This document shows, piece after piece, positions 1 through 64,000 of a DNA stretch of 64,000 bases. This DNA comes from Thermoproteota archaeon (lineage in GTDB: Archaea > Korarchaeota > Korarchaeia > Korarchaeales > Korarchaeaceae), in NCBI GenBank assembly GCA_027491915.1, contig JAOZGC010000004.1, forward strand, positions 64,001 through 128,000, given 5' to 3'. The notes under the pieces were generated by a model. That model was not told the DNA's origin. It searched no databases and worked only from the letters and a program-made list of their open reading frames with translations. A program made the translations under genes and the position numbers. Position 1 is the stretch's first letter, and each line of letters begins with the position of its first letter.

Positions 1-1
1 C

Positions 2-180
2 GACCTCTTCAGGGCGTCGCCCGACTTCAACGAGAGGGTGGCCTCCTACCAGGTGAGGCACATAGCCTCCAAGGGCTACAGCCCCCCGGGGTGCGAGAGG
101 CTGAGGGAGTGGGGGATATGCCGGGCGGACTGCGGCCTCAGATCTCCCCTCCAGTTCGGAAGGAGGGCGAGAAAGGTTGA
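2..180 (+). CDS. priL: DNA primase large subunit, C-terminal fragment (5' partial)
   Basis: Manual translation DLFRASPDFNERVASYQVRHIASKGYSPPGCERLREWGICRADC..., i.e. the PriL Fe-S domain motifs PDF..YQ..H and Y.PP.C..L....C. TTGA overlap with priS. Confidence 0.85.
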   Translation, partial: PLQGVARLQREGGLLPGEAHSLQGLQPPGVREAEGVGDMPGGLRPQISPPVRKEGEKG

Positions 181-1370
181 GGGCCGTTGAGGAGGCTTTC
201 TCCAGGTACTACCGGAGGCACTCTGCCTCCATCTACGTGCCAGAGGTGGAGAGGCGGGAGATAATGCTGATGTCCTTCGGCGGGGGCGTCCTGAGGCACC
301 TCTCCTTCCGGAGCCAGCAGGCCCTCAGGGACGCGCTCGTGAGGGAGAATCCCATGCACGCCTACCACTCGGTCGCCAGCTACCGCAATCCGGGGAGTCC
401 CGAGATGAGGGAGAAGGGAATCCTGGACGCAGACCTGCTCTTCGACGTGGACGCCGACGAGCTGCCTGATCCGAGGTGCTCCGAGGGCCTCGCCTGGTTT
501 TGCGGGGACTGCGGGGAATCGGGGGAGGGGCCGGCCCCGCCCTCCTGCCCCGGCTGCGGGGGGGCGCCGAAGACGCTGTCCTGGCCCACCGAGGGCTGCC
601 TGGAGGCGGCCAAGGAGCACGCCCTGAGGGTGATCGACGCGGCGCTGGGCGACCTGGGCGCCGAGAGGGTGTCCGTCTCGTTCACGGGTCACAGGGGTTA
701 CCACGTGGCGGTCGGCCTCGGGGGGGAGAAGCCCCTGCTCGGAGGTTTCGAGAGGATGGAGGTCGCCCGGCTCGTGTCGGGGCGGGGGATAGACCCCTCC
801 GAGCTTGTCAGGGTGGAGGGGTCGACGGGCGCGTTGAGGGTCCCGACCGTGGGGGAGGGTGGGTGGAGGGGCAGGTACGCCAGGCTGCTCCGGTCCGTGC
901 TGGAGGGGGATCCCCCCGAGTGGGTGTCCGAGTCGGAGGTCTCCCGCGTCTCCGCGATACCCGGCCTGCGCGCGGCCCTCTCCTCCGGTTACGCGGCGGG
1001 TCCCGTGGGGAAGAAGACCGTTGAATTGCTGAGGAGGATGGTGGTCGAACTCGTCGAGTTCTCCGGGGCCGTTATAGACGAACAGGTCACCGGGGACCCC
1101 CAGAGGATGACCAGGATACCAAACAGCCTGCACGGCAAGACGGGCCTCAGGGCGGTCCCCCTGTCTCCGGACGGGATCAGGTCCTTCAGGCCGCTCAGGG
1201 ACGCCGTGGCCCTGGACGGGGAGGAGGTGACCGTGGAGGTCAGGGTCCCGGTGCCGAGGTTCAGGCTGGGCGGCGAGGGCTTCGGCCCCCTCTCGCCGGG
1301 GGACTCGGTCAGGCTCCCGGCCTACGCCGCCGCCATGATAATTCTGAGGGGGAGGGGTGTGGAGGCTTGA
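177..1370 (+). CDS. priS: DNA primase small (catalytic) subunit
   Basis: DLLFDVDAD, FTGHRGYH, IDEQVTGD..RMTRIPNSLHGKTG motifs. Confidence 0.95.
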   Translation: MRAVEEAFSRYYRRHSASIYVPEVERREIMLMSFGGGVLRHLSFRSQQALRDALVRENPMHAYHSVASYRNPGSPEMREKGILDADLLFDVDADELPDPRCSEGLAWFCGDCGESGEGPAPPSCPGCGGAPKTLSWPTEGCLEAAKEHALRVIDAALGDLGAERVSVSFTGHRGYHVAVGLGGEKPLLGGFERMEVARLVSGRGIDPSELVRVEGSTGALRVPTVGEGGWRGRYARLLRSVLEGDPPEWVSESEVSRVSAIPGLRAALSSGYAAGPVGKKTVELLRRMVVELVEFSGAVIDEQVTGDPQRMTRIPNSLHGKTGLRAVPLSPDGIRSFRPLRDAVALDGEEVTVEVRVPVPRFRLGGEGFGPLSPGDSVRLPAYAAAMIILRGRGVEA

Positions 1371-1957
1371 GGTCCGGGTCAGGATCCGGGGGAGACCGGG
1401 AGGAGGGGGGAGGGGCGGAGGATCACCCCTACACCCGGCTCGTGGAGGCCTGGCTCAGGGAGCTCTCCAGCGGGGAGATTCAGCCGCTGCCCGACTCCTT
1501 CTGGGAGGACCTCGAATCCTGGTTCTCCGACCTGAGGTCGGAGGTCGAGTCGGGCGGCCCCCTATCCCGCCTGGCGGCCGAGGCCCTGGAGATCTGCGGG
1601 GAGGTGGCCGAGAGGCTGAGGTTCCTGAGGTCCCTCAAGGAGGCCGCCGGCCGAGGCGAGATTCCCGCGGCCTCCGCGTCCCCGGGGGCCGCCGGGCGGG
1701 AACCGTCGGAGGGAGTCGGCGGGGGTCGGACCCCGGCCCCGGAGGCCGCGCCCCCCGGGCCGGCGGTCCCGCCGCGGGTCGGGGGATCGGTCCTAGTAAT
1801 CTTTAAAACGGCCGTTCCGAAGTTCGTCGGGCGCGACCTCAACGTGTACGGTCCGTTCAGGGAGGGGGATCTGGCGCTCCTTCCGAGGGAGGACGCGGAG
1901 ACCCTCTCCTCGGGCGGGGCGGCGGAGGTGATCGAGGGAGATGAAGGTTCCGGCTAG
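1367..1957 (+). CDS. GINS complex subunit (Gins15/Gins51-type)
   Basis: N-terminal helical A domain (ELSSGEIQPLPDSF) and C-terminal B domain VPKFVGRDLNVYGPFREGDLALLP; conserved position after priS. Confidence 0.85.
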   Translation: MRSGSGSGGDREEGGGAEDHPYTRLVEAWLRELSSGEIQPLPDSFWEDLESWFSDLRSEVESGGPLSRLAAEALEICGEVAERLRFLRSLKEAAGRGEIPAASASPGAAGREPSEGVGGGRTPAPEAAPPGPAVPPRVGGSVLVIFKTAVPKFVGRDLNVYGPFREGDLALLPREDAETLSSGGAAEVIEGDEGSG

Positions 1958-2219
1958 GATCAACACGTACTGCCCGAGGTGCGGGCGCCACACCGAGCAC
2001 AAGGTCTCCCTGTACAAGGCGGGGAGGCCCAGGGAGGACTCCTGGGGTCAGAGGCAGCTCGCCAGGAAGAGGAGAGGTTACGGCGGGGAGCCGAGGGGCA
2101 AGCTCAGGAGGAAGGCCAAGGTCACGAAGAAGGCCGTGATAATCCTCACCTGCGTCGAGTGCGGGAGGAAGGTCTCCAGGAACCTCGGCAGGCTCAGCAG
2201 GGTGGAGGTGATCAGGTGA
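1941..2219 (+). CDS. rpl44e: 50S ribosomal protein L44e
   Basis: [31 protein letters not shown]. Confidence 0.97.
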
Positions 2220-2455
2220 GCGCCGAGAGGCCGAGGAAGAGGTTGATACCCCTCCCCAAGTCCTACTTCATCAGGGTGAGGTGCGCCAGCTGCGGGAACG
2301 AGCAGGTGATCTTCTCCCACGCCTCCAGGGTGGTCAGGTGCCACATATGCGACGAGGTCCTGGCGGAGCCCACGGGTGGGAGGGCCAGGCTGACCGACAG
2401 GGCCGCGGTCATGGCCGTCTACGGGAGGTTCGCCGAGCGGGAGGGGGCGGTCTGA
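2216..2455 (+). CDS. rps27e: 30S ribosomal protein S27e
   Basis: [40 protein letters not shown]; GTG start overlapping rpl44e stop (GTGA). Confidence 0.95.
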
Positions 2456-2456
2456 C

Positions 2457-3263
2457 TTGCCCAGGGACTTCCCGCGGCGGAACGACCTGGTGGTGGCCAC
2501 CGTCCTCAGGGTCGAGGAGCACGGGGTCGTCGTCTCCCTGGACGAGTACAGGGGGCTGCAGGGGTACATCCCCCGCGGGCACGTGGCCTCCGGGCGGATA
2601 AAGGACATCAGGGACTTCGTCCGGGAGGGAGACAGGGTAGTCGGCCGGGTCATAAGGGCCGACAGGTCCAAGGGACACGTGGACCTCTCCCTCAGGTACG
2701 TCAGCAGGGAGCAGGCTCGCAGGAAGCTCGAGGAGTGGAAGGAGAGGTCCAGAATAGTATCCCTGCTCAGGGTGGCCGCCTCTAGGGCCGGGAGCCCCGA
2801 CCCCGAGGGGGACGCCGTCAGGGCCTGGGAGACCCTGGAGGAGGCGGCCGGCGACGTGGTGGGGATCCTGGAGGAGGCCGCGGAGGAGGGGGCCGGCGTC
2901 CTGACGGACGCGGGGCTCCCGCCGAAGGTGGCCGAGGAGCTGCTGGCCCTGGTCAGGGAGCACTTCAAGCCGCCCCTCTACGAGAACCAGGTCCTGCTCA
3001 GGCTCTTCGTCCCGACCTCCGACGGGATCGAGGCCATAAGGTCGGCCCTCGGCGGCGCCGAGAGGTACAACTCGGACAAGGTCAGGGTTGAGGCCTTCTC
3101 CGCCGGGGCCCCCAGGTACGTGCTCAAGGTGTACAGCACGGACCCGACCTCGGTCAAGAGGACCACCACCCTGGCGGTCAAGAGGGTGCTGGAGGAGGTC
3201 AGGAGGGCGGGGGGGGTCGGGGAGGTGGTGGGCCAACGGGAGTCCAAGAGGAGGGCCGCCTGA
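2457..3263 (+). CDS. eif2a: Translation initiation factor aIF2 alpha subunit
   Basis: N-terminal S1 domain (LDEY.GLQGYIP, KGHVDLSL), GAPRY motif, canonical operon context. Confidence 0.95.
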   Translation: MPRDFPRRNDLVVATVLRVEEHGVVVSLDEYRGLQGYIPRGHVASGRIKDIRDFVREGDRVVGRVIRADRSKGHVDLSLRYVSREQARRKLEEWKERSRIVSLLRVAASRAGSPDPEGDAVRAWETLEEAAGDVVGILEEAAEEGAGVLTDAGLPPKVAEELLALVREHFKPPLYENQVLLRLFVPTSDGIEAIRSALGGAERYNSDKVRVEAFSAGAPRYVLKVYSTDPTSVKRTTTLAVKRVLEEVRRAGGVGEVVGQRESKRRAA

Positions 3264-3304
3264 CCGGGACCGAGAGGCCCTCCGGCCGATCCGGGGTCCC
3301 CAAG

Positions 3305-3436
3305 ATGCTCAGGTGCCCCCGCTGCTGGACCTACACCTTCTCCGAAATCTGCCCGAACTGCGGGGCCGAGACGGCCGACCCGGCCCCACCGGACTTCAAC
3401 CCCAGGGCGCCGGCCGACCCGGGTCGGCGGGGGTGA
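3305..3436 (+). CDS. nop10: H/ACA RNP protein Nop10 (short; not in ORF track)
   Basis: Manual translation MLRCPRCWTYTFSEICPNCGAETADPAPPDFNPRAPADPGRRG; Zn ribbon plus PP.F.P motif; canonical position after eif2a. Confidence 0.85.
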   Translation: MLRCPRCWTYTFSEICPNCGAETADPAPPDFNPRAPADPGRRG

Positions 3437-3456
3437 GGTCGTCCCCCCGCAGGGAG

Positions 3457-3529
3457 AGCCCCGGGCGGGACTCGAACCCGCGGCCTGCGGATTACAAGTC
3501 CGCCGCTCCGCCTGCTGAGCTACCGGGGC
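3457..3529 (-). tRNA. tRNA-Thr(TGT)
   Basis: Cloverleaf GCCCCGGTAGCTCAG...GCGGA-CTTGTAA-TCCGC...GGTTCGAGTCC..CCGGGGCT; no encoded CCA. Confidence 0.95.
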
Positions 3530-3641
3530 GCGGCGCCGGGCGCCGACCCGCTTATGAAGTTTCCCCGGGGCCCGCGGCTTCGGCGCAGGTCGAAGGCGGC
3601 GCCGGCCGACGACTAGGTCCAAGACTTTGATCCCACCTCTA

Positions 3642-3759
3642 AACGTTCTGAGACGTTCTAACGCCGATAGAAACGATCGCTTTTGAAAGAGGGGAATATC
3701 CAGAATTATCGGGCCCTCATACAACGTTCTGAAACGATTTCAATGGCAACGCATAAATA
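3642..3759 (+). promoter_or_regulatory. S-layer gene promoter region with repeated operator-like motif and TATA-like box
   Basis: AACGTTCTGAGACG (3642-3655) and AACGTTCTGAAACG (3723-3736); CATAAATA at 3752-3759. Confidence 0.5.
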
Positions 3760-3827
3760 CGTCCGGGCGGGCTGCCGCGAAGCCCCTTAGCCCGGCCCGA
3801 GCCGGGCGCGAGGGGGAGTGTGAAAGC

Positions 3828-6494
3828 ATGAACTGGAGAAAGGCAGCTCTGGCTGCGGCCCTGCTGGCCGTGATGGGTCTCACGACCGTCCCGGCCGCGG
3901 CTCAGCCCAGACTGAAGGACTTCCCGGCTCCATTCGTCCAGAACGGCGCCATAGACTACAACGGAGACGGCGTTCCCGACATCGCCATAATACTGGGATC
4001 CAACGCGGCCGCCGAGGACGTCAGGGGCGCAGCCCTCATAGGGACCAAGATAGGCTCCCACCTCTACTACACCAAGGCGCCCAACTTCGGGGCGTTCAGG
4101 ATACCCGAGCTGACCGCCGACGCCTACCACTACGCCTTCACCAGGTTCCACTTCGTCAACGGGAGCGCCCAGGAGAGGCACGGCTTCTACTTCGTCAGCG
4201 GCGCCGGGGTGACCTTCCCGCCGTTCAGCTCCATCAACCCGGCGGGAGACAGGGGCCTCGTGATGTACCACCTGGCGTACGCCATGGAGGACATGGCGAC
4301 CCACGACATAGTGCCCGACTACCTCTTCGTCCCCAGGGACAACACCAACTTCACCGTGACCTCGACCATAGCCCCGTGCCCCGCCTGCCCCATGTTCACC
4401 CAGACCACCAGGTGCGTCTACCCCAACATAACCTACAGCGCGGCCGCCATACTGACCGACAACCAGAGGGACCAGCTCACCGGCGGGTCCGGGGCCGTCC
4501 TCTTCGCCGGACTCAGGCCCACCGGGACCGTCTGGTTCATCGACTACAGGGCCTCGGACAACACCACTGCAGACGCCGTGGTGTTCTGGAACGGCACCGT
4601 CAGAACTCAGGTGGCCGCGGGTAACCGTTACTACATAAACGCCACCGACTGGTGGCTCCAGGACAACGGCGTGACCGCCCCCGACAACCGCATGGTCTAC
4701 TACCCGAACGCCTCCGGCTTCGCCATGATCTACCAGACCACCCCGGTCCACACCGCCATCCTCAATGAGGGACAGGAGTACTACATACCGTTCCTGGGCT
4801 ACACCTTCTACGTCGAGGACGTGAACCTGGACAACACCACCATCATAGTGAGGGACTCCAGCGGCTCCGCCGTGACCATAATGACCCTGATATACACCGC
4901 GCTGGCCAGCGGGACCGACCCGGTGGTGGACAAGCTCTTCATATCCTACAGGGACCTCGGCGGCATGAGGATACTGGACCCCGAGGGCAACAACATGACC
5001 TTCTTCATATACGTCTACAGGGTCGACAACATAAACCAGCGCTGGATAGAGGTCGGCATAAGCAGCCCCTGGATCGACAAGGACGTCTTCATCGATAACG
5101 ACACCACCGGAATGGCCGAGTCCTGGCCCAGGGAGTGGAACCTCACCCCGACCTGGGCTCCCGGGTTCCTCAACTGGACCATCCACTACGAGGACGGCGA
5201 CCCGTACTTCATAGGCAACATAACCCTGGCCGACGTGAACGCCGCCGGCGCCATAGGGGCCAAGTTCAGGTCGGTGGTCTCCGTCAAGGCCGACCCGTGG
5301 AACACGCTGCCCTACAGTCCCATATACGGCATAGTCAGCTACGGGTCCATCTGGAACTGGTCCGCATCGGCGTGGTACGACGGACCGTTCTGGTACGTGA
5401 TCTACGACAACGGCACCTGGCCCTACGGCCAGACCAAGACCTTCGGGTCCAACGAGTTCATACTGACCGCCATAGTCAACAACTCCAGCGCCCCGCTCGG
5501 CTGCTCCATGCCGGCCTGCAACTCCACCGGGTTCGGCGTCTACCTCTACGAGGCGGGCGAGCAGAACCTCACCGAGGGCTTCTGCAACCTCACCGGCAGC
5601 CTGTTCTTCCTCGGTAGGCGTCCCCCTGCCCCCGGCGCACCCAACCTCTCCCAGGACTTGATTGAGTGGTTCTGGTTCCTGCCTGGCGCCAACCCGGCTC
5701 CGTTCCACTACGAGACCTGGGACATATTCCCGATCAACGTGACCGGCGTCTTCGCCGGCGCCTACGACAGGTTCGAGAACGTCACCGGCAACTGGACCGG
5801 CACCATAGTGCTCGACGCCTACAACAGGGACGTCACCCCCGCCGACGAGAAGGACCAGCTCTTCGAGCTGGAGGACGTCTTCAGCTTCGTCAAGGCCCCG
5901 CTGGTCTTCATGGACTACCAGTTCCTCATGCCCAACGGCTCCGTCAACGAGGACCTGGCCGACAAGAACCTCATCGTGGTGGGCGGTCCGGTGGCCAACA
6001 CCGTGGCCGACTTCCTCAACGACAGCGGCCTCCTGTGGGTCGAGTACGTCGGTGACAGGCTCTTCGACACCAGGTTCAGGCACGACGGCACCGTCGAGGA
6101 GCTCGGCTACGTCGACCTCGCGGCCGTCAGGCTCTGGACCGGCGGCGCGACCGTCGGGTTCATCGGCGGCCTCGGCGTGGTCCAGTACGCCAAGGACGAC
6201 CCGTGGGGCGGCGACAACACCATCCTCGTGGTGGCCGGCAACAACAGGTGGGGAACCTACGCCGCCGCGGTGGCCATCTCCGACCCGACCAAGATAATCA
6301 GGGACGGATACAGCCCGGCCGTGTTCTACCTGGCCGGCACCGACGAGAGCGAGCACCCGCCGTTCGTCATAGTGGCCGCCATCGTCCCTGGAGTCGCTCC
6401 GCCCGCCGCGTGGGTGCCGCCCACCGAGCGCGGAGTGATCCAGATCGAGTGGCCCACCGGCATCGTCAACGAGCCCGTGGAGCTCGGGGGCTGA
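3828..6494 (+). CDS. Major S-layer glycoprotein (S_layer_N/S_layer_C type)
   Basis: Signal peptide; LKDFPAPFV..IILGSNAAAEDV N-domain; DKNLIVVGGPVAN and LVVAG.NRWGT C-domain; many N-x-S/T sequons; strongly C-ending codon bias. Confidence 0.88.
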   Translation: MNWRKAALAAALLAVMGLTTVPAAAQPRLKDFPAPFVQNGAIDYNGDGVPDIAIILGSNAAAEDVRGAALIGTKIGSHLYYTKAPNFGAFRIPELTADAYHYAFTRFHFVNGSAQERHGFYFVSGAGVTFPPFSSINPAGDRGLVMYHLAYAMEDMATHDIVPDYLFVPRDNTNFTVTSTIAPCPACPMFTQTTRCVYPNITYSAAAILTDNQRDQLTGGSGAVLFAGLRPTGTVWFIDYRASDNTTADAVVFWNGTVRTQVAAGNRYYINATDWWLQDNGVTAPDNRMVYYPNASGFAMIYQTTPVHTAILNEGQEYYIPFLGYTFYVEDVNLDNTTIIVRDSSGSAVTIMTLIYTALASGTDPVVDKLFISYRDLGGMRILDPEGNNMTFFIYVYRVDNINQRWIEVGISSPWIDKDVFIDNDTTGMAESWPREWNLTPTWAPGFLNWTIHYEDGDPYFIGNITLADVNAAGAIGAKFRSVVSVKADPWNTLPYSPIYGIVSYGSIWNWSASAWYDGPFWYVIYDNGTWPYGQTKTFGSNEFILTAIVNNSSAPLGCSMPACNSTGFGVYLYEAGEQNLTEGFCNLTGSLFFLGRRPPAPGAPNLSQDLIEWFWFLPGANPAPFHYETWDIFPINVTGVFAGAYDRFENVTGNWTGTIVLDAYNRDVTPADEKDQLFELEDVFSFVKAPLVFMDYQFLMPNGSVNEDLADKNLIVVGGPVANTVADFLNDSGLLWVEYVGDRLFDTRFRHDGTVEELGYVDLAAVRLWTGGATVGFIGGLGVVQYAKDDPWGGDNTILVVAGNNRWGTYAAAVAISDPTKIIRDGYSPAVFYLAGTDESEHPPFVIVAAIVPGVAPPAAWVPPTERGVIQIEWPTGIVNEPVELGG

Positions 6495-6497
6495 GAG

Positions 6498-6523
6498 GCC
6501 CCCAACCCCCCTCTTTTTTCTTC
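6498..6523 (+). terminator. Pyrimidine/oligo-T archaeal terminator of S-layer gene
   Basis: CCCCCTCTTTTTTCTTC directly after stop. Confidence 0.6.
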
Positions 6524-6756
6524 CTGACGGATCCTATTCTCTCTGACCCTTCCGGGGGACGAAGATCGCGGGCCGAAGGTCGCCTCTCGAGAATTCCTCT
6601 CGCCTTCTCCTTTTATCTCATCCCCTCGGGAGATCCGGCCGAACCTCTCCGGTTCCCGACCTGGAGGGGCCGCCCTCCGTCGGGAGTGGGCCGCGCCTCC
6701 CGTGTCCCCCGTAGTCCATTTTTAAGTCCCACCCGGACGGCCCGCCCGGTAGGCTC

Positions 6757-9237
6757 ATGGGGAGAAGGAAGAAGGGGTGGACCGCCAGGGTCGCGGCCGC
6801 GTCCCTCGCGATCCTGGCCGCGGCTTCCCTGGCCGGGTCTCGGACCTCGGCGGACGTGACCGAGGCCCAGATACTGGACTCTATCGCCAGGTTCAGCGCG
6901 TTCGTCACGGACGAGATCCCGGAGGCCCAGACCGTCGGCGGCGACTACACCTACGTCTTCGTGGGCGGGGTCCTCTACGTCAACGTCGGGTACTCCGGCT
7001 GGGAGCCCCACCTGGTGGCCAACTCCCTGGCCCTCGAGTCCCTGAGCTTCCTCCTCAAGAACGCCGATCTCCTGGGGATGGGGGGCGACTCCGAGAGGCT
7101 GGGCAAGGCCAGGAGGATAGCCGAGTCCATATGCGAGTTCCTGCTCAGGCAGTCCTCCGACAGGCTGTCGGGATCCCTGTGGGCGGGGCTCAGCGGCAGG
7201 TTCGTCGACATGACCGCCTCCTACTACGCGCTGAGGGGGCTTATGGAGGCCGCCGAGGCGGGAGTCATCTCGACCTCCGACCAGGACCTCAGGGCCGTGG
7301 TCGCGTCCCTGGTGGCCCTGCAGAACACCGACGGCGGCTACGGCATAAGCCCCGGCCACTCCCAGAGGGACCTGTCGGAGTCGAACCTGCTCACCACCTC
7401 CATGGCCCTCGACGTGCTCGTCAGGGCCAAGAGGCTGGGGTTCGGCTCCACGGTGGGCGGCCTGGACGGGGCCATAGAGAGGGCCGTCGCCTACCTCCAG
7501 GGTTCCTCGGTCAGGCAGGGGGACCAGGTCAAGTGGGAGGGTTTCAAGTTTCAGGGATACCCCCTCTCCGACGAGGAGGTCACCGTTAGGGTGGCCGGGA
7601 CCCTGGCCAGGGCCGACCTGGACGGCGTGCCCGTGGACGAGGACGTGCTGGCCGGGGCGGCCGGGTACATAACCAACTACGCCTCGCTCAACCCGAGGTG
7701 GGACGAGGCGCCGGACGTGCTCCACTCCCTCCTGCTGATGAGCAGCCTGGGGCTCGTGGAGACCCGCGTGGTCAAGGGACTGGCCCTCCAGGGGGCCAAC
7801 ATAGAGACCCTGCTGAACAACCAGTACGAGGACGGGCTGTGGTACCCCCCCGGAGGGCCGGGGGACCCCATATCCGGGCTCGACTTCTCGACCAAGGTGG
7901 CCTCCTTCCTGCTGGACTGGGCGAAGATAGTCTCGCTGGACGTCACCCTCTCCGCCTCCGGCAGGGGGTACTTCGGAGACTCGGATCCCCCGAGGCTGGT
8001 CGAGTCGGGCGTCGTGGGGATCACGATCTCCGTGGCCAACTCCGGCACGTCCAACCGGCTGATCTCGGTCTCCCACGACTCCCCCCCTGGTCTGGACGTC
8101 GTCAACGAGACCCAGGGCCCGATATCCGTGCCCCCCGGGGGGGAGGGCAGGTACACCCTGACCTTCAGGGCCCCCGAGGTCGTCTCGGAGCCCACCACCC
8201 TGGTCATGACCTTCTCCCTGCGGGACGCCTCCTCCGGGGATCCCCTGTACACCAGGAGGGTGACCCTGGAGATTGTGAGGGACGCCCGGCTGAAGATAAT
8301 ATCGAAGACGGCCTCTCCCCAGAGGGTGAGGCTGGGGGGGACCGTCACGGTCAGCGTGACCGTGAAGAACGTGGGGGACGTGCCCGCCCAGGGCTGCACC
8401 ATATGGGAGGACCTGGCCGACGGGTTCGTCCTGACCCAGGCCGGCAACTACTCCGAGGTGGCCGCCGCCTCGACCACCGGCTACCCGTACCTCTCCTTCA
8501 TACCGGCCGGCAGGCAGATCGAGTACACGTACACCCTCAGGGCCGAGAGGGCCGGGCCCGGCGAGGTGAGCCTCTCCACCACGAAGATATCCTACTCCAA
8601 CTCACTGGGCGACATCCTGAACGCCACGAAGGAGGTCTTCGTCACCGTGGAGAGGCCCCTGGTCGAGACGACCCTGAACGCCAGCGAGGTCGAGCTGGAG
8701 TGGGGTCAGGGGGCGGCCGTCAGGGTGGACGTGACCAACGAGGGGAACGCCGCCAGCGGGGGGGTCAGTCTCAGGGTGAAGTTCGGCGGAGACCTCGACC
8801 TCGAGGTGGCCGGGGAGAACGTCTCCATCAGCAGGCCGTCGGAGAACGAGTACTACCTGGACCTGGGCGGGTTGGATCCTAACGAGACGAGGAGCGTCGT
8901 CTTGAAGATCTCGACCAGCGCCATCTACCTGAACCTAGGCTCCGAGACCCGAATAGACGTGATCACCACCTACCTCGACCCGGACGGGAGGGTGTTCCAG
9001 GGCTTCGAGGACAGCGACTCCGCCGACGTGATCCTCCTGATGTCCACCTCGGTTAAGGTCGCCGCGGGGATAGTCTCCGGCCTGATCGCCCTGCTGGCCG
9101 CCGTGAGGCTGTCGGCCTACAGGAGGCGCAAGAAGAGGGAGGCCCGGTACAGATACAGGGCCTACAGGCCATCGTCCCGCGCCAGGAGGACCGGTAGGTC
9201 GGCTCGCGGTATCAGGAGCAGGAGGGGGGAGAAGTAA
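6757..9237 (+). CDS. Membrane-anchored surface protein: alpha/alpha-barrel (prenyltransferase/squalene-cyclase-like repeats) plus DUF11/CARDB Ig-like domains
   Basis: Signal peptide; LVALQNTDGGYG, AIERAVAYL, LLNNQYEDGLW repeats; VTVTVKNVGDVPA-type Ig domains; C-terminal TM helix and basic tail. Confidence 0.75.
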   Translation: MGRRKKGWTARVAAASLAILAAASLAGSRTSADVTEAQILDSIARFSAFVTDEIPEAQTVGGDYTYVFVGGVLYVNVGYSGWEPHLVANSLALESLSFLLKNADLLGMGGDSERLGKARRIAESICEFLLRQSSDRLSGSLWAGLSGRFVDMTASYYALRGLMEAAEAGVISTSDQDLRAVVASLVALQNTDGGYGISPGHSQRDLSESNLLTTSMALDVLVRAKRLGFGSTVGGLDGAIERAVAYLQGSSVRQGDQVKWEGFKFQGYPLSDEEVTVRVAGTLARADLDGVPVDEDVLAGAAGYITNYASLNPRWDEAPDVLHSLLLMSSLGLVETRVVKGLALQGANIETLLNNQYEDGLWYPPGGPGDPISGLDFSTKVASFLLDWAKIVSLDVTLSASGRGYFGDSDPPRLVESGVVGITISVANSGTSNRLISVSHDSPPGLDVVNETQGPISVPPGGEGRYTLTFRAPEVVSEPTTLVMTFSLRDASSGDPLYTRRVTLEIVRDARLKIISKTASPQRVRLGGTVTVSVTVKNVGDVPAQGCTIWEDLADGFVLTQAGNYSEVAAASTTGYPYLSFIPAGRQIEYTYTLRAERAGPGEVSLSTTKISYSNSLGDILNATKEVFVTVERPLVETTLNASEVELEWGQGAAVRVDVTNEGNAASGGVSLRVKFGGDLDLEVAGENVSISRPSENEYYLDLGGLDPNETRSVVLKISTSAIYLNLGSETRIDVITTYLDPDGRVFQGFEDSDSADVILLMSTSVKVAAGIVSGLIALLAAVRLSAYRRRKKREARYRYRAYRPSSRARRTGRSARGIRSRRGEK

Positions 9238-9258
9238 TTGTGAGAGGGGGGCGATTCC

Positions 9259-9870
9259 GTGGTGGATAAGAAGAGGATCTTGGGGGCCGCCGCGGCCGCG
9301 GCCCTGCTCTTGGCGGCCCTGGCCGCCCTGTGGATCATGGTCGCGAACAGGCCGCCCCCTCCCTACACGCTGGTCCTCGTCTACTCGGACGAGGACGCCT
9401 CCTCCTACCCCGAGGCGCTGGGGAAGGGCGGCTACGCCATAACCATGCTGGTCGGGATAATGACCGGGGGGTACCTCAACCAGTCTAACACCCTGGTGAT
9501 ATCCCCCCGGCAGCTGGACTCGGTCAGGGGCCCCAACACCTCCTACGTGCTGGTAAGGGGGCCCAACTGGGGCGCGGACTCCCTCGGGCTTAGGGTCTTT
9601 CTTGACAACAGGACCGTCGTCGTGGAGGGTAGGAGCGAGGAAGAGCTCGAGATGGCCATAGACAGACTCCTGGTATCCATAGCCGGGGAGAACGCCCTCG
9701 ACGTATCTCCAAGGGGCGATCAACTCGTCGTCCTCTCACCCTCGGGCCAGAGGGTGGGGGTCCAGTGGCTCGGCGGGAAGAGGCTGGACGAGGTGCTGGC
9801 CGTCCCGCTGCTCGGGGGCTCGGGGGAGGACGTCAGGGAGGCGGTTCTGGACGGACTGGCCCGAGGCTAG
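9259..9870 (+). CDS. N-terminally anchored surface protein, S-layer-domain-like
   Basis: N-terminal TM helix; YVLVRGPNW and VVVEGRSEEELEMAIDRL resemble the S-layer C-type alpha/beta domain. Confidence 0.65.
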   Translation: MVDKKRILGAAAAAALLLAALAALWIMVANRPPPPYTLVLVYSDEDASSYPEALGKGGYAITMLVGIMTGGYLNQSNTLVISPRQLDSVRGPNTSYVLVRGPNWGADSLGLRVFLDNRTVVVEGRSEEELEMAIDRLLVSIAGENALDVSPRGDQLVVLSPSGQRVGVQWLGGKRLDEVLAVPLLGGSGEDVREAVLDGLARG

Positions 9871-9962
9871 CGGGCCCGGCGGGACTCGAACCCGCGGCCT
9901 GCGGCTCTCCCCGGCTGACCCGTAGAAGGCCGCCGCTCTGGTCCGTGCTGAGCTACGGGCCC
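9871..9962 (-). tRNA. tRNA-Arg(TCT) with 16-nt intron at canonical 37/38 (intron 9907-9922)
   Basis: GGGCCCGTAGCTCAG...GCGGC-CTTCTA-[CGGGTCAGCCGGGGAG]-A-GCCGC...GGTTCGAGTCC; BHB with central CTTC/GGGG helix and TAC/AGA bulges. Confidence 0.92.
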
Positions 9963-10019
9963 GGTTCGATGGTGGACGAATCCCAAATTAATATGTTGCG
10001 TGGCCGCCGCGACGATGGG

Positions 10020-12179
10020 ATGATGAGGTCCATCTCGTCGGGGGACTGGAGGAGGGTGCTGGCGGCCGCCCTGTGCGTCGCGGCGGCCGCGTCCCTGGGG
10101 GCGCCCCCGGCGGCCCCCTCGGCAGCCTCCAAGACCTACGACTGGAAGGACGTGGTGCTGGAGAACAACTCTGTCATGCTCATAGGGCCATTCTCCGTGT
10201 ACGTCACGGTGAGCAACCCGCCCGGAGGGACCACCGTCCTCTACACGGCGAAGATAAAGAAGGGGGACGTGGTCTGCGAGACTGCCCAGGTCTCCAGCCT
10301 CCTCGAGTCCGACGTCAAGGTCGTCCGCGAGGGGTGCGGGGGAGGGAACGCGGCCTTCACGTTCAAACTCTACGGCGAGGCCTCGGCGGCCGAGGGGCCG
10401 ACCAAGATAAAGTTCGACATACTGGACGCCATCTACTCGCCGGAGACGAAGCTCGACCTGTCCACGTCGGCCAACCGAACCCTCTCGACCAACGAGACCC
10501 AGCTGGTGGTGGACGTGCCCATCTCCGTGACCAACGTCGGGTGGATAACCCCGACGGAGGCCCACATGGCGGTCGGCTACGGCAGGGTCGAGGGGAACGA
10601 GAGCGCCCACATGAGCCTCGTGACTACGATCCCGCCGGTCGCGGATCCGACCAACTTCACCCTCCAGCCGCCGATGCCCGGCCTCAGCAGGAACTACACC
10701 TACCAGTTCTCGCTGGACGCGGGGGGCAGGGCGTACGCCAAGTTCACCCTGACCTTCACCCTGACCTACCCGGCGGACTTCGAGAAGGACGAGCAGCACT
10801 CGACGGCGACGCACGAGGTGTGGAGGTACTCCCCCGGGAGGGAGGTGACCAAGACCCTGACATTCGACTTCGTCGTCGGTGCTCGCTACAAGAACGTGGG
10901 CCAGCCCAGCATGCAGCTCAGGCTGAACCACTCCCAGCTGGTGGCCCAGCCCGGCAGCTCGCTCAGCTTCACCCTCAACATAGAGAACAGGGGGACCGGG
11001 GACGCGTACAACGTCAGCATATACCTGGGGGTCGAGCCGGAGGTCCCCCGGATAGTGCTCACCAGCCCGGACGTGCCCGGCCTCACGGGGGAGCCCTTCA
11101 CCGGGATGATGTCCCGCCCCCTCCTGATAAGGAAGTTCCCGAAGAACGCCTACTCTCCGCCCATAAAGTTCAACGTGGTGTTCCCGGAGGACGTCTACCT
11201 CTCCGACACGGTGTTCACCGTGACCATCCTGGTCGAGTGGCAGAACGCCCTGGGCAAGTGGTTCAACCAGACCCTGACCAGGCAGATAGTGTCGCAGGAG
11301 CCCACCCACCCCAGCATATCCGTCAGCAAGAGGGTGTCCGCCGACAGGATAGGGGTCAACGGGACGGTCGCCGTGTTCGTCCTGGTGACCAACACGGGGG
11401 ACGCGCCGGCGACCGACGTGACGATAACCGACTCCTTCCCGGAGGAGTTCTTCGAGCTGGTGCAGGGCTCCGCCTCGGCGAGCATCAGGACCCTCCCGCC
11501 CGGCGGCAACGCCACAGTGAGCTACAGGCTGAGGGCCCTTAAGGAGGGCGTGGCCACCCTGCCGCCGGCCCAGGTCGACTACTACGACAGGGACGTGCCC
11601 CACACGGAGTTCTCCAACGGAGGGTACGTCACCGTGGTCATGCCCCGGGTCTCCCTCGAGGTCATACAGCTGCCGCCGAGCCCCATGCTGGTCAGGGAGA
11701 CCGCGGACCTGAGGTTCGTCCTGACCAACCAGGGCACCGGTACTGCCAGGGACGTCTCCATCACCGTCATAATCCCCAGGGGGGTGGACGTCATAGACGC
11801 CCAGGGCGACGGCCTGCTGCCGCTGACCAGGACCGAAGACCTCGGGTGGAACGTCTCCTACAGGATAGAGTCGATAGAGCCGGGGTCCAGCGTCGCATGC
11901 GGGATCACCGTGTCTCCCCTCGCCCAGGGCAGGTACCTGATCAACGTGACCAACGCCACCTTCTGGTCTCCCGACGGGGCGGCCCGCTTCGACGTGGAGG
12001 GGGCCTCGGCCCTCCAGGCCAACTTCACCGCCATAGTCCCCTACTCCTTCAGGGTCTTCGCCTCCGTTGCCTTCGCCGGCATGGTGGCCGCCGTCGGGGT
12101 GGGGGTCTACCTGGCTGCCAGGGGGCCGTCGCTGCCGGGCTTCAGGAAGGCCCGCCCCAGGCTCGGCCCGGGGGGCTAG
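10020..12179 (+). CDS. Membrane-anchored multi-Ig (DUF11/COG1361-like) surface protein
   Basis: Start moved to ATG 10020 because the upstream ORF part overlaps the tRNA; signal peptide; repeated (I/V).N.G.G.A..V.I domains; C-terminal TM and basic tail. Confidence 0.8.
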   Translation: MMRSISSGDWRRVLAAALCVAAAASLGAPPAAPSAASKTYDWKDVVLENNSVMLIGPFSVYVTVSNPPGGTTVLYTAKIKKGDVVCETAQVSSLLESDVKVVREGCGGGNAAFTFKLYGEASAAEGPTKIKFDILDAIYSPETKLDLSTSANRTLSTNETQLVVDVPISVTNVGWITPTEAHMAVGYGRVEGNESAHMSLVTTIPPVADPTNFTLQPPMPGLSRNYTYQFSLDAGGRAYAKFTLTFTLTYPADFEKDEQHSTATHEVWRYSPGREVTKTLTFDFVVGARYKNVGQPSMQLRLNHSQLVAQPGSSLSFTLNIENRGTGDAYNVSIYLGVEPEVPRIVLTSPDVPGLTGEPFTGMMSRPLLIRKFPKNAYSPPIKFNVVFPEDVYLSDTVFTVTILVEWQNALGKWFNQTLTRQIVSQEPTHPSISVSKRVSADRIGVNGTVAVFVLVTNTGDAPATDVTITDSFPEEFFELVQGSASASIRTLPPGGNATVSYRLRALKEGVATLPPAQVDYYDRDVPHTEFSNGGYVTVVMPRVSLEVIQLPPSPMLVRETADLRFVLTNQGTGTARDVSITVIIPRGVDVIDAQGDGLLPLTRTEDLGWNVSYRIESIEPGSSVACGITVSPLAQGRYLINVTNATFWSPDGAARFDVEGASALQANFTAIVPYSFRVFASVAFAGMVAAVGVGVYLAARGPSLPGFRKARPRLGPGG

Positions 12180-12251
12180 GTGGGCGCGGGGCGGGCGCCA
12201 AGTTTTATTACGGCGGGGCGCCCCGCGGCCCGCTGAGGGGTGATCTCGCGG

Positions 12252-12584
12252 ATGGGTATGGAGTACGTGTACGCCGCCCTCATGCTCCACGAGCTGGGCA
12301 AGCCCATAGAGGAGGAGGCCCTCTCCGCCGTCTTGAAGGCGGCCGGGGTGGAGCCGGACGAGGCCAGGGTGAAGCAGCTCGTCGAGTCGCTCTCCGAGGT
12401 GGACATAGACGAGGTGATCAGCTCGGCCGCGGCGGCTCCGGTGGCCGCCCCGGTGGTCTCCGCCGCTGAGGCCAAGGCGGAGGAGAAGGAGAAGGGGAAG
12501 GAGGAGGAAGAGGCGAAGGAGAAAGAGAAGGAGAAGGAAGAGGAGGAGGCCGCCATAGCCGGCCTCGGGGCGCTCTTCGGGTGA
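12252..12584 (+). CDS. rpl12: 50S ribosomal stalk protein P1/L12
   Basis: [11 protein letters not shown], Ala-rich hinge, acidic tract, GLGALFG end; SD GGGGTGA upstream. Confidence 0.97.
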
Positions 12585-12636
12585 GCGCCCCTCACTTTTT
12601 AAGACCCCCGACCGACCAACGGTCGGGAGCCCTCAC

Positions 12637-15435
12637 ATGGGAGAGATAGACCTTTCCAAGGCTCTGAACATAGAGTTCCTCAGGGAGAGGGGGTACGTCA
12701 GGAAGAGGTGTCCCTCCTGCGGGGAGCACTTCTGGACCCTCGACCCGGATCGCGAGACGTGCGGGGAATCACCCTGCGAGCCCTACTCCTTCATAGGCCG
12801 CGGGATGGGGAGGAAGGCCGACCTCCCTGAGGTCAGAGAGGGGTTCCTCTCCTTCATGGAGAGGAACGGGCACACCAGGGTGGGCAGGTACCCCGTGGCC
12901 GCCAGGTGGAGGGACGACCTCTTCCTGACCAGCGCCTCCATAGTGGACTTCCAGCCGTACGTGACGGCCGGGCTGGTCCCTCCCCCGGCCAACCCCCTGA
13001 CGATCTCGCAACCCTGCATAAGGTTGAAGGACGTCGACAAGGTCGGGCTGACCATGGGGAGGCACCTCACCATATTCGAGATGATGGCCCACCACGCCTT
13101 CAACCTCCCGGGCAGGGAGATATACTGGAAGGACGGGACCGTCGAGCTCTTCCACAGGTACGCAACCGAGGTGCTGGGCATAGGGGAGGAGGACATAACG
13201 TACAAGGAGGGGATCTGGGTCGGAGGGGGTAACGCGGGGCCCGATCTGGAGCCCATAGTCGGCGGGCTGGAGATAGCCACCCTCGTCTTCATGGAGTACA
13301 GGGACGTGGACGGGCGCTACGAGAGGATGGACGTCCGGGTGGTGGACACGGGATACGGACTTGAGAGGATAACCTGGCTGGTCCAGGGGACTCCCACGGC
13401 ATTCGAGGCGATATACGGCCCGCTGGTCGACAGGTTCCTCTCTGAGTTGGGGGTTGAGAAGCCGGATCGGCGGATACTGGAGGATTACTCGAGGATATCC
13501 TCCCTGATGGCCAGGGTCGAGAAGGGCGCCGCCCTCAGGGAGCTGAGGGAGGCCGCCGCGAGGAGTCTCGGGGTGGAGGCCCCCGCCCTGGAGGACATGC
13601 TGGGTCCCCTCGAGCGGGCCTACGCGATACTAGATCACACCAAGACTGTGACCTTCATGCTGGCCGACGGGATCGTCCCGTCCAACGTCAAGGAGGGTTA
13701 CCTGGCCAGGCTCGTCATAAGGAGGGCCCTCAGATCCGCGGCCGAGATAGGGGCGGAGGTGGATCTCGCCCGCCTGGTAGACATGCAGATCTCCCACTGG
13801 TCCAGGGACTTCCCTGAGATCGCCGAGAAGAGGGATCGAATGCTCGACATGGTCGAGCTGGAGCAGAAAAGATACGAGGAGACCATAGAAAGGGGTAGGG
13901 ACCTCGTCAGGAGGAGGTTGAGGAAGAGGGGGAGGTCTGGGGAGGGGCCGTCCCTCTCCCTAGAGTACCTGATAGAGCTGTACGACTCCCACGGCGTCCC
14001 CCCGGAGGTGGCCGCCGAGGTGGCGGAGTCGGAGGGCGTCGAGGTGGAGATCCCAGACAACTTCTACGAGATAGTGGCGGCCCGCCACGAGGCCCCCGAG
14101 GTGAGGCCCCCCGAGGTTTCCCCCTACGTGGACGAGGTCGAACCGTTCCCGGAGACCGAGCTGCTCTTCTACGAGGACGTCTACAGGACCGAGTTCGACG
14201 CCAAGGTCCTCGGCGTGGTCCGCGGCCGCGGCATCCTGCTCGACAGGACCGCCTTCTACCCGGAGGGAGGGGGGCAGCCCGGCGACGTCGGGATCCTAAG
14301 GGTGGACGGGGAGGACCTCAGGGTATCCAACGTCGAGAAGGTCAAGGGCAGGGTGATCCACTGGGTGGAGGGCGAGGTCCCGGGAGACCCGGTCGGGAGG
14401 GTCGCCCACGGGCTCATAGACTGGCCGAGGAGGCTCTCCCTCATGAGGCACCACACGGGAACCCACATAATCCTAGAGTCGGCCAAGAGGGTTCTCGGCG
14501 ATCACGTGTGGCAGTGGGGCGCCCAGAAGGGGGTCGAGGTAAGCAGGCTGGACATAACCCACTACAAGCCCGTTTCGGACGAGGAGATCCGCGAGATAGA
14601 GGAGTTGGCCAATCGGGTGGTCATGGAGAACAGGCCCGTCATAGCCTCCTGGATGCCCAGGGACCGGGCCGAGGCGAAATACGGCTTCGAGATATACCAG
14701 GGCGGCGTCGTACCCGACCTGATCCTCAGGATAGTGGAGGTGAAGGACTTCAACGTCCAGGCCTGCGCCGGAACCCACGTGACCATGACCGGCGAGGTTG
14801 GACCCATCAAGATATGGCGCGCCAGGAGGATCCAGGACGGGGTGGTGAGGCTGGAGTTCAGCACCGGGATGGCCGCCGTGGGGAGGCTGCTCTCCGTGTT
14901 CGATCAGGCCAAGAGGTCCGCCGAGATCCTGGGCACCGGGACGGACGATCTACTGAGGGCCGTGAAATCTCTCGCGGAGCAGAATAAGATCCTGGTAAAG
15001 GAGGTCAGGAGGCTCTCCAGGAGGGTGGTCGAGGAGGCCGTGTCCTCCTCCGTCAGGGCCGCCCGGGTGGTCGAGGGGATCCGGGCGGCGGCCGTGGAGG
15101 TGGACCTCGGGGACATGGGGGTGCTGACCGAGGCGGCCGAGTCCGCGCGCAGGGAGATCCCAGACATCGCTCTCCTTCTGGTGGGTCCCCGCGGGGGGGA
15201 GAAGGGGAGGCCCGTCGTGATCGCCCTTGGTAGCTCGGCCGTCGCGGCCGGTCTCTCCGCATCCGAGCTCATGTCCGACGTGCTCGCCGGCATCGGCAGG
15301 GGAGGCGGGAGGGAGACGATGGCGCGGGGATCGGTCGGCGTGGACGTCGACGTGGATAAGCTGGAGGTGAGGCTCCTCGAGTCTGTTCGGAGGCGCCTCC
15401 GGTCTACGCGGGCAGGGGCAGAGGCTGAGGATTGA
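12637..15435 (+). CDS. alaS: Alanine--tRNA ligase
   Basis: RYPVAARWRDD, QPCIRL.D, VDTGYGLER, editing domain HTGTH and QACAGTH. Confidence 0.97.
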   Translation: MGEIDLSKALNIEFLRERGYVRKRCPSCGEHFWTLDPDRETCGESPCEPYSFIGRGMGRKADLPEVREGFLSFMERNGHTRVGRYPVAARWRDDLFLTSASIVDFQPYVTAGLVPPPANPLTISQPCIRLKDVDKVGLTMGRHLTIFEMMAHHAFNLPGREIYWKDGTVELFHRYATEVLGIGEEDITYKEGIWVGGGNAGPDLEPIVGGLEIATLVFMEYRDVDGRYERMDVRVVDTGYGLERITWLVQGTPTAFEAIYGPLVDRFLSELGVEKPDRRILEDYSRISSLMARVEKGAALRELREAAARSLGVEAPALEDMLGPLERAYAILDHTKTVTFMLADGIVPSNVKEGYLARLVIRRALRSAAEIGAEVDLARLVDMQISHWSRDFPEIAEKRDRMLDMVELEQKRYEETIERGRDLVRRRLRKRGRSGEGPSLSLEYLIELYDSHGVPPEVAAEVAESEGVEVEIPDNFYEIVAARHEAPEVRPPEVSPYVDEVEPFPETELLFYEDVYRTEFDAKVLGVVRGRGILLDRTAFYPEGGGQPGDVGILRVDGEDLRVSNVEKVKGRVIHWVEGEVPGDPVGRVAHGLIDWPRRLSLMRHHTGTHIILESAKRVLGDHVWQWGAQKGVEVSRLDITHYKPVSDEEIREIEELANRVVMENRPVIASWMPRDRAEAKYGFEIYQGGVVPDLILRIVEVKDFNVQACAGTHVTMTGEVGPIKIWRARRIQDGVVRLEFSTGMAAVGRLLSVFDQAKRSAEILGTGTDDLLRAVKSLAEQNKILVKEVRRLSRRVVEEAVSSSVRAARVVEGIRAAAVEVDLGDMGVLTEAAESARREIPDIALLLVGPRGGEKGRPVVIALGSSAVAAGLSASELMSDVLAGIGRGGGRETMARGSVGVDVDVDKLEVRLLESVRRRLRSTRAGAEAED

Positions 15436-15439
15436 GCTC

Positions 15440-16072
15440 GTGGAGAGGGCGGCCTCGGACCTCCTCCTGATGGAGGCCATGGGCCTACAGAGGGAGGGGA
15501 GCCTGGACCTGGTCGGCCGAAAGTACGGGCTGAGCAGGCCCGAGCGGGCGGCCCTGGCGAAGCTGGTGCGGTGGAATCCGGGGGAGGCCGCCAGGAAGAA
15601 GATCCCCCCCGAGATGGCGGCTGGCAGGAGGGTCGGGGTGGACGGCTTCAACGTCCTGATAACCCTCGAGGCCATAGTCCGGGGGGAGCCCGTGTACCTA
15701 TGCAACGACTCGTTCGTCAGGGACCTGACCTCCTTCAGGAGGGCTAGCCCGAAATCTGAGATCTCGGACGAGGCCGTCGACCTGCTGCTGTCCACGCTCG
15801 GGCGCCTCGGGGCCTCGGAGGTTGTGGTGCTCCTGGACAGTCCCGTCTCGAGGAGCGGGGAGATGGCCGCCGAGTTGAGGCGCAGGATGTCGGACTCTGG
15901 GTTGAGGGGGACGGCCAAGACGTCCCGCTCCGTCGACGCCGATATACTGGGTTACGGAGTCGTCGCCACCAGCGACGAGGCGATAATCTCCAGGGCGGCT
16001 GCGGTGGTCGACCTGCCCGAGGTCGCGTGCGGCGAGTTGGGTGTGCGCCCGAGGAGGGTGGGCTCCTTATAG
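15440..16072 (+). CDS. DUF434-family protein (PIN-like)
   Basis: VG..YGLS..ER, VDGFNVLITLE, D.FVRDL, LDSPVSRSGE, VATSD. Confidence 0.8.
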   Translation: MERAASDLLLMEAMGLQREGSLDLVGRKYGLSRPERAALAKLVRWNPGEAARKKIPPEMAAGRRVGVDGFNVLITLEAIVRGEPVYLCNDSFVRDLTSFRRASPKSEISDEAVDLLLSTLGRLGASEVVVLLDSPVSRSGEMAAELRRRMSDSGLRGTAKTSRSVDADILGYGVVATSDEAIISRAAAVVDLPEVACGELGVRPRRVGSL

Positions 16073-16094
16073 GGTAGGGGGCCCCGTCGGCTCG

Positions 16095-17174
16095 ATGGAT
16101 CCGAGAGGCAACCCAGGACGGGGTTCGGATCGGATCGACATACCCCTGCCGAGGACCGTCGGCATGTCCGAGGGGAAGGTCGTGATGATAGATCAGAGGA
16201 AGCTCCCGGCCAGTCTGGAGTTCCTGGAGTGCGCCGACGTGGAGTGCGTCGCCAGGGCCATAGAGACCATGGCCGTGAGGGGGGCGCCGGCCATAGGGGC
16301 GGCTGCCGCCTACGGCCTGGCGCTGGCCGCCTCAGCCGCGGGCGGTGGGTCCAGGGAGGAGGTGCTCGAGGAACTTTCCAGGGCGGCCGATAGACTCAGA
16401 TCGACCAGGCCGACGGCCGTCAATCTCTTCTGGGCCGTAGACCGGGTTCTGCGCGCCGCGCGTCGGGTTGAGGACGCCGGCGCGATCGCGTCCGCGGTCC
16501 TCAGGGAGGCGAACGCGATAGCCGAGGAGGACGTGAGGGCCAACCTGGCCATAGGGGAGCACGGCAAGTCCCTCATAGGGGACGGCTCCGTCGTGATGAC
16601 CATCTGCAACGCGGGCAGCCTGGCCACGGTCTGGTACGGGACGGCCACGGCGCCCATGTACAGCGCACACCGGGAGGGGAGGAAATTCAGGGTCGTGGCT
16701 CTGGAGACCAGGCCCGTCCTGCAGGGCGCCCGCCTGACGGCCTTCGAGCTGAGCCGCGCCGGGATCCCCGTCACCCTGATAGTGGACGGGGCCGCCGGCC
16801 ACGTGATGAGGGAGCTGGGGGTGGACCTGGTGATAACCGGGGCCGACAGGATCCTCTCCGACGGCACGGTGTACAACAAGATAGGAACCTTCAACCTGGC
16901 CGTCCTGGCCCACGAACTGGGCATCCCGTTCTTCGTGGCCGCGCCGACCTCATCCTTCGACCTGGAGGCCGAACCCGGGGAGGTCGAGATAGAGGTCAGG
17001 CCCCCGGAGGAGGTGACCACCCTGGGCGGCTCCAAGATAGCCCCGCGGGGCGTAGACGTCTACAACCCCGCCTTCGACTTCACCCCGCCCAAGTACCTGT
17101 CGGGCATAATCACCGAGAGGGGGATCCTGCGACCGCCCCTCTCCCTCTCCATACGGAGGGCCTTCGGAGGATGA
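16095..17174 (+). CDS. mtnA: Methylthioribose-1-phosphate isomerase (eIF2B-like family)
   Basis: IDQRKLP, VRGAPAIG, TRPTAVNL, T.CNAGSLAT, ETRPVLQGARLT, NKIGT, NPAFD. Confidence 0.9.
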   Translation: MDPRGNPGRGSDRIDIPLPRTVGMSEGKVVMIDQRKLPASLEFLECADVECVARAIETMAVRGAPAIGAAAAYGLALAASAAGGGSREEVLEELSRAADRLRSTRPTAVNLFWAVDRVLRAARRVEDAGAIASAVLREANAIAEEDVRANLAIGEHGKSLIGDGSVVMTICNAGSLATVWYGTATAPMYSAHREGRKFRVVALETRPVLQGARLTAFELSRAGIPVTLIVDGAAGHVMRELGVDLVITGADRILSDGTVYNKIGTFNLAVLAHELGIPFFVAAPTSSFDLEAEPGEVEIEVRPPEEVTTLGGSKIAPRGVDVYNPAFDFTPPKYLSGIITERGILRPPLSLSIRRAFGG

Positions 17175-18240
17175 GCATCCCGGGCAGCTCCCAGAGATCG
17201 CCCACCCTGGGAACCCCGGGGACGCGCCCGGCGGACCGGCCCCTGTCCACCAGGATGGGCCTCACCCCGGCGGAGAGCGCCGGCAGGACGTCCTGATCCG
17301 GCGAGTCTCCCACCATCACGGCATTGTGGGGGGCCAGCCCGAGGAGATCCAGGGCGGCCTCGTAGCACCCCGCCTCGTCCTTGTTCCTGCCGACGTCTCC
17401 CGAGAAGACCAGGCCGTCGAAGTCCCCCGGGTCCAACCCGGCGGCCCTCATCTTGGAGAGCTGGATCCTCCTGGCCCCGTCGGACAGGATGCAGACCCTG
17501 AAGCCGGCTCGCCTCAGGTCGTGGACGACCCCCGCATCCGGATAGGATGAGATCCTCGAGAGGACCTGCCCCCAATACTCCCGCTCGAGCATCGCCGCCC
17601 TCTCCGGAGGCAGCCCCATCTCGAGGAAGACCCCCAATTTGGAGAACCTGTCCGGCCCTGACCTGGTCCGGTATACCCTGTCCCGGGCCTCCCTGTACCT
17701 CGACGAGAAAAACCCGGGATCGACCCCCTCGCTGCCCGCGACGGCCCTGATCGCCTCCTCCCTGACCTCGGGGTAGTCGGTGAGGGTTCCGTCGAGATCC
17801 ATCAGGACGGCCTCCGCGGCCTCCAGGTACCTGGGATCCAATCCGACGCCCGATACGGCCCGCTCGGCCGAGGATCTGGCCTCTCTCAGGTCCTCCCCCA
17901 GGTATCTGAGGTGGCTCCCCCTCGGGGAGTCGCTGGCCCCGAACCCTGGGACCTCCTCCCCGGGGACCAGGTCGTAGACCTCGTCCTCCAGCCGCTCGTT
18001 CGTCAACCCGTAGACCGCCGTCATGGGGACGATCCGCGGGGAGGAAGTCAGGTAGTCTATGTGCCACCTTATCCTCCCCGGCCCGGTGAGGTGCCTCCTG
18101 ACCCTGGAGAGCACTCCCCCCAGGGCCGATCCGACGTAGCAGTAATAACCCCTCTTGAGGCGGATCCGGCCGAGGGAGCCGACCCCAATCTCCCCCTCCC
18201 CGAGGGAGAGGAGGAGGAGGCAGTAGACGCCGCCCTCCAC
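17110..18240 (-). CDS. Fusion: DUF123/GIY-YIG (Uri) nuclease plus HAD-family phosphatase
   Basis: N-half GVYCL..VGSLG..GYYCYVGSA..RVRRH..RWHIDYL..GFGASDS; C-half DLDGTL, ILSDG, K, MVGDSPDQD..A..AG. Confidence 0.85.
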   Translation of the reverse strand: MEGGVYCLLLLSLGEGEIGVGSLGRIRLKRGYYCYVGSALGGVLSRVRRHLTGPGRIRWHIDYLTSSPRIVPMTAVYGLTNERLEDEVYDLVPGEEVPGFGASDSPRGSHLRYLGEDLREARSSAERAVSGVGLDPRYLEAAEAVLMDLDGTLTDYPEVREEAIRAVAGSEGVDPGFFSSRYREARDRVYRTRSGPDRFSKLGVFLEMGLPPERAAMLEREYWGQVLSRISSYPDAGVVHDLRRAGFRVCILSDGARRIQLSKMRAAGLDPGDFDGLVFSGDVGRNKDEAGCYEAALDLLGLAPHNAVMVGDSPDQDVLPALSAGVRPILVDRGRSAGRVPGVPRVGDLWELPGMLILRRPSVWRGRGAVAGSPSR

Positions 18241-18241
18241 C

Positions 18242-19237
18242 TCAGAACCCCGGGGGCCTCACCCTCAGGACTTCCCTGTTAACGAGGGTCGGCGGCTCCC
18301 TGCCCTCCAGGAAGGCTATCAGATTGTCGGCCACTATCTCGGCCATCTTCGACCTGGTCTCCAGGCTCGCGCTCGCCGCGTGGGGCGCGAGGACGACGTT
18401 GGGCAGACTCAGGAGCGGGTCGTCCGCCGGTATGGGCTCCCGCTCGAACACGTCCAGGGCGGCCCCGGCGATCCACCCCTCCTTCAGGGCCCTGTAGAGG
18501 GCCTTCTGGTCGACCACCCTACCCCTGGCCGTGTTGATCAGGTAGGCGGTCGGCTTCATGAGCCTCAACTTCTCCTCGTCTATGAGGTGCTCGGTCTCCG
18601 GGGTCAGCGGGGTGTGGAGGCTAACGAAGTCGGACTCCCTCAGGAGGTCGTCGAGCTCCCTATACTCGTATCCCCTCTCCCTCTCAAGGTCCTCGTCCCT
18701 GCGGACGTCGTAGTACAGGATCTTCATGCCGAACCCCTCCGCCCTCCTGGCCACCGCCCTCCCTATCCTGCCGAGCCCCACGATCCCGAGGGTGGCCCCG
18801 TGGACGTCCCTACCTATCATCATCAGGGGGTGCCACCCCACCTTCCAGTTCCCCTCCCTGACGTACCGATCTGCCTCGACGACCCTCCTCGCCACCGCCA
18901 GCATCAGCGCGAAGGCGAAGTCGGCCACGGTCTCGGTTAGGACCCCGGGCGTGTTGGTCACGTAGATCCCCCTCTTGGTGGCCTCTCCCACGTCTATGTT
19001 GTCGTAGCCCACCGCGTACTGGGAGATTATCCTGAGCCTGGGCGCCGATTCCATGACCTCGGCGTCTATGGGATCGGTGAGCAGCGGAACCAGGGCGTCG
19101 ACGTCCCTGACCCTCTCCAGTATGACCTCCTTGGGTGGGGGGGCCTCCTCTGTCCACAGATCGACGTCGAAACGCTCCCTTATCCTGCTCAGACCCCTCT
19201 CGGGTATCTCCCTCGTGATGAAGACTTTGGGCCTCAA
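18242..19237 (-). CDS. gyaR: Glyoxylate reductase (D-2-hydroxyacid dehydrogenase)
   Basis: [40 protein letters not shown]. Confidence 0.9.
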
Positions 19238-19286
19238 GGTGTCACCCGATCGAGCCGGGCTCGTCCGCTTTAAACGGTTCCCGCCC

Positions 19287-19934
19287 TCACCTGAACACGA
19301 ACCCCTTCCTCATGTACCACAGGTAGAGGTCCGCCTCGGCCATGCTCATGCCGGCGGCCTCGACCACGCCCCTCAGGGCCCCTTCCAGCTCCAGGTACCT
19401 CCTCCTGGTCAGGGACCTGGGTCTCCTCGCCACCCCGTACTCCTCCATCAGGGATAGCACGTGCCTGTCCAGTATGGCCAGATCCCTCCTGCCGACGTTC
19501 CTGAGGAAGTGACTAGCCTCCTTCATTCCAATCCCCCTTATCTCCCTCCTCAGAACGTCCCTGGCCTCTCCGGACGGCAGCCGGGGGATCACCCTTCTGA
19601 CCCACCCTATCCTCTCCCTGGCCCCGACGATGAAACCGGCCCGGGCCGCCGGGAACCTGTGCCCGGCCCTCCTGAGGAACGCCTCTATCTCCCCCTCTTC
19701 CCCCTCCCACAGGAGGGAACTCTCGTCCAGCCCCACGGCCATCTCGTAGGCCGCTACACCGGAGAAGTTGGCCGCCAGCAGGCAGAAGGCCAGCTCCCTC
19801 ATCCAGGCCCGTTCGCCCGATCTCCCTATCCTCTCAAATTCCCTCAGCCTCTCCTCCACCCTCTCGGCGACGCTGGTCCCCCTAAGCCTGATGAGCTCCC
19901 TCACCAGGTCTACCGCCGACGGCACGATCTCCAT
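19287..19934 (-). CDS. ogg: N-glycosylase/DNA lyase (8-oxoguanine DNA glycosylase)
   Basis: [17 protein letters not shown], Hh[29 protein letters not shown]. Confidence 0.92.
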
Positions 19935-19986
19935 CCGCCGGGGGAACTCCTTAATTAGGGCAGCCCCGGCGGACTACTTGAGGGGA

Positions 19987-21036
19987 ATGCCGAAGAAGAA
20001 GGTTGAGGATACCCACGAGGAGGAGGTCCCCGAGGGCTCGGGGGAGGTCCCGGCGGATCTCCTGGAATCGGTGGAGGAGGTGTTCGTCGAGGGCGGGGAG
20101 GGGGTGGACCTCACCGTTTTGGAGGGGGTCGGCCCCACGACCGCCAAGAAGCTCACCGACGCGGGATTCCTGACCCTGGAGTCGATAGCCCTGTCCAGTC
20201 CGGTGGAGCTCTCCGTGGCGTCGGGGGTCCCGGAGTCGACGGCCAAGAAGATAATAGCGGCCGCCAGGAAGAGGCTGAAGATAGACGTCATGACCGCTCT
20301 GGAGTACTACCAGCAGAGGAAGTCCGTCCAGAGGATCACCACCGGCAGCAGGGGGCTGGACGACCTCCTGGGAGGGGGTCTGGAGACCCAGGCCATAACC
20401 GAGATATACGGACCCTATGGATCGGGGAAGACCCAACTGTGCCACCAGATAGCCGTAACCGTTCAGCTCCCGCCTGAGAGGGGCGGCCTGGGCAAGGGGG
20501 CTTTCTACATAGATACGGAGGGGACCTTCCGCCCCGAGAGAATAGTTCAGATAGCGGAGAGATTCGGCCTGGACCCGGAGAGCGCGCTAAAGAACATACT
20601 GGTGGCCAGGGCCTACACGAGCGACCATCAGATGGTCGTCACCGAGAAGGCCGAGCCCTACCTGGCCGGGCGCAACGTCGGCCTGGTGATAGTGGACTCC
20701 CTGATAAGCCACTTCAGGGGGGAGTACACCGGCAGGGAGACCCTGGCCGAGAGGCAGCAGAAGCTCAACAGGTACATACACAGGCTCCTGAGGTACGCCA
20801 TGGCCTACAACCTGGCGGTCCTGGTCACTAACCAGGTGGTCTCCGAGGTGGGCTTCGTATGGGGCGACCCGACCAAGCCGGCCGGCGGGCACGTAATAGG
20901 GCACGGGGTCACCGCCAGGCTCTACATAAAGAGGGGGAAGGCCGGCAGGAGGGTGATAAAACTCGTCAAGAGCCCCTACCTCCCGGAGGATCAGGTTGAG
21001 GTCGCGATAACGGAGGGGGGGGTCGTCGACGTCTGA
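19987..21036 (+). CDS. radA: DNA repair and recombination protein RadA
   Basis: HhH GVGPTT, GPYGSGKTQ, YIDTEGTFRPER, IVDS, LAERQQKL; no intein. Confidence 0.97.
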   Translation: MPKKKVEDTHEEEVPEGSGEVPADLLESVEEVFVEGGEGVDLTVLEGVGPTTAKKLTDAGFLTLESIALSSPVELSVASGVPESTAKKIIAAARKRLKIDVMTALEYYQQRKSVQRITTGSRGLDDLLGGGLETQAITEIYGPYGSGKTQLCHQIAVTVQLPPERGGLGKGAFYIDTEGTFRPERIVQIAERFGLDPESALKNILVARAYTSDHQMVVTEKAEPYLAGRNVGLVIVDSLISHFRGEYTGRETLAERQQKLNRYIHRLLRYAMAYNLAVLVTNQVVSEVGFVWGDPTKPAGGHVIGHGVTARLYIKRGKAGRRVIKLVKSPYLPEDQVEVAITEGGVVDV

Positions 21037-21064
21037 GGGATCTCGGGCGGGCGGCCTGATCCGG

Positions 21065-21265
21065 GTGTCCGTCGGCGGCGAGACTCTCCTCCTCGGTCGT
21101 GGGTCCACCGCCCGCTCCCTCTACGCCAAGCTGAACCTGCATCCAGAGGCATACCTGCTGATATCGGGGGGATCCCCCGTGCCGGACGGGGCATCCCTCG
21201 AGGACGGAGACGAGGTCTCCGTGCTCCGCGTGACCTATCACGTGTCCCCGGTAGATGGGAGATGA
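21065..21265 (+). CDS. MoaD/ThiS-like ubiquitin-fold protein lacking C-terminal GG
   Basis: G.T..L..KL.L.PE..L....G.PVP....L.DGDEV.VLRV pattern; upstream of and overlapping the tRNA thiolase gene (ATGA). Start may be CTG 21056. Confidence 0.7.
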   Translation: MSVGGETLLLGRGSTARSLYAKLNLHPEAYLLISGGSPVPDGASLEDGDEVSVLRVTYHVSPVDGR

Positions 21266-22227
21266 GGTTCCCAACATGCCACTCGTGCGGGGAGAGGCCC
21301 GCGGCGATAACCCTCAGGGACCTCGGGGCCGAGTACTGCGCCGCCTGCCTCGAGAGGTCCGTCCTCCGCAGGGCGAGGTCGTCGGTGGCCGACCTGCTCT
21401 CTGAGGGGGATCGGGTGGTGGTGGCCCTCTCGGGGGGGAAGGACAGCTCCGTGGCCCTCTACGTCCTGAGCCGGATGGCGAGGGAGGGGGGCATGGACGT
21501 CGACCTCGCTGCGCTCACGGTCGACGAGGGGACTCCCTACAGGAGGGGGGCCATCCGGGCGGCCTCCGAACTCGCGGCCATGCTGGGGGTCCCCCACAGG
21601 GTGGTGAGCCTGAAGGACTATCACGGGATCTCCATAGGAGAGCTGGAGGGATCCCTTCCCCCGGGACACAGGAGGTCTCCCTGCACCTACTGCGGGGTCC
21701 TCAGGAGGCAGACCCTGAACGTGGCCGCCAGGGAGATGGGGGCCGACTGGCTTGCCACCGGGCACAACCTGGACGACCTGGTTCAGACCTACGTGATGAA
21801 CCTGATAAGGGGGGACGTGAACGCCATGGGCAAGCTGATCTCCGGGGTCAGGTCCCCGTCCGAGGCGCTGATCCCCAGGATCCGTCCCCTGGAACTCGTC
21901 TACGAGAGAGAAACCGCGGCCCTGTCGGTCGCGCTCGGGCTGCCGGCCCAGCTCGGAAAGTGCCCCATGACGAGGGGGCTGAGGATACCCGTGAGGAGGG
22001 CCCTGGACGACGTCGAGCTCTCGAACCCCGGGTTCAAGAGATCCCTATACGAGGGACTCACCGAGCTGCTCCGGCGCAGGAGGACAGATATTCTCTCCCA
22101 CATAGAGGTGAGGCCGTGCGAGATCTGCGGGGAACCGACCACGGGGACCGTGTGCAAGGCCTGCGAGCTGAAGGGAGAGCTGGAGTCCATCCTGGGGAGG
22201 AGACTCCCCAGACTCCACAGCGCCTAG
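21262..22227 (+). CDS. tRNA 2-thiolation protein, TtuA/Ncs6 (TIGR00269-like)
   Basis: Zn fingers at both ends, PP-loop SGGKDS, CTYC, TGHNLDD, IPRIRPL, CP. Confidence 0.9.
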   Translation: MRFPTCHSCGERPAAITLRDLGAEYCAACLERSVLRRARSSVADLLSEGDRVVVALSGGKDSSVALYVLSRMAREGGMDVDLAALTVDEGTPYRRGAIRAASELAAMLGVPHRVVSLKDYHGISIGELEGSLPPGHRRSPCTYCGVLRRQTLNVAAREMGADWLATGHNLDDLVQTYVMNLIRGDVNAMGKLISGVRSPSEALIPRIRPLELVYERETAALSVALGLPAQLGKCPMTRGLRIPVRRALDDVELSNPGFKRSLYEGLTELLRRRRTDILSHIEVRPCEICGEPTTGTVCKACELKGELESILGRRLPRLHSA

Positions 22228-22264
22228 ATTAAAACCCCCCAGGCCTCAGGCTGGTGGGAGTCCC

Positions 22265-23038
22265 TTGGGCTGGATGAGGATCAGGAGGTTGGCCGAGGTA
22301 GACGGCGGACATAGGTACGCCATCGCCGGATTCGCCGGAGTAGCCAACGTCGGCGAGCAGACCGTGTCCCATGTGAGAAGCTCCCTCGGGGGGAGGCCCG
22401 TGGTCGAGATATACTCGGAGTACCTCCTCCTGCCGGGGAACATGGCCGGGATATCCGTCTCGGAGGACGGGAGCTTCGAGCTCCCATCCATACGAATATC
22501 CGAGGCCGAAGCCCCCTCGGGAAAGATCCTGCTGGTCTCCTCCCCGGTTCAACCCCTTCCCTGGGGCCAGATGGAGGTGGCCGACGCCGTCGTGGGAGAG
22601 CTCAGGGCCATGGGATGCGAGACCCTGATAGTGGTGACCGGGTTCGCGGAGGAGGAGATGTCCGGCAGCGTCCTCGTCTTCGGAGGCGACAGGGAGACCG
22701 TGGACCTGCTCGTCGGGGCCGGCGCCAGGGAGGTGGAGCCCATGAGGTCGATAGTCGGCCTGGCCGGGGCCCTGCTCGCGACCGCCAAGATAGAGGGGAT
22801 GAGATTCGTCTCGGTCACCGGCGTGGCCGAGGCCGTGTCCACCGATCCGAGGGCCGCCAGGGAGGTCCTCAGGGTGCTGTCCTCCGGGCTCAACCTGAAC
22901 CTGGATCTCTCCAAGGTTGAGAGGGAGGTCGAGGAGTACGAGGAGCTGAAGAGGAGGGTGCTGTCCGAGCTCGAGCGGCAGCTCCAGGCCCTCGGGGAGG
23001 AGGGGAGGCCTCCCATAGAGTCGGACTACGTGGGGTGA
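22265..23038 (+). CDS. PAC2-family proteasome assembly chaperone homologue
   Basis: GFAGVANVG, QP..WGQ, IVGLAGALL, DPRAA..VL. Confidence 0.8.
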   Translation: MGWMRIRRLAEVDGGHRYAIAGFAGVANVGEQTVSHVRSSLGGRPVVEIYSEYLLLPGNMAGISVSEDGSFELPSIRISEAEAPSGKILLVSSPVQPLPWGQMEVADAVVGELRAMGCETLIVVTGFAEEEMSGSVLVFGGDRETVDLLVGAGAREVEPMRSIVGLAGALLATAKIEGMRFVSVTGVAEAVSTDPRAAREVLRVLSSGLNLNLDLSKVEREVEEYEELKRRVLSELERQLQALGEEGRPPIESDYVG

Positions 23039-23044
23039 GCCACC

Positions 23045-23392
23045 TTGCCCCTCGACAGGCTGAGGGAGAAGATGACGAGGGAAAACCTGTGGCTCTACAT
23101 ATTCGCCCTCCTGCTCGAGGGGCCGAAGTACCCGTACGAGATGGCCGACCTGATAGAGAAGAGGTTCGGCTGGAGGCCCGCCAGGGTGACTGCCTACATA
23201 GTGATGAACAGGCTGAGGGCCGAGGGCTACCTGAGGGCTGTCAGGGTTCGGGGTGAGAACGGCAAGGCCCGCAACTACTTTGAGCTGACGGAGAAGGGGA
23301 GGAAGACCTTCTCCGAGGCGGAGAGGCTCCTGAGGTTGATATACAGGGAGCTGTTTGACAGGGAGATAGAGGATGGCCCGGATATGGCTTGA
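23045..23392 (+). CDS. PadR-family transcriptional regulator
   Basis: NLWLYI..LL..P.YPYE..I...FG..P..T.Y.V..RL..EG, RNYFELTEKG. Confidence 0.88.
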   Translation: MPLDRLREKMTRENLWLYIFALLLEGPKYPYEMADLIEKRFGWRPARVTAYIVMNRLRAEGYLRAVRVRGENGKARNYFELTEKGRKTFSEAERLLRLIYRELFDREIEDGPDMA

Positions 23393-24431
23393 CGCGGGGG
23401 CGCCCCGCGAGGCGCGCTACTTCTCCGTGATAGCCGAGTTGGCCCGGGAGAGGGGTCACGAAGTCCTCCTGACGGCGAAGGATCACGCCGAGACGGTAGG
23501 GCTCCTCCGTCGGCTTGGGGCGGATTTCGTCCCGGTCGGGAAGCACGGAGGCGGGACCAAGCTGGGGAAGCTCATCTCCTACGCCGAGAGGGCCGCCTCC
23601 CTCGCCTCCGTGGTATCCAAGTTCGACCCCGACGTTCTGGTCTCCCTGTCGGTGCCGGAGGCAGTCAGGGTGGCCTTCGGCCTGGGTAAGAGGATAATCT
23701 CCATAGACGACGCGCCTCACGCGTACCACGTCGGGAAGCTCTCCCTCCCCCTGTCCGACGCCGTCGTCTTCCCCGCCGCCATACCGCCCGAGCTCTTCCT
23801 CCGGCTGGGCGCCCCTCGGGAGGCCCTTCACCCCTTCGACGGGATAGATGAGGTGGCCTGGATAAGGAGGTTCTCCCCCGACGAGCGGGTCCTGGATGAG
23901 CTCGGACTGGAGCGCGGCGACCTGATAGTCGTGGCCAGGCCGGAGGAGTCCAAGGCCGCGTACCTGATGGACAGGGGGGACCTGGGCGTCGTCCTCCCGG
24001 TGGTCAGGCTGGCCCTGGAGGAGGGGGCCAGGGTGGTCTTCTTCCCGAGATATCCAGACCAGAGGAGGGCCGTTCAGGAATTCTCGGGAGGATCCGTAGT
24101 GATCCCGGACAGGCCGGTGGACACCCTGAGCCTCTACCACTTCTCGTCCATGGTGGTGACCGGCGGCGCGACCATGGCCAGGGAGGCGGCCATGTTGGGA
24201 GTCCCATCCCTCGTCATGTTCCCCCTTGAGGTGCCCCTCCACATAGAGAAGTACCTCGGGCGGCTGGGTCTCCCCATCCGCAGGGTCGGGGGGGTGGAGG
24301 AGGCCCTGGGGCTGGCCCGGTCCATACTGAGGGATCCGGAGTCGCACAGGGTGGATCCGAGACCCATCGTGTCCGCCATGGAGGATCCGGCCGAGCTGAT
24401 CCTCTCGATCATAGATGGCTGGTCCTCCTGA
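23373..24431 (+). CDS. DUF354 family protein (GT-B glycosyltransferase-like)
   Basis: RIWLDA..P, VGKHGG, S..EA.RVAFGLG, RPEES.AAY, GATMAREAA.LGVP. Confidence 0.85.
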   Translation: MARIWLDAGAPREARYFSVIAELARERGHEVLLTAKDHAETVGLLRRLGADFVPVGKHGGGTKLGKLISYAERAASLASVVSKFDPDVLVSLSVPEAVRVAFGLGKRIISIDDAPHAYHVGKLSLPLSDAVVFPAAIPPELFLRLGAPREALHPFDGIDEVAWIRRFSPDERVLDELGLERGDLIVVARPEESKAAYLMDRGDLGVVLPVVRLALEEGARVVFFPRYPDQRRAVQEFSGGSVVIPDRPVDTLSLYHFSSMVVTGGATMAREAAMLGVPSLVMFPLEVPLHIEKYLGRLGLPIRRVGGVEEALGLARSILRDPESHRVDPRPIVSAMEDPAELILSIIDGWSS

Positions 24432-25740
24432 AGTACTTCCTCCATAAGACCTCGGCCAGCACCACGGCCGGCTCCGCGACGTCGCACACCTCCGGGTTGT
24501 AGGGGTACTCCAGGAGCCTCAGGTCCTGGATCCTCATCCCCATCCTTATCGCCAGGGTGGCCAGCGCGACCCTCTCCCTGATCCCCCTCCTGCCGAAGAA
24601 CTGGGCTCCCAGGAGCCTGCCCTCCGGATCCGCCACGAACCACCCGGTGACCCTCTCCCTGTCCGGGGAGTACCGTGGCCTGTCAGATCCGGAGAAGGAC
24701 CCCGTCTTATATTCCATTCCGAGCCTGAAGGCCTCCCCGGCGGTTAGCCCGACCCCCCCGAGCTCGTACTCGCCGAAGCGCAGGACGTAAGGGCAGAGGG
24801 CCCCGGGATACTTCGTCCTGCCGCCGACCGAGTTCTCCCCGGCCACCCTCCCCTGGACCAGGGCCGTGGAGGCCAGCCCCGTCACCATGGGCCTGCCGCT
24901 GACCAGGTTCTTGACCTCCGCCACGTCTCCCGCCGCGTAAACGTCCTTCACCACCCTCATCTCGTCGTCAACCACGAGTCCGCCGGTCTCTCCTATCGGG
25001 AGGCCTGCCTCGGCCGCCAGCCTCGATTCCGGCCTGACCCCCGCGGCGAGTATGACGGTATCCGCCTCCACGAACCTCCCGCCGGCCGCCGCGACGCCCG
25101 TGACCCTGCCGCCGGACCCCCTTATCTCCTCCACCCTCGCCCTCAGCATGACCTTGACCCCCATCTCGGACAGGGCCTTGGCCGCCGCGGAGGCGATGGG
25201 GGGGTCCACCTTCCCCGGCATGAGCTGGTCCATCATCTCCATGAGGGTGACCTCCCTCCCGGTGGTCGCCAGCTCGGCCGCCGTCTCTATCCCCGTCGCG
25301 CTCCCCCCGACCACAGCGACCTTCTCGCCGAGCCACCCCAGTATCCTCTCGGCGTCTTCCACGTCCCAGAGCTTGCTTACCCCCTCCAGGTCCCTCCCGG
25401 GTATGGGCGGCAGGACCGGCCTCAACCCCGTGGCTATTATCAGCGAGTCGTAGTGGACCCTCTCCTCGTCTCCGTCCGCCTCGAAGGTTACCTCCTTCCT
25501 CTCCGGGTCGATTCTTCTGGCCTCCGCCCTCACTATCACCTGGACCCCAGGCCTGGATCTCCTCTCCACCACGTCGTCTAAGCCGAGCTTCCCGGAGAGG
25601 ACGTAGGGGAGGGCGCACGGGTGATAGGATGGATACGGGTGCCTCTCCAGCACCAGGACCTCGGCCCCCCTGGAGGAGAGCCTCGCGGCGGCGGCCGCCG
25701 TCTGCCCCGCCGTCCCGTTCCCTATGACCACGACCCTCAT
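24409..25740 (-). CDS. CoA-disulfide reductase / NADH oxidase-like flavoprotein
   Basis: GNGTAG, SYHPCALPY redox Cys, ATG, GGSATG.E, VYAAGD; start reassigned to ATG 25740. Confidence 0.88.
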   Translation of the reverse strand: MRVVVIGNGTAGQTAAAAARLSSRGAEVLVLERHPYPSYHPCALPYVLSGKLGLDDVVERRSRPGVQVIVRAEARRIDPERKEVTFEADGDEERVHYDSLIIATGLRPVLPPIPGRDLEGVSKLWDVEDAERILGWLGEKVAVVGGSATGIETAAELATTGREVTLMEMMDQLMPGKVDPPIASAAAKALSEMGVKVMLRARVEEIRGSGGRVTGVAAAGGRFVEADTVILAAGVRPESRLAAEAGLPIGETGGLVVDDEMRVVKDVYAAGDVAEVKNLVSGRPMVTGLASTALVQGRVAGENSVGGRTKYPGALCPYVLRFGEYELGGVGLTAGEAFRLGMEYKTGSFSGSDRPRYSPDRERVTGWFVADPEGRLLGAQFFGRRGIRERVALATLAIRMGMRIQDLRLLEYPYNPEVCDVAEPAVVLAEVLWRKYFRRTSHL

Positions 25741-25800
25741 CTCCCCGGACTCCGGCCGCCTAAATTTTAAGCCGGGGGGGCGCGGCCCGCCGACGTCCTG

Positions 25801-26571
25801 ATGCCCTATCTCAGGGTCGTTCCGGTGGCCGGGAAGATCAGGGCCTCCAAGCCGGTGGTCCTGGTTCAGGGGGTGCCGGGCCTCGGCCTGGTTGGGAAGA
25901 TAGCCGTCCAGTACGTCATAGACCTGCTCTCTCCACCTATGGTGGCCAGGATGTACAGCGACTACCTCCCCCTGCCCGACGGGTCGGCGGGCGTCGCCGT
26001 CGGGGAGGGAGACGTCGATCCCCCCTCCTACGACTTCTACCTGCTCAGCCAAGACGGGGCCCGGGTTGACCTGGTGCTGCTCACGGCGGAGGCCCAACCC
26101 ATACCCTGGGGCCAGTACAGGATAGGGGAGGCGGTCCTGGACTACGTCGAGGGACTGGGCGAGGTGGAGGCCGTCCTAACCTTCGGCGGATACGTACCAG
26201 CAGATCCGGCGACCGTCGGGGTGTTCGCCGCCAGCAACGACCCGGACCTGATGGAGATCCTGGAGTCCCACGGGGTGAGGCGGCTGGACGGGGGATTCGT
26301 CACCGGGGCGGCGGGCCTCCTGATAGCCCTGGCCCACCTCCGGGGGTTGAGGAGCGCCTGCCTCCTAAGCACAACCCGCGGCCACTCGCCCGATCCCGGC
26401 GCGGCGCTCCGCCTTGTCAGGCTGCTCAGCTCCCTGTTCGGGTTCGACATAGACACCTCCGAGCTGGAAGAGGCGGCCAAGCCGTCCGAGATCCCGAGAC
26501 CACCGGTCGGCATAGTTCAGGGAGAGGGGGAGGAGCCCAAGGGTGAAGAGGGGCTGCCCTACCACATGTGA
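25801..26571 (+). CDS. PAC2-family proteasome assembly chaperone homologue (second paralogue)
   Basis: GVPGLGLVGKIA, AQP..WGQY, TFGGY, VTGAAGLL, PDPGAA. Confidence 0.85.
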   Translation: MPYLRVVPVAGKIRASKPVVLVQGVPGLGLVGKIAVQYVIDLLSPPMVARMYSDYLPLPDGSAGVAVGEGDVDPPSYDFYLLSQDGARVDLVLLTAEAQPIPWGQYRIGEAVLDYVEGLGEVEAVLTFGGYVPADPATVGVFAASNDPDLMEILESHGVRRLDGGFVTGAAGLLIALAHLRGLRSACLLSTTRGHSPDPGAALRLVRLLSSLFGFDIDTSELEEAAKPSEIPRPPVGIVQGEGEEPKGEEGLPYHM

Positions 26572-26579
26572 TCTGTCCT

Positions 26580-27203
26580 CTAAGAGATCTTCCTGAGCCT
26601 GACCTCTAGGATGCCGTTGTTGTAGGAAGCCTTCGTCCCCTTCGCGTCTACCTTCGCCGGCAGATCCACGTCGGCCCGGTAGTGACCTGCCCTAACCGAG
26701 AGCCTGCCCCCCTTCAGCCTGAGCTTGATATCCTCCTTCTTGACACCCGGTATCTCCGCGACGACGACGATCTCGTCGCCGAAGTCCATCACGTCGACCA
26801 CGGGCTCCCTGACGAGCTTCGTCTCCACCCCCTCCCCGGACCCGTGACCGACCTCTGCAGCCTCGACCTCCTCCTCCACCTCCTCTATCTCCTCTTTGGG
26901 CTCCCCCCCACCAACGTTTCCGAAGTACCTTATCCTCGGCTTGCCGTCCGGCCCTATGGTCATGTAGTAACCGTACACCATGGGACCCCTTATCTCCATG
27001 CCCGATGGGGTCCTCAGCCTCGGGAACTTCTCCTCTATCTCATCCAGGTCCACGCCCTCCTCCATCAACTCTCTGAACTGTCTCTCCAGATCCTCCTGCA
27101 TCTTTCGGAAGAGCCTCATCATCTGCCTGAGCCACTCCTCGAAGGGATCCTCTTCATCCCCAACCGTCTCGGACACCCTCATCGTTGGAGGCGCGCCGGT
27201 CAA
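26580..27203 (-). CDS. Small heat shock protein Hsp20
   Basis: GP.VYGY.MTIGPDGKP, REPVVDV, AEIPGV.KEDI, ASYNNGILEV; true start may be ATG ~27182. Confidence 0.92.
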   Translation of the reverse strand: MTGAPPTMRVSETVGDEEDPFEEWLRQMMRLFRKMQEDLERQFRELMEEGVDLDEIEEKFPRLRTPSGMEIRGPMVYGYYMTIGPDGKPRIRYFGNVGGGEPKEEIEEVEEEVEAAEVGHGSGEGVETKLVREPVVDVMDFGDEIVVVAEIPGVKKEDIKLRLKGGRLSVRAGHYRADVDLPAKVDAKGTKASYNNGILEVRLRKIS

Positions 27204-29941
27204 TAAACCCTTTGCGCCCGGACCCGGCGGCGGGCGGGTGGAAGGGAGATCACCTCGTCGGCCGACTGCTCGAACTCCCCCGTGTGCGACACCACTATCA
27301 CCTGGGGCAGGTCCACCTCCCCGAGGAGCCCGACGAGCTCGGCCCTCCTGTCCTCGTCGAGGTGGATGGTGGGCTCGTCCAGCATCAACATCTCGATCCT
27401 CCCGCCGGACAGGGCGCGGGCCAGTCCCATCCTCAGGCTGAGGGCGACCGCGACGGCCTCTCCCCCGCTCAGCTCCGCCAGGTCGTAGGATTCACCCCTC
27501 CTGATCAGTCGGATCTCCCAATCGTCGCTCAGGGTCAGCCCGTCGCACTCTATCCCGAACTTCGAGAGGTACTCCCACGCGTGGGCCTCTACGATCGGCC
27601 TCACCCTCTCCCTCATGACCCTCTGAATCCCCTCCTTCCCGAAGGCCTGCTTGACGCGCTCCAGAATAGAGATGAATCTCTCCAGCCTCTCCGACTCTTC
27701 CCTCGCCTTCTCAGCCCCTTCCAACTCCCTGAGGATCTCCCCCTCCTCCCTCCTCATCCTCCCCAACTCTCCCTCGAGCCGCGCCAACTCCCTCTCAGCC
27801 CCCTCCAACCTACGCTCCAGGTCCTCCTCCCTGCTCCGGAGGTAGGATTCCTCAGATTCGTCGTACCCGATCGATCTCATCTCTCCCTCGAGCTCAACTT
27901 CCCTCTCCCTCATCCTCTCGATGTCCTCCCCGATGATCTCCGCCTCCCTCTGGAGGGACCGATACTCCTCTAGGATCTCGGAGATCTTGTCCAGCCTCTC
28001 CCTCGCCTCCTGGGCCTCCCTGTAGGCCGCCTCCAGGTCCTCCGGAACTGCGCCCACCGCCCCCATTATCAGCCCGACGACCACGTCCCTCTCCCTCTCC
28101 AGCTTCTCCCTCTCCCTCTCCAGCCTCTCCCTCTCCATCCTCCTGCTCTCCCCCTCCTCTTCCATCTCCTCTACCCTTCTCCTCAGATAGTTCAACTCTA
28201 CTTCCCTCTCCCGCAGCCTCTTCAGCTCCTCCTCTATCTCTGAGATGCGAGCTTCCATCCCGGACAACCTCTCCCTCTTAGATCCGAGCCGCGAGAGTCT
28301 CTCCCTGAGCTCCTCCACCTCGGACTCGACGGACGTCAAGTCGGCGATCCCGCTCTCGGCGCACGCCCTAACCACCCTCAGCAGGGTCTCCCTCCGCGCG
28401 CGCAGCTCCCCCATCCTCGCCACCGTGAGGGACAGCCTCTCCTCCAGGGAGGCAGCCTCCTCAGAGAGTTCCCTCCGCCTATCCTCATATTTCGATATCA
28501 ACATCCTCCTCTTCTCATCCTCCAACTTGGAGCCGCACAGGGGGCACTTTCCCTCAGCCCCCTCAAGCGAGGAGATCCACCCGTCGATCCTCCCTATCTC
28601 GGCCCTCGCCTCTCCGATCCTCCTCTCCAGGTCGGATCTCTCCCCCTCCAAGACGGCGATCTCCCTATCCGCGATTTCCAGGGCCTCGTTCACCTTCGAC
28701 AGGGCCCCGTCCGGGGACCTCAGGGTTATCCCGCCTCCGGCCGCGGCCTCGGAGATCTCGACCCAGGCGGCCCGGAGCCTCTCGGCCCTCCCCTCCAGCT
28801 CCCTCAGCCTGGACCTGACCTCCGGCTCCCCGCTCAACTCCGCCCTCAGGGAACCGACCTCCGACTCCAACCTCCCTTTCTCCTCCCTCAACGCCGAAAT
28901 GGCCTCCCTCAAGCTCGCCTCCTCCATCAGCCTCCCTCTATATTCTCTTAGCCTATCCTCCCACCTATCCAACTCCCGCAGCCTGCCGTCCAGCGCCTCC
29001 TCCCTGATCCTGATCTCTCTGAGTCGCCTTATCGGCTCCGCCGCCTCGGCCATCTTCCTGAGCTCGTCTCTCTCCTCCAAGTGTCCCGACAGCTCCCTCA
29101 TCCTCCGCCTTATCTCCCTCAGCCGCTCCTCTCGAGATGACCGGTCCCTCCTCAACCTGTCCAGTGAGGTGGAAACCGCCTCGTGGGCCGATCGCCTGCC
29201 CTCCACCTCCCTGAGCCTCTCCCTCACCGAAATCAATTCCCCCCTCAGCTTGGATATCTCTCCCCTGAGCTCCTCGGAGCGGGACTCTCCCTCCACGATC
29301 TCTCTCCTCAATCTGTCCAGCCTCTCCCTGAGCTCTGATGCTCTCTCTGCCCTGGCCGACGCCCTGGCCCTCCTCTCGCGATACCTGACCAGGGCCCCCT
29401 TGACCTCCCCCTCCAGGTGGGAGAACAGCTCGGAGCCGAGGAGCTTCGACACGACCTCCTTCCTCCTGGCGGGCGTTTCGTTCAGGAACCCGAGCATCTC
29501 GCCCTGCCTCACGTAGACCGCGTCCACGAAGGCGGTGGGGCCGACGCCGAGGATCCTCCGCATCTCCTCCGAGACGTCCCTCTGACCGAACTGGACCGGC
29601 CTGAACTCCCCCGACCCTCCCTCCCCCTCCTCCCACACCAGCAGCCTGGCCGAGGCCTGCCCGTCCCTGGTCCTCTCCCTGACGACCCTGTAGGTCCTCC
29701 CTCCCGCCTCGAACGTCAGGGAGACCCTCATCCTCTCGGCCCCCCTCCTTATGAGGGAGGCCATCCTGCCGGAGAAGAGCCCGGGGTATATCGCGTAGGC
29801 TATCCCGTCCAGCACGCCCGTCTTTCCGGATCCGTTAGGTCCCAGCAGCAGGATTACGCCGTCCCCGAACTCCAGGGAGATCCTCTCGTGAGATCTGAAG
29901 TTTTCCATGGAGAGGCCCCTCACCCTCACCCTCTCACCCAC
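27200..29941 (-). CDS. rad50: DNA double-strand break repair ATPase Rad50
   Basis: NFRSH, GPNGSGKT, Q-loop, coiled coils, Zn hook CPLCG, LSGGE, LDEPT, VSH. Confidence 0.95.
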   Translation of the reverse strand: MGERVRVRGLSMENFRSHERISLEFGDGVILLLGPNGSGKTGVLDGIAYAIYPGLFSGRMASLIRRGAERMRVSLTFEAGGRTYRVVRERTRDGQASARLLVWEEGEGGSGEFRPVQFGQRDVSEEMRRILGVGPTAFVDAVYVRQGEMLGFLNETPARRKEVVSKLLGSELFSHLEGEVKGALVRYRERRARASARAERASELRERLDRLRREIVEGESRSEELRGEISKLRGELISVRERLREVEGRRSAHEAVSTSLDRLRRDRSSREERLREIRRRMRELSGHLEERDELRKMAEAAEPIRRLREIRIREEALDGRLRELDRWEDRLREYRGRLMEEASLREAISALREEKGRLESEVGSLRAELSGEPEVRSRLRELEGRAERLRAAWVEISEAAAGGGITLRSPDGALSKVNEALEIADREIAVLEGERSDLERRIGEARAEIGRIDGWISSLEGAEGKCPLCGSKLEDEKRRMLISKYEDRRRELSEEAASLEERLSLTVARMGELRARRETLLRVVRACAESGIADLTSVESEVEELRERLSRLGSKRERLSGMEARISEIEEELKRLREREVELNYLRRRVEEMEEEGESRRMERERLEREREKLERERDVVVGLIMGAVGAVPEDLEAAYREAQEARERLDKISEILEEYRSLQREAEIIGEDIERMREREVELEGEMRSIGYDESEESYLRSREEDLERRLEGAERELARLEGELGRMRREEGEILRELEGAEKAREESERLERFISILERVKQAFGKEGIQRVMRERVRPIVEAHAWEYLSKFGIECDGLTLSDDWEIRLIRRGESYDLAELSGGEAVAVALSLRMGLARALSGGRIEMLMLDEPTIHLDEDRRAELVGLLGEVDLPQVIVVSHTGEFEQSADEVISLPPARRRVRAQRVY

Positions 29942-31122
29942 CTCGCGAACCAGCGATCTATCTCCTCCTGGATCTCCCCTCCCCTCTTTCCCTCGGAGGC
30001 CAGCCTGTAAATCTCCTTGGCCAGGGATGCCGCGTCTCCTTCGAGCATCTCCTCGAGGATCTCCTCCGGAGATACGGAGGAGACGGCCTCCCCGACAGTC
30101 CTCCCCCCGACGCCCTCCGCGGTCACGTGGATCCTCAGGACCCTGTCCCCCAATTCGTCGCCCAGTTTCCTCTCGAACCTCCTGAGCTCCTCGGGCGAGC
30201 CCCTGAACCTGAGCCTTATCCTGACCATCGGCCTCTTGCTGCCGCCGGCGGCGTCCAGTTCTGATAGCACCCTCTCTCGGATCCGCTCCAGATCCCCCTC
30301 GGATTCCGCGTCATCTCTCACCAACACGAACGGCCTGACGGACCTCAGATCCCACTTCTCCATTCTGATCTCCCCCCCCTCTTCCATCTCAACCGAGAAG
30401 AAACCCTTCCCGTTCACCTTGGCGCGGGGGATCTCCCTCTCCTCCACTATCTCGGTCGATCCGGCGTACACCACGGGCCCCCTCAGCACCTCCCCCGCTG
30501 GGATCGTCCTGTCGTGGACGTGACCCAGGGCGACGTAGTCGAACCCCAGGGCCGCCACGTCCCTGCGCCTCAGCTCAGCCCTGAAACGGGGCACGGCCGG
30601 CTCTACCGCCTGGTGGAGCACCAGCACGGATCTCCCGCCGCGCCTCCTCCTCTCCCCGCCCAGGGCCCTCAGCGCCCTCCTCAGGTCCGGCGCCTCCTGC
30701 CTCGGGGTGTAAGGGAGGCCCGCGATCAGGACGTCCCCCTCCTCCATCAGGGGCCTGTGATACCCGAGGTCCACGAACCACCCGTCCAGGGCGGCGGCCA
30801 GGAGCGGGAGCTGGGATCCCCTGCCGCCCCCCGGTCTGGGCCCGAGGTCGTGATTTCCCGCGACGCAGTAGACCCTGATGCCGGCCTCCGCCAGCCTCCT
30901 CAGCCCCTGGAAGGCAACGAGCATGACGTGGGGATACGGCCTGTGAGAATCGAACAGGTCGCCCGAGTGGACGACGAAGTCCGGTCTTATCTCCAGGGTC
31001 TTCTCGACGAACTCCTGGAACGCCTCGGCGAAATCCGCCTCCCTCTCGATCAGACCGTACTGCCTCCTCCCAAGGTGGTTGTCGGCGACGTGGACGAACC
31101 TGGCCAGGGTCACCGCGATCAC
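29926..31122 (-). CDS. mre11: DNA repair nuclease Mre11
   Basis: HVADNHLG, HSGDLFD, GNHD, LHQ, YVALGHVH, YAGS; GTG start overlapping herA stop. Confidence 0.93.
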   Translation of the reverse strand: MIAVTLARFVHVADNHLGRRQYGLIEREADFAEAFQEFVEKTLEIRPDFVVHSGDLFDSHRPYPHVMLVAFQGLRRLAEAGIRVYCVAGNHDLGPRPGGGRGSQLPLLAAALDGWFVDLGYHRPLMEEGDVLIAGLPYTPRQEAPDLRRALRALGGERRRRGGRSVLVLHQAVEPAVPRFRAELRRRDVAALGFDYVALGHVHDRTIPAGEVLRGPVVYAGSTEIVEEREIPRAKVNGKGFFSVEMEEGGEIRMEKWDLRSVRPFVLVRDDAESEGDLERIRERVLSELDAAGGSKRPMVRIRLRFRGSPEELRRFERKLGDELGDRVLRIHVTAEGVGGRTVGEAVSSVSPEEILEEMLEGDAASLAKEIYRLASEGKRGGEIQEEIDRWFARWVRG

Positions 31123-32753
31123 CTCACGACCGACCCGTACCCCCTCCGGGGCCACCCTTCCCCAGCGCCCCCACTCCTCCCCCTCTCCCACATGTCGACG
31201 GCCCTGGGGGTCGCTCCTCCCCTCTTCCCGCGGAACTCGTCGACCCTGACCATGGCCGGCACCCTCACCATGGGGCCCACCACCACGGCCTCCCCCACGT
31301 TCAGCGACGGGAGGTAGGAGACCAGGTCCTCACTCAGGAACTCCGTCGCCCGCCTGACGTAGCTCTGATCGTCCGGCTCAACTATCCTGAGTATCACCTT
31401 GTTGACCATCTGGGACAGGACGTCCTGATCCAATCTCTTCGGCCTCTGACTCACGAGGCACAGCCCGACGCCGAATTTCCTACCCTCCCTGGCTATCCTC
31501 GAGGCCGCGAACCCGGTGTACGTTCCCCCCGCCCTAGGCACCAGGAGGTGGGCCTCCTCGAGGAAGAGCATGGCGGGTAGGGGGAGCTCCCCCCCATCCC
31601 TCCCGCCGGCGACGGCGGCCCTGGCCCTGGAGAGGAGCCTCATCATCGAGTGGCCGACCAAGACGTCTGCGGCGTCCAGACCAAGCGATCCCAGGTCCAC
31701 CACCACGGCCCTGCCGTAGTCTATGAGGTCCGCCAGGTCGGCGACCTGGGTAACGAGGATCCTTCCGTACGCGTCTCTGATCCGCTCCATCCTCGCTATC
31801 AGCCCGTAGACGCTGGACTTGGCGTCCCTGTCTACCGCGACGTCGACCCCGGGGAAGCTGGCCAGCCTCCTCCCCTCCGCGGCGGCCTCCGCCACCCCGT
31901 AGAGCATGGAGAGCATCCCGTCCAGCACGCTGTCCGGATTGGCCCCGTCTATCCCGGAGTCCGCCACGACCTCCGCCAGGCGGCCCTCCCCCCTGAGCTT
32001 CCTGGCCCCCTTCCACACCCTGGAGAGGTATATGTACTGTCTCGGGGCCGTGTCGTACGAGATCCCGAGGAGCTGGGCGATCTCACCCAGGCTGAGTAGG
32101 TTGACGTTTATCACCGGGTCCACCCGGAGGACCTCCCCGGACCCCGTGAGCTCCAGGTCCCCGTACTCGGAGTGCAGGTCGAATATCGCGACCACACCTC
32201 CCAGGTCCAGCAGCCTGTCGACCAGCACCGCCACGGTGTTGGACTTGCCCGCTCCCGTGACCGCCAGTATCGCCAGGTGCCTCGAGACCAACTCGTTTGG
32301 GTCCAGGCTGACCCTCACATCGTCCCTGGTGAGCAGCCTCCCTATCTCCACCCCCCGGCCGTGGTCCGGCACGAAGAGGGAACGCAGCGCCTCCCTGGGC
32401 GCCCTGAACACCCCGGCCCCCGACGGCGGGGGGACCCTTGGGAGGCTCAACCTGATCCCTCCTCCCCCCTCCTCGACGACTCCCAAGAGCTTCACCGTGG
32501 CCCTGGACCACTCCCTGGGCTCGCCCACCAACCTGATTATCTTGTCCGCGTCGTCCGCCGACACTATGTCCCGGCCGGTGAGCTCCCTGCTCCCCCTCTC
32601 CACGTGGGTTATCATGCCCAGGACCCACCTGCCCTCCCCGAGGGCCACCGAGACGTAGTCCCCTATCATCGGGAAGACCCCCTCGGCCGCGACGAACTCC
32701 ACCCGGTACGGGGTGGTCACCTCCACCACCGTGCCCAGCCTCTCCGCGATCAC
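31119..32753 (-). CDS. herA: Bipolar DNA helicase HerA
   Basis: HAS barrel, RHLAILAVTGAGKS, D.HSEY, EEAH, IAREGRKFG..SQRP. Confidence 0.95.
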   Translation of the reverse strand: MIAERLGTVVEVTTPYRVEFVAAEGVFPMIGDYVSVALGEGRWVLGMITHVERGSRELTGRDIVSADDADKIIRLVGEPREWSRATVKLLGVVEEGGGGIRLSLPRVPPPSGAGVFRAPREALRSLFVPDHGRGVEIGRLLTRDDVRVSLDPNELVSRHLAILAVTGAGKSNTVAVLVDRLLDLGGVVAIFDLHSEYGDLELTGSGEVLRVDPVINVNLLSLGEIAQLLGISYDTAPRQYIYLSRVWKGARKLRGEGRLAEVVADSGIDGANPDSVLDGMLSMLYGVAEAAAEGRRLASFPGVDVAVDRDAKSSVYGLIARMERIRDAYGRILVTQVADLADLIDYGRAVVVDLGSLGLDAADVLVGHSMMRLLSRARAAVAGGRDGGELPLPAMLFLEEAHLLVPRAGGTYTGFAASRIAREGRKFGVGLCLVSQRPKRLDQDVLSQMVNKVILRIVEPDDQSYVRRATEFLSEDLVSYLPSLNVGEAVVVGPMVRVPAMVRVDEFRGKRGGATPRAVDMWERGRSGGAGEGWPRRGYGSVVR

Positions 32754-33937
32754 TCCCCCAACGCCTCCCTCCCGGTGGAATCGGGCAGCAGGTCCAGAAC
32801 CGATATCACGGCCCTGACGTGATCCCTGGTCACCTTGGCCAGCTCGTGGGCCCTCCTCAGCGGGTAGGGGTAGCCAGAGACGGAAACCCCGTCCAGGACG
32901 GCCAGAACATCCTCCAGGTCTGGCCCGCCGCCGTCCGAGAGGACCTCCAGCTTCACCGGGGTGATCCCCCTGGAGAACCTGACGTAGGTCACCGTCAGCT
33001 CGAGGTTCGCCGGCAGCCTGAGACCCACCCCCCTGGCCACCTCCTCCATGCTAGGGTGGACGGACAGCGGGAAGCTCCTCGGCTCCGTGTACCCCTCGCC
33101 CCTGGTCAGCCAGTGGACTAGGGTCAGGTCCGGAATCCCGGCGCCGGCCAGGATCCTGGAGGACGACGTCTTCGACACGCCCACCATGGTGGATCCCGTC
33201 TCCAGGGCCTCCCCTATCATCTTCAGGACCGAGGCACCCTGCTCCAACCTCTCGACCATGGAGATGGCCAGGGAAGTCCTCCTGTCCCCCAGAAGCCCGC
33301 CGCCCTCGGCCAGTTCGATCAGGTCTCCCGCTATGGCCAACTTCTCTTCCTCGGCCCCCGGATCAGCGGTGATCACCTCCAGGGATTCCAGACACCTTTT
33401 CTTGGAGCACAGATCCAAGAAATTCTTCACTATCCTTTCCCTGGCGCGCTCCGGCAGCTCCTCCCTTCTGACCGGGACCGCCGCGTAGAAGAGGGGCTCG
33501 TGGGATAGCAGGACGTCTATCGACCCGTCCAGCAGGACCACGTCCGGCCTGAGGCTCCTGATCAGGAAGTATGTGGTCTTCGCCTCCAGGGTCTCCCTGT
33601 ATATCCTGATCCTGTCCTCGGCCTTGAACAGGTCCACCACGCCCACCTGATAAGTCCTGTGCTCGACGAACTTCTCCCCTGAGAAGGCCCCCGCCCCGCT
33701 CAGGACGAAGATCTTCTGACCCAGACCTACCTGTACGGAGTTGCTGCTCCCGTCCACGGCCAGTATCCCCCCTCCACCGAGATCGCCGCGGGACGGGATG
33801 CCACTCCTCCAGGCTGAGGCGATCCCACCGCCTATCTCCGCGGGGACGAGGTTCCTTATGTACGGCCTGATCTTGAGGGCCGCCTCCCTCACGTCCTCCA
33901 CCGCTGGGAGGACCCTCTCCGGAAGCATCCCTCCCAT
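32750..33937 (-). CDS. nurA: 5'-3' nuclease NurA
   Basis: AVDGS, LLDGS, VSK.S, GYPYPL..AH; operon with herA-mre11-rad50. Confidence 0.92.
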   Translation of the reverse strand: MGGMLPERVLPAVEDVREAALKIRPYIRNLVPAEIGGGIASAWRSGIPSRGDLGGGGILAVDGSSNSVQVGLGQKIFVLSGAGAFSGEKFVEHRTYQVGVVDLFKAEDRIRIYRETLEAKTTYFLIRSLRPDVVLLDGSIDVLLSHEPLFYAAVPVRREELPERARERIVKNFLDLCSKKRCLESLEVITADPGAEEEKLAIAGDLIELAEGGGLLGDRRTSLAISMVERLEQGASVLKMIGEALETGSTMVGVSKTSSSRILAGAGIPDLTLVHWLTRGEGYTEPRSFPLSVHPSMEEVARGVGLRLPANLELTVTYVRFSRGITPVKLEVLSDGGGPDLEDVLAVLDGVSVSGYPYPLRRAHELAKVTRDHVRAVISVLDLLPDSTGREALGE

Positions 33938-33988
33938 CCCGCCCGGCGAAATTTAAGGGGTTGCGGGACCTCCGGCGGTCGATCGGAG

Positions 33989-35374
33989 TTGGACGAGAGG
34001 ATAGGCGCCTTCTTCCGGCCGAGGTCTGTGGCGGTCGTGGGAGCCTCCTCAAACCCGGAGAAGCTCGGCGGGGTGATCCTGAGGCAGCTGGCCTCCGGGT
34101 TCAAGGGCGAGGTTTACGCGGTAAACCCGAGGTACGATCGCATAGACGGGATTCCCTGCTATCGGAGCGTGGGAGACATCCCAGGGAGGGTTGACCTCGC
34201 GGTGATCGCGGTCAGAGCCGAGCTCACGCCCCGACTGGTGGAGGAGTGCGGCGAGGCGGGGGTCATGGGCGCCATAGTGATAGCCGGGGGATTCTCCGAG
34301 GTCGGCAGGAGGGACTTGGAGGAGGAGCTCGCCGCCTCTGCCCGGCGATCTGGGGTCAGGCTCCTGGGGCCGAACTGCATGGGGGTCTACGCCCCGTCCA
34401 CCGGCCTGGACACCCTCTTCACGCCCTCTAACCTCCTCCCGAGACCGGCCAGCGGCAACGTGGCCGTCCTAACTCAGAGCGGGAGCTTCGGCGGTATCGC
34501 CATGGCCATGATGGCCAGGGAGGGGATCGGGATGTCCTACTTCGTCAGCTACGGGAACAGGGCCGACGTGGACGAGGCCGACCTGATAGACTACCTGGCG
34601 GTGGACCCGGAGACCAGGGTGATTGCCGTCTACCTGGAGGGCCTGGCCGACGGCCGGAGGTTCATGGAGTCGGTGGCCAGGGTGGGCTCCGAGAAACCCG
34701 TCCTGGTCTTCAAGGCCGGGACCACCGAGGCCGGCCGCAGGGCCGCGGCCAGCCACACCGGGTCGCTGGCCGGCTCTGACCTGGTCTACGAGGGGGCGCT
34801 GAGGCAGGTGGGGGCCATCAGGGCCAGGACCACGGAGGAGTTCCTGGACCTGGGCAAGGCCCTCTCCACCCAGCCGCCGTCCCACGGCCCGAACGTCGGC
34901 GTAATAACGAACGGCGGGGGGTACGGGGTCGTGGCGGTGGATTCCCTCGTCAGGGCTGGTCTGAGGGTTCCCCCCGTCGGGGGAGAGCTCAGGGCCAGGC
35001 TGTCCCGGGAGCTCCCCCCATTCTATCCGATCGGGAATCCCATAGACCTGACGGGGAACTCGACCGCCGACCAGTACGAGAGGGCCGTGAGAGCCTTCAT
35101 GGAGGACGAGCTGTACCACGCCCTGATGGTGATCCCCCTCTTCTCGGTTCCCGCCCTGGACCCGCGCGAGACCGTCGACGTCCTCCTGTCGGCGTCCGAG
35201 GACTACCGAAAGCCCATGGTGGTCGTGTCGGTCGACGTCACGGCCGAGGTTTCGAGCCAGCTCGGCCGCCTGGAGAGGGGAGGGATACCGGTCTACGGGA
35301 CCCCGGAGAGGGCGGCCGTCGCCCTGGCCGCCCTGCACCGGAGGGCCCGCGCCTCTAGGCCGTGGCCGCCGTGA
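33989..35374 (+). CDS. Acyl-CoA synthetase (ADP-forming), alpha subunit
   Basis: P.SVAVVGAS, GPNCMG, QSG, SYGN.ADV, phospho-His SHTGSLAG, NPIDLTG. Confidence 0.92.
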   Translation: MDERIGAFFRPRSVAVVGASSNPEKLGGVILRQLASGFKGEVYAVNPRYDRIDGIPCYRSVGDIPGRVDLAVIAVRAELTPRLVEECGEAGVMGAIVIAGGFSEVGRRDLEEELAASARRSGVRLLGPNCMGVYAPSTGLDTLFTPSNLLPRPASGNVAVLTQSGSFGGIAMAMMAREGIGMSYFVSYGNRADVDEADLIDYLAVDPETRVIAVYLEGLADGRRFMESVARVGSEKPVLVFKAGTTEAGRRAAASHTGSLAGSDLVYEGALRQVGAIRARTTEEFLDLGKALSTQPPSHGPNVGVITNGGGYGVVAVDSLVRAGLRVPPVGGELRARLSRELPPFYPIGNPIDLTGNSTADQYERAVRAFMEDELYHALMVIPLFSVPALDPRETVDVLLSASEDYRKPMVVVSVDVTAEVSSQLGRLERGGIPVYGTPERAAVALAALHRRARASRPWPP

Positions 35375-36707
35375 ATCCCACTTCCCCCACGGCCATCATG
35401 GGGGTCGTCACCGACGGCCCCCACTCCGTCCACCAGTGCACGACCTGCCTCGACTCCCTGGTGAGTCCCCGAACCGATTCCAACATCCGCAGGACGTTGT
35501 CGCTGAGCCTCAGCCCGCGGACGGCGGCGATGGGCTCTCCCCCCCTTATCAGGAACACCCCATCCCTTATCACCGCGGAGAAGTCGCCGGACAGGTAGTT
35601 CTGGAAGCGGAGGTAGGTGACGTTCTTCACCAGCAGGCCTCCCTCGGCCTCCTCCAGCAGCTCGTCCTCGGAGAGGTCCCCGGGGTCGAGGGTCAGGTGC
35701 CAGGCCCTGGGGAAGACCCAGCCGGCGTTCCCGGTGGACCTGGTCCCGAACATCCTCGCCGTTATCCTGTTGTGCAGGTAGGTCTTCAGCACCCCCTCCT
35801 CGAATATGACGTTCCTCCTGGTGGGGTACCCCTCCAGATCGAAGGACCTGGCCCCGTAGTTCCCGTCGCCGACCGGGTCGTCCGCCAGGTTGACCAGGTC
35901 GCTCCCCACCTTGGTCCCTAGCCTGTCGGCGTAGGGGGACATCTGGCTGACCACCCTCATCGCGGACGCCATGGATCCGAACACCCCGAGCAGGGTCGCC
36001 ATTGCGCTCCACCCGAACACGGCGCCGCGCCTCCCGGGGCCCACCTTCTCCACCCCCTTGGACGACAGAAGGGCGTCCTCCCCGGCCTCCTCACCGACCC
36101 TCTCCGGATCTATCCCGTCCAGACTCCTGGAGCACGTCGCGCCGTGCCCGGTCGACTGAGGGTCGACGAAGGCCCTGGCCTCGAGCTGAATCCTGGTCTC
36201 CCTCTCGCACACCCTGACCCCGCCGGTGGTCAGCAGACACTCGTGTCCGGCCTCGGCCATCAGGGACCCCGCCACCCTCTTGGCCCCCGCCCTGCGGGCC
36301 GATCCAATGGCCGTCTCGACGGCCTCGACGAGGGCCGATCCTGGGTCCTCCAACTTCGGATCGTAGAGCCCTCCTATGTTGGGGTAATCGAAGGGGCCGT
36401 CCGGCAGGGGCGCGTAGACCCGCCTCTCGGGCAGCCTCTCGAGCCTCTCCACCGCGGCCCTCAGGAAGGACCTGAGTCCCCCCTCCCTCAGGTCGCTCGT
36501 CTCGAGCACCGTCACCCTCCTCCCCTTGACCACCTGTAGGGTCATGCTCGTCTCCATCCACGTCTTGACCACGTCTATCTCGTTGTTCGAGTACCTGACC
36601 TGCCTCCTCCTGCCGGAGGTCACCAGGACCGCGGCCTCCTCGACGCCCAGGGATTCCAGGATGTCCAGGGCCTGCTCGGCCACCGCCTCGCTTCTCTCGT
36701 GGAACAC
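35355..36707 (-). CDS. TldE/PmbA family protein
   Basis: FDLEGYPT, I.EGVLK.YLHN, STGNAG, GDFS, LRLSDN. Confidence 0.9.
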   Translation of the reverse strand: MFHERSEAVAEQALDILESLGVEEAAVLVTSGRRRQVRYSNNEIDVVKTWMETSMTLQVVKGRRVTVLETSDLREGGLRSFLRAAVERLERLPERRVYAPLPDGPFDYPNIGGLYDPKLEDPGSALVEAVETAIGSARRAGAKRVAGSLMAEAGHECLLTTGGVRVCERETRIQLEARAFVDPQSTGHGATCSRSLDGIDPERVGEEAGEDALLSSKGVEKVGPGRRGAVFGWSAMATLLGVFGSMASAMRVVSQMSPYADRLGTKVGSDLVNLADDPVGDGNYGARSFDLEGYPTRRNVIFEEGVLKTYLHNRITARMFGTRSTGNAGWVFPRAWHLTLDPGDLSEDELLEEAEGGLLVKNVTYLRFQNYLSGDFSAVIRDGVFLIRGGEPIAAVRGLRLSDNVLRMLESVRGLTRESRQVVHWWTEWGPSVTTPMMAVGEVGFTAATA

Positions 36708-38117
36708 TCATATCCCCCCCAGCCCCACCCCCCTGAGCCTGAGGGTCGGCCCCCCGGTCCACACCGGGACCCCCTGGCCGGGATCCCCCTTGCCGCAGGT
36801 CGCGGCCTCGAACTCAAGGTCCCTCCCGATCCCGTCGACGCTGGAGTAGAATCCCGGGGTCGTGACCTCCAGGACCGGCCTGAGGACCGGCCCCGCCAAC
36901 CTGCCGCCCCTGATCAGGTAGGCCTCCGACCCGACGTACCTCTGGTTGAACCTCCTGTCGTCTATGTTCCACTCCATGAACCTCTTCATGTAGACCCCCT
37001 CCGACACTCCCTCTATCAGCTCCTCGGGGGTCTCGTCCCCGGGCGCTATGTAGGTGTTGGCCATCCTGACTATCGGCTCCCTGTCGTACCTGGAGGCCCT
37101 GGCCGCGGCGTTGCTCCTCACGCCGAAGACGCTGGCGGTCTCCCTGTTGTGGAGGAACTCGTTGATCAGACCCTCCTTCATCAGGAACCTGGGGCGCGCC
37201 CTCACACCCTCCCAGTCGTAGAGGTAGAAGCCGTAGCTTCCCTCAAGGGTCGGGTCGTCCACCACGCTGACCACCTCCGACCCTATCCTCTCCCCCAGCA
37301 TGTCTGGCCTCACGAAGGACTCCCCAGCCTGGGCGGCCTCCCTGCCGAGCACCCTGTCGGCCTCGTAGGGGTGACCGGTTGACTCGTGCGCCACGAGGCC
37401 GGACACGGACGGCCCTATCACCACATCCATCTTCCCCCTGGGGGCCGGAACGCCCTTCTCCAACCTCTCCTTCATGCTCTCGGCCATCCCCTCAAGCTCG
37501 GCCAGCAGGCCCCACCCGGACAGGATCTCCCACCCGCCGCTCCCCCCGCGCGACACCCTGTCCTGGGTGGATCTAGCCCCGTCGACCAGGGTCAGCGTCG
37601 CCGTGGAGGAGATCCTGGTCACGTCCCCTCTCACCTCCAATCCCTCTGAGGTCCGGATGAGCACCACCTGCCTGGAGTCCTCCAGCATGAGGGATCTAGC
37701 CGTTATCCCCATCTCTGCCATCCTCTCGTCAATCTGACGCAGGAACTCAATCTTCTCATCCAGCGGAACGTCTCTAGGATCCCTGACCACCCTCGAACTG
37801 TAAGAGTCCCTGACCGGCTCCTCCCGACTCAACCTCGTCCTGCCGCCTCCGCCGGCCGCCCCGGCGACGGCCTCCTCCACGACCTCCGCCCCGGTCTCCG
37901 CGTCGTTGGTGGACGCGAACCCCATTCTCCCGTTCGATATCACCCTCACCGACCCGCCGGCGGAGGACTCCATACCAAAAGCCTCCAGAACCCCATTCCT
38001 CATCCAGAGGATGCTGCTCTCGTCGATCTGCACCCTCACCTCGTAGTACCTCAGCCCCCTGCCCTCGGCCGCCTCGACCATGCGGTCCGCCAGCCGCGCG
38101 AAATCTCCGATCCCCAT
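36708..38117 (-). CDS. TldD family metalloprotease
   Basis: HESTGHPYEAD, DDPT..G.YG.Y.YD.EG, RMANT, CGKG.P.Q; start reassigned to ATG 38117. Confidence 0.92.
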   Translation of the reverse strand: MGIGDFARLADRMVEAAEGRGLRYYEVRVQIDESSILWMRNGVLEAFGMESSAGGSVRVISNGRMGFASTNDAETGAEVVEEAVAGAAGGGGRTRLSREEPVRDSYSSRVVRDPRDVPLDEKIEFLRQIDERMAEMGITARSLMLEDSRQVVLIRTSEGLEVRGDVTRISSTATLTLVDGARSTQDRVSRGGSGGWEILSGWGLLAELEGMAESMKERLEKGVPAPRGKMDVVIGPSVSGLVAHESTGHPYEADRVLGREAAQAGESFVRPDMLGERIGSEVVSVVDDPTLEGSYGFYLYDWEGVRARPRFLMKEGLINEFLHNRETASVFGVRSNAAARASRYDREPIVRMANTYIAPGDETPEELIEGVSEGVYMKRFMEWNIDDRRFNQRYVGSEAYLIRGGRLAGPVLRPVLEVTTPGFYSSVDGIGRDLEFEAATCGKGDPGQGVPVWTGGPTLRLRGVGLGGI

Positions 38118-38222
38118 GCGACCATCTCCGCCAGGAGACCTGGTCTCCCTCAAAAAGTCTCGGCCCGCTGGCTCAAGTTTAATAATCCGCGCTCCCTCCT
38201 CCTCCCAAGGAGGAAGCCCGGA

Positions 38223-38927
38223 ATGACCGGATTTTGGGACAGGCTGGCCGCCACGATTGAGGCCAAACTGAACAAACTCCTGAACGTTTTTGAGGACCCA
38301 AGGGAGCAGCTGGATTACGCGTACGACAAGCTGATCCAGCAGCTCCACGACGTCGACATGGCCCTGGCCAGGGCGATAACCGCCCGGAAGAAGCTCGAGT
38401 TCACGAGAAACAGGATGAAGGAGAGGATGGACGATCTGGAGGATAAGGCGAAGAGGGCCCTGAGGATGGGGAGGGAGGACCTGGCCAAGAAGGCCCTGGA
38501 GAGGAGGGCGGTACTGGCCGCCCAGATGAAGGATCTGGACAGGAGGATAGAGGAGATGAAGGAGGACGAGGAACAGCTCAAGCAGGTCAGGGAGACTCTG
38601 AGGACCAAGATAGACATGTTCAGGGCCAAGAAGGAGCAGTTGAAGGCCGAGTACGAGGTGGCTAAGGCCAAGGTCGACGTTAAGGAGAGTTTGAGCGGCC
38701 TGGGAGGCGACATAGCCTCCGCCGGCAGGGCCATAGAGAGGGCCGAGGAGAGGGTCCAGGAGATGCAGGCCAGGTCGGCCGCGATAGACGAGCTGGTGGC
38801 GGCCGGCGGCGAGCTCGACATGTTGGAGGGCGAGGAGAAGGACGAGATAGAGAGGGAACTGTCAAAGGTGGAGATCGAGTCCGCCGTGTCCGAGGAGCTT
38901 GAGAGGCTGAAGGCCGAGCTGTCCTAG
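38223..38927 (+). CDS. pspA: PspA/IM30 (ESCRT-III superfamily) protein
   Basis: Amphipathic N-terminus GFWDRL, EDPREQLD, A..AL..GREDLA..AL, ARSAA.DEL, ELERLKAEL. Confidence 0.92.
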   Translation: MTGFWDRLAATIEAKLNKLLNVFEDPREQLDYAYDKLIQQLHDVDMALARAITARKKLEFTRNRMKERMDDLEDKAKRALRMGREDLAKKALERRAVLAAQMKDLDRRIEEMKEDEEQLKQVRETLRTKIDMFRAKKEQLKAEYEVAKAKVDVKESLSGLGGDIASAGRAIERAEERVQEMQARSAAIDELVAAGGELDMLEGEEKDEIERELSKVEIESAVSEELERLKAELS

Positions 38928-38978
38928 GCCGGAGGGTCGGATCGGCTGGACCTTCTGAGGGACCGGGAGGGTGGGGAC

Positions 38979-39398
38979 TTGGGATCCCCCCTCAAGATCC
39001 TACTGCTGTCGCTGGCCGCCATCCTGACGGCCCTGGGGTTCATATTCCTCATAGCGGCAGTCCTCAACCCAATCAGGGTGCTCACCGCCCTGGGGCTGTT
39101 CTCGCTGGCCGGGATCATGGTCTACTTCGTCGGGAGGCAGGGGGCCCTCGAGCGGGCCGAGGCCCGGATGGAGGCGGAGGTGCTCCGCCTGGCCCGGGCG
39201 AGGGGAGGGAAGCTCACGGCGGAGGACGTCTCAATAAACCTCAGGCTTCCCCTGGACAAGGCGAGGGCCATACTTATCGGGCTGGAGAGGAAGGGCAGCG
39301 CCTTGATGGACTTCGAGGAGGTGGAGGAGAGGGGGGTTGAGGTCTTCAGGTTCCCCCAGTTCGAGTCACCTGACCGGAGATCCCGGGGGGACGTCTGA
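38979..39398 (+). CDS. Two-TM membrane protein with C-terminal winged-helix-like domain
   Basis: Two hydrophobic helices, then EVLRLA..RGGKLT..DV...L.L....A..IL..L...G....EERGVEVFRFP. Confidence 0.75.
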   Translation: MGSPLKILLLSLAAILTALGFIFLIAAVLNPIRVLTALGLFSLAGIMVYFVGRQGALERAEARMEAEVLRLARARGGKLTAEDVSINLRLPLDKARAILIGLERKGSALMDFEEVEERGVEVFRFPQFESPDRRSRGDV

Positions 39399-39698
39399 GT
39401 CCGGCCGGAGCAGCACCGGCCTGCCGTCGACGTCTGCCGCCAGGAGCATCCCCTGGGACCAAAGCCCCCTTATCTTCTTGGGTCTGAGGTTGGCCACCAC
39501 CACTATCTCCGTGCCGATCAACTCGGATGGGTCGTAGTACTGGGCTATTCCGGCTATAAGCTGTCTCCTTTCTCCTCCCAGGTCAACCTCCAGCCTGAGG
39601 AGCTTGTCGGTCCCGGGGACTGGTTCAGCCTTCTCTATCCTGCCGATCCTGAGGTCAATCTTCGAGAACTCGGAGATCTCGACGAACCCTCCTCCCAT
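39366..39698 (-). CDS. Stand-alone tRNA-binding OB protein (MetRS C-terminal/CsaA/Trbp111 family)
   Basis: F.KIDLRIG, DKLL.L.VDLG, AGIAQYY, VANL.P.KI.G..SQGMLLAA. Confidence 0.9.
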   Translation of the reverse strand: MGGGFVEISEFSKIDLRIGRIEKAEPVPGTDKLLRLEVDLGGERRQLIAGIAQYYDPSELIGTEIVVVANLRPKKIRGLWSQGMLLAADVDGRPVLLRPDSDVPPGSPVR

Positions 39699-39823
39699 GG
39701 GGATCCCCTTCCCCTGCCCCATCCTTTATATAACCTCGGCGCCGATAATTCGTGTTAAGGTTCATCGGTCGGAGATTGCCGTTCCGGCGGATTCGCGGTA
39801 ATCTGCGTTAGGAGGTAGGTGCT

Positions 39824-41095
39824 ATGGGACGAATGACCGTCCAAGTCGTCAGTGGATATGACGAAGTCGGAAAGTCGGCCGTGTTGGTGGAGGCCGGTGG
39901 TAAGAGGATCCTGCTGGACTACGGAATGAAGCTCGTGCCGAAGCAGGAGCCCGTCTTCCCTCCCCCCGTGGAGGACGTCGACGCCGTGCTGCTGACCCAC
40001 GCCCACCTGGATCACTCCGGGGCCATCCCCACCCTGTTCAAGAATGGGAGAGGGCCCGCAATATACGGGATAGACGTGACCAGGGAGTACTCGGACATAC
40101 TGCTCTCGGACGCCATAAAGGTGGCCAGGATAAGGGGCCACAGCATCCCCTTCGGCATGAGGGAGGTCAGGACGACGCTGTCGAGGTTCAGGTACGTGGA
40201 GTACGGGGTGCCCTTCAGGATAGGCGAGGTCGAGGTGATACCCTTCAACGCCGGCCACATACCGGGGTCGGCCATGTACTACCTGTCCTACGACGGCAGG
40301 TCCATGCTCTACACGGGGGACTTCAACCTGACCGAGACGAGGCTCATGCCCAGGGCCGACCTGGACATTCCCAGGGTAGACCTCCTCGTCATGGAGTCCA
40401 CCTACGCCTACAGGGAGCACCCGGAGAGGAGCGGGCAGGAGCAGCTGCTGAGGAACCTGGTGGAGGACGCCCTGAAGAGGGGGGGGTCGGCGGTCGTTGC
40501 CGGGTTCGCCATAGGCAGGCTGGTAGAGGTGGCCATGGCCCTCAGGTCCAGGGGGTTCAGGGGGCCCCTCTTCTTGGACGGGATGGCCAAGAGGGGACTC
40601 GACATAACCGAGGCCTTCGCCGACAGGGTGAAGGATCCCGACTACCTGAGATACGTGTCACGCGGCATAAGGAGGGTAAACGGGTGGAACCTGAGGAAGA
40701 GGATAGCGTCCTCGAGGTCGGTCATCCTGACCACCTCCGGGATGCTGGAGGGGGGACCGGTTCACTTCTACATAAAGAGGCTCAAGGACGACCCCAACAG
40801 CTCGCTGACCCTCACCGGGTACCAGATTCAGGGTACGGAGGGTAGGAGACTCCTGGAGGAGGGGAAGATGACGTTGGACGACGAGGAGGTTAGGGTCGAG
40901 ATGAGGGTCACCCAGCTCAACTTCTCGGCCCACGCCAGCAGGAGGAATCTGCTGGAGCTGATCCGCGAGATATCACCCAAGACAGTCATACCCATGCACG
41001 GGGACGCCACAGACAGGTTCGCCGAGGAAATATCGGAGAGGTACGGGATCTCCGCCTTCTCCATAGGGGGCCTGGGGGAAGAGGTAACCATATGA
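39824..41095 (+). CDS. beta-CASP metallo-beta-lactamase ribonuclease (aCPSF2-like)
   Basis: HAHLDH, AGHIPGS, YTGDF, MESTY, FSAH, MHG; no KH domains. Confidence 0.9.
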   Translation: MGRMTVQVVSGYDEVGKSAVLVEAGGKRILLDYGMKLVPKQEPVFPPPVEDVDAVLLTHAHLDHSGAIPTLFKNGRGPAIYGIDVTREYSDILLSDAIKVARIRGHSIPFGMREVRTTLSRFRYVEYGVPFRIGEVEVIPFNAGHIPGSAMYYLSYDGRSMLYTGDFNLTETRLMPRADLDIPRVDLLVMESTYAYREHPERSGQEQLLRNLVEDALKRGGSAVVAGFAIGRLVEVAMALRSRGFRGPLFLDGMAKRGLDITEAFADRVKDPDYLRYVSRGIRRVNGWNLRKRIASSRSVILTTSGMLEGGPVHFYIKRLKDDPNSSLTLTGYQIQGTEGRRLLEEGKMTLDDEEVRVEMRVTQLNFSAHASRRNLLELIREISPKTVIPMHGDATDRFAEEISERYGISAFSIGGLGEEVTI

Positions 41096-41140
41096 TCCTC
41101 TGCCCGCCCTTATCCTCCTGCCCGCCCCGACGCCGAAGCG

Positions 41141-42253
41141 TCACCCCTCGACTTCTTCCTCGCTCCGAGAGACCCGCCTGAGCAGGTACTCCCACGGGTA
41201 GCTGGCGAGCTCGATCCTGTCATCCGTCGGGGACACCTCGACGAGGCGCGCGGTCGCCCCCATCCTGATCAGCCTATCGAGCACCGAGGGGTCCAACAGC
41301 TCCTCCGGCCTCACGGCCACCCCATCCCCAACCCTCGCCAGGTGCCGGACCCCGGCGCCCCTGAGCTCCGCCTCGACCCTATCTGGATCCCCGGAGAAAC
41401 TAACTATCCCATAAGCCAGGGTCCCATCATCGGTCGGCGTCTCGTGGTCGAGGGCCACCCTCTCCGCCCTCCTCCTCCACCTGGCCCACATCTGGTAATC
41501 CTTCTGCTCCGCCGGGCAGAAGTACCCCATTATGGAGGTCTCCGCCTCCACCCACCTGAGCACCTCCTCTGCCGCCTCCGCGCTTCCCGAGACGGCCACC
41601 TCACTGTCCGGCCTGGGCACGAGCCCCCAGGATCTCAGGACGTCCCTGTTCACCTCACTGAACTCCAACTCGTTCAGGTTGACGAAGTCCCCGCCAACCC
41701 TGTCCACGTACCCAGCCAGCTCCTTGAGCCTCCTGACCCACCCCCTGCCGGGTATGGCCGGCACCTCGGCCCCGGCCGACATGCCAAGATCCTTCGCCTC
41801 GGAGATGAAACTCCAGTCCTCCTCCCTCCAGGAGTGTATCCTTATCTCGTCCAGCCCAGCGTCCGCCCACCTGGAGAGGATTCGGGGGGTGAGACCCCTG
41901 GCGTTCGTGTAGAGGTGCACGTGGAATCCGGATCCGAACTCCTCCTTCAGAAGCCTCACCCACCTCTCCACCCTCTCAGGAACCTCGCTCGGCTCTCCCC
42001 CAGTTATCCCGGCCCCGCCGGCCCCTATGGCCTCGGCCTCGAATATCAGATCCTCCGGACCGCGTATCTCCACCTCGTCCGCGTAGGAGACGTCTCTCCC
42101 CCTCCTGTCGGCCGTTATGGTGCAGTAGGGGCACTCCCCGTACAGGGGGCACACGCCGGTGGAGAACACCACCATCTTGGCCCCCTCCCAGCAGAGCTCG
42201 CACCCCCTGCTCCACCCCCTTACCCGGAGTGCCCCGAACCTGAGCCTCTCCAA
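41141..42253 (-). CDS. Radical SAM protein (uncharacterised archaeal family)
   Basis: GCELC..GAKMV.F.TG.CPLYGECPYC, GITGGEP, H.HLYT, LDEIRIH, NLNELEFS. Confidence 0.85.
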   Translation of the reverse strand: MERLRFGALRVRGWSRGCELCWEGAKMVVFSTGVCPLYGECPYCTITADRRGRDVSYADEVEIRGPEDLIFEAEAIGAGGAGITGGEPSEVPERVERWVRLLKEEFGSGFHVHLYTNARGLTPRILSRWADAGLDEIRIHSWREEDWSFISEAKDLGMSAGAEVPAIPGRGWVRRLKELAGYVDRVGGDFVNLNELEFSEVNRDVLRSWGLVPRPDSEVAVSGSAEAAEEVLRWVEAETSIMGYFCPAEQKDYQMWARWRRRAERVALDHETPTDDGTLAYGIVSFSGDPDRVEAELRGAGVRHLARVGDGVAVRPEELLDPSVLDRLIRMGATARLVEVSPTDDRIELASYPWEYLLRRVSRSEEEVEG

Positions 42254-42260
42254 TTCAGCC

Positions 42261-43496
42261 CTACCTCCAGCTCCTGAGGTACGCCTCCTGCTCCGGGCTG
42301 AGCTTGTCTATGGAGATGCCCATGGACTCCAGCTTGAGGGAGGCTATCTCCCTGTCAACCTCCGGCGGGACCCCGATGACCCTGGGCTGGAGCCTCCCCC
42401 TCTCCGCGACCAGCCTCTCCACCGCCAGTGCCTGGTTGGCGAAGCTTATGTCCATTACCTCGCTCGGGTGCCCCTCGGCCGCCACCAGGTTCACCAGCCT
42501 CCCCTCGGCCAGCAGGTAGATCCTCCTCCCGTCCGGCATCACGTACTCCTCCAAGTTCGGCCTCACCCTCCTCACCTCCCTCGCCGCCTCCCTGATCTCC
42601 CCCACCGATATCTCCACATCGAAGTGTCCGGCGTTGGCCAGCACCGCCCCGTCCCTCATGACCGCGAAGTGCTCCCCCCTCAGGACGTCCACGTTCCCGG
42701 TGGCCGTCACGAAGACGTCCCCCACCCTGGCCGCCTCGGACATGGGCATGACGTCGTAGCCGTCCATGACCGCCCTGAGGGCCTGCACGGGATCCACCTC
42801 GGTAACTATCACCCTGGCCCCCATCCCCCTGGCCCTGGCGGCTATGCCCCTTCCCACGTGTCCGTACCCGGCCACCACCACCCTCTTGCCGGCCAGCAGG
42901 ATGTTGGTGGCCCTGATTATCCCGTCGAGCGCGCTCTGGCCCGTGCCGTAGACGTTGTCGAAGTCCCACTTCGTCGCCGCGTTGTTCACCGCCACGACGG
43001 GATAGGCCAGCCGCCCCTCCCTCTCCAGGGCCCTTATCCTGATCACCCCGGTTGTGGTCTCCTCCGTCCCACCCCAAACCCCTTCCGCGGCCCCCGCCTC
43101 GTGTATGGCCACCGTGAGGTCCCCCCCGTCGTCCATGGTAACGTTCGGACCTGATCTTATCACCATGTCTATGGCCCACCTGTACTCCTCCTCGGTCTGA
43201 CCCCTCCAGGCGTAGACGTCCGTCCCCCCCTCCGACAGGGCGGCCGCCACGTCGTCTTGGGTCGACAGCGGGTTGGAGGCCGCCAGGCAGACCTCCGCGC
43301 CGCCGGCCTCCAGGGTCCTCACCAGGGCCGCCGTCTCCTTGGTGACGTGGAGGCACGCCCCTATCTTGACCCCCTCGAGCGGGGTCTCCCTGGCGAACCT
43401 GGACCTTATCCTGAGCAGGACCGGCATGTGCCGCTCCGCCCACTCTATCTGCCGCCTTCCCCTCTCTGAGAGGGAAGGGTCCCTTATCCTGCCCAA
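42261..43496 (-). CDS. ahcY: Adenosylhomocysteinase
   Basis: [53 protein letters not shown]; TTG start after GGTGA. Confidence 0.97.
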
Positions 43497-43537
43497 GGGC
43501 TCACCACCAGGTGGATCCGGCGGTCTCAATTAATGAA

Positions 43538-43777
43538 CTAGACCTTGGTCACGTCCACCTCCCAGTGTCCCCCGGCCTCCCTTGGCTCCCCCACCCTGTT
43601 CCCCGTCCTCCTGGACCACCTCCTCAGGTCCTCCAAGGTCGCCACGTCGGTGATCAGCGCGACTATGGTCTCCCCGGGCCTCATCCTCTTGACGACCCTG
43701 GCTATCTCGACGATGGTCAGGGGGGAGACCTTACCCCTCAGGTCGATCCTCCTGACCTTCTGCCGCGGGGAGGGCAT
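43538..43777 (-). CDS. TusA/SirA-like protein lacking the CPxP cysteine
   Basis: IDLRGKVSPL...MRPGE....TD.....D...W....GN fold pattern. Confidence 0.8.
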   Translation of the reverse strand: MPSPRQKVRRIDLRGKVSPLTIVEIARVVKRMRPGETIVALITDVATLEDLRRWSRRTGNRVGEPREAGGHWEVDVTKV

Positions 43778-43780
43778 CCC

Positions 43781-44338
43781 TCAACCCGGATGACTATGTA
43801 AAATACCCTTTCGCACCCTGCCCGCGAACGCCTCCTCGACGGCCCCCCTGCTCACCCCCTCGGACAGGAGTTTGTACATGAGGTACGCGTCCTCCCCGTC
43901 GGAGTAGTAACCGGGTATGGTCCCGAGCACCTCGTACCCCATCTTCCTGTACATTTTTATGGCCGGCGCGTTGGAGATCCTGACCTCCAAGAACATGAGG
44001 TCTATCCCGCCGGATCTGAGCAGCCCCTCCTCCGCCCTTTTCATCAGGCTCGTTCCAATTCCTCTTCTCCTGTAGCCCCTGTGGACGGCGATCGACAGGA
44101 CGTGCCCCGCCATGAGGGTCTCCCTCCTCGTGTACTTCGGCTCCACCCGGCACATTATGTATCCCACGACCCTGCCGTCGATCTCGGCCACCCAGAACCC
44201 GTCTGGCCATCTCCTGAAGTTCTCCAGGAAGAAGGATCTGTGGTAGTTCTCCGGGAGGAAAATCCTGTTCAGGCTCACCACCTGATCTAGGTCGAACCTC
44301 GGATCGAACCTCCTGATCGTCCACTCCTTCCCGTTCAA
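43781..44338 (-). CDS. N-terminal acetyltransferase Ard1/RimI family
   Basis: LPENY, VVGYIMCRVE, GHVLSIAV..YRRRGIG, LEVRISN..AI.MY, YYSDGEDAYLM. Confidence 0.92.
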   Translation of the reverse strand: MNGKEWTIRRFDPRFDLDQVVSLNRIFLPENYHRSFFLENFRRWPDGFWVAEIDGRVVGYIMCRVEPKYTRRETLMAGHVLSIAVHRGYRRRGIGTSLMKRAEEGLLRSGGIDLMFLEVRISNAPAIKMYRKMGYEVLGTIPGYYSDGEDAYLMYKLLSEGVSRGAVEEAFAGRVRKGILHSHPG

Positions 44339-44400
44339 GACGCCTCCCAAGGCCGGGTCGGGCAGCCTTTTAACGCTGATCTTGGGCCGGGTCGGGGACG

Positions 44401-45501
44401 GTGAGATGGGGGTTGATCCTGATGGGAGTCGGCCGCCGCCTCACCGCCCCTCCCACTCGACCTGGATCTGGCAGGATGATCGTCGGGGCATATCCCAAGA
44501 CCTATGAGAGCGGGGCGGTCGGGGAAGATGATCCCACCTGGCCGGCCGGGCCCCCATCAAAGAGGAGTTCCCCCCGATCGCCTCACCTCACAGGAAACCG
44601 GAGGTTCTCGCGGCGACTCGGGTTCGCAGCGGGGGAGATCCGGCCGACCCTGAGGGTATTAGCCCTCGCCGTTACCGCGGCTACCGTCGCGTTCAGCGGC
44701 CACCTGTTGTCCTCTAGATTGGGCGAGATCCTTTCCCAAATTCCCCATCAATATTCCGGGCGTCCAGAGCTCTCCACCGGTTTCGTCGGCGCCGCGCTGT
44801 TCGTCGCTTCGGTGTTCTCGGTGCTCGGGCTGCACGAGATCGGTCACGTTCTCGCGGGCAGGTTCTGGGGGGGAGGGTGGGAGTTTCCGGTGTTCATACC
44901 GGCACCCCCGCCGCTGGGCACGTTCGGCGCGGTCATAACGGCCCACCGACCCCTCGTCAGCAGGGACGCGGCGTACGATCTTGGGATCTCCGGCCCACTC
45001 CTGGGATTCGCCTCGTCGGTTCTGGTCTCCACCCTGGGTCTGGCCTCCTCTATCTACCTTCCGCCGGAATCAGCCCCGAGCGAGGTCGGGTGGTCTCCCC
45101 TATCGGCGGAAGGCCTCCCTCAACCCCTGATCTTTCGGATGATCGCGGGGCTCTTCTCCCCTGCCGGGAATTGGAGGCTCATAATGTCTCCCGTCGCGTT
45201 CGCCGGGTGGGCGGGCCTGGTCCTCACATTCCTGAATCTCCTGCCCGCCGGTCAGCTCGACGGGGGTCACGTCGTCTACGCCCTGTTGGGCGGCGGGACG
45301 CGGGCGAGGATCCTCCTGCTCTTCCTGATCGCTGCGGCCGCCGTCTACAGTCCGACCATGGCGATCCTGGCCATACTGATGTCGTTGGGAGGCCACCCCC
45401 CGGTGGTGGACCGAGACTCCCCCCTCTCAGGGTGGAGGCGGGCGCTCGGTCCTCCCATCTACGCCGGCCTCCTGGTGGCCACGGCCCCCCTGCCCCCCTG
45501 A
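44401..45501 (+). CDS. Site-2 protease (peptidase M50) membrane metalloprotease; start uncertain
   Basis: LGLHEIGH, P.FIP..GTFGAVI, G..GPL.GF, NLLPAGQLDGGH. Confidence 0.88.
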   Translation: MRWGLILMGVGRRLTAPPTRPGSGRMIVGAYPKTYESGAVGEDDPTWPAGPPSKRSSPRSPHLTGNRRFSRRLGFAAGEIRPTLRVLALAVTAATVAFSGHLLSSRLGEILSQIPHQYSGRPELSTGFVGAALFVASVFSVLGLHEIGHVLAGRFWGGGWEFPVFIPAPPPLGTFGAVITAHRPLVSRDAAYDLGISGPLLGFASSVLVSTLGLASSIYLPPESAPSEVGWSPLSAEGLPQPLIFRMIAGLFSPAGNWRLIMSPVAFAGWAGLVLTFLNLLPAGQLDGGHVVYALLGGGTRARILLLFLIAAAAVYSPTMAILAILMSLGGHPPVVDRDSPLSGWRRALGPPIYAGLLVATAPLPP

Positions 45502-45620
45502 TCGGCCAGACCCGTCCCGATCGCGCGGCGGGTGCCCCCCGCCCCCTCAGCTCAACCCAACCAGATCCGCCTTCTCACGTTAATAATATCCCGGCCGCCC
45601 GGATCCCGGGGACCGATGGG

Positions 45621-46556
45621 TTGGTGGTATCCGGCGCCGACGACCCGGACACCGAGGGTGCCCCCGAGCTCATCGAGAGGAGGGACGCGCTCCAATCCCA
45701 GCTGGCCGACCTGAAGGAGGAACTCGAGAGGACCAGGGAGTCGCTGGCCAATACCAACGCGGAGTTGGAGAGGGGTTTGGAGGCCCTGAACAGGTTGAGA
45801 GATCTGAAATCCGAGTTAGAGGCATCTGTCGAGCGCCTCAGCGCCGAGAGGGATGCCCTGAGATCGGAGATATCCGAGATAGAGGGAGACCTGGAGGCCT
45901 TGAGGGAGGGGAGGGAGAGGCTGAGGGCGGAGGTCGCCAGGCTCTCGGAGCGCAAGAGCGCGCTGATGTCCGAGGTGGGGAGATTGGAGTCCGCCATAAG
46001 GGAATTGGAGGAGAGGAGATCCAGCCTTCAGTCCAGGGTTTCGTCGCTCGAGAGGGAGGTGAAGTCTCTCTCGGACGAGAGATCCAGGCTGGCATCGGAC
46101 ATAGAGCTGCTGACCGGGAGGCAGCTGGAGCTTTCCTCTTCGCTGGAATCGCTGACGAGATCCCTCCAATCCCTCGTGGACGGGGCCGCCAAGAATATGG
46201 TCGCGGTGATTGAGGACGTCAAGAGGAACTCGAACCTCCTGATCGATATATCCTCCAAGGTTGCCGAGATCTCTGACTCCCTCAAATCCGTCGTCGCCGA
46301 GATAGACAGGCTCTCCTCCATGGAGAGGAGGGCGGCCGCGCTGGAGTCGGAGATAGCGACCAGGTCGGCCGAGGTACTCAGGCTCAGATCCGAGCAAGTC
46401 TCGCTGAGCTCGAGGGTGGAGGCCCTGAGATCGGAGCTCAAGAGGCTGGAAGCCGAGCTGGAGGGGAAGCTGAGCCTCTTGGAGGAGAGGGTATCCCCCG
46501 AAACCTTTAAGGGATCGAATTCTCGACCTCCCGGTTCGGAGGGAGATGAGCCGTGA
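45621..46556 (+). CDS. Long coiled-coil protein
   Basis: Near-continuous heptads; TTG start ~35 nt after TTAATAATA; GTGA overlap with rps25e. Confidence 0.75.
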   Translation: MVVSGADDPDTEGAPELIERRDALQSQLADLKEELERTRESLANTNAELERGLEALNRLRDLKSELEASVERLSAERDALRSEISEIEGDLEALREGRERLRAEVARLSERKSALMSEVGRLESAIRELEERRSSLQSRVSSLEREVKSLSDERSRLASDIELLTGRQLELSSSLESLTRSLQSLVDGAAKNMVAVIEDVKRNSNLLIDISSKVAEISDSLKSVVAEIDRLSSMERRAAALESEIATRSAEVLRLRSEQVSLSSRVEALRSELKRLEAELEGKLSLLEERVSPETFKGSNSRPPGSEGDEP

Positions 46557-46837
46557 GCTCCGAGGTTAAGGAGGAGAAGGTGACGAGGGAGCTGATCCCG
46601 CCGCCGGACGTCGAGGCGGAGATGAGGAGGTACGTAGAGAGGGCCCGGGTGGTAACTCCCCAGTCGCTGGCCATCAAATTCGGGATAAGGGTGAGCACGG
46701 CCAGGAAGATGCTCAGGAGGTACGCCGAGGAGGGCCTCGTTTTTTACGTCGACGGCAACTCCCGCCTCCGGATATACTCCGGGGCCAAGGCCGGTCGGAC
46801 CCCGGAGAGGAGGGGCGGATCTGACGATAACGCTTAA
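46553..46837 (+). CDS. rps25e: 30S ribosomal protein S25e
   Basis: VVTP..LA.KFGIRVS.AR..LR....EG......NSRLRIY. Confidence 0.88.
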   Translation: MSSEVKEEKVTRELIPPPDVEAEMRRYVERARVVTPQSLAIKFGIRVSTARKMLRRYAEEGLVFYVDGNSRLRIYSGAKAGRTPERRGGSDDNA

Positions 46838-46898
46838 TTAAGAAGGGGCCGCCCTTCCCTCGGAGTTTTTCTCTCTCGCGAGTTGAGGAGGGTTCCGA

Positions 46899-47282
46899 TT
46901 GGAGAGATCCCCAGACGGGAGAAGCTCATACCTGATGAGGCTGAAGGCTTCGGGGGTGGAGCTGAAGGTGAGGCTCTCCCGCCACCGCTCCCCGATAACG
47001 GTGGAGCGGCTGTACAGGATTCTGCCGACCTCCGGACTGGCCGTCGTCAGAGAATCCTGCGTCTACGTGTTCTTGAATCTCAAGTCCAAGCTGGAGAAGC
47101 CGGTGAGGAGGTTGTCCCGGGGCGAGGTGGCCTTCGCCCCATCCGAGTCGGCGCTGGTCCTGGCGCTGGAGGACACGGCGCTGAACACCCCCGCCAGTCC
47201 CATAGGTACGGTGGACGGGAATCCGGCCGACCTCTCCAGGCTCAGGACCGGGGAGACCATCGAGCTGTCGAGGTGCTCTTGA
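46899..47282 (+). CDS. Cyclophilin-like fold protein
   Basis: L....SP.TV..L...LP, EK......GEVAF.P, P..PIG.V. Confidence 0.7.
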   Translation: MERSPDGRSSYLMRLKASGVELKVRLSRHRSPITVERLYRILPTSGLAVVRESCVYVFLNLKSKLEKPVRRLSRGEVAFAPSESALVLALEDTALNTPASPIGTVDGNPADLSRLRTGETIELSRCS

Positions 47283-47283
47283 C

Positions 47284-47964
47284 TTGAGCGGGGATCGGCG
47301 CGTGCTCTCCTTCATATTCTTCGGCCGCGCGGCGATTCTGCTCTCCTCCGGCGGGAGATCCGTTCTGATAGATCCGGGGGTCAACTTGGGACTCAGGTTG
47401 GAGCGTCTCCTAGGCGAATCGAACGACCTCTCGTGCGTGATCGTCAGCCACGAGCACCCGGATCACTTCGATCGGGATCTCGTCGGGAGGCTCGCCTCGA
47501 GGGGAATCCCAGTCCTCGGGAGCAGGTACCTGCTGTCCGGGCTGTCAGGGGCGGCCGGACCAGACGCGGACCTCAGGATCATGAGGCACGGCGAATCGGT
47601 GGAGGTCGGGGGGGTTGAGGTGAGGCCCTTCAGGGCGAAGCACACCGGCCTGGGACCCTTCGTAGTGTTCGTCGAGCTCGGGGGCATCTCCGCCTTCCAC
47701 GGCTCCGACTCCGGATTTACTCCCTCCATAAGGTCTTCGGCCGGGGTGGATGTGGCCTTCCTGCCGGCCGGCGGCGGATCTCCCACGGCGTCCGTATCGG
47801 AGTCCCTGCGGATCGCCAGGCTCCTCAACCCGAGGTGGATCGTCCCCATCCACGGCACCCGCAGGGAGCTGTCCTCCCTGGCTAAGAAGGCGTCCAGGGT
47901 CCTGGGGGTTGGGACGGTCGTCCCAGAGAGGGGCGAGACCGTCGAACTGCCCCTGGGAGATTAG
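47284..47964 (+). CDS. MBL-fold metallo-hydrolase
   Basis: LIDPG, SHEHPDH, FHGSDS, AFLP.GG, VPIH. Confidence 0.85.
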   Translation: MSGDRRVLSFIFFGRAAILLSSGGRSVLIDPGVNLGLRLERLLGESNDLSCVIVSHEHPDHFDRDLVGRLASRGIPVLGSRYLLSGLSGAAGPDADLRIMRHGESVEVGGVEVRPFRAKHTGLGPFVVFVELGGISAFHGSDSGFTPSIRSSAGVDVAFLPAGGGSPTASVSESLRIARLLNPRWIVPIHGTRRELSSLAKKASRVLGVGTVVPERGETVELPLGD

Positions 47965-48935
47965 AAGGAGTGCTCCCACCCCCCGGACCTCAGCCTCCTG
48001 ATCTCACCCCCTCCTCCCTCCCTCAGCCACACCCCCTCTCCCTCTATCACCCTCCCTATCGTCATCAGTCGAACCCCCCTGGATTCAAAGGCCTTCACAG
48101 CCTCGTCCAGGAACTCGGGCCTTATGGTGAGGACCAGCTCGTACTCCTCCCCCCCATAGAAGGCTGCGTCGACGGGATTCACCCCCATCTCCAGGAGGGT
48201 CGAGAGCAACTCTTCCTCCACCGGGAGCCAGCTTATCTCGAACCCGACGCGGCTGGCGGCGCCCAGCTCCTCGAGCGTCCTCAGCAACCCGTCGCTGCTG
48301 TCGGCCGAGGAGGAGATGCCCTCCCAGAGCTCCCCAACGGCCTCCCCCTCGGGGAGGGGGGGAGACGGCTCCATCACGGCCTTGATGGCCCTCTCCTCCA
48401 GGGGCCTGGGGAGGGACACCTCCCCGAACGCCGCCCTGTAGCCGACCCAGGTCCACCCGAAGTACCCGGTGACCCCGACGACGTCCCCGGGGCGCGCGCC
48501 CCCCCTCCCCACCGGGTGCTCCGAGGATCCAAAGGCGACCGAGGTGAGCGAGACCTCGGGGGAGGCCCCGACGTCCCCGCCCAGGAAATCGGCGCCCAAC
48601 TCGCGCAGCCCGTCGGCCACCCCCCTGGCCAGCTGAACGACTTCTCCGGTCGACACGCCCCTCTTCAACCCTACCGCGATCATGAAGGCCTCTGGCCTGG
48701 CCCCCTTGGCCAGCACGTCCGAGAATCCCTGGACTACCGATTTCCTCCCAAATTGGCGGTAAGTCATGCCGGGCAGCCGGTCGGTCGACTCCGTCATCGA
48801 ATCCACGTTGACGACGGCCTTTCCCCTGAACTCCCAGGCGGCCGCGTCGTCGAACCCGACCCTGAGGGGAGATCTCCCCGCTCCGATCTCCCCGAGGAAA
48901 ATCTCTATGACCTCCCTCTCCCTCAACGGGCTCAC
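47961..48935 (-). CDS. thiL: Thiamine-monophosphate kinase
   Basis: E.E.I, DDAA, SDV.AKGARP, GGD, R.GA.PGD.V.VTG, DSSDGL, GGEEYEL, GWEH.F. Confidence 0.93.
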   Translation of the reverse strand: MSPLREREVIEIFLGEIGAGRSPLRVGFDDAAAWEFRGKAVVNVDSMTESTDRLPGMTYRQFGRKSVVQGFSDVLAKGARPEAFMIAVGLKRGVSTGEVVQLARGVADGLRELGADFLGGDVGASPEVSLTSVAFGSSEHPVGRGGARPGDVVGVTGYFGWTWVGYRAAFGEVSLPRPLEERAIKAVMEPSPPLPEGEAVGELWEGISSSADSSDGLLRTLEELGAASRVGFEISWLPVEEELLSTLLEMGVNPVDAAFYGGEEYELVLTIRPEFLDEAVKAFESRGVRLMTIGRVIEGEGVWLREGGGGEIRRLRSGGWEHSF

Positions 48936-49020
48936 CGCTCAACCCGTGGTCGCGCCCCCCCCGCCAGCATGGGTTAATATTTTGTAAGACGCGGCGGGTG
49001 GAATTCGGAGGCAGTACGCC

Positions 49021-50364
49021 ATGGGATTCGAGGTCGGGGTCCGCCGGGTGGTCATACTCGGGGCTGCCGGGAGGGACTTCCACAACTTCAACGTCTTCTT
49101 CAGGGACAACCCGTCCTACAGGGTCGTGGCCTTCACCGCGGCCCAGCTCCCCAACATATCCGGTAGGAGGTATCCCCCAGATCTGGCCGGTAGCCTCTAC
49201 CCTGAGGGTATACCGATCCTGAGCGAGGAGGACCTCCCCAAGATAATAGAGGAGAACTCGATCGACCTGGTCGTCTTCTCCTACAGCGACGTCCCCCATC
49301 AGTACATAATGGAGAGGGCGGCCGTCGCCCAGGCCCACGGAGCAGATTTCATGCTTCTGGGGCCGAAGAGCACCATGCTGAAATCGAAGAAGCCGGTCGT
49401 GGCCGTCACGGCCGTCAGGACCGGGTCCGGGAAGAGCCCCACCTCCAGGAGGGTGGCCCGGATCCTGAGGGAGAGGGGCATCAGGGTCGCCGTGATAAGG
49501 CACCCCATGCCCTACGGGAACCTCAGCGAGCAGGCTGTCCAGAGGTTCGAGACCCTGGAAGATCTCGACAGGGAGAAGTGCACCATAGAGGAGAGGGAGG
49601 ATTACGAGCCCCACATAAGGATGGGGAGCGTGGTGTTCGCCGGCGTGGACTACGCGCGCATACTGGAGAGGGCCGAGGCCGAGGCCGACGTCATACTCTG
49701 GGACGGGGGGAACAACGACTTCCCGTTCTACGTGCCGGATCTCTGGATAACCGTCGCCGATCCGCTGCGGGCTGGTCACGAGCTGACCTACTGGCCCGGC
49801 TCTGTCAACATAAGGGCCGCCGACGTGGTGATAATAAACAAGGTCGACGTCGCCAGCTCGGCCGAGATAGAGGAAGTCCGATCGAACGTCATCAGCGTGA
49901 ACCCGGGGGCCACCATAATAGAGGCGGCCATGCCCATATCCGTGGACCGGCCCGAGCTGATAAGGGGCAAGAGGGTCCTGGTGGTCGAGGACGGGCCCAC
50001 AGTGACCCACGGGGAGATGGGATTCGGGGCCGGGTACCTGGCGGCCCTGAGGTTCGGGGCCTCCGAGATAGTTGACCCGCGGCCCTTCGCCGTAGGATCC
50101 ATAAGGGAGACCTTCGAGAAGTACGGCCACCTGAAAGACGTCCTCCCGGCCGTGGGCTACGGAGACAGGCAGATGAGGGAGCTCGAGGAGGTAATAAACG
50201 GGGCAGACGCCGACACCGTCATCCTGGGGACCCCGACCGACCTGTCCCGGTACCTGAGAATCAACAAGCCGGCGGTCCACGTGACCTACGAGATCCAGGA
50301 GATAGGGAGTCCCACGCTGGCGGACGTGGTGGACGAATTCCTGGAGAGGGTGAACTTACCTTGA
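49021..50364 (+). CDS. P-loop ATP-dependent ligase of the arginine synthetase (ArcE) / cDPG-synthetase-like family
   Basis: GAAGRDFHNFN, VAFTA.Q, AVRTGSGKS, RHPMPYG, EEREDYEPH, WDGGNND, VEDGPT.THG. Confidence 0.85.
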   Translation: MGFEVGVRRVVILGAAGRDFHNFNVFFRDNPSYRVVAFTAAQLPNISGRRYPPDLAGSLYPEGIPILSEEDLPKIIEENSIDLVVFSYSDVPHQYIMERAAVAQAHGADFMLLGPKSTMLKSKKPVVAVTAVRTGSGKSPTSRRVARILRERGIRVAVIRHPMPYGNLSEQAVQRFETLEDLDREKCTIEEREDYEPHIRMGSVVFAGVDYARILERAEAEADVILWDGGNNDFPFYVPDLWITVADPLRAGHELTYWPGSVNIRAADVVIINKVDVASSAEIEEVRSNVISVNPGATIIEAAMPISVDRPELIRGKRVLVVEDGPTVTHGEMGFGAGYLAALRFGASEIVDPRPFAVGSIRETFEKYGHLKDVLPAVGYGDRQMRELEEVINGADADTVILGTPTDLSRYLRINKPAVHVTYEIQEIGSPTLADVVDEFLERVNLP

Positions 50365-51131
50365 AAGTGGAGAGGAGGATCTGGAGGCTGAGCTGGCCGG
50401 AGCTGGCCGAGGCCACCTTGGAGAGGGACCTAGCAATCCTACCGGTCGGGGTCGTGGAGGCCCACGGCCCGCACCTCCCGCTAGGGACGGACTTCATCAT
50501 CCCAACCTGGCTCGCGGAGAGGCTGGCGGACGAGCTGGACGCCATGATAGCCCCGACCATCCCGTACGGCAACGTGGAATCCCTGTCCGGGTACGTGGGA
50601 TCCATGTCCATAGGCCCAGACGTCTTAGAGGGACTGGTCTACGACGTCGTTAGGTCTCTGGCCGAGAGCGGATTCTCCAGGATCATACTGCTCAACGGTC
50701 ACGGCGGATCGAGGCACCTGGACGCCTTGAAGAGCGCGATCAGGAGAGCCTGGAGGGATCTGGGCGTGAAGACCGTGCTGGTCAACTGGTGGATCCTCGG
50801 ATCCGAGGCGGCCAGGGAGGTGCTCGGTTCGGTCGGGGGTCACGCCGGGACCGAGGAGACCGCGGCCATTATGGTCGTGGACCCCTCCCTCGTCAAGCGG
50901 AGCCTGTTCGACAGGTCCGAGGTGTACCTCTACGAGGAGGGGATCGACCCGTATCCGTCGCCGGGTTCCATCCTGCTCTACTCCGGGGACGACAGGGCCG
51001 AGCTGCCCGACGAGGGGGCCGCCGAGGCCTTCATGGAGAGGCTGGTCTCCGATCTGTCCGAGAAGATCAGGAGGATCCTGATGGGGTGGGACGGTCAGGA
51101 GGGCGCGGGGTGGGAGTTGTCCCGGGATTGA
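50361..51131 (+). CDS. Creatininase-family amidohydrolase
   Basis: LPVG..EAHGPHLPLGTD, NGHGG, GHAG..ET. Confidence 0.9.
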   Translation: MKVERRIWRLSWPELAEATLERDLAILPVGVVEAHGPHLPLGTDFIIPTWLAERLADELDAMIAPTIPYGNVESLSGYVGSMSIGPDVLEGLVYDVVRSLAESGFSRIILLNGHGGSRHLDALKSAIRRAWRDLGVKTVLVNWWILGSEAAREVLGSVGGHAGTEETAAIMVVDPSLVKRSLFDRSEVYLYEEGIDPYPSPGSILLYSGDDRAELPDEGAAEAFMERLVSDLSEKIRRILMGWDGQEGAGWELSRD

Positions 51132-52495
51132 GGAAGACCAAGATCCTGGCTACCCTCGGACCCGCATCCGGCGGGGGTGAGGTCCCCCTCCTCCTGGCCA
51201 GGGAGGGGGCGGACTGCTTCAGGATAAACTTCTCCCACGGGAACAGGGAGAGGTGGGCCGCCTACGTCTCGGCGGCGAGGAAGGTGGAGGAGAGGCTGGG
51301 CCGCCCGGTGGGCCTGGTGGGGGACCTGACCGGCCCGACCGTGAGGATCTCCCTCGAGAGACCGGTGGAGATCCAGAAGGGGGAGGGACTGACCTTCTCC
51401 TACGGCGAGGGGGAGGGGGTGAGGCTCGAGGGCGCGGACGTGCTGGGCTCTCTGGAGGTGGGAGACGAGGTCGTGATCGACGAGGGGAGGCTGAGGTTCG
51501 TCGTCCAAGGGGTGGGCGTTAGGTCGTTCGAGGCCCTCGCCCTGGTGGGCGGCGTTCTCAAGCCCGGTAAGAAGCTGGCCGTGACCGGAAAGGAACTGGA
51601 ATCTCCTCCCCTCACCGAGAAGGACTTTAGGGACCTGTCCTTCGTCGTCAGCAGCGACTTCGACTACGTGGGCCTGAGCTTCGTCAGGTCGCCCTCCGAC
51701 GTCAGGGCCCTGAGGGATCTGCTGGACTCCAAAGGCAGGGACGACGTCAGGGTGATCGCCAAGATAGAGACTTCTTCGGCGGTCGATCGCGTCGAGGACA
51801 TAGCCCGGGAGTCGGACGCCCTCATGATAGCGCGGGGGGACCTGGGGATACACTTCCCGCTGGAGGAGATACCGGCGATCCAGAGGAGGATAATAAGGGC
51901 CGCCCGATCCGCAGGGAAACCCGCCCTCGTTGCCACCCAGCTGCTGGAAAGCATGGTGAGCAATCCGGTTCCCACCAGGAGCGAGGTGGTCGACGTCATG
52001 ATGGCAGTGTCCCAGGGGGCCGACGCTCTGGTCCTCGCCGGCGAGACGGCCGTGGGGGGCTTCCCGGTGGAGGCGGTCAGGTGGATCAGGAAGATAGTTG
52101 AGAGGGCGGAGGAGGAGTACAGGCCGCCCCCACCGGAGATAGAGGGCGCCACGATATACGACAACTTCGCCAGGGGAGTGGCCCTGCTGGCCGACAGCCT
52201 GGGAGCCAAGATACTGATCTACACCAGGAGCGGCAGGACAGCCGAGAGGATATCGAGGTACAGGCCGAGCTCGCCCATACACGCCTCCACCGGATCTAAG
52301 AGGGTAGCCCGACAGATGTCCCTCCTGTGGGGAGTCAATCCGATCCACGTCGACTCCACCGACAGGGAGGGCGCACTGAGTAGGCTCGTCGCCGAGCTGA
52401 AGGAGTCCGGGGCGGTCTCCTTCGGAGACCTCCTGGTGCTTGCCTACGGCCTCACCCCGGGCGCCACAGACGTCCTCAGGATAATGGCCGTATGA
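51128..52495 (+). CDS. pyk: Pyruvate kinase
   Basis: RKTKILATLGPAS, RINFSHG, SFVR, IAKIE, MIARGDLG, ATQLLESM..P.PTRSEV.D; TTGA overlap with creatininase. Confidence 0.95.
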   Translation: MRKTKILATLGPASGGGEVPLLLAREGADCFRINFSHGNRERWAAYVSAARKVEERLGRPVGLVGDLTGPTVRISLERPVEIQKGEGLTFSYGEGEGVRLEGADVLGSLEVGDEVVIDEGRLRFVVQGVGVRSFEALALVGGVLKPGKKLAVTGKELESPPLTEKDFRDLSFVVSSDFDYVGLSFVRSPSDVRALRDLLDSKGRDDVRVIAKIETSSAVDRVEDIARESDALMIARGDLGIHFPLEEIPAIQRRIIRAARSAGKPALVATQLLESMVSNPVPTRSEVVDVMMAVSQGADALVLAGETAVGGFPVEAVRWIRKIVERAEEEYRPPPPEIEGATIYDNFARGVALLADSLGAKILIYTRSGRTAERISRYRPSSPIHASTGSKRVARQMSLLWGVNPIHVDSTDREGALSRLVAELKESGAVSFGDLLVLAYGLTPGATDVLRIMAV

Positions 52496-53021
52496 CCCCA
52501 CGCTAAGCTAAAGAAAATGAGGGTGACCGCGTCACATAGGCCACGATCCCAACGAACGTCCGGCTAAGTCTATCCAATATAATTTACACAATCCAGATTT
52601 TAGATTTACTTCATTTAAATTTGTTTTGGGGCGGGTCGGCTCTCCGATTCCGTCGGCGAGCTACCGCGCATCCCGATTCGTTTTTCAGCAGCCCCCCTTC
52701 AATTGCGCGGCCGTGATGAAATTCGATCTCGCCGAGAAGCTCGACGATGGCCTGGTTCTACCCGACTTAGGACGGTCAGGCGGATGGTCAACATAATTAA
52801 TTTCTGGGTGAATTTTTCAAATTAAATATCTTACAACCGTGGTGGAATCCTCATTATGATCAAATTTGAAGCCTCGCGTCAATATGAGAGAAACTGGATC
52901 TCCTAACCTTTCCAGACCGCGCGAGCCCGGCTCCCCGGGCCGCGGATGACAGGGAATTCGGGGCGGCACCTTCGGATCTCGAAGGGAGAGATCGCGGTCC
53001 GATCATAGAAAAGATTAAATA
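52496..53021. other. Long AT-enriched intergenic region (candidate origin or regulatory region)
   Basis: ~590-bp gap before the histone gene with two AT-rich blocks (~52570-52628, ~52790-52870) in an otherwise GC-rich, gene-dense window. Confidence 0.4.
52713..52765 (+). ncRNA. Possible box C/D sRNA
   Basis: GTGATGA, 12-nt guide, CCGA, TCGACGA, 14-nt guide, CCGA; spacing typical but D/D' boxes degenerate. Confidence 0.3.
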
Positions 53022-53086
53022 ACGTAGCCGACCCGACTGATCAATCCCAAGAGATTTGGGAGCAAAAGAATGGGGGTGTATGAGGG

Positions 53087-53317
53087 ATGCCGCAGAAGGC
53101 CGCGAAGTACCTGCCCCTGGCGCCCATATATCGGATCATAAAGGAGGCCGGCGCCGAGAGGGTTAGCGACAGCGCGAAGATCCGGCTGGCCTACCACCTG
53201 GAGAAGTTCGCCTCTGAGGTTGCCAAGCAGGCCGTCGACCTCGCTCGGCACGCCAAGAGGAAGACCGTCACCGACAAGGACATAGAGCTGGCCGTGTCCT
53301 CCGTCTGGAGGAGGTGA
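53087..53317 (+). CDS. Archaeal histone (HMf-like)
   Basis: LPLAPI.RIIK.AGAERVS..A, A..LA.HAKRKTV...DIELA; ATTAAATA promoter at 53014-53021. Confidence 0.96.
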   Translation: MPQKAAKYLPLAPIYRIIKEAGAERVSDSAKIRLAYHLEKFASEVAKQAVDLARHAKRKTVTDKDIELAVSSVWRR

Positions 53318-53326
53318 AGAGCCTCC

Positions 53327-53659
53327 TCATCCTCTCTTCTTTTTTTGGACCTCCTCTAGAATCTTGAGTATCTCTTCTCCCGCCTCCAGGGCGCCCCTGG
53401 CGTCTATCTCGGAGCAGGATCCCTCCTCCGGCGGGATTGGAGGCCCTATCTCCGGCTCGCATATCGGAGTCAGCCAGGGTGAGGATCTGCACAGGGAATC
53501 TATCCTCTCCCTGGCCCATTCTGGCAGGTCGATGGATCCGGCGAACTTCATGGCCTCGGAGATCGCCTTCTGAACGGCGACGACGGAGGTGACGCACTTG
53601 CCCGAGGAGTACACCTCCCGGGCCTGTCTCAGGAGATCCCTCACCCTCTCGATACTCAC
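53327..53659 (-). CDS. Small HEPN-like helical protein
   Basis: L..A...Y..G......VQ.A...A.K N-helices and DA..ALE.GEEIL C-helix typical of HEPN. Confidence 0.55.
   Translation of the reverse strand: MSIERVRDLLRQAREVYSSGKCVTSVVAVQKAISEAMKFAGSIDLPEWARERIDSLCRSSPWLTPICEPEIGPPIPPEEGSCSEIDARGALEAGEEILKILEEVQKKKRG
53333..53346 (+). terminator. Oligo-T terminator of histone gene
   Basis: TCTCTTCTTTTTTT shortly after the stop. Confidence 0.55.
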
Positions 53660-53680
53660 CGCGCATCCCCCACATCCACT

Positions 53681-53759
53681 TGGCGGGCCCGGCGGGACTC
53701 GAACCCGCGGCCTGCGGCTCCGAAGGCCGCCGCTCTAATCCTTACTGAGCTACGGGCCC
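53681..53759 (-). tRNA. tRNA-Arg(TCG), CCA encoded
   Basis: GGGCCCGTAGCTCAG...GCGGC-CTTCGGA-GCCGC...GGTTCGAGTCC..CGGGCCCGCCA. Confidence 0.96.
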
Positions 53760-54979
53760 GTCGTCCCCGTCCGCCCTACCGACTTTAACCTTTTCTTCCT
53801 GAACAGCCCGTAGGCCACCCCACCCACCACCAGGACGATCAGCACGGCTGCCAGGGGGATCCAGTCTCCCTCCACCATCTTAACTCCCAGAAACCCGAAG
53901 AGCGCCGCCCTCGGCACCAGGGCGACCACGTTGGCCCCCAGGAAGGGGAGGAGCTCCATGTTGGACAGCCCCGCCGCGTAGGAGACCAGGTCCACCGGGC
54001 TGAAGGGGAGCAGCCGGGCGACTACCACCGCCAGGACCCCCCACCTCCGAAACCACCCATCCACCGCCGAGATCACCTCTTCCCTGAACAGCCTCGTGAC
54101 GAAGGGCCTGCCCGCGAGCCTGGCGATGTAGAAGTTGGTCAGGGCCCCCAGGGTCCCCCCTATCCCGCCGTATACTCCCACCTCCACGGGGCTCATACCA
54201 AGGGCTCCGGCCGCTATTAGGAGGGCGTCGGCCGGGATGGGGGATATCACCGACTGGGCTATCATCGCCAGTATGAGGCCCGGCCCGCCATAGGAGTGCA
54301 CCCACCCCACCACGGTCTCTATGGCCGGCTGGTAGCTGGCCGCCATCCCGTAGAGGTCGGGGACGAACCGGACGTTCAGCAGTCCCAGGGAAGCCAAGAC
54401 CATACCCAGGTAACTCGGTCTGATCTTCTCGTCGAGGGCGGAGGCCTTCCAGACCAGCAGCGCCGCCGTGGAGACCAGCAGGGCCATGGGGGAACGGAGG
54501 TCCGCGGGTGAGAGGAACATCACCGGGATGGAGGAGAGGGAGGCCAGGGCGGCGGCCTTCCTCCCTCCCACCCCGGAGGCAGTAAGGGCGGCCAGCGCCG
54601 CGCCCGACCCGCCAAAACCCATGACAGACATACCCTGGACGAATCCGGAGACGAAGCCGTCGGAGGCGCCCGGATCCCTGCCCTCCTCCGCGGCCAGCAG
54701 GTCGAACCTCATCATCAGCGCGGCGATCCACACCATCGCAGAGAGGGCGGCGCAGGCCGATCCCCCGATCACCGCGTTGCCCGCCGGCACCAGGGATCGG
54801 AAGGCCGCCCCGACGACCGCCGAGGTTATCAGCGCAGAGACCGCCGGAGCGAGCATTTCCCTCGATGAGATCTCCTCCCCGTAGACCAACAGTCCCGCTA
54901 TGGCCTGAATCCGCCCCCCGGTCACCGGCCGCGCCGGGATCCACTCCGTCAACCCCGCCAGAGCCCACCCGTAGTCCAG
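53750..54979 (-). CDS. Fusion of degenerate BacA/UppP-like domain and DedA/VTT (TVP38/TMEM64) domain; start CTG 54979 or ATG 55012
   Basis: AGLTEWIP and GFVQG....GFGGSGA....G.....A....L.SIP resemble the BacA motifs; C-half SPIPAD, G..LGA..NF.IAR..GRP, ARLLPF.P.DLVSYAAGLS is DedA. Confidence 0.75.
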   Translation of the reverse strand: MDYGWALAGLTEWIPARPVTGGRIQAIAGLLVYGEEISSREMLAPAVSALITSAVVGAAFRSLVPAGNAVIGGSACAALSAMVWIAALMMRFDLLAAEEGRDPGASDGFVSGFVQGMSVMGFGGSGAALAALTASGVGGRKAAALASLSSIPVMFLSPADLRSPMALLVSTAALLVWKASALDEKIRPSYLGMVLASLGLLNVRFVPDLYGMAASYQPAIETVVGWVHSYGGPGLILAMIAQSVISPIPADALLIAAGALGMSPVEVGVYGGIGGTLGALTNFYIARLAGRPFVTRLFREEVISAVDGWFRRWGVLAVVVARLLPFSPVDLVSYAAGLSNMELLPFLGANVVALVPRAALFGFLGVKMVEGDWIPLAAVLIVLVVGGVAYGLFRKKRLKSVGRTGTTGP

Positions 54980-55042
54980 GCCCGAACCCTGAGCGCCGGT
55001 GATGCAGCACATTCTTAATCTATTGCGGCCTCCCCCGGCTAG

Positions 55043-55873
55043 ATGTCCGGCGGCCTGCAGCTGTCCTTCGGAGCCATGAACAATCCGGAGAAGAGGTTGA
55101 AGTCCGACCTCAACCTCCTGGCCGATTTGGATCTGGAATACATTGAGCTTACGGTGGAGTGGCCAGAATCTAGGCCCGAACTCGTCAGGGAGAACCTCCC
55201 CTGGCTGGCCGACTTCCTGGCCGAGCGGGGTCTGGGGATCCTGATCCACACGCCGTGGTACCTCGAGATAGCATCTCCCTACGCCCCCGTCAGGGAGGGG
55301 GCGCTGTCGATCGGCAGGGACATCATCGAGCTGGCCGCCGAGCTGGACTCCCCCCTGGTGACCTTTCACCCCTACACCCCGGGATGGCTGTCCGGCACCT
55401 CCAAGAGGAGGGTGGAGGCCAGGAGGCTCAACGCCTCCTCGATGTCGAGCCTGGTCGAGATGGGATCCGAGGTCGGAGTTCAGGTCCTGGTGGAGAACGT
55501 GGATCACGGGGCCTTCAGCTCGGTCTCCGACCTGGCTTTTCTGTTGAACGAGGTTCCCCACCTCGGCCTGACCCTGGACATCGGGCACGCCTTCCTGGGG
55601 GGAGGGGAGGACAAGCTTAGGTCATACTTCGACAAGTTGGGGGAGAGGGTACTCCACGTCCACGTGCACGACAACTTCGGTCGGGGGGACGACCACCTCC
55701 CGGTGGGGGCCGGCAGGGTTCCCTGGAGGAAGGTGGGAGAGCTCCTGGCCTCCCTGCCCTACGAGGGAACGGTCACGATAGAGGCGCACGTTCAGGATCG
55801 CGAGTACCTGAGGTTCTCCCGCGAGAGGCTCCTCGCGTACTGGCGCCGCTGGCTCTCGGCGGAGGAGGAGTGA
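55043..55873 (+). CDS. Sugar phosphate isomerase/epimerase (AP endonuclease 2 TIM-barrel) family protein
   Basis: IHTP, TFHP, VEN, LTLDIGHA, HVHVHDN.G..DDHLP.G.G, TIE. Confidence 0.88.
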   Translation: MSGGLQLSFGAMNNPEKRLKSDLNLLADLDLEYIELTVEWPESRPELVRENLPWLADFLAERGLGILIHTPWYLEIASPYAPVREGALSIGRDIIELAAELDSPLVTFHPYTPGWLSGTSKRRVEARRLNASSMSSLVEMGSEVGVQVLVENVDHGAFSSVSDLAFLLNEVPHLGLTLDIGHAFLGGGEDKLRSYFDKLGERVLHVHVHDNFGRGDDHLPVGAGRVPWRKVGELLASLPYEGTVTIEAHVQDREYLRFSRERLLAYWRRWLSAEEE

Positions 55874-55964
55874 GAGCCGGGAGGGATGGTGGGGATCCGC
55901 CCGGCCCCCCGGCGCCGCGGCTATCCCTAATATAGGCGTCGGCGGCCTTGGGTGGGGAGGACCG

Positions 55965-56786
55965 TTGAGGGTCTCCTTCGTAGCCTCTACTTCCGACCCG
56001 GCGGCCGCCACCATGCTAGACCTGGTGGAGGACAGCCAGGAGCTCGCGGCCAAGCTCGATCGCTGGGGGCCCCTGATAAGGCTGGACGGTGAGGTCCTCT
56101 ACTCTGAGGAGCCGGACGAGGTGAGGGAAGAGAGGCCGGACCTCGTCGTGGTGCTCTCGAGGCACTCGGGCACCCCAGGGAGGCCGATCCTGACGACCCA
56201 CGTCCCGGGGAACTTCGGCGACGCGCCGTTCGGCGGCGAGCCCAGGAGACTCGGCGTGGCCGCGCCCCTCTTCATGAAGGCCTTTCTGAGGAGGGCCAGG
56301 GCGGAGGCCCCCCCGGGGTACGAGGTCCACATGGAGCCGACCCACCACGGGCCCACCTGGGACGTCCCCACGGCTTTCGTAGAGGTCGGATGCTCCGAGG
56401 AGAACTGGCTGCACCGCCCGGCCGCGGAGTCTGTCCTGAGGTCCGTCGTCGGCGCCCTGGAGGATCTAGAGTCTCCCGAGTCTAGCGGCCTGAGCGGCGC
56501 GACCATCGCGGCCGGCTTCGGCGGTCCCCACATCAACAGGAGGTTCTCCAAGATACAGCTCCGATCCGGCGTCGCCCTGGGACACATACTCCGTAAGTTC
56601 GACTCTGGATCGGCCGATAGGTCCACCGTCATCCAGTCCATCAGGCGCGTCTGGCCGAGGAGGGCGAGCTTGGCCGTCGTCGACAGGAAGGGCCTGCCCG
56701 GAGAGAGGAGGAGGTGGATCCTTGGGATCCTGGAGGAGGAGGGGGTCGAGGTCGTCAGGGCCGACAGGATCCCGCTCGAGGACTGA
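55965..56786 (+). CDS. dtdA: D-aminoacyl-tRNA deacylase (archaeal DTD2/GEK1)
   Basis: S..DPA, LSRHS, LTTH.PGN, E.THHGPT, FVEVG..E..W, GFGGPH, GHI. Confidence 0.9.
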   Translation: MRVSFVASTSDPAAATMLDLVEDSQELAAKLDRWGPLIRLDGEVLYSEEPDEVREERPDLVVVLSRHSGTPGRPILTTHVPGNFGDAPFGGEPRRLGVAAPLFMKAFLRRARAEAPPGYEVHMEPTHHGPTWDVPTAFVEVGCSEENWLHRPAAESVLRSVVGALEDLESPESSGLSGATIAAGFGGPHINRRFSKIQLRSGVALGHILRKFDSGSADRSTVIQSIRRVWPRRASLAVVDRKGLPGERRRWILGILEEEGVEVVRADRIPLED

Positions 56787-56814
56787 GCGTCCGAGGTATC
56801 GCACGCTCTTCCTC

Positions 56815-57135
56815 ATGGATCGGACGGTGCCCCGCGAGCTCTACTACTCGGTCCAGAGGAGGCTGAACATGATGGGCCTGGGAGCCGTCTGGACGCCGAG
56901 GTCCGCGGTCTCCGGGAGGGTCGACCCGGAGGAGCTGGTCGACTACTGCCTGGCCAGGGGGATCAAGGTGATAGCCACCTTCGACAGGAATTTCAGGCTC
57001 CCGACCCGGGCCCGGGGTAGGATAGCCCTGGTCCGGCTGAGGGGGGGTAGGGGTTCAACCGTGAACAAGGTCATCGCGGCCCTGGCCGGGGCCGCCAGGA
57101 GGCTCGAGGGGCTGGAGCCGAGCTCGAGCCTTTAA
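56815..57135 (+). CDS. Small PIN-like (DUF5615-like) protein; start uncertain
   Basis: (FL)MD.TVP, D.EEL..YC...G...I.TFD.NF pattern. Confidence 0.5.
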   Translation: MDRTVPRELYYSVQRRLNMMGLGAVWTPRSAVSGRVDPEELVDYCLARGIKVIATFDRNFRLPTRARGRIALVRLRGGRGSTVNKVIAALAGAARRLEGLEPSSSL

Positions 57136-57198
57136 ATCACCGGAGAAAAGATTATAGCCTGACCCGACTCCTCCACCGAGGAGGAGGTCCAGAGAGGC

Positions 57199-57516
57199 TT
57201 GTTCGGATCTAGGTCTGCCGGAGAGGCGGCCGAAGAAGGTAAAGAAAGGGAGATTTTCATAACGAAGATAGTCCTCGATATAGTCAAACCCCACAACCCG
57301 AGCATAATAGAACTGGCCCAAGGCCTGGGCGAGCTGAGGGGCGTGGACAGGGTCGACATATCGGTTCAGGACTACGACAGCAACATAGAGAGGCTCAAGC
57401 TGACGATAGAGGGGGAAGACCTGGACTACGAGGAGATAGCCAGGCTCGTGCGGTACTACGGGGGGAACGTCGCCAGCCTCGACGGGGTGACCGCCCTGGC
57501 CAGGGAGGAGGAGTAA
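57199..57516 (+). CDS. DUF211 family protein
   Basis: IVLDIVKPH.PSIIELA..L....GV..V.I, L.LTIEG..LDY, GG..AS.D.V. Confidence 0.88.
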   Translation: MFGSRSAGEAAEEGKEREIFITKIVLDIVKPHNPSIIELAQGLGELRGVDRVDISVQDYDSNIERLKLTIEGEDLDYEEIARLVRYYGGNVASLDGVTALAREEE

Positions 57517-57750
57517 GCCGGGGGCCGAGTAGACCGGACCTGACCTCAGACAGGGGTGGCCCTAACCGCTTGGGCAACCCGCCCTCGACCCTGACACTCT
57601 CCGAGCCGGGACCTGCGGGTTCGGGTACCCTCAGTCCGAGGTCTCTCGGGTAGATTTGTCGCCATCCCGCGCAGTCCAGTCCGGGGGGCGGTCCCATCCC
57701 CAGCCCGAGACGCCCCCTCCACCCTTTCAGGCCGAGCGCCCGACCCGAGC
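57517..57750 (-). ncRNA. Candidate structured non-coding RNA of unknown family
   Basis: Nested long-range helices with G-U pairs favouring the minus strand; TTATATA box ~25 nt upstream; no credible ORF. Confidence 0.55.
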
Positions 57751-57758
57751 CCGCGCGA

Positions 57759-57787
57759 CCGGGTCGGGTATATAACGCCCGACCCGG
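57759..57787. promoter_or_regulatory. Bidirectional TATA box flanked by a 10-bp inverted repeat
   Basis: CCGGGTCGGG-TATATAACG-CCCGACCCGG. Confidence 0.6.
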
Positions 57788-57800
57788 GTCCCCCGGCGGC

Positions 57801-59093
57801 ATGGCCCGCGTGCACATAGAGACCCACGGGTGCACAATGAACAGGAGCGACTCTGAGATAATGGCCGGGCTGCTCTCGTCGGCCGGGCACGTGATGGTTG
57901 GATCCCCGGAGGAGGCGGACGTCGTCATCCTGAACACCTGCAACGTCAAGCTCCCCACGGAGAGGAGGATGGTGAGGAGGGCCGCGGAGCTGTCCGCCTC
58001 CGGAGTCCCCCTGGTGGCCGCCGGGTGCATGGCCAGGACCCAGCCGGACCTCCTCAGGCCTTACGCGTCGGTCCTCCTGGGGCCGAGATCCTTAATCGAC
58101 GTGGTATCCGCGGTGGACGCGGCCCTGTCGGGGCGAGAATCCGAATTCTTGGAGGACAGGGCGCTTAACAAGGCGTCCATGCCGCGGGTCAGGTTGAACC
58201 CGACGTCGGCGCCCGTACCCGTCGAGGAGGGCTGCCTCGGCGCCTGCACGTACTGCATAACCAGATTCTCTCGGGGCAGGCTGAGGAGCTTCCCCCCAGA
58301 TGACGTGATCTCGGCCGTTGCAAAGGCCCTGAAGGGGGGAGCCGTAGAGATACTGCTCACCGGCGAGGATCTAGGCGTTTACGGGTGGGACCTGGGGATC
58401 ACGCTCGCCGACCTGCTGGGGGCGATCCTCTCGGAGATTGGAGGGTCATACAGGATCAGGGTCGGGATGGCCACCCCGGACTCCTTCTCCTCACTCCTTC
58501 CGGGGATACTGGACGTTTGGGGGGACGAGAGGGTGTACAGGTTCTTCCACCTGCCGGTCCAGAGCGGCAGCGACGAGATCCTGGCCGCCATGGGGAGGAG
58601 GTACACCTCGGCGGACTTCCTCTCCCTGGCCTCGACCCTGAGGGGGTGGGACCCCGACTCCTCCATATCGACGGACGTCATAGTGGGATTCCCCGGCGAG
58701 GATGGGGAGGACTTCGAGGCGACTCTGAGGCTCTTGGAGTCGGTGAAACCGGACTTCGTGAACATGAGCAGGTACGGACCCAGGCCGGGCACCAGGGCGG
58801 CCGCCTGGACCCCGCCGCCGCTGTCGGAGGTCAAGAGGAGATCCAGGGAGCTCCACGACCTGGTCATGGAGATAAAGATGAGGAGGAATGAGAGGCTCGT
58901 CGGACGGGAGCTCAAGGTCTTGGTCACCGAGAGGGCCCCCGGCGGTCGCTTTCAGGCTAGAACGGACTTCTACACCCCAGTCGCCCTGGAGGGGGAGGTT
59001 GAGGTGGGGAAGTTCTACCGCGCGGTGGTGGAGGAGGCCAGGAGCAACTACGTCGTCGCCAGGGTCGTCGGGGGGGCTCACGGCGGGAAGTAA
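57801..59093 (+). CDS. tRNA t6A37 methylthiotransferase (archaeal MtaB/MiaB-like)
   Basis: ETHGC.MN..DSE, NTCNVK, GC, EGCLGACTYC, HLPVQSGSD, TD.IVGFPGE, C-terminal TRAM. Confidence 0.92.
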   Translation: MARVHIETHGCTMNRSDSEIMAGLLSSAGHVMVGSPEEADVVILNTCNVKLPTERRMVRRAAELSASGVPLVAAGCMARTQPDLLRPYASVLLGPRSLIDVVSAVDAALSGRESEFLEDRALNKASMPRVRLNPTSAPVPVEEGCLGACTYCITRFSRGRLRSFPPDDVISAVAKALKGGAVEILLTGEDLGVYGWDLGITLADLLGAILSEIGGSYRIRVGMATPDSFSSLLPGILDVWGDERVYRFFHLPVQSGSDEILAAMGRRYTSADFLSLASTLRGWDPDSSISTDVIVGFPGEDGEDFEATLRLLESVKPDFVNMSRYGPRPGTRAAAWTPPPLSEVKRRSRELHDLVMEIKMRRNERLVGRELKVLVTERAPGGRFQARTDFYTPVALEGEVEVGKFYRAVVEEARSNYVVARVVGGAHGGK

Positions 59094-60133
59094 TCGTAGG
59101 GATCCCCTTCGACCTCCGGGGGTGCGGACGTTCCCGCGGAAACCATCATCAGGACGTAGAGGTTGCTGTAGTAGCCGATGGACTTCCTGCCCAGGGCTTC
59201 GCTTCCCAGCCTGACCCCCTCGGCCACCGTCGGCTCGCTTATCGGGCCGGATGGGGGGACCTCGTACTCGTTGAATCCAGGGTGCATCCGCCACAGGGTG
59301 AAACCGAGGTCCGCCGCGAACCCCAAGACCTCAGCCTCCCTCCTCCCCATCTCATCCGGCAGGTAGGAGATCACCCCGGCCGATCCCCTCTCCTTGCGCA
59401 GGGACTCCCATCCCCTCAGCAGGAAGGTCTCCACCCCCGGGGCGGTGTAGGGCGGATCGGCGATGAAGAGGTCGAACCTATCCCTGTACTCCCGAGGGAG
59501 TGGTTCCCTGAGGTCGGTCCTCGCCACCCGGACTTCCACGCCCAGGGCGTCCGCGACCTCGCCCGTCAATCCTATCACCCTCTCGTCCAGCTCGAATACT
59601 GTAACCTCCGCCCCGGTCGACGCCGCCAGGGGGGCCGCCACGAAATCGTCGTCCCCCATGACGGCCACCTCCCTCCCCCTGAGGGGGAACAATTCACCTA
59701 TCAGCCTGATCCTGCGGTTCAGGGTCTCCTCGGTGCACTGCAGCTGGTCCAGGTTCAGGTCCACCTCTATGGTCGGCCTCTCGAACCTGATCGGAGAGGG
59801 CCCGGAGAACCACCGGTCCAGGGGGGTGACCCTACCGTCCTCCGAGAGCTCTATGAGTCCCTCCTCCCTCAGGGATCCAGCCAGCCTGAGGGCCTTGTCA
59901 GAGAGCATGGGATAGTCCCTTGCCAACTCCCTCACCCCGCCAACCCTAGCCAGCCTCCAGGCCATTATCTCGAACTCCCTCGGCGACGCCATCGAGTTGT
60001 TCCTCCAAGACAGCCTCGCGGCCTCCTCGTCCTTGCCGTAGTGGTCTCGGGCTACCCTGACGTTGGCCTCCTCGTCCCACCTGAGGAACCTCCTGTAGGC
60101 CCGGAGCATGGCGGCGGTGAGGCCCCCACCCAT
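59078..60133 (-). CDS. bpsA: Branched-chain polyamine (N4-bis(aminopropyl)spermidine) synthase-family protein
   Basis: DQ...T.ET...R, GDDD, FELDER, DLREPLP....RFDLF..DPPYT..G...FL.RG, FN.Y. Confidence 0.82.
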   Translation of the reverse strand: MGGGLTAAMLRAYRRFLRWDEEANVRVARDHYGKDEEAARLSWRNNSMASPREFEIMAWRLARVGGVRELARDYPMLSDKALRLAGSLREEGLIELSEDGRVTPLDRWFSGPSPIRFERPTIEVDLNLDQLQCTEETLNRRIRLIGELFPLRGREVAVMGDDDFVAAPLAASTGAEVTVFELDERVIGLTGEVADALGVEVRVARTDLREPLPREYRDRFDLFIADPPYTAPGVETFLLRGWESLRKERGSAGVISYLPDEMGRREAEVLGFAADLGFTLWRMHPGFNEYEVPPSGPISEPTVAEGVRLGSEALGRKSIGYYSNLYVLMMVSAGTSAPPEVEGDPYDYFPP

Positions 60134-60498
60134 CAGACCCCCACCCTCCCCCTGAGCTCGACTATGTTGTGGGCCGACGGCCTGAGGATCTCCATCAGGA
60201 CTTCCACGGCCCCCTCCGCCCACTCCCTCTCGGAGAAGGAGACCGAATTCACCGTGGCATATGAGTGCTCCGGCCAGGTGTGCACGGCCACGTACCCCCT
60301 GGTGGTGAGGAGGAAGGCGCTCACGCCGTAGGGTTCGAACTCGTGCACGTGGAGGGCCCTCACCTCGTCTCCCATCCTGGCGGCCACGGCCTCCAGGGAG
60401 GCCCTCAACCTCTCCGGGGAATCGAGGATCGACGGATCCGCCACGTCGTAGAACTCCACTATGAGCCTGCTCCCGAGATCCGGCGCGTCCCGACTCAA
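60133..60498 (-). CDS. S-adenosylmethionine decarboxylase (SpeD)-like protein, predicted catalytically inactive
   Basis: G..LIVEFY, H.F.P.GVS and HTWPE..YA.V retained; ESH replaced by RGY and TCG by SFS. Confidence 0.85.
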   Translation of the reverse strand: MSRDAPDLGSRLIVEFYDVADPSILDSPERLRASLEAVAARMGDEVRALHVHEFEPYGVSAFLLTTRGYVAVHTWPEHSYATVNSVSFSEREWAEGAVEVLMEILRPSAHNIVELRGRVGV

Positions 60499-61184
60499 AT
60501 CTCTCCCTCCTCTCCCGGCTCGAACTCCACGACCTCGGCCTCGATCCCCCTGTCCCTGAGCGCGGCCCTCAACTCCGCCGGGGTCCCCCTAAGGACGGGA
60601 AAGGTGCCGTAGTGCATCGGCACCACCTTCCCCGCGCCCAGCAGCTCCACCGCCTTGGCCGCCTCCCTGGGTCCCATGGTGTAGTGCCCCCCTATGGGGA
60701 GCATCGCCACCTCCGGCCTGTACAGCTCCCCCAAGAGGGCCATCCCCGGGAAGACGCCCGTGTCCCCGGCGTGGTAGAAGGTGACCTCCCCCGTGGACAC
60801 GACGAACCCGACCGGAACCCCGAGAGAGGAGCTGTGGAGGGCCTGAGTCAGGACTACCTCGGCGCCCCTCAGGCTTACCGGCCCGCCCACGTTCGCCCCG
60901 ATGGCCTTGGCCCCCTCGCTCTGGGCGTGGTTCGCCAGCTCGAACACGCCCACCACCTCGGTACCCCACCTCTTGGACGCCTCTATGGCCTCTACCAGCC
61001 CGTGGTCGCCGTGGCTGTGCGTCACCAGCGCGTAATCCACCCCCTCGAGGACGTCCATCCCGACGTTCCCCTTGGCCGCCGAGGGGTTCCCCTCTATCCA
61101 GGGATCCAGCGCCACCTTGAGGCCGGAGCTCTCCACCAGGAACCCCGCGTGCCCCACGTACTTGACCAACATCCTCCGGATCAC
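60495..61184 (-). CDS. UPF0173-like metal-dependent hydrolase (MBL fold)
   Basis: GHA.F, DPWI.GNP, THSHGDH, A.HSS, YHAGDT, LPIGG.YTMGP, PMHY.TFP. Confidence 0.9.
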   Translation of the reverse strand: MIRRMLVKYVGHAGFLVESSGLKVALDPWIEGNPSAAKGNVGMDVLEGVDYALVTHSHGDHGLVEAIEASKRWGTEVVGVFELANHAQSEGAKAIGANVGGPVSLRGAEVVLTQALHSSSLGVPVGFVVSTGEVTFYHAGDTGVFPGMALLGELYRPEVAMLPIGGHYTMGPREAAKAVELLGAGKVVPMHYGTFPVLRGTPAELRAALRDRGIEAEVVEFEPGEEGEI

Positions 61185-61337
61185 CTGGCGTCATCCACCG
61201 GCCCGCCATAATTTAGGCTAGCCGGCTCCGACCGTTCCCCAGAATAGCCTTATATAGGGTCGGCGGCCGGCCGGAGGAGCGATATTGCGCACGTTAACTC
61301 TATCTAATTCCAGCGTGGCGCGGGAGGTCGGTGTCTC

Positions 61338-63044
61338 ATGGGTCAGCGGGTGGTGGGGAACCTGATATCGGTGGCCGGCAGGGACATACCGATAGGCGGG
61401 CCGACGCCGGATGTGAGGGAGGGGGAGACCCTCCTGAGGAGAACCCTGTCCCTCTGCCCGGATTGCTACAGGCTCCTCCCGGCGATCGTCGTCGAGAGGG
61501 AGGGGAAGACCTACATAAGGAGGGTGTGTCCTGATCACGGCGAGATCGAGGAGATCTACTGGGGGGACTCAGATTTCTACAAGAGGGCCATGAAGTACGA
61601 GGTCCCCCCCATCCGAGTCTCGCCGAACGTCCAGGAGGTCACAGCCCCGTGCCCCTTCAACTGCGGGCTCTGCCCCATGCACGGCGACATGACGGCGCTA
61701 GCCAACATAGTGTTGACGAACAGGTGCAACCTGAACTGCTGGTACTGCTTCTTCTTCGCCGAAAAGGCCGGATTCGTCTACGAGCCATCCATAGATGAGA
61801 TAAGGAAAATGGTGAGGGTCCTCAGATCCCAAAAACCGGTTCCCGGCCTGGCCGTCCAGCTAACCGGGGGGGAGCCCACCCTGAGGGACGACCTGGTAGA
61901 GATCGTTAAGATGATAAGAGAGGAGGGGGTAAGACATATACAGCTCAACACCCACGGTATAACCTTCCTGGAGAAGCCTGACCTGATGAGGAGGGTGAGG
62001 GAAGCCGGGGTCAACACCATCTACATGAGCTTCGACGGAGTCAGCCCGAAGGTAAACGTGAAGAACCACTGGGAGGTCCCCTACGTGCTGGACATAGCCA
62101 GGGAGGCGGGCATGACCAGCATAGTTCTGGTGCCCACCGTCATAAGGGGTTTCAACACCCACGAGCTGGGGGACATAATCAGATTCGCCGCGTACAACAT
62201 AGACGTGGTCAGGGGCGTCAACTTCCAGCCGGTCTCCCTGACGGGCCAGGTGCCCCGTTCCGAGAGGGACAGGATCAGGATAACCATCCCCGACGTGATA
62301 AGGCTCATAGAGGAGCAGACCGACGGTCAGATCCCGGTGGAATCCTGGTACCCAGTCCCCTTCGTCTACGTGATAAGCGAGTTCATAGAGGCCGTAACCG
62401 GGAGGCCCCAGTTCAAGATGACCAACCACCCGGTCTGCGGCGCTGCCACCTACGTCTTTCCGGAGTTCGAGGGATCGGGATCCGAGAGGAGGATCGGGAG
62501 GTTCGTCCCAATAACCGATTTCATAAGGGTAGAGGAGTTCCACGACTACCTCAGGGAGAAGGTGGAGGACATCAGGCGCGGCTCCAACAAGTACCTCGTC
62601 CTGCTGAAGGTGATCTCATCGCTGAGGAAGTTCATAGAGCGGGATAAGCAGCCCGAGGGGCTCGACATATATGGGATACTCAGGAAGGTCCTCCTCAAGA
62701 GGAACTACGACGCGCTGGGCGAGTTCCACTACAAGTCACTTTTCCTCGGGATGATGCACTTCATGGACCTCTACAACTACGACGTCCAGAGGGTGATGAG
62801 GTGCAACATACACTACCTCAGCCCGGACGGGAGGATCATACCGTTCTGCGCCTTCAACGTCCTCCCGGATATCTACAGGGACAAGATTCAGAGGGAGCAC
62901 TCCGTCAGCCTGGAGGAGTACGCCGCGGCGCACGGCCCGGAGTCCGTCGGGGAGGCGAGCAAGTACAGGAGGGACGTGAAGGCACTGGAATCCGGGGAAC
63001 CCTACAGGCGCGCCTACGCACCCTTCATGGAGGCCTGGAGGTGA
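61338..63044 (+). CDS. tes: Tetraether lipid synthase (Tes/GDGT-MAS, radical SAM)
   Basis: N-terminal SLCPDC..CPDHG, CPFNCGLC..H, LTNRCNLNCWYCF, NFQPVS, HP.CG, MHFMD.YNYD..R..RC.IHY, IPFC. Confidence 0.9.
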   Translation: MGQRVVGNLISVAGRDIPIGGPTPDVREGETLLRRTLSLCPDCYRLLPAIVVEREGKTYIRRVCPDHGEIEEIYWGDSDFYKRAMKYEVPPIRVSPNVQEVTAPCPFNCGLCPMHGDMTALANIVLTNRCNLNCWYCFFFAEKAGFVYEPSIDEIRKMVRVLRSQKPVPGLAVQLTGGEPTLRDDLVEIVKMIREEGVRHIQLNTHGITFLEKPDLMRRVREAGVNTIYMSFDGVSPKVNVKNHWEVPYVLDIAREAGMTSIVLVPTVIRGFNTHELGDIIRFAAYNIDVVRGVNFQPVSLTGQVPRSERDRIRITIPDVIRLIEEQTDGQIPVESWYPVPFVYVISEFIEAVTGRPQFKMTNHPVCGAATYVFPEFEGSGSERRIGRFVPITDFIRVEEFHDYLREKVEDIRRGSNKYLVLLKVISSLRKFIERDKQPEGLDIYGILRKVLLKRNYDALGEFHYKSLFLGMMHFMDLYNYDVQRVMRCNIHYLSPDGRIIPFCAFNVLPDIYRDKIQREHSVSLEEYAAAHGPESVGEASKYRRDVKALESGEPYRRAYAPFMEAWR

Positions 63045-63060
63045 CCCCCCGCCGCGGGGG

Positions 63061-64000
63061 GTGTCAGAGGTAACCCCCTTCGATCGTGTCGACGCCGTCG
63101 TGGTCGGGGCGGGCCCGGCCGGACTGGAGGCCGCGGCGGCCTTGGCCTCCGGCGGCGTCGATGTCTTGGTGCTGGAGAGGTTCCCGGACCCGGGGGACAA
63201 CTCCGTCTGCGGGGAGATGATCCCCTCCCCCCGTTCGGCCCGTGAGGTCTACGGCCCGGATCCGCCGCTGGACGACGTTTACTCCGAATTTCGAGGGGAG
63301 ATCCTGCTCAACGAGACCAGGTACCTGGACGTCAGGGTTGGGAGGAAGGCCTACCTGATACCCTTCGAGAGTTGGGTAATAGACAGGTCGGCCTTCCTCA
63401 GGGAGATGGCCGAGAGGGCATTGGAGGCCGGCGCCCGCCTGATCACCCGCGCCCCGGTACTGGGTGTGGCTATGAGGGAAGGCGTCGAGGTCTCCTTCTC
63501 CTCGCGGGGGTCTACCCACCTTCTGAGCGCCGGGTGGCTGTTGGCGGCCGACGGGATACCTTCGACCGTCGCCAGGGGGATCGGGAGACCGCCCCTGCCC
63601 CGGAACCCGGCGGACTTCGCGCTGGCCGTCAACGTCAGGGTCGAGGGATCCATGTATCCCGAGGACTCCGTGCTCATGGATTTCAGGCCGGGGGTGGCCC
63701 CCGGCGGCTACGCCTGGATAATACCCCGCGGCGGGGGGTCGGCGAACGTCGGGCTCGGGGTGAGGGCCTCCGAGCTCGACAGAGTGGACGTCGTGGAGGC
63801 GCTCGCCGGGTACATTCGGTCATCTCCCTTCCTGAAGGTAGCAAAGATCGTCGGGGACGTCAGGGGTAAGCTGATCCCCGTGTCCGGCCTGAGGAGGGAT
63901 CTCCAGATTGGCAAGGTTCTCTTCGTCGGGGACTCGGCGTGGACGTGTCACCCGGTCAACGGCGGGGGGATAGTCCCGGCGATGGTATCCGGCAGGCTGG
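63061..64000 (+). CDS. Geranylgeranyl reductase-family FAD oxidoreductase (3' partial; not in ORF track)
   Basis: Manual translation DAVVVGAGPAG, LER, CGE, ADG, PGGYAWIIP, ANVGLG, VGDSA...HPVNGGGI. Confidence 0.88.
   Translation, partial: MSEVTPFDRVDAVVVGAGPAGLEAAAALASGGVDVLVLERFPDPGDNSVCGEMIPSPRSAREVYGPDPPLDDVYSEFRGEILLNETRYLDVRVGRKAYLIPFESWVIDRSAFLREMAERALEAGARLITRAPVLGVAMREGVEVSFSSRGSTHLLSAGWLLAADGIPSTVARGIGRPPLPRNPADFALAVNVRVEGSMYPEDSVLMDFRPGVAPGGYAWIIPRGGGSANVGLGVRASELDRVDVVEALAGYIRSSPFLKVAKIVGDVRGKLIPVSGLRRDLQIGKVLFVGDSAWTCHPVNGGGIVPAMVSGRL

Follow-up and report, generated by a model that had tools for sequence, protein, structure and literature searches.

A conserved, non-self-cleaving S-adenosylmethionine decarboxylase homologue of Korarchaeota as a candidate half of a two-gene enzyme

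What part can be played by a protein that has the fold of S-adenosylmethionine decarboxylase (AdoMetDC, SpeD) and is unable to form the cofactor of that enzyme? The question is raised by one of three genes that lie together on the minus strand of a 64,000-nt stretch of korarchaeal DNA (the window), in the order UPF0173 metallo-beta-lactamase-fold (MBL) hydrolase, AdoMetDC-like pseudoenzyme (dSpeD) and BpsA-like aminopropyltransferase (Table 1). The original prediction had taken dSpeD for a regulatory or structural subunit, either of BpsA or of an active SpeD. As had been predicted, the stop codon of dSpeD (TGA, 60135..60133) and the ATG of the bpsA-like gene (60133..60131) have an A in common, giving TGATG on the minus strand; the MBL stop also overlaps the TTG start of dSpeD, in the form TTGA, which had escaped notice. 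From the gene layout, the intergenic stretch upstream of the MBL gene is the sole room for a candidate promoter of the string, and the arrangement fits an older HEAT-MBL operon that was extended, gene by gene, at its 3' end.

Table 1. Positions of the genes of the string and of the adjoining features in the window
Feature	Position	Strand	Description
MBL hydrolase gene (UPF0173)	60495..61184	-	229 aa, metallo-beta-lactamase fold, first gene of the three-gene string
dSpeD	60133..60498	-	121-aa AdoMetDC-fold pseudoenzyme, TTG start
bpsA-like gene	59078..60133	-	351 aa, divergent BpsA/DUF43-family aminopropyltransferase
Intergenic stretch	61185..61337	.	Separates the MBL gene from the divergent radical-SAM HMPTM gene; from gene layout
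Radical-SAM HMPTM gene	61338..63044	+	Divergent from the MBL gene

The dSpeD protein matches the Pfam family AdoMet_dc (PF02675) over residues 12–115 with 75.3 bits (cut-off 25) and can be aligned residue by residue with the Thermotoga maritima enzyme (1TLU, E 7.9e-13), the numbering of which is used for columns throughout. In this alignment R67-G68-Y69 of dSpeD lie opposite Glu62-Ser63-His64, and F88 lies opposite Cys83; YGVS (with Ser55) and HTWPE (with His68 and Glu72) are retained. The equivalents of Glu11, Pro51, Ser55, His68, Pro71 and Glu72 are all present, those of Pro51, Ser55, His68 and Glu72 being Pro56, Ser60, His73 and Glu77 in dSpeD itself. An AlphaFold2 model (mean pLDDT 90.8) finds its best matches among solved structures, by Foldseek, in the AdoMetDCs of T. 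maritima and A. aeolicus (1TLU, 1TMI, 1VR7 and 2III; TM 0.76–0.84), and also aligns to the potato and human enzymes. By sequence, dSpeD is a member of the AdoMetDC family and fold without the self-cleaving Ser and without the proton-donor Cys, as had been read from the window alone. Against the NCBIfam equivalog TIGR03330 it scores 67.1 bits (cut-off 75.65); its ESH-type paralogue described below, KorESH, falls under the same cut-off at 72.4 bits, and NCBIfam does not separate the two.

The comparison covered four genera of one Korarchaeota family (g1–g4, 31 genomes), with g5, g6 and g7 as comparison genera. All 16 aligned dSpeD orthologues, which are 40–56% identical to the query and have 28 invariant columns among them, carry the same pattern of xGY together with an aromatic residue in place of the Cys, and the RGY of the window is therefore more than chance. 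The reading frame is intact in each of 21 loci. Six of eleven pairs gave dN/dS estimates, of 0.020–0.149 (the other five were saturated at synonymous sites), and the MBL gene behaves similarly. Purifying selection on dSpeD is strong, and the reading as an archaeal pseudoenzyme that stands alone and is conserved and selected is supported. A search for longer, fused forms of dSpeD returned solely one unrelated fusion with a PPK domain, at 30% identity, which is weak evidence that the dSpeD clade has no fused members.

An ESH-bearing SpeD, the existence of which elsewhere in the genome had been suggested as a check, was found outside the window, on contig 2 (G000 contig 2, equivalent to L001:1471-1860). 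Among the 31 genomes of g1–g4, dSpeD occurs in 30, and a second AdoMet_dc copy in 24 of these; the 16 second copies examined are all of the ESH type. No ESH-type copy was found in the remaining six, two of which are 92 and 95% complete; in two others of the six (G016 and G018) the contig breaks off short of the expected position. The decisive observation is that the two paralogues have undergone reciprocal loss (Table 2): KorESH is without Pro51 and Ser55 and is variable at His68 and Glu72, and dSpeD is without Ser63, His64 and Cys83. Eight second copies beyond those of Table 2 are likewise all ESH-type, and none has a Ser in the Ser55 column. KorESH has degenerated only in part: His68 is present in 8 of 14 sequences and the whole of HTWPE is kept in g2, so KorESH homodimers may still work in some genera. 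In a tree made by a quick method (82 rows, including every second canonical representative, 49 of 98), dSpeD and KorESH each form one clade (SH-aLRT 99) on a long stem; the two clades join each other weakly (81), a sister grouping that could be long-branch attraction.

Table 2. Residues at active-site columns (T. maritima numbering) in 98 canonical representatives, 14 KorESH and 16 dSpeD sequences
Column	Canonical	KorESH	dSpeD
Ser63	S 96/98	S 14/14	G 16/16
His64	H 97/98	H 14/14	Y 16/16
Cys83	C 90/98	C 14/14	F 12/16, Y 4/16
Glu62	E 92/98	E 14/14	E 3/16
Ser55	S/T 98/98	L/I 14/14	S 16/16
Pro51	P 97/98	P 0/14	P 16/16
His68	H 98/98	H 8/14, R 5/14, T 1/14	H 16/16
Glu72	E 97/98	E 6/14	E 16/16

Class 1b AdoMetDCs are face-to-face dimers of half-enzymes, and all characterised prokaryotic AdoMetDCs are, to our knowledge, homo-oligomers of identical half-enzymes. 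Each site would be built of two residue sets: the pyruvoyl Ser, the Glu that precedes it and the Cys from one half, and a Ser with the His and Glu of the HTWPE strand from the other. The N half of a class 2 enzyme holds the pyruvoyl Ser and the Cys adjacent to it, and the C half holds the His needed for processing and the Glu of strand 12 that binds ribose; in prokaryotic enzymes both sets are described as present in one molecule, as though the sandwich were made of two identical copies (PMC1282579). From this homology we infer that, in a class 1b dimer, Ser55, His68 and Glu72 of one protomer serve the site of the other. The division seen between KorESH and dSpeD follows the same line, and we consider it on balance probable that the two pair face to face, as separate proteins, in a SpeD:dSpeD heterodimer that has a single composite active site. 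On this proposal, an ancestral speD was duplicated in this Korarchaeota family and the copies then lost different residues, KorESH keeping those that form the cofactor and donate the proton and dSpeD those supplied from the other half (Ser60, His73, Glu77 and Pro56). The working enzyme would be a KorESH:dSpeD heterodimer with one complete and one vestigial site, and its product, decarboxylated SAM, would go to SpeE and, in two genera, also to the BpsA-like aminopropyltransferase. The binding of dSpeD to KorESH, the allocation of residues to the two protomers and a need for dSpeD in processing or activity are all inferred from sequence. Human Ser229 has its counterpart in T. maritima Ser55, and the T. 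maritima S55A mutant still processes itself (PMC3975893), so that the loss of Ser55 alone is no proof that KorESH depends on a partner.

Several known systems resemble the proposed pair in part. The C half of the eukaryotic class 2 enzyme (human, potato) is an uncleaved half-fold without pyruvoyl that contributes a Ser together with the His for processing and the Glu for ribose binding (PMC1282579, PMC3975893), which is the role that dSpeD would have, and the N half, like KorESH, has lost the residues that the C half supplies. The korarchaeal pair, by contrast, is archaeal and consists of two genes, each of class 1b size, that are found on different contigs, and an independent origin is indicated because no sequence relationship to class 2 is detectable beyond the family level. 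The bacterial SpeD-SpeD(C) fusions of Victivallis vadensis and Desulfobacter latus pair an active SpeD with a degraded class 1b domain that, like dSpeD, lacks some critical active-site residues; the V. vadensis fusion is reported to work as an AdoMetDC and to be cleaved at a single site (PMC10407285). These proteins are fused and bacterial, whereas dSpeD is unfused and archaeal, and Li et al. 2023 report that they detected no SpeD fusion in extant archaea (PMC10407285). The division of kept and lost residues between KorESH and dSpeD is also seen in two metagenomic fusions, with the dSpeD pattern in their C domains: in P0139, the N domain has ESH and TC but RTFPS, and the C domain GISG and HTWPE with no Ser or Cys; in P0027, the N domain has HTWPQ and the C domain RAH and HTWPE. 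Two other SpeD homologues without the Ser, P0104 and P0156, are, like dSpeD, free-standing.

The comparison with the trypanosomatid prozyme, made in the original prediction, holds to the extent that the prozyme is a dead, unprocessed paralogue that forms a heterodimer with the active AdoMetDC (PMC3253432, PMC5201418), and dSpeD is likewise dead beside an ESH-type SpeD. It fails in architecture: the prozyme is a full class 2 protein that dimerises edge to edge and activates allosterically by relief of autoinhibition (PMC5201418), whereas dSpeD is a 121-aa half-enzyme for which face-to-face pairing and donation of active-site residues are predicted.

The distribution of the genes bears on the choice of partner. 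The presence and absence of dSpeD go together with those of SpeE and KorESH, and in all five g5 genomes the three are missing, the MBL neighbour and the flanking genes remaining. Joint presence and absence, together with the reciprocal loss, favour the active SpeD over BpsA as the partner of dSpeD, and that half of the original prediction stands, on comparative grounds; the other half, a BpsA subunit, is taken up below. Against the heterodimer is the fact that the dSpeD and KorESH genes are unlinked (this genome has them on different contigs, and in g3 some 25 kb separates them), dSpeD being coupled instead to the MBL gene and, here, to bpsA. A stronger version of the KorESH:dSpeD proposal, unlikely as a whole, is that KorESH needs dSpeD, as the source of the Ser, the ribose-binding Glu and the His for processing, in order to mature or work; that the vestigial pocket, in which Gly68, Tyr69 and Phe88 of dSpeD would face Leu or Ile of KorESH, serves as a heterodimer lock or as a regulatory ligand site tuning the supply of decarboxylated SAM to SpeE and the BpsA-like enzyme; and that the archaeon has independently reproduced, without fusion, the path to the class 2 AdoMetDC with its putrescine site.

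The substrate of KorESH also has to be considered, since Crenarchaeota have an arginine decarboxylase of this kind. Neither PdaD nor an arginine decarboxylase of the alanine-racemase fold was found in this genome, and KorESH as an arginine decarboxylase would leave no AdoMetDC. The genome does, however, encode a separate 488-aa Orn/Lys/Arg decarboxylase of the AAT fold (a candidate substrate range), so KorESH need not be an arginine decarboxylase, and that assignment is weakened. A homologue search with KorESH returned nine Korarchaeota relatives and no named crenarchaeal enzyme.

Apart from the heterodimer, dSpeD might be a stand-alone, homodimeric ligand-binding protein, a sensor or carrier of SAM, decarboxylated SAM or MTA that takes no part in catalysis. 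The pocket residues, the ribose-binding Glu among them, do not vary, the model has a high-confidence fold, and the invariant Gly-Tyr with an aromatic residue at the Cys position suggests a pocket that has been remodelled rather than one that has decayed. Such a role is nevertheless doubtful, as it leaves unexplained both the reciprocal degeneration of KorESH and the occurrence of this division of residues in fused analogues.

Somewhat less credible is that dSpeD serves aminopropyltransferases as an accessory or scaffold subunit, of the BpsA-like enzyme here and of SpeE elsewhere, comparable to the N-terminal dimerisation domain of animal spermine synthase supplied as a separate protein. The bpsA-like gene is confined to g1 and g2 and lies directly downstream of dSpeD in all six genomes that carry it, with an overlap of stop and start of 1 nt here and 4 nt in three further loci (L005, L007 and L009); the N-domain of human spermine synthase is among the structures that the dSpeD model matches (3C6K; Foldseek E 3e-6, TMq 0.57); and dSpeD is lost together with SpeE in g5. 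The human domain is, like dSpeD, a non-catalytic AdoMetDC-like fold tied to an aminopropyltransferase; it is fused to the transferase and serves dimerisation, whereas dSpeD is free-standing, keeps catalytic-site residues and occurs without the BpsA-like gene. No bpsA-like gene scored over the cut-off in any of 21 g3 or four g4 genomes, and dSpeD is present in 24 of these 25, so a dedicated BpsA subunit, as originally proposed, is not supported; the gene pair kept throughout is that of MBL and dSpeD. The SpeE gene is distant from dSpeD in this genome, and a scaffold would leave unexplained why the catalytic residues kept by dSpeD are exactly those missing from KorESH. A three-chain complex prediction, with KorESH, dSpeD and the BpsA-like protein as the scored partner, gave 0.00 in two runs made without controls, which speaks neither for nor against binding of the BpsA-like protein.

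The BpsA-like protein itself is divergent. It scores 108.7 bits on BpsA_C (PF01861, cut-off 27) over profile positions 12–184 of 243 only, and a canonical BpsA of the same phylum scores 342 bits. It matches the Thermococcus kodakarensis BpsA (5XNC, E 3.9e-16), and its GDDD and DPPYT motifs, pointed out in the original prediction, align to GDDD and DPPET of that enzyme, in which residue roles are given for Asp159/Asp160 (GDDD) and Asp225 (DPPxT) (PMC12979288); the g2 orthologues have DPTYT in place of DPPYT. The C-terminal tail, which was compared with the acidic C-terminal lid of BpsA (Glu339, Asp342–Glu345), has four acidic residues here, two in g2, and a conserved YDY motif, and is unalignable to the solved enzymes.

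Less credible again is that dSpeD is the partner or regulator of the upstream MBL hydrolase in a new two-component system. The MBL gene is upstream of dSpeD on the same strand in 20 of 21 loci, the genes overlap by 4–11 nt in g1, g3 and g4, and the pair is retained in two loci where the upstream context is rearranged (L021 and L022). However, the genes are 42–47 nt apart in g2, an MBL orthologue is kept without dSpeD in g5 (over the cut-off in 4 of 5 genomes), g6 and g7, and dSpeD follows SpeD and SpeE rather than the MBL gene in its distribution. The MBL protein (NF001911, 211.7 bits, cut-off 144; 6HRG Igni_1254, E 9.9e-47) belongs to a family, UPF0173, that the controls show to be widespread in organisms without dSpeD and for which a literature search found no account of function among the papers listed. 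Finally, a decaying or neutrally drifting duplicate, which the loss of the cofactor Ser and catalytic Cys might suggest, is hardly tenable, as it is contradicted by the invariant columns and low dN/dS, and the frames are intact.

Our literature searches found no published description of the dSpeD/KorESH pair, nothing on a Korarchaeum S-adenosylmethionine decarboxylase, and neither an archaeal AdoMetDC pseudoenzyme nor, among the papers listed, a stand-alone inactive prokaryotic SpeD. The Korarchaeum cryptofilum orthologue of dSpeD (WP_012308711.1) and its relatives are named "adenosylmethionine decarboxylase"; pathway reconstructions for Korarchaeota count the wrong gene, because proteins so named cannot form the cofactor. 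One-site composite AdoMetDCs are known to us only as fusions (class 2 and a few in bacteria) or as the trypanosome prozyme pair. If the KorESH:dSpeD proposal is true, a two-gene archaeal AdoMetDC would be the missing unfused stage, and the division of labour within an active site would need no fusion; the pair, two proteins of about 125 aa each, offers a simple experimental system.

The gene for dSpeD, a protein of the AdoMetDC fold, lies between two others in the window (see table below), and its product lacks the features that define the enzyme: the serine, the cysteine and an equivalog-level score. In an alignment to T. maritima AdoMetDC (1TLU, E 7.9e-13), whose numbering is used for residue names, R67-G68-Y69 of dSpeD falls on Glu62-Ser63-His64 and F88 on Cys83, with E15, S60, H73 and E77 on Glu11, Ser55, His68 and Glu72. 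The serine of the cleavage site is missing and therefore pyruvoyl cannot form. On the minus strand of the window, the stop codon of the MBL (metallo-beta-lactamase-fold) gene overlaps the TTG start of dSpeD as TTGA, and the dSpeD stop overlaps the ATG of the bpsA-like gene as TGATG. GDDD and the Asp of DPPxT are in place in the BpsA-like protein when it is aligned to T. kodakarensis BpsA (residue roles as in part of a review, PMC12979288). These alignments and gene junctions therefore show the original prediction, of a dead SpeD whose stop overlaps a bpsA keeping GDDD, to be correct as an observation.

Genes of the string and the convergent neighbour, in window coordinates
Feature	Position	Strand	Match
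MBL: UPF0173 metallo-beta-lactamase-fold hydrolase	60495..61184	-	NF001911 211.7 bits
dSpeD: AdoMetDC-family protein, 121 aa	60133..60498	-	PF02675 75.3 bits
BpsA-family protein, 351 aa	59078..60133	-	PF01861 108.7 bits
MiaB-like radical-SAM/TRAM gene	57801..59093	+	

The mean pLDDT of the AlphaFold2 model of dSpeD is 90.8, and among solved structures it is matched best by the AdoMetDC of T. maritima and that of A. aeolicus (TM 0.76-0.84). The human spermine synthase N-domain, AdoMetDC of potato and one chain of the AdoMetDC/prozyme heterodimer of T. brucei rank next. In public databases the K. cryptofilum orthologue is labelled an active enzyme.

The residues lost from dSpeD are kept in KorESH, a second, serine-bearing SpeD paralogue encoded outside the window. 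Key columns were compared over 98 canonical representatives, which retain all key residues, 14 KorESH and 16 dSpeD sequences. In every dSpeD, Pro51, Ser55, His68, Pro71 and Glu72 are present, Ser63 is replaced by Gly, His64 by Tyr and Cys83 by Phe or Tyr, and the Glu62 position varies. In KorESH, Glu62, Ser63, His64 and Cys83 are kept in 14/14, as invariably as Ser55 is replaced by Leu or Ile and Pro51 is lost; the His68 position holds His in eight sequences, Arg in five and Thr in one (that of this genome), Pro71 has become Ile in three, and Glu72 is Glu in only six. In an 82-row tree, dSpeD and KorESH each form a clade (SH-aLRT 99) on a long stem, and the two join, with one long-branch sequence, at a weak support of 81; the tree is compatible with, and is no proof of, a duplication in the ancestor of the family followed by division of the residues between the copies.

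As described by Kozbial and Mushegian (PMC1282579), the N half of the fused eukaryotic AdoMetDC supplies the pyruvoyl Ser, the preceding Glu and the adjacent Cys, and the C half contributes the His needed for processing and, from strand 12, the Glu that binds ribose; in prokaryotes the sandwich is built from two copies of one molecule, and AdoMetDC therefore carries both sets. An excerpt of PMC3975893 equates T. maritima Ser55 with human Ser229, in the C half. Set beside these accounts, the column pattern thus has KorESH and dSpeD sharing out the active-site residues as the class 2 halves do. An equivalent split is seen within fused metagenomic proteins: P0139 has ESH and TC but RTFPS in its N domain, with GISG and HTWPE and neither Ser nor Cys in its C domain, and P0027 has HTWPQ in the first and RAH with HTWPE in the second. 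Li et al. 2023 (PMC10407285) showed that the V. vadensis fusion of SpeD to a degraded SpeD functions as an AdoMetDC and undergoes a single cleavage; they also state that SpeD fusion was not found in archaea.

It is predicted from the residue pattern that KorESH and dSpeD form a heterodimer, which on balance we consider slightly more probable than not. The two would pair face-to-face like class 1b protomers; bacterial half-enzymes form a sandwich via their sheet faces, according to a portion of an eLife 2016 paper (PMC5201418). One complete site would take its pyruvoyl, Glu and Cys from KorESH and its Ser, His and Glu from dSpeD, the assignment to opposite protomers in class 1b being drawn by homology with class 2. 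The other, vestigial, would place Gly, Tyr and Phe of dSpeD opposite the Leu or Ile of KorESH, and this packing could itself favour the heterodimer. Against the proposal, the two genes are unlinked, His68 persists in the eight KorESH sequences noted (with the whole of HTWPE in g2), and a T. maritima S55A mutant still self-processes (PMC3975893, in part). KorESH also goes undetected in six dSpeD genomes, four of them 63-82% complete. It is unlikely, although the best of the alternatives, that dSpeD instead binds a ligand as a homodimer.

Among 43 genomes of the phylum, 34 have AdoMet_dc matches, and dSpeD is found in 30 of the 31 genomes of g1-g4, four genera of one Korarchaeota family (the exception, G024, is 70% complete); calls were by motif in 19 genomes and this one, and by adjacency to the MBL gene in the remainder. 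There is a second AdoMet_dc copy in 24 of the 30, and the 16 of these examined group as a single clade, KorESH, bearing G-E-S-H and S-S-C. Two of the dSpeD genomes in which KorESH goes undetected, G016 and G018, have a contig that stops short of the place where g3 genomes carry it. SpeE is distributed likewise (g2 4/5, g3 19/21, g4 3/4), and g5, a further genus, lacks dSpeD, KorESH and SpeE (0/5) altogether but retains the MBL gene and its flanking genes. This joint loss ties dSpeD to the pathway of decarboxylated SAM (dcSAM) and aminopropyl transfer rather than to the MBL gene. That dSpeD serves there as an accessory subunit of an aminopropyltransferase is slightly less probable again than the homodimeric binder.

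In a genus otherwise without SpeD, dSpeD or SpeE, a 112-aa ORF (L066:1499-1837, G038:C36) matches AdoMet_dc weakly, at 28.7 bits, and may encode another degenerate protein of the AdoMetDC fold. In G001, from another family of the phylum, the only SpeD is a canonical ESH/TC one and dSpeD is absent; a canonical BpsA (G001:C97:3-653), cut by the contig start, lies ~2 kb from SpeE (2633-3172) on the opposite strand.

The MBL gene is directly upstream of dSpeD in 20 of the 21 species-representative loci fetched for context; the last (L007) begins 38 nt before dSpeD and is uninformative. At L018:340-888, in the same Korarchaeum MAG as L054, the MBL frame is interrupted (the tblastn match spans residues 46-229, the ORF at its start just 34 aa), owing either to a frameshift or to misassembly. 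A partnership of dSpeD with the neighbouring MBL hydrolase is nevertheless improbable, a shade more so than the accessory subunit, given that in g5 dSpeD is absent together with KorESH and SpeE while MBL stays. MBL orthologues are above cut-off in 36 of the 43 genomes, including g5 (4/5) and the genera g6 and g7, all without dSpeD; no trace of dSpeD follows MBL in these three, where other genes take its place. The MBL gene is therefore older and independent.

The bpsA-like gene follows dSpeD in only three of the 21 loci (L005, L007 and L009, the closest relatives), although where present in g1 and g2 it is immediately downstream in 6/6 genomes. BpsA_C is above cut-off in eight of the 43 genomes (this one, all five of g2, G001 with its canonical copy and, marginally at 27.5 bits, G005), and in none of the 21 g3, four g4 and five g5 genomes. 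The protein is divergent, its score in the table standing against 342 bits for the canonical BpsA of G001. The gene overlaps the convergent MiaB-like gene by 16 nt at the 3' end (59078..59093), leaving no space for separate terminators, and a second, weak BpsA_C-like methyltransferase match (20 bits) lies in this genome at C4:61542-61829. A HEAT-repeat gene of ~210-240 aa precedes MBL in g2, g3 and g5 loci (L010:2643-3299, L009:2602-3225, L064:747-1472); of the L010 and L009 ORFs, the two scanned, only the first clears the Pfam HEAT_2 cut-off and the second is below it. The window has no such gene, and there MBL abuts a divergent HMPTM radical-SAM gene. The layout suggests stepwise growth of the string at its 3' end, with dSpeD joining HEAT-MBL first and bpsA following.

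A word-index search returned 19 relatives of dSpeD (44-100% identity), every one from Korarchaeota, and the 13 aligned all carry (K/R)GY, with an aromatic residue in the Cys position; the closest ESH-bearing proteins are ~33% identical. When 1.84 billion representatives were searched exhaustively without a profile, a single cluster, the dSpeD clade, came out at E < 1e-30, and ordinary SpeDs followed. The RGY-type variant is conserved, with none of the 16 aligned orthologues retaining the serine of ESH, and evolution is not neutral: dN/dS is 0.020-0.149 in the six of 11 pairs that are not saturated, indicating purifying selection and comparable to the MBL gene (0.031-0.114). With these values, 28 columns invariant across 16 orthologues and a confident fold model, there is hardly any chance that dSpeD is a decaying gene; it is a real, conserved feature.

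The prozyme, with which dSpeD was originally compared, is likewise a dead paralogue, but the likeness ends there; in its working, dSpeD would be closest to the C-terminal half of a class 2 AdoMetDC or to the degraded domain in bacterial fusions, although it is unfused. Three stand-alone metagenomic proteins (P0104, P0156, P0034) also lack the cleavage Ser (HAH, HGH, KAH) and the Cys and keep GV(T/S)G and HTWPE, P0034 with a C-terminal extension of ~200 aa; the phenomenon may therefore extend beyond the dSpeD clade. The literature searched yielded no account of a two-gene AdoMetDC in prokaryotes or of the pair in Korarchaeota.

Agmatinase, deoxyhypusine synthase and a 488-aa AAT-fold Orn/Lys/Arg decarboxylase are encoded in this genome, from which PdaD and an alanine-racemase-fold decarboxylase are absent; since the AAT-fold enzyme is present, KorESH need not be the arginine decarboxylase. 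Archaea normally require TiaS for agmatidine in tRNA-Ile, and its TiaS_FLD domain (PF08489) has no match in the whole genome (91% complete). If the proposed heterodimer holds, SpeE would draw on its dcSAM, as would the BpsA-like enzyme in g1 and g2, and the addition of bpsA 3' of dSpeD would be a sensible grouping of polyamine genes.
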